Under the pieces are notes generated by a model. The model made no database searches. It saw only the letters and a program-made list of their open reading frames with translations, and was not told the origin of the DNA. A stretch of DNA of 64,000 nt from Podarcis cretensis (taxonomy: Eukaryota). The stretch spans positions 44,640,001 through 44,704,000 of the forward strand of contig OX638150.1 in the NCBI GenBank assembly GCA_951804945.1, in the 5' to 3' direction. The position numbers and the translations under genes are program-made. Of this stretch, positions 1 to 64,000 are shown one piece after another (position 1 is the stretch's first letter; every line of letters starts with the position of its first letter).

Positions 1-561
1 TAGAGTGTGAAGATGGAGTCATCCAAAGAGTTGCTACGTAGTGGCAGGAGGGGAAAAGAGACAAGAGAGGTGAGCAAGATGTACAAGGAGAGTTCTGCAG
101 CTTGTCACTAGACAGCATCACAGGGATTATCTAGCAGTTGCCCAATATCCTTGGCACGAGTACAATACTAATAGATGCACTATCTGTATCACTCTCTTTG
201 TATTGTATATATTGTCTAAATAGTTTCTACTGCACAGTGTGGATTTCTACTAGAACAGGACCTAACCTTCCTGCCATCCACCCTGCAGCCCATGTACACA
301 AAATCTGCTTTCAAGGGCTGGGGGACCCTCCAGAGATTTGGGAAGTGCACAACTGGCTACAGGGTGTAAAAAATAAAGTTAAAGTCTCAATTCACCACCA
401 GAAGTACACTCATGCAACACTGGATCCCAACCGGCGCTCAGAAAAATGGCAATATCCTTCTAAAAGAAACACAACCTTGATGGATGATGTACTGACTGAG
501 ACAAATATGAACCAATGCTGGACAAAAAGTGATTGAGCAAAATGCCTCTGAATGCACATCA

Positions 562-23716
<23,155 letters not shown>

Positions 23717-24067
23717 TTATGACTGCAAACATCACCAAACTAAGAAGCAAAACTACATGTTGTACACATCTGAGAGCACCTTCATTTGCAATCAAAATTC
23801 AGGTAACCTAGGTAATCAGCCAATGCTTGCTTATATTTGTACAAGCTAGATGGCAAATTGGTATTTGAGGCCCACAAAAGACAGGATTCATTTAGATCCA
23901 TAACTCTGTGAGGTGGGCAAGATGGAGAGACAGTGATTTGCACAAACATCATAGATGGAGTGATTTCCCATGTACCAGAAAAACTTGTCCACTATACAAT
24001 ATTGCACCTGGACTTCACATGCATAAGTTGCTATACTTCTCCACAAGCACAAATGTGACCGCTTAAG

Positions 24068-24387
24068 CAGTGTTAGAAACTGATATATTATGGCAGCTTA
24101 AACCTAGGATATGGGCGCAAAAATGGAATGTCTGGGCACACTTTTTATAACAATACAAAGCTGAAAATAAATGAACTGCAGCTAAAATATTTCACATGGT
24201 CTGATCCTCCAGTCTTCAGAGAGTAGCTGGAAGTGGGGAAGCAGAAAAAGGTCTTCCTTTCCTTCCACTCTGAAGTTTTAATCTGAAACCTTAGGCACAG
24301 TACTGCACCCAGTGCTTAGCAACTGCTTACACTAATGAAATTCCCTGTCGCAAAAGGCGCCTAGAACAATGGGAGTTTTGAACACTG
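24068..24387. mobile_element. hAT MITE (CAGTGTT family)
   Basis: CAGTGTTAGAAACT...AGTTTTGAACACTG, TSD CGCTTAAG/TGCTTAAG; homologous to 49446-49882. Confidence 0.8.
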
Positions 24388-25579
24388 TGCTTAAGACAAT
24401 ATAAATGAAAACATCTAAAAATAAGTTTTACCAAAAAAGATATGCAACAGAGCAAGGTCCTTAGAAAGTGCTAGAAAACCCATTTTTGGCAGCATAGTCA
24501 AGATCTATGTATGACTCATCAGAGAGCATCCATAGAACATGGGAGGAACTTGCTCAAGGCTCTCCCCTATGGCAATATATAGTAGACAGGTTTCACTGAA
24601 ATAAATGAAAGATATTATACCTAAAGATAGCAAAGAATGTTGATGTGAGGGATGACTTTGTTTGATATTAGTAATCACCCATGTATCATACTACAGTATA
24701 TAATGCCTAGTTGTTACCCATTTGTTGCATGCAATTCTGACAACTTCCGGCAATGTTCTGCTTCTAAGACATATTTTCTAAGGTCTAAATATGCTATTTT
24801 GTATCAAGCAAAATGTTTTTCCTCATATAGATCACCTATTATTGTTTTGATTTCCACATGAAATGTAACTGCACAGCTTCCACAAGCATCCACTTAATAA
24901 GGCCTCTGACACAACACTGCACAATCCAATACCTATAACTGTGCGTTTGTGACTCTTCAAAATGTATTAGAGGTTGAGTGCTCCACATCTATTACACTCA
25001 AGTGTGAGAGTACTCACCTCCCTTTAAAAAAATCCAGTTTGATACCCAGAAACTACCCGCTCATACAAACAAATCATTTTGTAAGCTTTTCACTCCCCTC
25101 TATTCCAATTTTGATTTTTGAAGGAGTGAACAGTTATGATCAACAAGCAGGGCTATTTTGCTTCCATTACATTGGGACTGGACATACTCTTAATACTTCA
25201 GAATGAGGGCATGAAAGAGGACCGTGCAAAGACTCCACATAGCTGGGGAGACACGTGCTTACAGCAAGGAAATGGAGTACTGTACAAGGTATCAGGCGAG
25301 AGCCAACAAGAGCCGAGCCAAAATGCGGGACTCTCCAGCACATCTATTCCAATTCCAGATTTTAACCTTCTCTTCCGTCATCTCAGAGATGTAAATATTA
25401 GAGGTGACAGATCAACCAACAGTTTCTAATCACCAAACGGAAGGCCTCCCCACCCCCCGCCCATGCTTAAGAGGCTGTGTGCTTTTAAGTACCAGCTGCC
25501 TTCTGGGTGGGGACGAAACGTATAGTGGGAGATGGGTGGTTGATGGATGGTTTGAGCTTTCTAGTCGCTTTTAGAAACA

Positions 25580-26860
25580 AGGCGCTGGACTGGAGGGTCC
25601 GCCGGGGCTCTTTCTGTTTAAGCGTGTGCCGGGCGAACAGTTCTTCGGCGAGGCTCTCCCGGCTCCCGCCTTGGGCTCTGCAGCACCACCTCCCACACAG
25701 AGGAAGCGTGAGAAGCGCAGCTGCCCAGGGCCCCGCTGACCACCGCGGAAGCCCTCACGCCCCTCCCTCAAAGCCATGTTGGGCCGGAGCAGCCCAGCAG
25801 CTTAGCCGGCAACGTCTCGCCTCAATCAGATCAGGCCCGGCCAACTCGGCCCCCCCCCCGCCCGCCTCGCCGCCCACGACCGGGCCGTTTCAGATTCCGC
25901 CTCACTCCCGCCCTGCCTCCTCAGCCGCTGGGCGACCTAACCCCCGCCAGCCAGCCAGCCGCCCGCCCAAGCCCGGCTCCTTGAAGGCTTCGCCTTCGCG
26001 AAATCCCTGCCTAGGCCGAAGCCGGGGGAGCCTCGCGCCATCCCCTCACACGCCCGCTCACGGCGCGCCCCAACCACCGAGCTTCCCACGCGCGCCCAGG
26101 GAACCCCGGCGCTGTACCTGCCCGGTTCCCGCGTGCCCAGGTTCAGGCCGCGGCTTCGGCGCCGAAGGAGGGAAGAAGAAGGTGGGGGCGGCAAGACGAA
26201 CGCGACACGCGGGCGATGAGCCGGGCCGGCCGCCGTCTCTGCCGCTCACGTGACTAAGACCAATAGGGGAAAAAGGAAAGAAAAAGGGGAGGAGCAGAGG
26301 ACCCGCTCGCGCACGTCTATAGACGAGGGCAAAGCAAGCACATCACGTGGCTCGGGAGAAAGGGCGGTAGCCACGCCCTCTCCTCCCTCCGTCCACTAGT
26401 CCGGATGGAAGCGCGGCGCTTTGAGGCAGGTGGCTGACGTCATGTCGTGCAACCTAACTTGGCCGCTGATGAAGCGCTACAAAGCCAGACGGCGGGAGGC
26501 TTGACTCTGTCGCCCAGCTGCACGTTGTCACCCCGAAGAGATTTCGTTTCGCTTGTTTTTAAAGTTTTTCTTCCGGTGCAAACTTCCGTTGGCTGGGGGA
26601 AAAAACTAAGAGCTTCGCGTCTACCTAAAAACGCAAGCAAACAGTTCTTTTTGCAAGAGCCACCGGGCGCCTTTCTGTGCTCAGTGTAGCAGGCGGTGTC
26701 ACCGAAGGGAAAAAGGAGTTCAAGCGGCCGTTGGGCTAGGGAGGCTGTCCCCGCCCACGTGGCCGGGCTGGCGCGTCTAGCCTGACCCGGACTCCGAGCC
26801 GGGCCGGGTGGCGCCGCCTTTTGTCGGTATAAGACACGGAGTCTCGTGGATGCATATTTC
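25580..26860 (-). promoter_or_regulatory. CpG island / TNPO2 promoter with putative non-coding first exon (donor CAG|GTACAG at 26118/26117)
   Basis: High GC and CpG density; E-boxes CACGTG (26247, 26344, 26756), CCAAT 26260, CRE TGACGTCA 26435-26442, ETS CTTCCG x2 at ~26570-26590. Confidence 0.75.
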
Positions 26861-27064
26861 TGGAGGAGGGGGAGGAGGCGTGCCCATTACGTTCTACGGA
26901 GCATATGCAGTGCTATCTTCAAATAATGTTGGCAGAGAAACGTAAAAAGATTACAGAGTTGGGAGCGATCAAACAAACCACACGGGGAGCAGCCCCGTGC
27001 AAGCAACAGATCATGGCCGCCTGCTCAAAGATGGGCAAAACCCCCGTGGTAGGGGGCTTCAGGG

Positions 27065-27173
27065 CACCGGCGTAGCCAGGATTTTGGTTAGAGGGGGGAG
27101 AACCTCAGCTATGTATTTTTATTGATTTGTGGGGGCAGCCGCCCCTCCCTGCCCCCCCTTGGCTACGCCCATG
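27065..27173. mobile_element. 109-bp hAT MITE
   Basis: TIRs CACCGGCGTAGCCA / TGGCTACGCCCATG, perfect 8-bp TSD CTTCAGGG. Confidence 0.8.
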
Positions 27174-27479
27174 CTTCAGGGGGCAAACCCTTGCTTCCAA
27201 ATAGGCTACCAGGCTGTCACATTTGCCGACAGCTTCATTATAAACTATTATTTATAACTAAACATTATAATCTTGTTTGTATAAGATGTGACAATGCTTA
27301 GGGCTAGGCTGTTCGATTGTCACATGTATGGCGCTCTTTTATTGCATATATGTTTCTTGTACAGTACATGACAAGGTAACTGTCCATGCATGTATCAGGT
27401 TGATGATTCTGTATTATGGGATTATTATTATTATATTTGTTAGTCTCCCTATCTTTCCCAGGGCAACCCAAAGTGACTA

Positions 27480-27682
27480 CAGTCATACCTAGAGTTATGA
27501 ACGCTGTGGGTTGCGTGTTTTGGGATTGCAGACCGCGCCGTACCTGGAAGTATCAGAACGGGTTACTTCCTGGTTTTGGTGCATGCACAGAAACACCAAA
27601 TCATGTCGGGCATCTGCGCACACTGAGCACTGCAGGTTGCGAATGTGCCTGCTGCACGGATCACGTTTGCAAAGCAAGGTAT
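27480..27682. mobile_element. Tigger-like MITE whose right end abuts a Sauria SINE
   Basis: TA+CAGTCATACCT start; interior is the inverse of the 46783-47042 family; right TIR (CAAGGTATG) is incomplete. Confidence 0.65.
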
Positions 27683-28022
27683 GGGTGGCGCTGTGGGTTA
27701 AACCACAGAGCCTAGGGCTTGCTGATCAGAAGGTCAGTGGTTTGAATCCCCGTGACGGGGTGAGCTCCCGTTGATCGGTCCCTGCTCCTGCCAACTTAGC
27801 AGTTCGAAAGCATGCCAAAAAGTGCAATTAGATAAATAGGTACTGCTCCGGCGGGAAGGTAAACGGTGTTTCCGTGCGCTGCTCTGATTCGCCAGAAGCG
27901 GCTTAGTCATGCTGGCCACATGACCCGGAAGCTGTACGCCGGCTCCCTCGGCCAGTAAAGATGAGCGCCACAACCCCAGAGTCCACAACTGGACCTAACG
28001 TTCAGGGATCCCTTTACCTTTA
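27683..28022 (+). mobile_element. Sauria SINE (Squam1-type)
   Basis: GGGTGGCGCTGTGGGTTAAACCACAGAGCCTAGGGCTTGCTGATCAGAAGGTC...GGCCACATGACCCGGAAGCTG...TTTACCTTT tail; second copy at 35799-36127. Confidence 0.85.
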
Positions 28023-28829
28023 TATATAGATACATTAAAACCCAGAGGAAAAATACATTAAATACTTCCCACCTACTTTTAAAAGGCCACAGATGGTCAA
28101 AGGCCAAAGGTTATGCTACTCCCATAGTCTGCTCTGGAAAACCCACCAGAGCAGATTTCGAGAGCACATGACTGGATGGGGGAAGAGTTGGAGAGGATGG
28201 GAAGTCTATATGAATGAACAGCAGTGTTGGATACAACTTATGATGAACATTACAGGAAACTCAAGGGCTCATAGTAAAAATTCACTGTCATATAAGTAGC
28301 ATTTTCATATCCCGCTTTTCCTCCCAAGCACTCAAGGTGATAGATACGGTTCTCTACCCCCCCCCCCCGCATTTAATCCTCACAGCAATCCTGTATGATA
28401 GAGTAGGCAGAAAGGCAGTGTGTTGCCCAGGTTCACCCAGTGGGCTTCGCGGGGAGGGGGCGTTGAACCCTGGTCTCCTAATCCGGAACAAATCAATGCA
28501 CCAAGCAGGATTTAGACAGTTTAAACTTTACACGTAATATTGAAGTAAGATTCTTCTGGTTCAGATGTGATCCTCAGCCCGAGCACTCAAGAACAACTCG
28601 GTTGGTTGGTCTACCTTTTTATGCTATTTATTTCAGACATAATGTAGATCGCAACCGAAACATGAAAATTAGTAATTAGATGAATAGTTATGGACTTAAA
28701 CTCTGCTGCGCATAGAAATGTTCAGATTTAATTAAAGCTACGCTGTAATACCGTTTGAAGGTGCTTCTTTTGTTTATCGCTGCCTATCGGAATGCCAGTT
28801 TACCTTTCCGTCTATTTTCCGCTGCTACG

Positions 28830-29400
28830 CCCTATCCCTCCGCGGTCGGGTTGCTTCACACTGCGCAAGCGCGGAGATCCAGTCTTTAGAACTACATTTC
28901 CCGATAAGACTTGCGACACGCCGCTCCTCCCCTGCGCCCCCCTCCCATTCCGGAGCTGGGGGAGGGAGGTTGCCCGGGCCGGACCCGGCAGCGGCCCCGA
29001 GCGGGCGGGCTCGGGCGAGCATGGGGGGCTGCCTTTCCTCGCAGGCGGCCGATGACCTGTCGCTGCTCAACGACTCTACCGGAGACGGGGCGAGCCTTGG
29101 GCCTGGGGATCCGTCTCCACCGCCCATCCCTGTCCCGCCGCCCCCCTACCAGGTAGCGGGTCGGGGGTTGCGGGGCGGAGGGCGAAAGGGGGGCTGTGGG
29201 GCGGGTTCCCCCAGGCCTCGCCGACTGTAGTGCTGGGCGTCGGGGCCAGCCCTGGGTAGCCTACGGGGTTCTGCTACGCAAGGGAGTAGGAAGCCGACAT
29301 ATGGGGCGAGGAAATTCGGCTGGCATTTTGGGGGTGGGCAGGGGTCGGGTATTGGCTCTGGCTTCCGGGTTCTTGGGGTAAGTAGGGCGGAGTGAGCTGG
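28830..29400 (+). promoter_or_regulatory. CpG island promoter of the RNF11-like gene
   Basis: CpG-rich; ZNF143/SBS-like ACTACATTTCCCGA at 28891; NRF1-like TGCGCAAGCGC at 28862. Confidence 0.7.
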
Positions 29401-32400
29401 AACAGTAGCTATAGAAAGAAACTGGGATAACAGATTAGAGTGGAGACCCCCGACCTCATCCAGGTATGCTAAGGAGACACAAGAATGGGGCTTGATGCCC
29501 TCTCGCCCTACCTGGAGAGTTACCTGGAGAGTGGATGTTACTGGGGTGAGTTAAGCCCAGTATTGACTTGGGAGTGGATGTACAACGTTGAGCAGGAGAC
29601 AGAACAGTGTCAAGCACAGAAAGATAATCGATATTTTTGCATTGGCATTAGTATTGCCCTTTAACCTTTGGACTGTGGTGTGTGAGTCTGAGGTCATGGG
29701 TCAAGGTTCTCTCAAAAAGCTATGGAAACATGAGTTGTGTGAATAGGGCAGGGGACATGGTGGGCAATCATGGTGAAGAACTCAAAGTCATGAGTCAGTT
29801 ATAGAAGATAAGAACTGGGGAGCAGAAATAGTGTGGTGTGATTTATAAGAATGAGCAGTGGATCTGAAGTGAGGAGACCCAAATTCATGTTGAGCTGTGA
29901 ACTGCTCCACATGATGAAACATACAACTTATAATGTAGAATGTAAATGTGACAGGACCTGCCTTGAAGTAAAGGCATCATACAGGCATGCTTGTCAGTGG
30001 GCCAAGATTGACTGCAGCCCCACAAATTGTATGTTTGGTGGGAAACCTGGGTTAATGTGGGAAATGGCTCTCAATGAGCAGTACAGTACTGAACATAACC
30101 AATCAATTACTAAATAGGCTTGGTTGAAAATTAATGTTTAGACTCCAGGCTATCTTATGCTAGGTGTGCTTTCAACCATCCTGACAAATCTTTAGAAGAT
30201 GTGGTAACCAGGAATGCAGAGTCAGATTTCATAACACCATCATTTCTTTCTGCAGAAAAATGACACAGAACACGCATGATTGTTATGTCTTGTCCATTTC
30301 AACAGTTGTCTTGTGTGCCTTTGATATTTGCTTTCCCATGTCTGAGGTTTATTGTGGAGCAGCTGCATGTTTCTCTTGCATTTTTGCAAGCTGCTATACC
30401 TGCCGAGTAGCATTCTCCAATGTGGGGACAGACAGTCTATGGAAGAAGAATTAGGAAAGACTGAGGGAAATTCTGGTGGTTTCTTCCTGTTTGAAACCTG
30501 GGGAAGGTAAAGGCAGCACAAACTTACTGTATTTTTTGCTCTATAAGACTCACTTTTTCCCTCCTAAAAAGTAAGGGGAAATGCATGTGCGTCTTATGGA
30601 GCGAATGCAGGCTGCGCAGCTATCCCAGAAGCCAGAACAGCAAGAGGGATTGCTGCTTTCGCTGCGCAGCGATCCCTCTTGCTGTTCTGGCTTCTGAGAT
30701 TCAGAATATTTTTTTTCTTGTTTTCCTCCTCCAAAAACTAGGTGCGTCTTGTGGTCTGGTGCGTCTTATAGAGCAAAAAATACGGTAGTTTAAAAGGGTG
30801 GCTAGAACAAAACATCAGGATTCCATATCTCAAAGTACCAGAGTGGATCTTGGGAAGATGGCTGTTAGAATGTGTGGGGAATTTATTCACATTAATTTCA
30901 GAAACTCTTTGGGTTACCTCCTGAAACATATTGTGATTAGACAAATGAAAAACCTGCAGATTAGACAAATTAGATTAGACAAATGAAAAACCTGCTTCAC
31001 ACACACAAAAATCCATACACTATTATATTATAGATTGCTTTCTAAAGGAAATAAACAAATGATAAATACACTAAGGAACTTCCATATTTAAGAAGAGTGT
31101 ACTACAGATGATTGGATAATGTTTACTAACAACACAGAATGGATGTTACCATCATGTTCTGCTTCTGAACTTCTTTAGCTTTTCACTGGCCACTTTTAGA
31201 CAAAATGCTGAATTAGGTAGACTATTGATTTCAGCCAGCGCTGCAATTCTTATGTCCCAAATCTTGATTGGGGCAATGTTCCTAGCAATTATCATCTGCT
31301 TTAGAGACCAGTAATTTAATGCATCTCTATGGGGGCAACTTGCAATTTGCTAAAATGTCTTCATTTTAAATGCAGTGGCTTGGGAGCAAGGGCATTCTGC
31401 TGCATGAAAGCAATTGGGGGCATGGGCATTCCAAGCTAACAGTATATTATTGGACCACTGTCTCACAATAAATGTTTGTCTAGATACATCCCAAAATAGA
31501 GGAGCAAGAGATGGATCTGATTGTTTTATGGTGAGTTAATTAGTTCTGCAAGGATCCCAACACCAGAGTCCAGAGCAGACAGAAGGGCTTCTTATGCATC
31601 TGCAAATGATGAACTTGCTGTTTAGTTAGCAATTGCTGGCTCACTTCCCTGTAAAAACTTAAAATGCCAATCAGAAACATGACAGCACCATGATTTAGCC
31701 CATCTGGTGTACTACAGAGTAGATATTATCTGACAGTTTCAGCTTGCGTATGCCGAAAAGTTAAGTATGTAAATATAGGAGCCTGCAGGGTTATTTACTT
31801 TTGCCACCTTTGTGGAAATATGTTGAATAACTAGCTCTACTGGAGTAATATAGGGGTCTGTGAAGAAAGAATAGTTGACGGCTGAATTGCTGTATGTTGA
31901 GTGTGGGTTTATCTCCATTTGATTACTGGCTGGTTACAAGAGTAGCAATCACTCAGCCACTCTGTCTTCTGAATTTCTAGGAACATGCACCAATTCCAGT
32001 ATATCACCCAACGCCCAGCCAGGCACGTCTTGCCACACAACTAACAGAAGAGGAGCAGATCCGTATAGCTCAGAGGATTGGGCTGATTCAACATCTTCCC
32101 AAAGGAATATTTGATCCAGGCACAGAGCCATCGGAAAAGAAAATCAAAGAGTATGTTTTCCATGTGCAATGTTTTGTGTTTATCCAGTTCACTGAGACTG
32201 TTTGCTAGTAGATGCATATATAGACTTCATATCCCACTGACAGTGTGTAGCAATTCCCTTTCCAAAATGGAATATGGGTATATTGTACTGTCCAATTCTT
32301 GGTTTTAAAAAATGATGACTTTAGGCATAAAAAGGTTGACTATCCCTGGTCTGATTCCTGGTCAATCACTACCAGTTCAGACCGCATTATTTTTCATTTA

Positions 32401-33797
32401 TTTGCTCGTTCTCTCAGTTTTGGAGAAGTTCTTTTAGAGCTTTTCACAATCCCTTTATGATTTAACCACCCTGAACAACTTATTGTCATGAGCAAACTCG
32501 GCCACCTAACTGCTCTAGCTTGTTTTGTTTTTTTTATTAAAAAAAAGTACAGGTCCCAATTCTTGTGGAACTCCACTTTCTGTCTGCTTTAGTAAGGTTT
32601 GTTCTTCTATATGCTTGGTCATTTTATCCTTAACAATGCTCTCTACCAGTTTTTTCAGGACAGGTGTTAAGCTAACCAGCCTGTAATTTCTAGGATTCCC
32701 CCTGGATCCCATTTTAAAAATTAGTGTCACATTGGCTACTTTCGTCTTCTGGTGTGGATGTTGATCTTTGGGACAATATACAGTGGTACTTCAGGTTACA
32801 GATGCTTCAGGTTACAGACTCCGCTAACCCAGAAATAATACCTTGGGTTAAGAACTTTGCTTCAGAATAAGAAGAGAAATTGTGTGGTGGAGGGAGGCCC
32901 AATTAGCTAAAGTGGTACCTCAGGTTAAGAACAGTTTCAGGTTAAGAATGGACCTCTGGAACTAATTAAGTTCTTAACCTGAGGTACCACTGTGCATATT
33001 TTTATTAAGTCAGAAACTCCATATTTGAGTTGAGATCTCTTGAGTAGATTCAGACCCTAATTTGCCTCAATTCCTCAGACTTCATACAAAAGTTAATTTA
33101 GGCAAAAGTTAGTTCTCCACCATCATTTTTCCAACAAAGCAATATTTTTCCCAACTATATAACACAAGGTGAAATTAACATGCATCATATTTAAAGTGAA
33201 ATATTTTCTCTTCAGCCTCTGCATCCATCTAACCTTAAAGAGTTATTTGCTATGAAGACAGTGTGTATTTAAAAACATCCAATAAAATGTGACTATACAG
33301 CAGCAACTTTCAGCTGGGGTAATGTCCATGTTTTGGAATAGATGTAGGTGGAGGGTCATCCTTGAACCTTGGAAGTCAAAGCAAACTTATTTAAGATAGA
33401 GCGCTCTGTGTGTAACAGGCTTGCGTGCTTTCCAGCACCACAACCAGTATTGGACACTGTTAAGAATGGAATAGTGAGACTAGATGACTTGCCAGCTAGT
33501 AGTTCTTTACTCGGATACCTGAACTTACCATGTGGTGGCAAATTGGGCAGAAAATGCACGAGAGATGTTTTAGAAGCCATCTTAGTGTCTTAATAACATT
33601 TCCTTTTCTCTCTGCCTGATTTCAGGTGTGTGATCTGCATGCTGGATTTTGTATACGGAGACCCCATTCGGTTCTTGCCCTGCCTGCACATCTACCACGT
33701 TCACTGCATTGACGACTGGCTGATGCGATCATTCACCTGCCCTTCTTGCATGGAGCCAGTTGACGCTGCTCTTCTGTCCTCCTACGAGACTAACTGA
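29021..33797 (+). CDS. RING finger protein 11-like (RNF11 paralog), RING-H2 E3 ligase, 157 aa, 3 exons
   Basis: Exons 29021-29152, 31981-32150, 33626-33797 (GT-AG, phases 0 and 2). MGGCLSSQAADDLSLL...PPPPYQ|EHAPIPVYHPTPSQARLATQLTEEEQIRIAQRIGLIQHLPKG...|CVICMLDFVYGDPIRFLPCLHIYHVHCIDDWLMRSFTCPSCMEPVDAALLSSYETN*. Exons 2-3 are nearly identical to recalled RNF11; the N-terminus is divergent. AATAAA at 35049-35054. Confidence 0.93.
30527..30785. mobile_element. Tc1/mariner (Tc2/pogo-like) MITE, 259 bp, with internal hairpin
   Basis: TIR C(T/C)GTATTTTTTGCTCTATAAGAC / GTCTTATAGAGCAAAAAATACGG, TA TSD. Confidence 0.85.
32390..32775 (-). mobile_element. CR1 LINE RT fragments
   Basis: ORF 32515-32730 TLIFKMGSRGNPRNYRLVSLTPVLKKLVESIVKD resembles CR1 PIFKKG..DPGNYRPVSLTS, followed by SGVPQ. 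Confidence 0.75.
32781..32992. mobile_element. Tigger-like MITE
   Basis: CAGTGGTACTTCAGGTTA...TAACCTGAGGTACCACTG. Confidence 0.8.
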
Positions 33798-35798
33798 GGT
33801 GGCTCGGTGCCCTGCTCTTGTTAATGCTTCCAGGCTCTGGCTGTGTGGGGGGCTGGGATGTGGCACACTCTTTTATTTGCACACTTCTGGGATACACCAA
33901 AGATCCTATGGCAGAGAATCTGATCCCAGGCCTTGATGACAACACAGAACCATTCTAGCTTGGCTGGCTGTGCTAAAGGCTGACTTGTGCCATATTTGAG
34001 AATTGTAACCAGAGTAGGTGGAGACTGGGGGTGAAATGCCAAAGCAAGAATTGTCCTTTCACTCCACCCACAAATGCTGTTTTGTTCTTTTCTTTTTAAG
34101 AAGATCAAGATTGTTCCTTAGGACTATTCTTACCCACATACCTGTTTAAATCCCCACTGAGTTATCAAGTACAGGTCTGGGGTGTTACATGGGAGGGGAC
34201 TGCAACTCTTTGACCGAAAAGAGAGAGTTGTTTAAAGCTGGCACTGGTTGCAAAGATCTTGTAATTTCAAATCCAGAAAAGGAGTTTTAGCATTGTCACA
34301 TCAACTCTGGTTGGTTTGTGGCAGAATCTGGAGTTTTGAGAAGTGTTGTTGTTTTTTTTTTTAAAAAAAAGCATTTCTCCGTTACCCCACAAATGCTTCT
34401 TTTAACCAGGTGGGAAACAAGCGTCTTTAAAAGCTTGGCCACTATTGAAATCTTACCCAGTAGCACTTGTGCTACAATGCACAAAACAAGTCTAAGGGGT
34501 TTGTCTCAGTTCTTTGTGGGGGCAATTTGGAGCAGTGACCTTGGCGGGGACTTGAGCTTGATCTCTGTAGTTGGAGTCGGGGTGCTTCTGTTTAAAAGGT
34601 TCATGTTTCAACTAAGAGTGAACGATACATACTTTTCACTTCCTCTCTTCTGCTTGTAAAGATTTTAAGATGCTTTTAAGGTGAAGGAGACAGAAGAGTT
34701 ATTTGTTAAATAACAGCTTTTTAGTAAGTTAGTGATGAAGTACAAAAGCCTCCTCTACAGATGGTGGGTTAAGGCATTCAAGTGCACTATTGTAAAGGGT
34801 AAAGAAACTGTTTGTTTGCCCAATGTTTACTCTGTTTGCCTTACACAAAATGAAGACTCTTGTCCCATAAGAAACTGCTAGCGATTAATGCCATGCGGCA
34901 AGCCCACTGTTTGGAAAGGCTTCCCTTAGTCATGCTGTTTATTGCCTTGCAAGTGGAGAGGCGTGAAAGTGCTTTTCTGATTATGCATTGTCCTTAACAA
35001 GGATCTAGCACTTGAAAGTAAAACTGATGTGTGTTGCATTCAAATGGAAATAAAATAGATTGCATATAATCCCTTGTAGAAATACGTATTTGGGCAAAGC
35101 GGACTGCTCATATCCCTTTTCTTCCATCACTCTTTCCAGCTAAGATGAATGCCAGCAGCACTTGACAAGGATAATTCTTCTACTGGTCAATCATCAGTGT
35201 TTCTTTTCTGTACTACCTTTTGTCTTTTGCAAAAGATGGACTTGTTTAGTCCATTTTTGATCAGGCATAATTTTAGAGTTGCAGGGTCCATGCTGAGACT
35301 TGGCCCTTCCTCTTTCCTTATTGTCCCAGGAAAGGAATAGCAGCAGCTGCTTTCTAAGCTACATCACAAACCACTTTTCAATAGCAGGATCCCAAGGGTG
35401 GTGAGCAGAGAAGCAGCTGCAGCCCAGTTCCCTAGAGAGCTTTCTTGCCTTGAAGGAACAGCAACAACTAATAAGGAGCAGTGTAGTTGTTGTCTTAAAG
35501 GGATGACAGGAGATGGGAAATGGAGTAGAGCAGTAGATAAGATTCAAACTATGTTCCTGAAGGCTGCTTCTCCTGCAGTCACACCAGGGCCTGATTTGTA
35601 GCTGGTTTGCTACAAGTTTCATATTTACCTTTGCAACTGTCATCTTAAGTATAAAGTGAGAAATACTTTCAACGCATGCTTGCACCAAATAGCAGGGGAG
35701 AGAGGAATGTAGAAGTAGAAAAAAAAATAATGGCAGGGATGACATTTTTAAAAACTCATATTGTCTCCCCAAAGGTGGAGAGGCATCTCTAATTCAAT

Positions 35799-36127
35799 GG
35801 TAAAGGTAAAGGGACCCCTGACCGTAAAGTCCAGTTGCGAACGACTCTGGGGTTGCAGCGCTCATCTCGCTTTACTGGCCAAGGGAGCTGGCATTTATCC
35901 ACAGGCAGCTTCCGGGTCATGTGGCCAGCATGACTAAGCTGCTTCTAGCAAACCAGAGCAGCGCACAGAAACGCCGTTTACCTTCCCACTGGAGCAGTAC
36001 CTATTTGCACTTTGACATGCTTTCGAACTGCTAGGTTGGCAGGAGCTGGGACCGAGCAACGGGAGCTCATCCCATTGTGGGGATTTGAACCGCCGACCTT
36101 CTGATTGGCAGGCCCTAGGCTCTGTGG
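35799..36127 (-). mobile_element. Sauria SINE
   Basis: Reverse-complement homolog of 27683-28022, with (GGTAAA)n tail on plus. Confidence 0.85.
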
Positions 36128-37425
36128 TACCATCCAGTGGTACAGTTAAGTAATTTTAGATTCTGAACTTAGTGGTCTTATGCAGGCTCCACTCTTTAGA
36201 TGGTAAAGCACATTACTTACCTATTTTTAAATGTGGCCAGCCAGCTGTACTACATTTGGGTGGATTCCTGCCCCAAAATCCTCCTGGGGCAGCACCACTA
36301 CACTAATGAAAAGTATCAAGTACTGGTGAAGACCTCTGCCCAAATCTCTTAGGAACCACCATCAGTCAGACAGTACTGAACAACACATGCTACTAGCCTG
36401 ACTGTATAAGGCAGCTTCATATGTAAAGATGGTTGACTGTGGAGTGAGCAACAGCACCCTGAGTTCCATTTGGCCTGATACACAAACTAGCATCAATCAA
36501 AGGGATGTCTAATGCACATCTGAAGACTGGCTGGAGTTGAAACAAAGTTGTTCTGCTGGCAACTGGGTATAGGGCCTCAAGCAACTGAAAAGAGGTAAGT
36601 GATCAAAGTTCTGGCTGGGGCAATATAACCAGGCCAGAACAACATCTAGCAGAAATGATACTTTCAAATAAATTTTCACAGTGAACAAAAATATACTGTA
36701 TGGGTTATCTATCATTGGCTTTTGAAAAGAACAAGCAGCAACCCCTAGAAATAAAGATGAATATATCAAGCAACTGTTGTAACTGCAATGAATGTGTTTT
36801 CATACCCCTGCTATTATTAGCTCATTCTTTAACCACATATTTTCCAGAATAGTGAATGAACAGTCTATGAATCTTGCCCTCTGGAAATGTTCCCTAGCAA
36901 AGTGCAATTGCACCTTCACCAGATGCATAAAGTTATCCTAAGCTAAAAAATATGTTTATATCCTGTACTTACTGTGAAGAGTTCAAGGAGTGTACATAGT
37001 TTGCCTTTCCCCCATTTTATCCTTGTAGCCCGTTAAGCTGAAAGAAAGTGATTGGCCCATGGTCATCCAATGAGCTTCATGGTCAAATGGGGATTTGAAT
37101 GTTCATCTTCCAAGCCCCAGGTCCAGCACTCTCAACCACTACATCCCATTGGATTCCACATGTGATAGGAGAGGGAGAACTATTAGCAGTGTAGTTAGTC
37201 TAGTTTGTGCCTTTTAGAATTTCCTCCTATGTTAAAACTTAAATACATAAAAATAATTAGTGAATATTCACAAAGCAGTGATGAGTCACTAATGATTTTA
37301 CATATATTAACAAATTTTTTAATGTCTCTTGCATTTTATATCCTCCTAACCCCACTACCAATGTCTGTAAATAAAATAAATAAAATTTAAAAGATGAGAT
37401 AACACTTCTTGCATATGATCAAGTA

Positions 37426-37684
37426 CCGTATTTTTTGCTCTATAAGACTCACTTTTTCCTTCCTAAAAAGTAAGGGGAAATGTGTGTGCGTCTTATGGAG
37501 CGAATGCAGGCTGCGCAGCTATCCCAGAAGCCAGAACAGCAAGAGGGATTGCTGCTTTCACTGCACAGTGATCCCTCTTGCTGTTCTGGCTTCTGAGATT
37601 CAAAATATTTTTTTTCTTGTTTTCCTCCTCCAAAAACTAGGTGCGTCTTGTGGTCTGGTGCGTCTTATAGAGCGAAAAATACGG
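37426..37684. mobile_element. Tc2/pogo-like MITE, near-identical to 30527-30785
   Basis: CCGTATTTTTTGCTCTATAAGAC...GTCTTATAGAGCGAAAAATACGG, TA TSD. Confidence 0.85.
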
Positions 37685-37686
37685 TA

Positions 37687-37790
37687 CTTTAGTCCACAAA
37701 TGCACAGACCGCTAATATATTTAAGTCTTCAAGGTGCCACATATTTACTGTTTTTGCTGCAACAGAGTAGCATGATTACCTCTGAAAGGT
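37687..37790 (+). mobile_element. Decayed Penelope-like element terminal fragment
   Basis: TAGTCCACAAA...AAGTCTTCAAGGTGCCAC...TTTTGCTGCAACAGA...TACCTCTGAA resembles recalled squamate Penelope termini. Confidence 0.45.
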
Positions 37791-38052
37791 ACTTACCCAG
37801 CCATAGGCAACTCCCCATTTGCACAGGGGTTGCGTTCTTGGCATTTGCACTCTTCAGAGAAGTGCGCATAAGCCCACCCTGTCCCCATTCCACCCTCCAC
37901 TGGGTCCAAAACAACCCATCTGCTGGCCGTCACTTTTCAATTGACTACACGCAAAATGGTCACTACCTGTATAAGTAAAAATACCTTTTATCATAAAAAA
38001 GAAATAGAAAGGAAATAAGACAAAGCTAGCGAATCAATATTCACAACAGAAT

Positions 38053-38058
38053 TTTATT
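38053..38058 (-). terminator. Putative TRIR polyadenylation signal AATAAA
   Basis: AATAAA on minus with a U-rich downstream tract (37995-38025); implies a ~2.1 kb 3' UTR. Confidence 0.5.
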
Positions 38059-40177
38059 TTAAAAAGCTAGTAGTAAGAATGATTATCAGTGCTCTAAGCC
38101 AGGTTGTGGAGGTCAAAAGCAATAAAGGAGTCTGATCTAGTGTAGAGCAAGGAAGCAAACTGCCACCACTTTATAACAGATGTGTAACCAGATACCAGTG
38201 AAATATTGAACCCTTCCAAGTTGCTTCAGGCTTTAAACAGTAAAGTCTCATATATGACCACCCCGAGCTCCTTTCAGACACTACCTCAAACTGAATACAG
38301 CAGGTGGTGATGTCTTCCAGCCCTTTCCCCAATCTCTACCTATTCAGGTCTGAAATAGTGTTTGACGTGCATACGGTCATATGTATGAGATTCTGCCACA
38401 TGATTAGGTTTCCTAATCACACTGAAGAGCCTACACACATATAGATGTACACACCCCTCTAGATCTTCTGCTGAATAAAGGTCTGAACAGGACTCAAGTT
38501 GGCTGAGATTCCAGCAAGTGTACATAACTAATTAAACAAGAGTGTTGGGTTGAACCCAACAGAATCATTGTATTAGCAGAATGACTTCTGCTCACACCAT
38601 GGAACTTCCACTCCCTTTCCTGCCTCTACCTCCCTCCCAAAATCTGCTTTGAGATTTCCCCCAAACATCCAAAGCAGATTTGGGGGTTGCAGACAGGATT
38701 CAATCCAGTATTTCCTCCACTTCCCATGTCCTACACAACCGTCAGAGTGTTCTGATTGGTAGAAAGCAGTGACCTTTTCCACAGAGAGGGCATTTATATA
38801 TAAAACATTTGGCCTAAAGGCTGTTCAATAACATAACACACACCCTTTAGGCCTCTCCTAGATAAGAATATAAAACTTCAGCTGGTTTTCCTTCAACTTA
38901 AAAATCTTCTGCAAGTATGTTTTGCATTGAGCAGAAGTTGGGTATTTCATATCTCCTCTCTGACACAAAGCGCCTGTTCCATGAAAAGGAAATGGCACAA
39001 ATAGAGTAAGATTCAAACATAAGCCCAACTGCACCCTCAACACAAAAATTGGGGGCTATAAATTATCCTAGAAAAGGTCTTGTTTGTATTCTCATTTCTT
39101 GATATTCCAACTGCTAAGAATGTACCCAAGGCCTTTCTATGAAGTTGTCATCCCCAGTTACTCTCAGTGACAGAACTCACATCACTGCAGAAACTATCTG
39201 AGTTTCAGCTTTAGTACACTACTTCACTGAAAGTATAAGGAGTCTAAATGGAGAATAAAAAAAGAGAAACATAGGCTCCCATGCACACAGCAAACAACTG
39301 CTAGACAAACAGCCTTTCTCAAAGAACTCTGGCCACAAAGCCCAGGACTGGAACAGAGGGGCTAGTCAAAGGCTAGAATCATGATATCTGGAAATTCCAT
39401 TTGTCCCAGAGAACGTTTGTTGTAATTTTAGCCAATTTTTCTCCTAATATTGGGTTTAAGTGCAGACCAAGTTTCTACCTTCTTAGCTAGCAGATAGGCA
39501 CAACATAATCCGCAGTGCTAAATTGGAGCATGCATAGCAGAAGGCAAGGAATGAGCTTAATCAGCAGCAACTGGAATTCAGAATAAAACCACATAACGCA
39601 CTGTATTGTACAGTGAAATGGTGAGGAAAAAACAGAAGCAGAAATGCGCCCACAGAATTGTCAGATACTAAGCATACCAAGGAACTCAGCACTGGTCACC
39701 TTTTCATCAAAGTGTTCTGGAATTACTGTTGTCTGCAATGCGGATTTGGAAATTGTGACCACATGTTAAGTTCATCTTCAACAGAAACAGATAACGCATT
39801 TGGCAAAATGGATCCATTTAGCTTATCCCATTGTGGAAACTTGAGGAGTACTGGAAGTGTTAAGCAAAGGTTTAATGCTAAAGATTTGGTGGGCATGGTA
39901 TGTTGCCTGGTGATTCAGGGAAAGACATATCAGACCAATTCCACTATTTTGGGGATTACAAATTAAAAAATCCTGCAACTAAGTCAAAGTTCTTAGTTCT
40001 CAGAAGAAAGAAGATAACAATAAATGAACCAATGAAGGAGGCTCTAAATTCCCAGATATAAAAGCATGGCAAGTCACCTGCTGCCGTGGCAGCATTCAGT
40101 CTGTGGGGCAGAGCTACTCTCCTTTGACGTTTTAAATAATTATGTACATCAGAGAAAGTCCAAGCTGGAGATGAGAG

Positions 40178-43100
40178 TTATTTCACCAAAGGTCGGGTTT
40201 TATCATCATCACTGCACTGGTGGGCTTTGTATTTTTTCACTTCAGCCATATATTTGGCCCATGCATCACCTTTACTTGTCAAAACCTACAAACAAAACAG
40301 GAGAGGCAAAAATGAAATGTTACATATATCAAATTATTTTATTCAGAAGCATACCATATACAGAAAACATTAACTCTCAAAAAACAATGGCATAAACCTA
40401 ACCATCTAACTAGGAGTCTGTGGGTTGTATTGTACTAGGGAGCCCCAGGTTCAAATTCTTGCTCAGCTATAAACCTCACAGTATGACACGGGGGTAGTCA
40501 ACATCTCTTTAGTCTAAGCTATCACATAATATTGTGAAGACAAAAGGAAGATAACCCCAGGTACTGGATCTGCCATTATCTCATTGGAATTAAATAGGCA
40601 ATGCTGGTGTAACAGACATTCCCATCTTCTCCTTTCCAGCCCTCACAAGGACCCTCTGCAGCAGATTTTGAAGGTGCATGCGAGAAGGATGGAAGTCCTA
40701 TTATGCAAGAGGAACTCTGTACATGCATTTGAAACAACCCTGTTTACAGAAATGAAATAGACAGGGAAGCTTAACACTTAACTAGGAAATAACAGTTCTT
40801 CATTTCACTTGACAAGCACCTTTCCTACTAAGGAAGAACACAAGCTTCCAGCTTCATTGCTGTTATCACAACTGAAGCAGGAACAAGAAATAAAGTACTC
40901 TTCTGCTGCTCCTGTAGACCTATATAGCAGTTTTTCATTGAAGGGCTGACACTGCCGTTATTGCAAAGTTCATATTCTTTCTGTGTGTTGTCTCTTTCTC
41001 TCTCCCTCCCCTCACATACACAAATTAAAGCAACCTGCCCCTGAGATTCTAGCAGAGGCCCCAAAAATCATTGTTCAGTTCTCCTACAAATTTTCTCACA
41101 CTCCAAAGATGGCCATTTCCCTAAAGATGGAAGGTCAACATCAGTGCCAAACTTAGATAGCATGAGGGAGAAGAATATTAGCTTCAACTTCCATTCCTGC
41201 TGAAATGGAAGCAAAAGCATTGCTGCCCCATGGGCTGTCAAACTGACATAAATGAGGTTCATGCTAACTTACCTCATCCTCTGTCTTTTGTTTCTTGGCT
41301 ACCACTCCTGTCTTCAGGGCTAGCTTGCTGCCCCCTCTCCGCTTGCCCACCTGGGTGAAGGGACAGAAGACTGCAACCGTTATACGAGCCTGGGAGCTGC
41401 AAGGGGAATGTTGCCCACTATATAACGGTATAGGGAGTCCTTCAATTAGATCATCTTAGCTCGCCATCACACCTGTCAGTCAGTACAGAGCTGTCGAGCG
41501 TTACCTACACCGTTGTGCTAGGAGGGTAAAAGGGCACCTTAGCAGTGTTCACCAATACATCTGTACAGATTAGCCCAAACATTAAAAGACACGTTTTATA
41601 AAAAAGTGAAGTATTCTGAATGCTTTCCAGGCTCAATGTCCATTAGAAAATAGGATCTTCCACTCACATTCCCCTAAAACATCACAACATACATGAAACT
41701 GTTTGATTTCCTAATAATTACAAGGACAATCAAGTTGGCAGAGTCAGTCTTATTCCTGTCTAGGGAGGGGCTGTGTGCTACTGTCATTCTATAAATCTGT
41801 ATAATCTCCATAAAACAAAAAATGGATTTCTAAGAGCAGCTCGAGGCTTAAAATATGAAATGTCAGCTTTAATTTTGAAAAAAACAAGCTTGAAAACAGA
41901 TGGGGTCCTTCTGCTAAAAACTAAGGAAGGAGAGCAGGGTTTCAATGTCCACTATCAGCACCCTGCTCACATCATGAAATTCCTGCAGTACATGCCCCTT
42001 ATGCTCTTCCTAGTCATAGCGCCAGTAATGCCATATGCCCAAACGTATGCTCCATCTCCAAGAATCCTCTATCTAGAGACTCCAGGTTTCATAAGACTGA
42101 AAGTGAAAAAATACTAATTTTCTTACTCGTAGGCTGCAACTCCATACACAATACCCTGGTATTAATTCCCACTGAACTCAACAGCTTATTTTTTAGTAAA
42201 CACAGAGCACCTTGTTGTTATTCTATTCTGAGTAGCCTCCCCTTTTCTATAACAGGCTATGTTATTAATGCTGAACCAATAGAGAATACATTGCATTCTT
42301 CTCTATCCAGCTGCGAACCAAATAGCAGCTTACTTCAGAATTATCACACCAATACGGATGTTGAACGGATTCCATTCTGTTGTAAGCATGATACTATCTA
42401 TGCAGAAAAACTTCCATATGCTAGACAAAAGCCCCATTTACTTGCAACAGCTGTTTAAAGCAGGGGAAACTCCTAGTTTGCTTTAAGAAAAAGGGCCTAG
42501 TTTATCTTAATACACATCAGTTCCTTTGTTTTCATATAATGCCTGTATCAGTCTCTATCAGATGGTTCTCCAAAACACAGCTAAATCAAAGCATTATGTT
42601 GTGGTATTTTACTTGCAGTTCACAGGATGGCCTTCTAGATCTACTACTTCCAATTTGAATCTATATTACACACATCAGGATTGACACTTTTAGTTTCTCA
42701 GAAGGAGGCAGAAAAGAGAATGTTTATCCAATTATTTATTTTTCACCTTGCACTTTTACCTGTCCCAAGTTAAGATTCAGTAGGTTTTTAAAAAAAAAAA
42801 TGTCATAATTTTGTTGGATTATTTTGGCTGTGGCTACTGAATGGCTTTGATTTTTAGAAATGCACAGAAGCAGGTAGTTCTGTCATGGGGCAGGATTATT
42901 AAGAACCCCAAAAGGCAAGCTTGGAACTTGAAGTTCACCCACTTGGAAATAAGGCACACTGAAATTAATGAGTTTTTGAGCAAATATGTTTATGGTTAGA
43001 GAATAAAAAGGATTTTGATGTTTACTTTATAGACTGAGATTAGGACTAGTTAAGTAAAAATAGCCTCCCAACATTTATTGGGGACAGCACTTACAGAAGT

Positions 43101-43918
43101 ATTCCAGAACTGCCTACTTTCAAGTCCACAATCAATATGAACAAACCCCAGTAAAACATTAACTTGCACAGCAATGAGAGATGTCGACTATAGTATGCAA
43201 CCACTGTCAACAGACATTTTAAAAAATTGCTTGCTGCATACACCTATGCTATATATTACCGGGGCGAGGGATATCAGCACTAAATATTCATGCCCATCGG
43301 ACTTAAATTCATAACGTGAATTAAAGTGAGCTTTGAAAACCTTTGTCGAGAGCTCGGAGGAGGAAGAGAATTTAACAGTGCTCCTGGTAACATTATTCCG
43401 CTACCGTGACAGAAATACTGGGGGGAGGGGAAGAGAGAACCTTTTACAGGGGTGAGGAAGTGCTTCACCCGTTGAACTTCTGCCTGCCAAGCACCTATTA
43501 AGGGCACACGCGACCATGTCAGGAAAGGAGATGAAAACGAGCAGGCAGAAGGCGCCAGCCAGCGCCTCGGTCCTTTGGGGTCTGGGGAGGGCGGAGGCAG
43601 AAAGCGAAGAGGAGTAAGCCAAGGGAAAGGGGAGGAGGGGGTGTCAGGGCCCGGATCCCTTACGAAGCTGAGGGCGCTCCCGCTCCGCTTCTTTTCCGGC
43701 GGCTCCTGTTCCCCGGGCGGCTCCGGCCGAGACTCGGTCTCTCTCTGCTTTTCGGCCCCTGCTTTCCCCGCTCCCGGTCCGCTCCTCCCTCCCGCGGCGG
43801 CGGCCTCTTCCATGCGCCGCTTAAAGAGCTCTAGGAAGGAGCCGTCGTTGGCGAACACGTTCACTCCGCCCGGCCCGGCCGCCTCGGAGCCTGGGCCCCT
43901 GCCTTGCGCCGCCGCCAT
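40178..43918 (-). CDS. TRIR: Telomerase RNA component-interacting RNase (C19orf43), 146 aa, 3 exons
   Basis: Exons 43918-43664, 41350-41273, 40285-40178. MAAAQG...GVNVFANDGSFLELFKRRME...SALSF|VGKRRGGSKLALKTGVVAKKQKTEDE|VLTSKGDAWAKYMAEVKKYKAHQCSDDDKTRPLVK* matches recalled TRIR; head-to-head with GET3 as in human. Confidence 0.95.
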
Positions 43919-44531
43919 CTTGCGCCGCCCTCCCTGCCTTGAGCGTACGCGCCCTGGAGCACGGTGGGGAGCGGTGACGACGCCGGCGCCGCAAAGCACG
44001 ACGGGAGAGGGGACGTTGCTAGGCTGCCCACGCACGTCAAAAAAAAGGAGAAGTATCGCCGACCGACAGGGCGCGTCCGCCCTGCGGGATACTGACAGGC
44101 CTTCTGAGCCAATCAAAAAAGGCAACGGGCCGCAGCCCGCGGGGAAATCGATGATGGAGTGAGCATTTTACCAATCAGAAACAGCGGAAGGCGGGCGTTT
44201 GGGGTGGGTGGGAGCTCCTTCAGAAAGGGGTTCAGGAGCCAATCAAGAAAGGAAGCTGTCGGCCAATAGGCTGAGATAAGACAAGTGTGGGCAAGACCAT
44301 ATCAGCCAACTAGGAAGGGGTGCGATTACTGTGTTACTCAACCTTTTTGTGACGCACCGGTTTGAGCACCTTGTGTGATTGAAGGATCTGAAGAGCAGAC
44401 CGAGGTCGGGAAGAGTACTTGCGCGCCTTGCTTCCTGTTAATGAGCGAAGGCGCTGAGCGGGGACAACCAACCTGAATCTCCCTACAAGATGGTGTAGCT
44501 CTGCATCTTGTCACGTGATTTTGGTTTCAAG
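43919..44531. promoter_or_regulatory. Bidirectional TRIR/GET3 CpG-island promoter
   Basis: 613 bp between divergent ATGs; four CCAAT boxes (~44109, 44171, 44239, 44263); E-box GTCACGTGA 44510; YY1 motif AAGATGGCGGC over both start codons. Confidence 0.85.
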
Positions 44532-47500
44532 ATGGCGGCGGCGGCATCTGGGTTGGCGACTGAGGCGGATGAGTTCGAGGACGCACCTGACGTGGAGCCG
44601 CTGGAGCCGACACTGAGCAACATCATCGAGCAGCGGAGCCTGAAATGGATTTTCGTCGGAGGGAAGGGTGGCGTTGGCAAGACCACCTGCAGGTGAGTTG
44701 GTCGGGGAGATGTCGTTGGGAGGGATGACAGACATTGCTGCCTCCGCCTTTCTCTCTCCTTGGCAGCTGCTGCTGTGCCTTTTCAGGAGCTGTGTGACAG
44801 GCAGAAACCCAGCAAGCGCAGCTTTCATATCGCCGAACCTTTGCTGGCAAAAGCTCTACCTGTTGAACGTCCGCATCTCATTAAGCTATGGAGAATAGTG
44901 TCTTATTAGGCAAGCGAATTGTATACACCTTCATGCCACTGTACGTAAATATCATGGGATTTGGGGCACCCTGCTTCAGATGCAAGACTGGATGAAACTA
45001 AGTAGAAGCATAGGGGTTGGGTGCCTTCCTTTTTCAGATTCATATTTTGACAGTCATTTATGCCTTCTTAATCTCAAGGCTAAGTATTTGAAGCTGCTTT
45101 TATGTGTGATTGTCCTTGATGACCGAAAGCTTCATTTAGAGCTGAATGCATTTTCAGACAAATTCTGAAGAATGTAATTGTTCTGGTACTTGGACTGAGA
45201 ACCCTCACTGCCTTCCAGTCATAGCTTTATCTTGTAAACCCCCAAATGGCTTGGATTAACTTAATTTGTAGCTTGCCTACTTCCTTGTGCAACTCTGCCA
45301 ACAATACCTTCTTGATTATATTAGCCTTGATGTTGTGGAATAACCTTGCAGTGGTAGGTTTCCCATTGTGCAATGCCTTTTCTTCATAAAGATTTTTAAA
45401 ATTGTAGATCAGAACATAGAACACAAGTATTAGAGGCTATTAAATTTTGGCTGGTGTGTGTGTGTGTGTTGGATTTTGATGTCTAGGGTTAAACCTTTTA
45501 AAGTGGGCTTTCGATATATTCTAGATTTACTTTGTGGTGACTCATAAGAAACTCATTAATATATTATTTGGCCTCGTTTTTTGCGGGGGGGTGGTGGTGG
45601 AGGTAACCTGTCTTGAAAGAGAGGGGTATCACAGGTTAAATAGCTGAAGCTGTCATTTACTCAGGAGTGAGCTGTTTTGCTAAGCTAATGTGCATATGAT
45701 TTGGCTGCTTCTGAGTAGCTGCTTGTCTGTGACAAGTAAGCACCTCCATAGAGGAGCAAAGTTGGAAGTCTTTGGATCATAATCTCTTAGGGTAGACAAA
45801 TCCAAACAGACCTATTAAGACTGTGATAGCTGAAGAGCTTATGTTCTATGTTTGTATGTATTTCCTTTTGTGATGTTAATAACTGCACATTGCTTTACTT
45901 CCTGAATCTAGCTGCAGCCTGGCTGTGCAGCTGTCCAAAGTGCGGGAGAGTGTCCTCATCATCTCCACCGATCCTGCTCATAACATATCAGATGCTTTCG
46001 ACCAGAAATTTTCAAAAGTCCCCACCAAAGTAAAGGGCTATGATAACCTTTTTGCCATGGTGAGTGTTCCTCTGAAGGGACTGGGTAGTATTGAGCAAAA
46101 AATATGGTTCTTATTACATATAGGAAAAGATCAGGCAGGGGTGAAAACATTCTTTTTTCTGACCTTGCTCTTTCACACTGAATAGATTATGATATGTAGC
46201 AATAAGGCAAGTAAACCAACTGAATTTTTCCTCCAAAATTTCTGTGTCCTGGACTGTGAGGAGATGATGGTATATTTTGTTTAACTGGTTTCTCTTCACT
46301 GTATTTTAAGAGATGTGACTAATGTAGTGGTTTGTAACCTCGAGAATTTATCTGTAACTTAGACTTGCATTCTATAAAATTATGAATGAAATAAATTCCA
46401 TCAGCAGCAATATACATAAACAGCTAGTGTTTCATGGGCAAGTATCAAACTTACAGCAGCCTTTAGTAGAAACAGTTGAAAAAATATTTTCTATCAAATA
46501 ACTTGCTATCAGCATAACATGTGACAATACATTGACACATACAAATAAATGCTCCCAAAATAAGACCCTCTGCATATGACATTTTGTATCTCTGTAAGTT
46601 GCAGGTTAGCACTAAGTCTGTATGGGAAGTAATGTCCACAGGAATTCACACTGGGCTATGAGAACACCCTAATTATTTGTTTCTTTTCAAACCAACATTT
46701 ATCATAATCTTCAGGGAAGACAAATGTCAGGGAAATCTCCCCCACTTTTTTTCTTTAAAGGATTTTATATGCAATTACTATGCAGTTGTACCTCTGGTTG
46801 TGAAAGGGATCCGTTCCGGAGGCCCATTCACAACATGAAAAGAATGCAACCCGCAGCGGCGCGTCTGTGCGTGCGCGGGTTGCAATTCGCCGCTTCTGCG
46901 CATGCATGTGACGTCATTTTGCGTGTCTGCTCATGCGCGAGCGGCAAAACCCGGAAGTAAACCTTTTTGGTACTTCTGCGTTGCCGCGTGACGTAACCCG
47001 AAAGAACATAACATGAAGCGGAAGTAACATGAGGTATGACTATATTGTATCACTTGGCCAACAATTTTTCTTTTCAATTTCCCTGTCTCAAACTCAACAA
47101 CATGGTTGTCAACTGACACCAGTATTTCATTAACTATTCCTTTTTAAAAAAGTTTTTATTTAAATCAAGTTTATAATTCAATAATATACAGAAATAAAAA
47201 CATAATGAAAAAGCAGTAGAGTTAAATTAAACTTCAGTGTAAATACACAAATAACAACAACAACAATTTGAGTCATTTCAGTCACAATCGGTGAAGAAAA
47301 CATTAAAAAAAAATATTTTTATTAAACAATTTCAACAAAACAAATTATCAACCAAATGATCAACTATATTCTCCCCCCCCCTTTTTATTCCCCCATCCCT
47401 CCCTCTCCCCCCCCAGACTTCCCTCAGCTCCCCTCTCTGGTTTGTTTGCACATTCCTCTTCTCTGCATGTTAAAAATTGTACATATCATTACCTTGTCTA

Positions 47501-49286
47501 TCGTATATTCTAATCTATTAATAAATTTGTGGGTGTTTATTCAAACCCTGCCAAGGAGTCTAAATCATTTTGTTGTTTATTTAAATAGTTTGTTAAAAGT
47601 TCCCAATCTTCTTTGAAGTCACGATTGTCCTTCTCATGTAGTTTGTGTCAACTTTGCCAACTCTGCATAGCTCATCAATTTTTCTTGCCATTGTTCTTTC
47701 GTTGGGATTTCCTCCTTCTTCCATCCTTGTGCTAACAAGATTCTTGCCGCTGCTGTAACATACATGAATAAGTTCTTTGTTTTTCTTGGCAGGTCTCGTC
47801 CTAGAATGCTTCTGGTTTCTTTACAAATGTGATTTTAAACATTTTTTTCAATTCATTATATATCATTTCCCTTTTTTTTTAACTTCTCTACATTCCCACC
47901 ACATATGATACGTAGTACCTTCTTTTTCTTTATATTTCCAATATCTATTTGACCGGGTTTTGTACATTTTTGCTATTTGTACTGGTGTGATATACCATCT
48001 ATACACCATTTTCATGTCATTTTCTTTCAAAAGAGAACAATCTGTAAATTTCAAATTCACTTTCCACAGTTTTTCCCAATCCTCAAATTGTATATTATGT
48101 CCTGGTAGAGAAAACATTAGAGTGGGATTCACCTAAGAAACCCCATCAGCAGAAGCTTTGCAAAAGGGCTTCTGTTTGTGCAACAGGGTTTCCTTCTTCC
48201 CCTTGAAACTGGCTGGGGGAAGGGGTCAAACAAACCCCCCAAATAGTACACCAGGGAAGAGGAGGGGGATAGTTCATTCTGGCATGCTGATGTGCTTGCA
48301 CAGATAGAAAATTTGTAATAATGTATTGAATGCCACCCATTATTATTTGTGTGGGAGGGCCGTAACAGTTTTAAAGAAGATTTGCTTTCTTTAGCATCTG
48401 TTTCTGCTACTGTGCTTTCTTTCAGAGTAATCGCACTTCCCATATGGGCATCATCTTCTCTGTTTTGATAAAGGCATACCTTAAATTTTCCAATGTTGAC
48501 AACACATAGTGCCGATTGTATGCCTTTTACTGGATTTACACTTTCTTTTTCCTCCATGTTATCCACAGTGACAAGCATAAAAATAGCCTCAAATTACAAA
48601 GAAATCAGTTATTTGTAGTGTTACTTTTAACTGTGAGTCGACATGATTAACATTAGTTTGAAAGCCTCTTTGACTGGACATTGAAAGAATTGTTCTACAA
48701 ATCGGGGGTTTTAGCTCTGTTCTGAACATCATGCTTCTTTTAGAATGGCTGAATGACTTTGTTTTTGCTTTATGAAAAGTGGTGCTGATCCTTCTATTTA
48801 TTTCTCAGGAGATTGATCCCAGCCTAGGTGTGGCTGAACTTCCAGATGAGTTCTTTGAGGAGGATAACATGCTGAGTATGGGCAAGAAGATGATGCAAGA
48901 GGCTATGAGTGCCTTTCCTGGCATTGATGAGGCCATGAGCTATGCAGAAGTTATGCGGTAAGAACTGTGGCCTGGATCATCAAGCCTTCTAACCTTTTCT
49001 AGCCTGTGGGAGGCTTATTTATTTATTTATTATTTCATAAAATTTATACACCGCTTGATTGTGGGTTAAAAAACAAACAAACCTCAAAGCGGTTTTTGGG
49101 TTAAGAAGCAGAAGGACCAGACTTCAAAGGTATTTTACTGGGTTCACCATTATGAAGTTTGGGTTAGCCAGAGGTATCCCAATCCTAATGGTTTAGCCAT
49201 TAGGATAGGCCAGCATAGTAACTGAGTATGCTTTGCACAAGGTTATTGTAGTATTTGTGGTTTGTATCCAACTAAGTAGGCTCCTT

Positions 49287-49327
<41 letters not shown>

Positions 49328-52300
49328 TTTATTTATTTATTTATTTATATGCTGTCCATCTGACTTGGGTTACCCCAGCCACTCTGGGTGGCTTCCAACA
49401 AATAGATAAGCACAATAAAACATTAAATACTTTACTATACAGGGTCAGTGTTAGAAACAGAGATATGAAAGCTAGGAGCTAAATGGCACCTTAAACCTAT
49501 GTTATGGGCGCAAAAACAGAATGTGTGATACCTTCAGGTATAGGGCGGTATAGAAAATAAATAATAATAATACTACACTTTTTAAATAACAGAAATAAAA
49601 ATCTGAAAATGAATGAACTGCAGCTAAAGTATTATGTTCATTTTTCACATGATCTAGTCCTTCCCCCACCCATCCCTCTAATATTCTTAAGAGGGTCTCT
49701 TCTCAAGTCTTCAAAGAGTAGCTGGAAGTGGGGAGGCAGAAAAAGGTCCTCCTTTCCTTCTACTCTGTAGTTTTAATCTGAAATCTTAGGTGCAGTATTG
49801 TGCCCAGAGCTCAGAAACTGCTCACCCTAATGAAATTCCCTGTCGCAAAATGTGCCTAGAACAATGGGAGTTCTGAACACTGTACGGGGCTGACTTCAGT
49901 TAGCTATGACCATTAATTTCAATGACTCTAATCTGAGTATGGCTAATATTGGATTCAACCTTTTGTGATTTATGCATCATTTATTGCACTGGACAAATTT
50001 GTGCACCAAAGTACCATAACATCTGTTGTTGCACGACATGGATTCCACATACAAAGTTTTCGTTCACAGAGCAAAGAAAGCACTAGCATTAAGTGAACCT
50101 TAAAGTGTATATGTATACTGGGGAAGGTCAGTATAAAGAAAGAGGTGACTATTTATAACTGCTCCAGCTGATGGTTCTTTCTCTGGCCTGCACAGGTTGG
50201 TGAAAGGGATGAATTTCTCCGTGGTAGTGTTTGACACAGCACCCACTGGGCACACACTACGGTTGCTCAATTTCCCCACCATCGTGGAGCGGGGGCTAGG
50301 CCGCTTGATGCAGATAAAGAACCAGATCAGTCCCTTCATATCGCAGGTAAAATGGGAGAGGAGCCAGAAAAATGAGGCGTTCCTGGAAAAAAGACCATGC
50401 CAGACATCTTTTTAAAAAAAATTCCACCATGTGGCATTTTGCAAGCTTTTGCATGGACCCCAGTATTATTCTTGCAACACTCGGGAGCAACATGAAATAA
50501 TCAATTTGATTTGTTGGGTTGCTTGCAGGACACAGTAGCACTTATTGCTCTTGGAGTATTGGTCTTTGTCACTCTGAGTTGAGCTGATAAGCAAGTTTTG
50601 CTTATCCCCTCCTCTGTTGCTTGCAGGACATGTAGGGGTGACTTGTTGTCTGTTAATAGAAATCTCTCATTGCAACTCCCTCTCTGTTGTTCACTAGATG
50701 TGCAACATGCTTGGCCTGGGAGACATGAATGCTGACCAGCTGGCCTCCAAGCTGGAGGAGACCCTTCCTGTCATCCGCTCAGTCAGTGAGCAGTTCAAGG
50801 ATCCGGCAAGTATTCTGCAAAGATGAGGGGTTTGGGGGGGGGTTGATACTTCACTCTTGGCAAAGGTGAATTTGGAATGTATAGTAAGATGAAACATGCT
50901 TACATTTGTGACTGCTTCACTAGAATTAACATTAATTAATTCAGTTAGCTATATTTATATACTTGTTTTTTATAATTTTGCAAAACTTTTTAAATTGTCT
51001 TCTCAAATGTAATATTCATTTTCAGTCCATTCAATAGTTGCAGTCTTCCAGACGATATTAGTTCATTAGAATGATCAGGCTAAAGATGACTTCTCTCATA
51101 GCATAATATTCTATCAAGTAATGAAAAAGAACACTGAAACGTAGCTGGTTAATGTTTGGAAGTAGCTAGAGATCAATTTCTGCTTAGTTCATTCCATGAA
51201 ACAGCAACAAGGTCAGGTCAGGTCAAAATGAATGCTGTTTAAATCTAGACAGGGGCCATGTTTGCATGTAATGATAAGCCAGACTTTCTTCCATTCTGTG
51301 CGCACGATAATCAGATTGAAGACTTGGCTTCTTTCCTACATCTGAACCAGGAATCATGGTTTGTTGCTCTACATCTGAACCAGGAGTCATGGTTTGTTGC
51401 TCTCTAATAAGCCATGATCAGCAAGTCAGCAACAAACTATGTTCCATGATAGGGTGACTTCAGTTTCTCTTACACAGGCTGGGCATATTTGTGTTCCAGT
51501 CATGACAAGAAGGTAACAAACAAACAAACAAACGGAGTTCATCCATTACTACAGAATCTCATCCTTTGTATTTATAAAATCAAATAATTGTAGAGCTGGA
51601 AGGGATCCTGAGTCACCCAGTCCAATGTCCTGCAATGCAGGAATTTCTGCTAAAGCATCCATGACAGAGGACTGTCCAACCTCTGTTTTAAAACCTCCAG
51701 TGAAGGGAGAGTCCACCACCTTCCAGTGGAAAGTTCTTCCTGATGTTTAGTCGGAATCTCCTTTCTTGTAACTTGAATTCATTGCTCCATCTTCCATGTG
51801 ACAGCCCTTTACATATTTGAAGATGTAAATGATATTATGATATATGGTAGTATGTCTCCAGTGCTAAATTAATCTAGCAGCCTCTGTGTTGCCACCCACA
51901 ACTATTCTGTGGGAGAGTTTGCTCATTTGGCGATTTCTGGCTTTTTGGACTCTATGCCCTCTTTAAATGTGCAGAGCATGACCACTTCCAGTATACCCTT
52001 TCCTGTCCTCCTTATAGAATTTGAATTCTAAGATAACCACATCTCACTGGCTATCTCCATTCAACCAGGTTTCCATTATTCCAACAGCACATATGCTCTC
52101 TCTTTAAGATTGAGCACTCAAGCTCACAAATCTTGGCTCTTCCTGCAAGGAGCTTGTAATACAATTTTGACAGTAGGGGGAGTCCGTGGATGACTGCAAG
52201 CAAATGTAGTAAACTTAAGTTTTATTTGTAGAGCAGGGTTATCGCTTGGTAATCCTTATTTACTGTCATTGTCTATTTGGCATGTAGTTTGCTTGCCTCC

Positions 52301-55300
52301 AAAGTTCAGATGTCACAATAACCTAGTTTCTGGCTTATTTTGCAGCAGGAGCAGGGAAGGTGTGGAGCAATAAATATGCATGTTGCATATTTTGATTAAA
52401 CCATAGTTTGTTCTAATATAATGTTCAAACCAGGCCAGGGCATCCAGATACTTTTCCTGATCTTTCCAACTGTAGCAGCGATCAGTTTGAAAATAGAATC
52501 TTCCAGTTAGAGTGAAGTTGCTACGTGCCGAAAAGAATGAGACCTGAATTGGGGATTTTCTGACCCAACTTGGATTGGGGCTGGATCAGGAAGACCACCT
52601 GAGGGGGGAGGAGCATGTCACATACACAATCCTCCATAGCACCGACAAGTGTTTTCCATTCATGGCAGCTCCTCTGCTAATGTACATTTACACTGACAGG
52701 AAAAAGCTGGTACTGGCTGGAGTGATTTTTGGAATTGGTGGGGCGAGGAGTTCAACTCTGGTACAGTTGTACCCTGGAGGTTGAATGCTTTGCGAGATGA
52801 ACATTTTGGTGCCCGAACTCTGCAAACCCAGAAATGATTGTTCCAGTTTGCGAACGTTCTTTGGAACCCAAACGTCCGTCACGGCTTCTGATTGGCTGCC
52901 GGAGCTTCCTGCAGCCAATCGGAAGCCATACCTTGATTCCAGTACATTTTGAAAGTCAAACGGACTTCTGGAACGGATTCCGTTCGACTTCCAAGGTACG
53001 ACTGTATTAGCATATTAGTTTATTCTTTATTAAGCCCACAGTGTGCTTCATTCAGATCCTGGGAGACCAACTAATATGTCTAAGCCAGTCAGTCACCCTG
53101 GTGGTATTTCTTTTTTTGCAGGGTTTGTGCTTTGTTTTCTGACTTTGGGTTGCTGAGTATTGGCTGTAGTTTCAGCGGGAAACCTAAAGAGATAGAAACA
53201 TAAATCTTAAACAGTTGTTCAGCTTGTGAATCTCAGCTAGTGGAAGCTATTGCATACTATTACTACACTGGTTCTTGTGCAATCTTATGTGACCAATGTG
53301 CTCCACGGCTGCTATAACAGCTGATATGGTAAAGGAGCAGGAATGAAGGGATTGCATGCCTCCTGGCTCTCTTTTTGCCCTAAAGGCATAGAAGAACATT
53401 GTGTTTCTCTTGCAAAAATGTTGCAAATCTCATTGTGTTGTAAACTGCTCTAGTTATACCCCTGTGAACATTACACTTTCTTACTAGACTCTTGCTCAGA
53501 GTATTTTTTTTTTAATTAAACTTTATAACATTTAATAAAGGAAGTGAAGTAAAAATCGGGACAAAATGAGAAGTGGGGGTAGCGGGGTCCCATCAGCTCA
53601 CATTTTTTTCTAGCTTAGAGGAATAATAATAATAAAGCTTTGTCTCCCAACTGTTAGCTGAACAAACTTTCACCACTGGCCATATGGGCAGGTAGGGAGT
53701 TGTCGACAACAGATGAGTTATTTGATGCAGGAATGCTGCATTGGATCTTCATGTTTTGACTGAAGGATAGAATAGGCCAGCAGGCATCTCTAGTAATAGA
53801 AGCGTTCCTTAACTTTTGAAAACATTATTTGCAAATCCAGGTGTGGCTATAATTGTCAGGACTTTTGCCTGCCACCCACCCTGTTTCTAATTGCTTGGAA
53901 TGTATCTTGTAAAGATGGGCAAGGGTTTTGAAGGAAACGGGATGGGACATGACTTTAGGGAGCTATTTGTAGGGCACTGAGGTGGGCATGTCAGCCTTGT
54001 CCTTTGTATTGTTTGCATGTTAGAGTAGTTAAAGGCTGGGTTTCTGCATTTAATTGTCCATTTTGCTATTAATTATGTGAGTGTGGGTGTTCCTTAGGCA
54101 AAGTATTGTGACCAAGTCTAGCAGCAATCGGTGGGCAGAGACAAATAATTTAACCGTGCAGCTAGCCAGTTTGCTGGTCACCTCAAGCCAGGTGAATTTC
54201 CAGTCTTCTACTGGAGACTGGGGGCAGGATTCAGCTAAGAAGTCCCACAAGTGGAAGCCCTAACAAATATTTGCCCTAATTCAACAGGGCTCCCCCCCCC
54301 CCTTTGCAGCGCCAGAATTGCACATGGGGTGAAGAGAGAGGCAGGCTGTCTGGCCGGCTGAAATGCTTGAGCTGGCAAAACATTTGCCATAGAGCTGCGT
54401 TGAATTCCTCCCTGTGTGCTATGGGTTGCTCCTGCCTTTAAGCTAAAACTCTTAAGGCTGGAAGAAGAGGCAGCCTCATAAACATATTCTGGTCACTTTT
54501 CGTTCCTTTCTGTCCTTCTAGCAAGTGGAGGAACTGAAAGAATATGGGGGCTAGCAGCCTCTTTGGGTGCTTTCCCCCTTTCTCTGGCTCCTGGTGGAGC
54601 TGCACTGGCTCCCGGTGGAGTACAGGATCAAGTTTAAGGTGCTGGTTTTAACCCTTAAAGCCCTATACGGCCTAGGACCCTCGAACCTATGGGACCATCT
54701 CTCCTAGTATGTCCCACAAATGACTTTATGGTCTGTAAATAACAACACCCTGAAGATTCCGGGCCCCAGGGAGATTAGACTGGCCACGACCAGGGCCAGG
54801 GCCTTTTTGGCTGTGGCCCCGGCCTGGTGGGATGCTCTCACAAGAGACCAGGGCCCTGTGAGATTTGACATCCTTCTGCAGGGCCTGCAAGATGGAGCCG
54901 TTCCACCAGGCCTTTGGTCAGGGTTCAGTCTGACTCATTTTCTCTTTGTATAAGAACAAGCACGAAGGAGGTTTCCCAGCCTGCTCACAGGTCCCTATAA
55001 TATCAGTGGAAACAGTTGGTCCTGGCGAGTATTAACCACTTTCAATTTTAACCTGAGGATTGTCATTTGTCCAGTTTTAATTTTAATTTTAATTTATTTG
55101 AATTAATTTTGTGATGCATTTTAATCAATTGATTGCTTGTTTTTATGCATATTGTATTATTTATATGGTGTTATATGATGTTAGCCGCTCTGAGCCCGGC
55201 TCCGGCTGGGGAGGGCGGGGTACAAATAGAAATTTATTATTATTATTACTATTATTTTTTATTATTTTTTATTATATGAGCTAAGAAACAAGGCAGGGTG

Positions 55301-57438
55301 CATAAGTGCTGTGTCTCCTTTTTCTGTGCCTATCCTAGATAAGCAAGGAAGTTACCAGCTGCCCAAGTAGCCATTCTTCTCAACCATGCTGGTGAAAGGA
55401 TAGTTCCAGATTCTGTAGACGTGATCTATGTGCCTTCTGAACTTAACTGGAAAAGATGGGATTGCAATGGCTGATCCCCTTTTACCCAAAGATAGACGTG
55501 ACATATGGTGTGGACTATGTGAACAGGTGTTCAGGTGGCAGCTAACCTGAGGACAAGTGGCCATATTGCTTCATGAGGGGCAACAGCTTTTGTTGCTTTG
55601 CCCTCTGGCCTTATTCCTCTAAAAAAATCATGGTGGTGGAAGGAATGCAGAAGCTGAGAATTTAAGTGGAAACAGGGACTGTGGGGGAGACAGCAGCTCC
55701 CAGGCATGGGAGACCAGCTCCTACAATTTTATTTGCATTTTTGAGCTAATGGCACTTTATCCCCTCCCCAGGAACAAACAACATTCATCTGTGTTTGTAT
55801 TGCTGAGTTCCTGTCCCTGTATGAAACAGAGCGGCTCATCCAGGAGTTGGCCAAGTGCAAGATCGACACCCACAATATCATAGTCAATCAGTTGGTCTTC
55901 CCTGACCCAGAGAAGCCCTGCAAGATGTGTGAGGCCCGGCACAAAATCCAGTCCAAATACCTTGACCAGGTATGGCTAGAGACTGTTCAGATTTTTCAGT
56001 GTCCATTTTGGGGAAGTGGCAGCAGTCAGGCACCAATCTAAGCCTATGGATCTGCTTTATATTGATTTAGCCCACTGGTCCATCTTGTCTGGTCCTAATA
56101 TTGTCTACTTGGACTGTTAAGGTCTCTCGGAAGCGTCTTTTCTCATGACCTGCTACCTGATCCTTTTAACTGGAGGTGCTGGAGATTGAACCTGAGATAT
56201 ATGGCACATATGAAGCATATGCTTTGCCACTGAGCTACAGCCCTGACCCATGTACTCTGAGTTGCATACCCAACTTTATAACCCCCAGCCCTTTGGTCAA
56301 TATTCCTTTAAACTTCTGAATGGTTGAAGTTTGCTATTCTACTTTTACCTTCAGCTTCAGAATTCCTGTCTCCCAGCATTCCCCTTACCATTGCCACGGC
56401 AAGTGTTTAGCTGTTCTAGAGGGGTGCAAATATCCAGGTGAACAGTAGCCACTGGCAGTTTAAGAAATGGGTCCTGCAATTGTCTTGCTGTAGAAGGCAG
56501 GAAGCGGGTCTCCTCCATATGTGCTGCTCTTTGTGGCATCTGGCCTTCAGGTGGAAATGTGGAATTTTTCTCTTCTATAACTTTTATCTCTGTTCAGTCC
56601 AACCTCACTATTATTATTCTTTGAAAATGAAAGGGAATGTTTACTAGTAAACTGAGTACTTTTTGTCCAGGGAAAATATGCAGACCTTCCCCAATGCCTC
56701 CACAGACAGGCTTCACTTTTCTCTGCCATTTTGTTGCTTCTGCTTCTTCTGTATTCCATTTTGCTTTTTCTACACTCTCCTTTTCTTTCCCTTTGAATGA
56801 TCTTTTCAGCCTTTGTATCCATCCACCTCTTTCTAATCATGTTATCCTTTTTCTGTGACTTCCACCCTTGCCATCTCTTCATTCATTACTCAGCCTGAAA
56901 AGTTGTGGGGATGTTTTACACATTTTTCTTGCGCCAAAACCTCCATTTCCCACTCCAGTTGTCCTATTGCCTCTTCAGTACTCTGTACTCTGTTTTTCTT
57001 TCTGCCACTTGTGCCTTTTCCATGTGTCCTTCCTTTCTTCACTCAGTAAACCAAGGGATGGTTAATCTGTACCAGGTCTTCCAAGGGCCCAGCAGTAAAG
57101 CTGTTCAAAATTAGTTTAAGATTGCCATTAGACTGCAAGAGGATTACTTTTCATAGTGCTGTTGCAAAGAGGGCCCTCCAAAGTCAACAGAACACACTTT
57201 CCAACAAGCAGGGAACTGCTGCTGAGATTCTTCCATCTTGATTCCCAATAAGAAGTTTGTAATTGTTAGATGCTCCTTTTGATTTGTCTTTCTTTTCCTC
57301 CTCCAGATGGAAGACCTCTATGAAGACTTTCACATTGTAAAGCTGCCACTCTTGCCCCATGAAGTGCGAGGGGCTGATAAAGTCAACACCTTTTCAAGTC
57401 TGCTACTGGAGCCCTACAAGCCACCCAGTGCAAAATGA
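44532..57438 (+). CDS. GET3: ATPase GET3 / ASNA1 / TRC40, 348 aa, 7 exons
   Basis: Exons 44532-44692, 45912-46059, 48809-48957, 50196-50346, 50698-50805, 55772-55969, 57307-57438 (1047 nt). Deviant Walker [28 protein letters not shown] zinc motif, C-terminus EPYKPPSAK*. Intron 5 is GC-AG. Confidence 0.97.
46783..47042. mobile_element. Tigger-like MITE
   Basis: CAGTTGTACCTC...GAGGTATGACT; shares ATCCGTTCCGGAGG with 1963-2200. Confidence 0.75.
47310..48105 (-). mobile_element. L1 LINE 3' fragment (ORF2 C-terminal zinc-knuckle region and 3' UTR)
   Basis: ORF 47863-48132 WEKLWK...[10 protein letters not shown]...[18 protein letters not shown] is a decayed L1 CCHC region; G-rich 3' UTR and A-rich tail on minus near 47310-47420. 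Confidence 0.8.
49288..49347. repeat. (TAA)n / (TTTA)n microsatellite
   Basis: About 13 TAA units followed by TTTA units. Confidence 0.9.
49446..49882. mobile_element. hAT MITE (CAGTGTT family)
   Basis: CAGTGTTAGAAAC...GTTCTGAACACTG, degenerate 8-bp TSD TACAGGGT/TACGGGGC; homologous to 24068-24387. Confidence 0.75.
51337..51402. repeat. ~32-bp tandem duplication (2 copies)
   Basis: CTACATCTGAACCAGGA(A/G)TCATGGTTTGTTGCT x2. Confidence 0.8.
51585..51825 (-). mobile_element. CR1 LINE 3' end remnant
   Basis: GTAGAGCTGGAAGGGATCC...CCAGTCCAA...AAAACCTCCAGTGAAGG...GAAAGTTCTTCCTGATGTT, typical of CR1 3' termini. Confidence 0.6.
52764..53004. mobile_element. Tigger-like MITE
   Basis: CAGTTGTACC...GGTACGACTG with TA TSD; inverse homolog of 58455-58695. 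Confidence 0.8.
54595..55275 (+). mobile_element. L2 LINE 3' end
   Basis: [27 protein letters not shown] (L2 C-terminal motif), then 3' UTR and (TTA)n tail. Confidence 0.8.
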
Positions 57439-57863
57439 AACCCCTATGGACTGGCTCCCACTGATATCCCCTCTGTACCATTCCATGCTTCCCCTTTCCC
57501 ACCCCTTATCTGCTGGAACTCCTCCCCTTCCAGCAGCCTCTCTTCTACAGAAATTGTGTGGTTGAGAGGCTTGTGGTGGGGTTGGAAGAGGCAGAATTTG
57601 GTGTTCCCACTTGTTTCTGCCCTAATCCTGTTACTTAACATCTTGGAACATCCCAAAAGTGATCTACACCTTACATCCCTTCTCCTCACTTAACCAGCTA
57701 GCTAAATTAAACTTGGGTCACTTTTTGTTTCTCTTCCACTCTGACTTCTCCTTGGATCATGTCTCCAGCCATTCTGGCTGGAGTCCTAAGTCAGGTGCTA
57801 TGATGACACAGAGACTGACATTCTTGCAGCACTAAGGCCATCCGTGCTAATGGGAAGTATGTA

Positions 57864-57869
57864 AATAAA
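57864..57869 (+). terminator. Putative GET3 polyadenylation signal
   Basis: AATAAA 425 nt after the stop, followed by GT/T-rich sequence; further AATAAA at ~59576 and ~60018. Confidence 0.5.
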
Positions 57870-58215
57870 CTGTAAGGGAAAGTAGTTTGCTGTTTTTCGT
57901 CTATCAGGCTGCCACTTTAATTTATGCTGGGGAATTTTCAGCAGGGGACAATTTCAAGTTCTGCAAGGGAAACTAAGAAGCATCTTGAAAATCTCCTGCT
58001 TAAGGTTGTGAAATGGGTCCAGAATGAAGATACTGTCTCACAAACAGGGATTGGAATAGAGATGTGGCGGTTGAAAAATATGCCCCCCTATGCTTTCTGA
58101 GCATATATATACATTCTAGTCCCCTGGAGTGTCAGTACTATCATAGCATATATGGTCCAAAGTATGTGTATGTGTGTATATAGAGCAGTCTATGGCAGAG
58201 ACAAAATTCTCCTAA

Positions 58216-58406
58216 GGGAAGGACTGTGACTCAATAGGAGAGCATCATTTTTGCATGGAGAAAGTACTAGGTTCGTTCCCCAGTATCCCCAGGTTGGGTT
58301 GGAAGATCTCTCTGAAATCCTAGAGAGCCACTGTCTGTCAGTGTAGACAGTCCTGAGCTAGATGGGCCAATAGTCTGACTCAGTATAAGGCAGCTTCCTG
58401 TGTTCC
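58216..58406 (+). mobile_element. Old tRNA-derived SINE (other copies ~60037-60235 +, ~61420-61596 -, ~56045-56245 -, partial ~36345-36425 and ~8575-8655)
   Basis: tRNA-like head (GCTCAG..GTAGAGCA...GGTTC) and shared tail GTCTGACTCAGTATAAGGCAGCTTCC. Confidence 0.65.
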
Positions 58407-58454
58407 CAACTGCTGTTCATTGACCTGTTGTTGGGTTTTCTTTTTTCAAAAGTA

Positions 58455-58695
58455 CAAGCGTACCTTGGAAGTAGAACAGAATCTATTCCGGAAGTCTGTT
58501 CGACTTCCAAAATATTCAGAAACCAAAGTGCGGCTTCTGATTGGCTGCAGGAGCTTCCTGCAGCCAATCAGAAGCCCCGTTGGATGTTCGGCTTCCAAAA
58601 ATAGTTCGCAAACCAGAACACTCACTTCCAGGTTTGCTGCGTTTGGGAGCCGAAACGTTGGAGAACTAAGCTGTTTGAAAACCAAGGTAAAACTG
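58455..58695. mobile_element. Tigger-like MITE
   Basis: CAAGCGTACCTTGG...CCAAGGTAAAACTG with TA TSD; internal hairpin TTCTGATTGGCTGCAGGA/TCCTGCAGCCAATCAGAA. Confidence 0.8.
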
Positions 58696-60612
58696 TATCC
58701 CATTGTATGATCAAATGGATGGGAGCAAGCCTGACTGCCTGTTCTCATTTTAGAGGAAACTGGAAAATAAACTTGACTTAAAAATGCAATGGACCATTTA
58801 ATGGGAGTATTATATGACCATGGGCAATGAGGTGGGTGAGCTAGCAAAGCATGGACATGATTCACCATAACTACTTTGGTGCTTGGGGTGGCAGGCTCCC
58901 ATTGCACCCTTGAATATTAGGCCTTCCTTAGCATGGCTGAACTCAGAGTAAATTGATTACCATATAAGTAAAAGCTTTTCAACTCTGCATCTCAACATTC
59001 TAGGAATCTTAAAAAATCACAACATGTAGAGGCAGCTGAATTCTTTGGTACTCTAAGTCTTTCGTGGGAAATGGCATATGTGGGTACATAGACTGTGCTG
59101 CACTGACTTTGTATTATGTGTGGTTTTCAAAATGCCAGGGAATTAGGAAACTGATGCAGGTGTTTAAAGATACTTTGTTTTAATTTATGTAAAAGCATTT
59201 CTAAACCAATTAAATATTTAAAAAATCTCTAAGCAGTATACAAAAATCCAGCATTAAAAGTGTGTAAACCAGTATTATAAAAAAGGATACATATTTTAGT
59301 TAGGCCTATTATTCATTTTCTGGCTCCCTTTTTTATTAATCGGGGTATGACAGTGAAATTGGAAGGTCTAGAGAGTCCCAGTTTTCCCACAGAACCTCAG
59401 CAGCAGCATCTGGTTCTCTCTGCCTTTATTTCTTTGCCTGTGGGAGGGATAAGCATAGAAGCACTTTTCATTGACAGTGTCTCAGCTTTGTAATTGTAGG
59501 AGTTGTGGAACAAATGCTTGTTGCATAGCTAATACATGAAAAAAATAGCTTGTAGAATGAGAGTTACAGTTACTGAATAAACCCAAAGTCTCTCTGGATG
59601 GCAGGATCTGCCTAACCAGCCCGGTCAGAACAGCCTTGCACTTCAGATTGTGCCACATGGCTTCCTTTTCTCCCCCCACGTGCCCCCCGCAATTGGCTAT
59701 TGGGAGGAGGGTTGGCATAACCCACAGAAGAGCCCATGGGGGGCAGAGAGGAGACTGTTCCATCTGGCAAACTGCAATGCTTGTGCAGACAGAACAGCTG
59801 GAAGAGCATGTCAAAAACACCGCTGAAATCCTTGCAGGTCTTTCAGTCCTACTGTAAACCAAGGCATGAATGAATTCGCAATTCTGCACAGTACTTGAGG
59901 GCTGCATCACATGCAGTCTGGCGAGATTAACAGTTTGTATGAAGGCGGGATCCTAGAAGCATGTAATTTACTGAGTACAGAACTTTGGTGAGTGGAAACA
60001 ACTTTAATCTTCTGGGAAATAAAACTTTGAAAAGTAGGGTTGTACCATAGCTCAGAGGTAGACTGCATGATTAGCTTGCTTGCATAAGGTCCCTAGTTAA
60101 ACCTGGCATGCCCATTTAGAAGGATCAGGCAGCTGATAATGGGAAAGACTTCTTGTCTAAAGACCCTGGAGAGTCAGAGTGGGCAATATTTGGCTAGGTG
60201 AGCAAATAGTCTGACCTGGTTCAAGGCAGCTTCCTTGGTGGAATATGTTGGCTATAATGTCAATTGCATATTAGCACAAGTGTGTCTAGTATACTGTTCT
60301 ACCAAGACACAGTTTACATGTTTTCCTCCATGTATATACTAAGAACTAATGTGAAGTTGCGTCTCCAATAAGGTATATGGACCCTTCCACAACTGCACAT
60401 TCTTAAAACAGTAGGATGTTAAAGTGAGCAGGCAGACGATGTACATAAACTCTCAGGTTTCCATACCTTGAAAGGTAGCTGGCCAGAGTTTGGCAGAGGA
60501 GCTGGACTGTTAGAGTCTTCTTATGTTCGATATTTCAGGGCTATATTTTTCCTGAATTTAAGACAGAATAGGGAGGTGGGGAACCTACAATGTCACCCAA
60601 TGCTGTCATGAT

Positions 60613-60758
60613 TTGTTGTTGTTTGCTGTTTAGCCATTTAGTCATGTCTGACACTTCGTGACCCCATGGACCAGAGCACGCCAGGCACTCCTGTCTTCCA
60701 CTGCCTCCCGCATTTTGGTCAAACTCATGTTAGTAGCTTCGAGAACACTGTCCAACAA
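60613..60758 (-). mobile_element. Bov-B/RTE LINE 3' end fragment
   Basis: TTTAGTCATGTCTGACACTTCGTGACCCCATGGACCAGAGCACGCCAGGC..., with (CAA)n tail on minus. Confidence 0.75.
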
Positions 60759-63700
60759 CGAGGCAGAAAACTACAAAAGGAGGAGTAGCTTGATATTGGA
60801 TATTAAAGGCATGACATTTTGGCATGCAAGCTAGTATATCTCTGGGGCAGGATACTCTAGCCAGTCTTCCATAAATCATACATCCTATCCAAAGTAGAAA
60901 CGTTTCTCAAATGTTTTAGTAATGTAAACATTTCAAGAATGAGGTAATTCAGTTGACTTGTGTTTTCATAACATCCTGGCTAACTGACTTTCGTTTACTA
61001 ATGTCCCAATAACCATTAACGACTTGATGCGGGACACAGACCTGCCCCTTTTCCTCCTGCCCCATTCTTGCCAGAGGACTGAAATGGGATCATCATTTAT
61101 AGCAAGGACACCAGTAATATATTGTAAAATGACAGCCAGCCAGCTTTTGCTTCTGCCAACAGGATCTCACTGGGAGCCCCAGCCAAGGACAGGAGCTGAG
61201 CAGCAGTGGGATGCAAGTCCTTGTTCTAGAGTGTGGTATTAAGTTAAAAAGTGGGTGTCACTGAGATATACCTTTTGTTTGCTTTCCTGCTTTGGATCTA
61301 ACTGGGAAGTCCAGATGTTTAGAAAGCCTTGTGTTTTTTCCATGAACTACTAAGTATTCCACTTCTCTACACTGTTGAAATAGGTGCTGGAGAAAGGCTT
61401 GGAGGCATCAGTGAATCCAGGGAGCTGCCTTATACCTTTGGTCAATCTCTAGCTTAGTATTGTCCACACTGAATGACAGCAGCTCTCCAGGATTTTTAGG
61501 CTGTGAATCTTTTCCAGTCCTATCTGGAGGTGTCGAATCTGAGACCTTCTGTGTGCAAAGCAGATGCTCCTCCACTGCGCTACAGCCCTTCCCCATAAAA
61601 CTTCCAGGAGGCTGGAGTATTCAAATTTCAGTCTGGGTGAAAATGTAGATAAAATAGCACCAGCCACTGTAGCATTTGTGGGGTAAGATTTATTGGTCTG
61701 TCTGTTCTGTAGAATGCTTACGGACGGAACTGTCCTGCTTGAAGTCTTGAGGCTGATACTCCTTTTCTGTAGCCTTCTAGTTTCCACATCTGGATAGGGA
61801 GCTGGCTCTTAAAAGCTCCTGGTTCTCAAGCTCACTTTAAAGCAGTCAAGCCATACTGAGACCAGAAATATCCCCCCTCCCCCAAAAGGGTAGAGCTTAG
61901 GGATGAAACATTCTACCCCAACACTGGAAAAAGTGTTGGGCTTCTGGCAACAACAGAAGGGCTCAAAATCTAGATACGTAGCACCCACACCCTGCCCTTG
62001 CCTCTATATTTCATCTTCTCAAAATGTGTTAAAATCATACCTTGCATATTCTCCAGAATCACCTGTCTGACTGGGTTGTTTTTTTTTAAACCCTTTTTAT
62101 GAAGCTAACAAAGTTGCTAGTTATACAGCAGGATCTGAAACTTTATAAAAATGGACTTAGAAGTATTCCTGTATGACACATTGAAGAATGTACAAATTTG
62201 TGTGGGTCCCAAAATGTAGAAAAAAGTATTTCTGGAATGGAAGACTAAGGAAGTGAATTCCTTTGGAATTGCTTTTATCTTCTTGCTCTCTTGCATAAGT
62301 AAAAGCAGCTGTTCCTATTTTTAATCTGGCAAATGCTAGATAATGATAATATGCATCGGCAGGTGAACAAGGACAATTTTTTTCAAGGGTTGTTTTTAAA
62401 CCTCAAAGCCCAGGGGGTAAGCCTCCCTCCCTCCCTCCCTCCCTCCCTTCTTGGGTAACCACAATGTTTGGCAGCGGCTGCAGATTCATTTCTTTCCCCC
62501 TTCAGTACTGTGTGCCAGCTTAGCCCTGTTCCTTCCCCACCCTCTCCCGGAACTGGCTGCCATTAGTATGTGAACCACATTATGAAACATAGCGTCTTGT
62601 AGGTGTGTGCAACGGCTTTATATGTGTGTTGTTCAGCTCAGACGGATGCCCGGGGTGGTGGTGGTGGCAGCAGCAGCAGCATTACGTAAGCTGCTCCTTT
62701 GGTCCTGTCTAGAACTCGGCGTCTGCCCCAGCAAGAGGTTGGGGAGCTCATTAGCACCAGCTGCTTAGCCAAGCGACCCAAAACATCCCAGCATGGCCGC
62801 AGCTGTACTCTGAGAGGGAAATGCTGCCTTCCATCAAGCAAAAACACTACAGATTTGTCAATGACCACACTGCAGTGTGTGTGTGTCTGCCTGTCTGTCT
62901 CTGTCTCTGTGTGTATGGCTTAGGTGAACAAACATGTTGACTCCTAAACCTGAGGCTCAACATTCTTGAGCATCTTCATAATTAGAGCCAACTGTGGTTT
63001 TAATTGTTAAATAAGATGGTTATATATGTTATGTAACTATACTGATAGCATCATTCAAACTTTCCCCACCACCACCACCACTGTGGGAAAATGAGTGACT
63101 TTCCCATTATTTATTGTTAATTTCCTTCATCCTTCCCCCACCCAAAAATATGCAGAACAATACAACACTTCAAAACCCACAAAAAAATTAGAGCTGTTTC
63201 TTTTCCATAAAAAGCAAGGGTTGAATTGTGAAGACCTCCGTTTTGGATTCCTGCTTGGGCATGTGGTGTTGGGCAAATCACTGTATCTCTGCCAAACCTC
63301 CCTCAAAATGTTTGTTCTGATGATGAAATGGAAATAATTCAATTTCCTAAGATTTTTGGAAGAAGTCTAGGATTACATGTGTGATGGTAAATGTATAATA
63401 TAATCAGTAGCTCCTGTCTCTCATGTTGTCTTTCTTTAAACAAAATTTGATTTTGGATACACCAAGTGATGTGTCCCACACCTTTTAAAAACAGCAGGGG
63501 AGGATCTTTAACTTCCATCTGCAGAAATTTTAAACAGGCAAGTCTTGAAGCCTTGTCTCAAAATAATATGCAAAGATGTCAGATTTTATCAGAATAATTG
63601 GCCTGAGTTCATTATTTGGGGACTCCTTTATTACTTTTCTCTGAAACATGTTTTCTGGTCGTTTGGCATGGTAGCCTTTCAAACATGGAAGCCTGTTGCC

Positions 63701-64000
63701 CTCCTGTTACTGAAACCTCAATTCCTGTCGGCCCGAGCCAGGCCAGGTCAGGGATGGTGGGAGTTGTAGTCCAGCAACAGCTGGAGGCCATCAGGCTTCT
63801 TCCCACAGTTGCTTTAAAATTTAATCAGTGACAAATATATGGTAAGTACTGACCACAAGTCTTGAAGGAATTCTGCTGAGGACACTTAAAAGTGGTGTGA
63901 CTCCCAGCAGTCATGACTGGAATTTTGAACATGAAATGCACATGGCAGCTTTCTTAGAATTTATAGTTGGTGTATTTTGTTAAACACAGAAAGAAAAGCA

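Follow-up and report, generated by a model that had tools for sequence, protein, structure and literature searches.

An intact, expressed sister of RNF11 between TNPO2 and TRIR in a lizard, orthologous to fish rnf11a and Xenopus rnf11.2 and likely of genome-duplication origin

Genomic setting of an RNF11-like gene

What is the RNF11-like gene that lies between TNPO2 and TRIR in the lizard Podarcis cretensis, at a place where the human genome, judging by searches of proteins, a gene list of the horse and the known human locus, appears to have no such gene? A sequence-only reading of the 64-kb stretch of DNA analysed here (the window) had described it as an intact paralogue of RNF11, retained in reptiles after an ancient whole-genome duplication and lost at least in the human lineage. 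Taking all evidence together, we conclude with good confidence that fish rnf11a and Xenopus rnf11.2 are its orthologues, and that it is an intact and expressed sister of RNF11 that likely arose in a gnathostome genome duplication, was likely lost in placentals and likely has an RNF11-like function.

On one side lies TNPO2, partly mapped on the minus strand at 9411..26300 (ATG at 23632, 5' donor near 26118) and head-to-head with the RNF11-like gene; it was assigned on its differences from human transportin-1 at sites where a copy on contig C11 is identical, and it hosts SNORD41. On the other side, tail-to-tail with the RNF11-like gene, minus-strand coding exons at 40178..43918 belong to what we take to be TRIR, named from a strong atlas lead, exon reading and, in part, its known motifs. 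Coding exon 1 of GET3/ASNA1 lies beyond it on the plus strand (44532..44692; E 1.4e-25 to a human ASNA1 chain).

Gene structure and expression

The gene comprises three GT-AG exons on the plus strand that together give an open frame of 157 aa. Exon 1 (29021..29152, 132 nt) encodes Gly2/Cys4, DDLSLL, the proline linker and PPPY, and ends at a GT donor whose joint is read in RNA; exon 2 (31981..32150, 170 nt) holds the conserved middle region and the paralogue-diagnostic linker, and exon 3 (33626..33797, 172 nt) the RING-H2, the C-terminal DAALL and the stop codon. The start codon has A at -3 and G at +4. Promoter and exon 1 are covered by a CpG island, a feature without strand (28750..29350; GC 0.67, CpG obs/exp 0.83 vs 0.19 across 29400-33600). 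The plus-strand 3' UTR of about 1.27 kb (33798..35070) has unbroken stranded coverage up to the bin ending at 35019, and RNA coverage falls at the plus-strand polyadenylation signal AATAAA (35049..35054), with a depth of 50-62 in bin 34699-35019 and below 1 in the next bin in two stranded runs. Upstream of 28921 the depth is close to zero. The complete three-exon frame, CpG island and polyadenylation signal that the earlier reading had credited to the gene are all borne out.

Evidence of expression consists of the mapping of raw RNA reads only. Across three runs, the first exon joint is covered by 66, 69 and 19 reads and the second by 59, 57 and 8. In the first two runs the opening base of exon 3 differs by a synonymous change, and one assembled RNA contig extends past the polyadenylation signal, to 35723. 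Some lacertid records have a 76-aa N-terminal extension, which is not valid here; an ATG further upstream, at 28792, is not in frame with the gene and falls beyond the RNA coverage.

A separate RNF11 in the same genome

The same genome carries a true RNF11 on another contig (G000:C6:57.54-57.56 Mb; hereafter the C6 copy), as the sequence-only reading would predict. It is b-type, that is, of the mammalian RNF11 and fish rnf11b kind, on both grounds used here, grouping with amniote RNF11 and adjoining TTC39- and EH-domain genes; the window gene is so on neither. Searches of the whole genome placed exon 2 at only two loci and gave 15 matches to exon 3, two of which are of RNF11 grade. The C6 exons measure 123, 170 and 172 nt with the intron phases of the window gene, and exon identity between the two copies is 82% for exon 2 and 93% for exon 3; of the 113 codons of these exons, 56 differ synonymously and 14 in the amino acid. 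Against mouse RNF11, the C6 protein is identical at 151 of 154 positions and the window protein at 121 of 154.

Phylogenetic position and spread

In the phylogeny, the window protein falls in a clade (99/97), here called a-type, with shark and fish rnf11a, Xenopus rnf11.2 and the RNF11-like proteins of turtles, alligator, ratites and marsupials; coelacanth RING finger protein 11a and squamate RNF11-like proteins share the same clade. The window protein is identical at 128 of 146 positions to zebrafish rnf11a (NP_957315, P0297), at 127 of 146 to Xenopus tropicalis rnf11.2 (NP_001006833, P0125) and at all 157 to a lacertid record (P0191). The newt protein P0226 is also a-type. Such genes are already annotated in databases as rnf11a, rnf11.2 or RNF11-like. 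The earlier claim of retention in reptiles stands as far as presence goes and needs widening: judging from the protein records, the a-type is kept by most jawed vertebrates, marsupials and ratites included, and reptile-only retention is ruled out by these records.

That the locus might be the true RNF11 after translocation, a duplicate confined to reptiles, or a retrocopy is suggested by its high similarity to RNF11, with 122 of 154 positions identical to the C6 copy. We regard this as ruled out, with a vanishingly small residual probability: the C6 RNF11 is a separate gene, two introns are conserved in the RNF11-type layout, and an AU test rejects the grouping of the window protein with amniote RNF11 (p-AU 5e-39), in line with the paralogue status that had been proposed.

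The b-type side is a poorly resolved polytomy, non-monophyletic in one tree and recovered at 78/64 in a tree with invertebrate outgroups; its monophyly is not rejected by the AU test (p 0.28). In the invertebrate-outgroup tree the a-clade has 98/91, with one unnamed long-branch invertebrate sequence inside it. The protein searches covered the best 120 of 340, 889 and 1204 matches, with large clusters sampled at 15 members. A one-residue rule for typing a and b copies assigned two teleost 11a proteins (P0158, P0168) to the wrong type and gave no class to 10 of the 340 proteins, the lemming fragment P0080 among them.

Origin of the duplication

Chimaera and sharks carry both types, so the duplication predates the split between sharks and bony fish; it falls after the invertebrate branches, and lamprey and hagfish sequences fall outside a plus b in the invertebrate-outgroup tree (80/88). 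The lizard genome has JUN-family genes on four contigs and HOOK genes on three, with the members of each pair linked and both RNF11 contigs included; one member of each family lies at 67-113 kb from the window gene, and one of each at 3.6-4.0 Mb from the C6 copy. JUN and HOOK paralogues flanking both loci fit a gnathostome genome-duplication ohnologue, as had been supposed, and together with the tree they make a duplication by whole-genome doubling in early or jawed vertebrates likely.

The same orthology would also be obtained if a small-scale duplication had occurred in the jawed-vertebrate stem, or if the gene dated from the first doubling and was then lost in cyclostomes. The modest support of 80/88 for the node that places cyclostomes outside leaves some room for this, as does the supportive but thin count of neighbour families, since only two of the six families tested near the C6 RNF11 (JUN and HOOK) have a member near the window gene; searches of the genome found no TTC39, EH, DM or NFI/MH1 member there. 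The linkage of JUN and HOOK on both RNF11 contigs and the conserved introns speak against this pair of alternatives, which we consider improbable beside a duplication in the jawed-vertebrate genome doubling.

Apparent absence from placental mammals

Among the 340 proteins examined (protein searches, best 120 matches each), none was an a-type copy from a placental, neognath or monotreme. Loss in placental mammals appears likely on the basis of these searches and of the horse gene order given below. A copy that is kept in placentals or neognath birds, unannotated, strongly diverged or absent from assemblies, is slightly less probable still than a different mode of duplication. It draws on the sampled scope of the searches given above, on diverged RNF11-like proteins in primates (P0365 of a lemur, P0379 of an owl monkey) and, for birds, on the poor representation of this region in assemblies, with HOOK2 listed as missing and TNPO2 unplaced (PMC4290089). 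Both primate proteins, however, have the b-type linker, a search with a profile of the marsupial, ratite, alligator, turtle and squamate copies gave no a-type protein from a placental among the matches listed, and in an ordered gene list of the horse ASNA1, TRIR and TNPO2 are adjacent with nothing between TRIR and TNPO2 (PMC12291906).

Protein motifs and repeated loss of PPxY

The motifs that define the RNF11 family were taken from the review PMC7697665, and the window protein has them all, most of which the sequence-only reading had listed. Gly2 and Cys4, the putative double-acylation residues, are present; the N-terminal DDLSLL combines overlapping DxxxLL and DxxLL motifs and is matched by the C-terminal DAALL; PPPY closes exon 1, upstream of the RING; and the RING-H2 (zf-RING_2, E 1.6e-13, 51.2 bits vs a cut-off of 27.3) has its full ligand set at the spacing of mouse RNF11. 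The HIYHVHC variant noted earlier is real, and its reading as a functional RING change is ruled out: the second H of HVHC does not coordinate zinc, and the position is variable, the two residues being VH, VN, VD, VG or ME across the a-clade. The linker before PPPY is longer and proline-rich compared with the zebrafish, Xenopus and shark copies, an elaboration of amniotes and squamates, at 27 aa vs 16 in fish and frogs.

Mammalian RNF11 shares with the window protein the exon phases, Gly2/Cys4, both di-leucine motifs, PPPY, the RING-H2 spacing and the T135-equivalent site. The a-paralogue differs in its N-terminal arm, which has no Lys6 equivalent, in its pre-RING linker, in its faster evolution and in the loss of PPxY in several lineages. 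The motif is missing from 11 of 12 chondrichthyan, seven of nine marsupial and three medaka a-type records, vs 3 of 80 b-type records, and is kept in 22 of 23 squamate a-type copies, the remaining one having LPPY. On these records the a-paralogue has repeatedly shed PPxY in sharks, marsupials and medaka, keeping its acylation site and RING.

PPxY motifs and WW domains are a textbook binding pair. With every RNF11 motif intact, the window protein is likely a membrane-anchored adaptor of NEDD4-family ligases. Myristoylation is predicted at Gly2 and palmitoylation at Cys4; the acidic di-leucine motifs would route the protein to Golgi and endosomes via AP-2 and GGA, PPPY would engage the WW domains of the HECT ligases ITCH, SMURF2 and WWP1, and E2 enzymes, UBC13 among them, would dock on the RING-H2, so that the adaptor would tune receptor sorting and NF-kB/TGF-beta signalling. 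WW-domain, GGA VHS-domain and E2 binding, like endosomal location, are carried over to the RNF11-like gene from PMC7697665. We propose, tentatively and as a somewhat doubtful extension, that PPxY-less a-type proteins may act as membrane-anchored, E2-binding RINGs independent of NEDD4-family ligases, and that decay in marsupials may mark the road to placental loss; if true, the a-paralogue would be a natural uncoupling experiment on RNF11.

Discussion

Genes of this class are already known, and the window gene adds a further example to a well-described pattern. In their study of 'elusive' ohnologues, Hara et al. 2018 (PMC5901865) reported 48 genes that are kept by non-eutherian mammals or palaeognaths, missing in eutherians and neognaths, and faster-evolving than their paralogues; the RNF11-like gene appears to show the same pattern of retention and rate. 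RNF11 is not in Table S10 of that study by name or by five accessions, which may be explained by the demand of that screen for absence from every mammal sampled, opossum among them. A name search of the PMC10208646 supplements returned neither RNF11 nor TNPO2 or TRIR, a result that carries no weight either way, and the matches in PMC5764321 are to RNF111, not RNF11. Our literature searches found no papers on the a-paralogue and no functional studies of zebrafish rnf11a, Xenopus rnf11.2 or their relatives, and the review PMC7697665 mentions no paralogues, zebrafish or Xenopus.

RNF11 has been treated as a single, near-invariant vertebrate gene, and two such genes are present in most jawed vertebrates. 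Neither zebrafish rnf11a nor Xenopus rnf11.2 is orthologous to human RNF11, and the a/b labels do not trace back to the teleost duplication. In knock-outs made in zebrafish and Xenopus, a second gene, apparently missing in placentals, may act as a back-up, and the repeated loss of PPxY supplies natural variants for asking which functions of RNF11 depend on HECT binding and for which the RING alone suffices.

Gene structure and transcription

The RNF11-like gene is present as the sequence-only reading described it. Three coding exons on the plus strand (29021–29152, 31981–32150 and 33626–33797) with GT-AG boundaries form an open frame for a 157-aa product whose RING-H2 scores above Pfam's cut-off, and a CpG island (28750–29350) covers exon 1. 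The RNA evidence comprises raw reads of three runs and one contig set (at most four samples from three studies), taken from different individuals or from a close relative; in the three runs, splice joint 1 was spanned by 66, 69 and 19 reads and splice joint 2 by 59, 57 and 8. In the two stranded runs nearly all first mates map to the minus strand, so with the customary library design the RNA is plus-strand. Coverage stops at an AATAAA at 35049, with one contig extending to 35723, and each of the five coding differences visible in the displayed rows of the read tables is synonymous. Repeats interspersed in the introns and beyond the gene's 3' end (30526–30846, 32773–33093, 35662–36303 and 37267–37908) attract very high unstranded read depth, those at 30.5 kb and 37.4 kb being copies of one family.

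The gene is already annotated, with one lacertid record giving the identical protein. Records P0001, P0222 and P0224, also from lacertids, carry 76 extra N-terminal residues from an upstream ATG (window 28792–29020), an extension that would abolish Gly2 myristoylation; it was rejected for the window gene, in which the upstream ATG is not in frame and has almost no RNA coverage.

A second RNF11 locus and the age of the duplication

Window exon 2 matched two places in the genome and exon 3 matched 15, two of them RNF11-grade. The second RNF11 locus lies on contig C6 (57.536–57.562 Mb), with exons of 123, 170 and 172 nt and the intron phases of the window gene. A TTC39 gene 18 kb away and an EH-domain gene at ~90 kb identify it as the separate true RNF11, in the human RNF11–TTC39A–EPS15 arrangement. 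Identity to mouse RNF11 is 151/154 for the C6 copy versus 121/154 for the window protein; of the 113 codons compared in exons 2–3, 56 differ synonymously and 14 by amino-acid replacement between the two lizard copies. TTC39-family loci number four (C6:57.58, C7:47.87, C17:26.14 and C17:34.19 Mb), against three such genes in human.

Three protein searches (best 120 of 340, 889 and 1204 matches) and cluster look-ups yielded 340 proteins. A carefully built tree of 31 selected proteins supported the window-type (a-type) clade at 99/97, with chondrichthyans basal within it. Grouping of the squamate copies with amniote RNF11, the outcome that would have made the gene a displaced orthologue, was rejected (p 5e-39), and monophyly of the b-type, comprising mammalian RNF11 and fish rnf11b, was not (p 0.28). 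A second tree with seven invertebrate-like outgroup sequences placed lamprey and hagfish outside a+b (80/88), with b at 78/64 and a at 98/91, the latter with one long-branch outgroup sequence pulled in. Judged from these chondrichthyan and cyclostome positions in protein trees, the a/b duplication is older than the shark/bony-fish split and probably younger than the cyclostome split. Teleost P0122, P0123, P0126 and relatives form a second b-type 'RNF11-like' group, probably the real teleost-duplication partner of rnf11b.

Candidate paralogous segments and neighbouring genes

JUN-family genes occur on C2, which bears the window gene (113 kb away), C6 (3.6 Mb from RNF11), C17 and C18, and HOOK genes on C2 (67 kb), C6 (4.0 Mb) and C17. 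TTC39, EH, DM and NFI/MH1 genes lie around the C6 copy; the genome search found no member of these near the window gene, and two of six families (JUN, HOOK) link both loci. The proposed ancient whole-genome-duplication ohnologue agrees with the tree timing, and genome doubling fits the shared JUN/HOOK neighbours, a linkage that is thin taken alone. An intronless, divergent fourth JUN-family ORF on C17 at 11.44 Mb (L038, 436 aa) lies ~70 kb from a HOOK gene, matching the pairing on C2 and C6; as human has three JUN genes, L038 is probably a further ohnologue that mammals have lost.

The upstream transportin gene departs from human transportin-1 at sites that a second locus, on C11, shares with the human protein, and an intron hosts the box C/D snoRNA SNORD41 (9825–9895, minus strand); by these sequence features the upstream neighbour is TNPO2. 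GET3 was confirmed by comparison with the human chain, and the other neighbour is probably TRIR, named from an atlas lead and from motifs.

Phyletic distribution

Among the 340 proteins, a-type records (named rnf11a, rnf11.2 or RNF11-like at source) came from sharks, rays, a chimaera, bichirs, teleosts, coelacanth, frogs, a newt, squamates, turtles, alligators, emu, kiwi, ostrich and nine marsupial species. Retention in reptiles, as first proposed, therefore holds, but the range is wider, taking in sharks, fishes, frogs, ratites and marsupials. None of the 340 was an a-type protein from a placental, neognath or monotreme (10/340 were unclassed by the typing rule), and none was a monotreme protein of either type. 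Human is not known to have an a-type gene. The diverged primate RNF11-like proteins of lemur (P0365) and owl monkey (P0379) bear the b-type linker; P0365 (Prolemur simus), very diverged and RNF11-derived at 146 aa with RING spacing intact, is possibly a fast-evolving primate retrocopy.

PMC12291906 gives the horse order BEST2, ASNA1, TRIR, TNPO2, FBXW9, and PMC9526059 has an unordered list. Neognath absence is unsafe, because bird assemblies under-represent this region according to PMC4290089. A rat 'Rnf11l' is named without detail in a preprint.

Motif retention and apparent decay

PMC7697665 defines RNF11 by Gly2 myristoylation, Cys4 palmitoylation, overlapping DxxxLL/DxxLL, PPPY, RING-H2 and C-terminal DAALL, and describes it chiefly as an adaptor for, and inhibitor of, HECT ligases, with tight UBC13 binding. 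Because the lizard protein keeps every motif named there, our best inference is that it would act in RNF11's mode, as a HECT adaptor/inhibitor binding UBC13. The two differences singled out by the sequence-only reading, HVHC in the RING and a long linker, are present and minor: the former falls at non-ligand positions variable across the a-clade, and the linker measures 16 to 27 residues across the clade.

In a-type records whose N-terminus is complete, the WW-binding PPxY is kept in squamates (22/23), turtles (7/8), crocodilians (2/2), ratites (3/3), amphibians (19/19) and ray-finned fish (44/47), in marsupials 2/9 (2/7 minus two short dasyurid models) and in chondrichthyans 1/12; of the b-type records 77/80 retain it, and those that do not are placental entries labelled '-like' or hypothetical. 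This pattern needs RNA confirmation, since the counts come from database gene models of related, non-independent species and the motif falls at the end of an exon.

The window gene follows the same pattern as the 'elusive' ohnologues of PMC5901865, although Table S10 of that paper does not include RNF11. A literature search, with most subscription journals outside its scope, found no paper describing the a/b paralogy. The window gene is real, expressed and already annotated, and is probably an ohnologue of a familiar kind, whose a-type history and motif decay appear to be undescribed so far.
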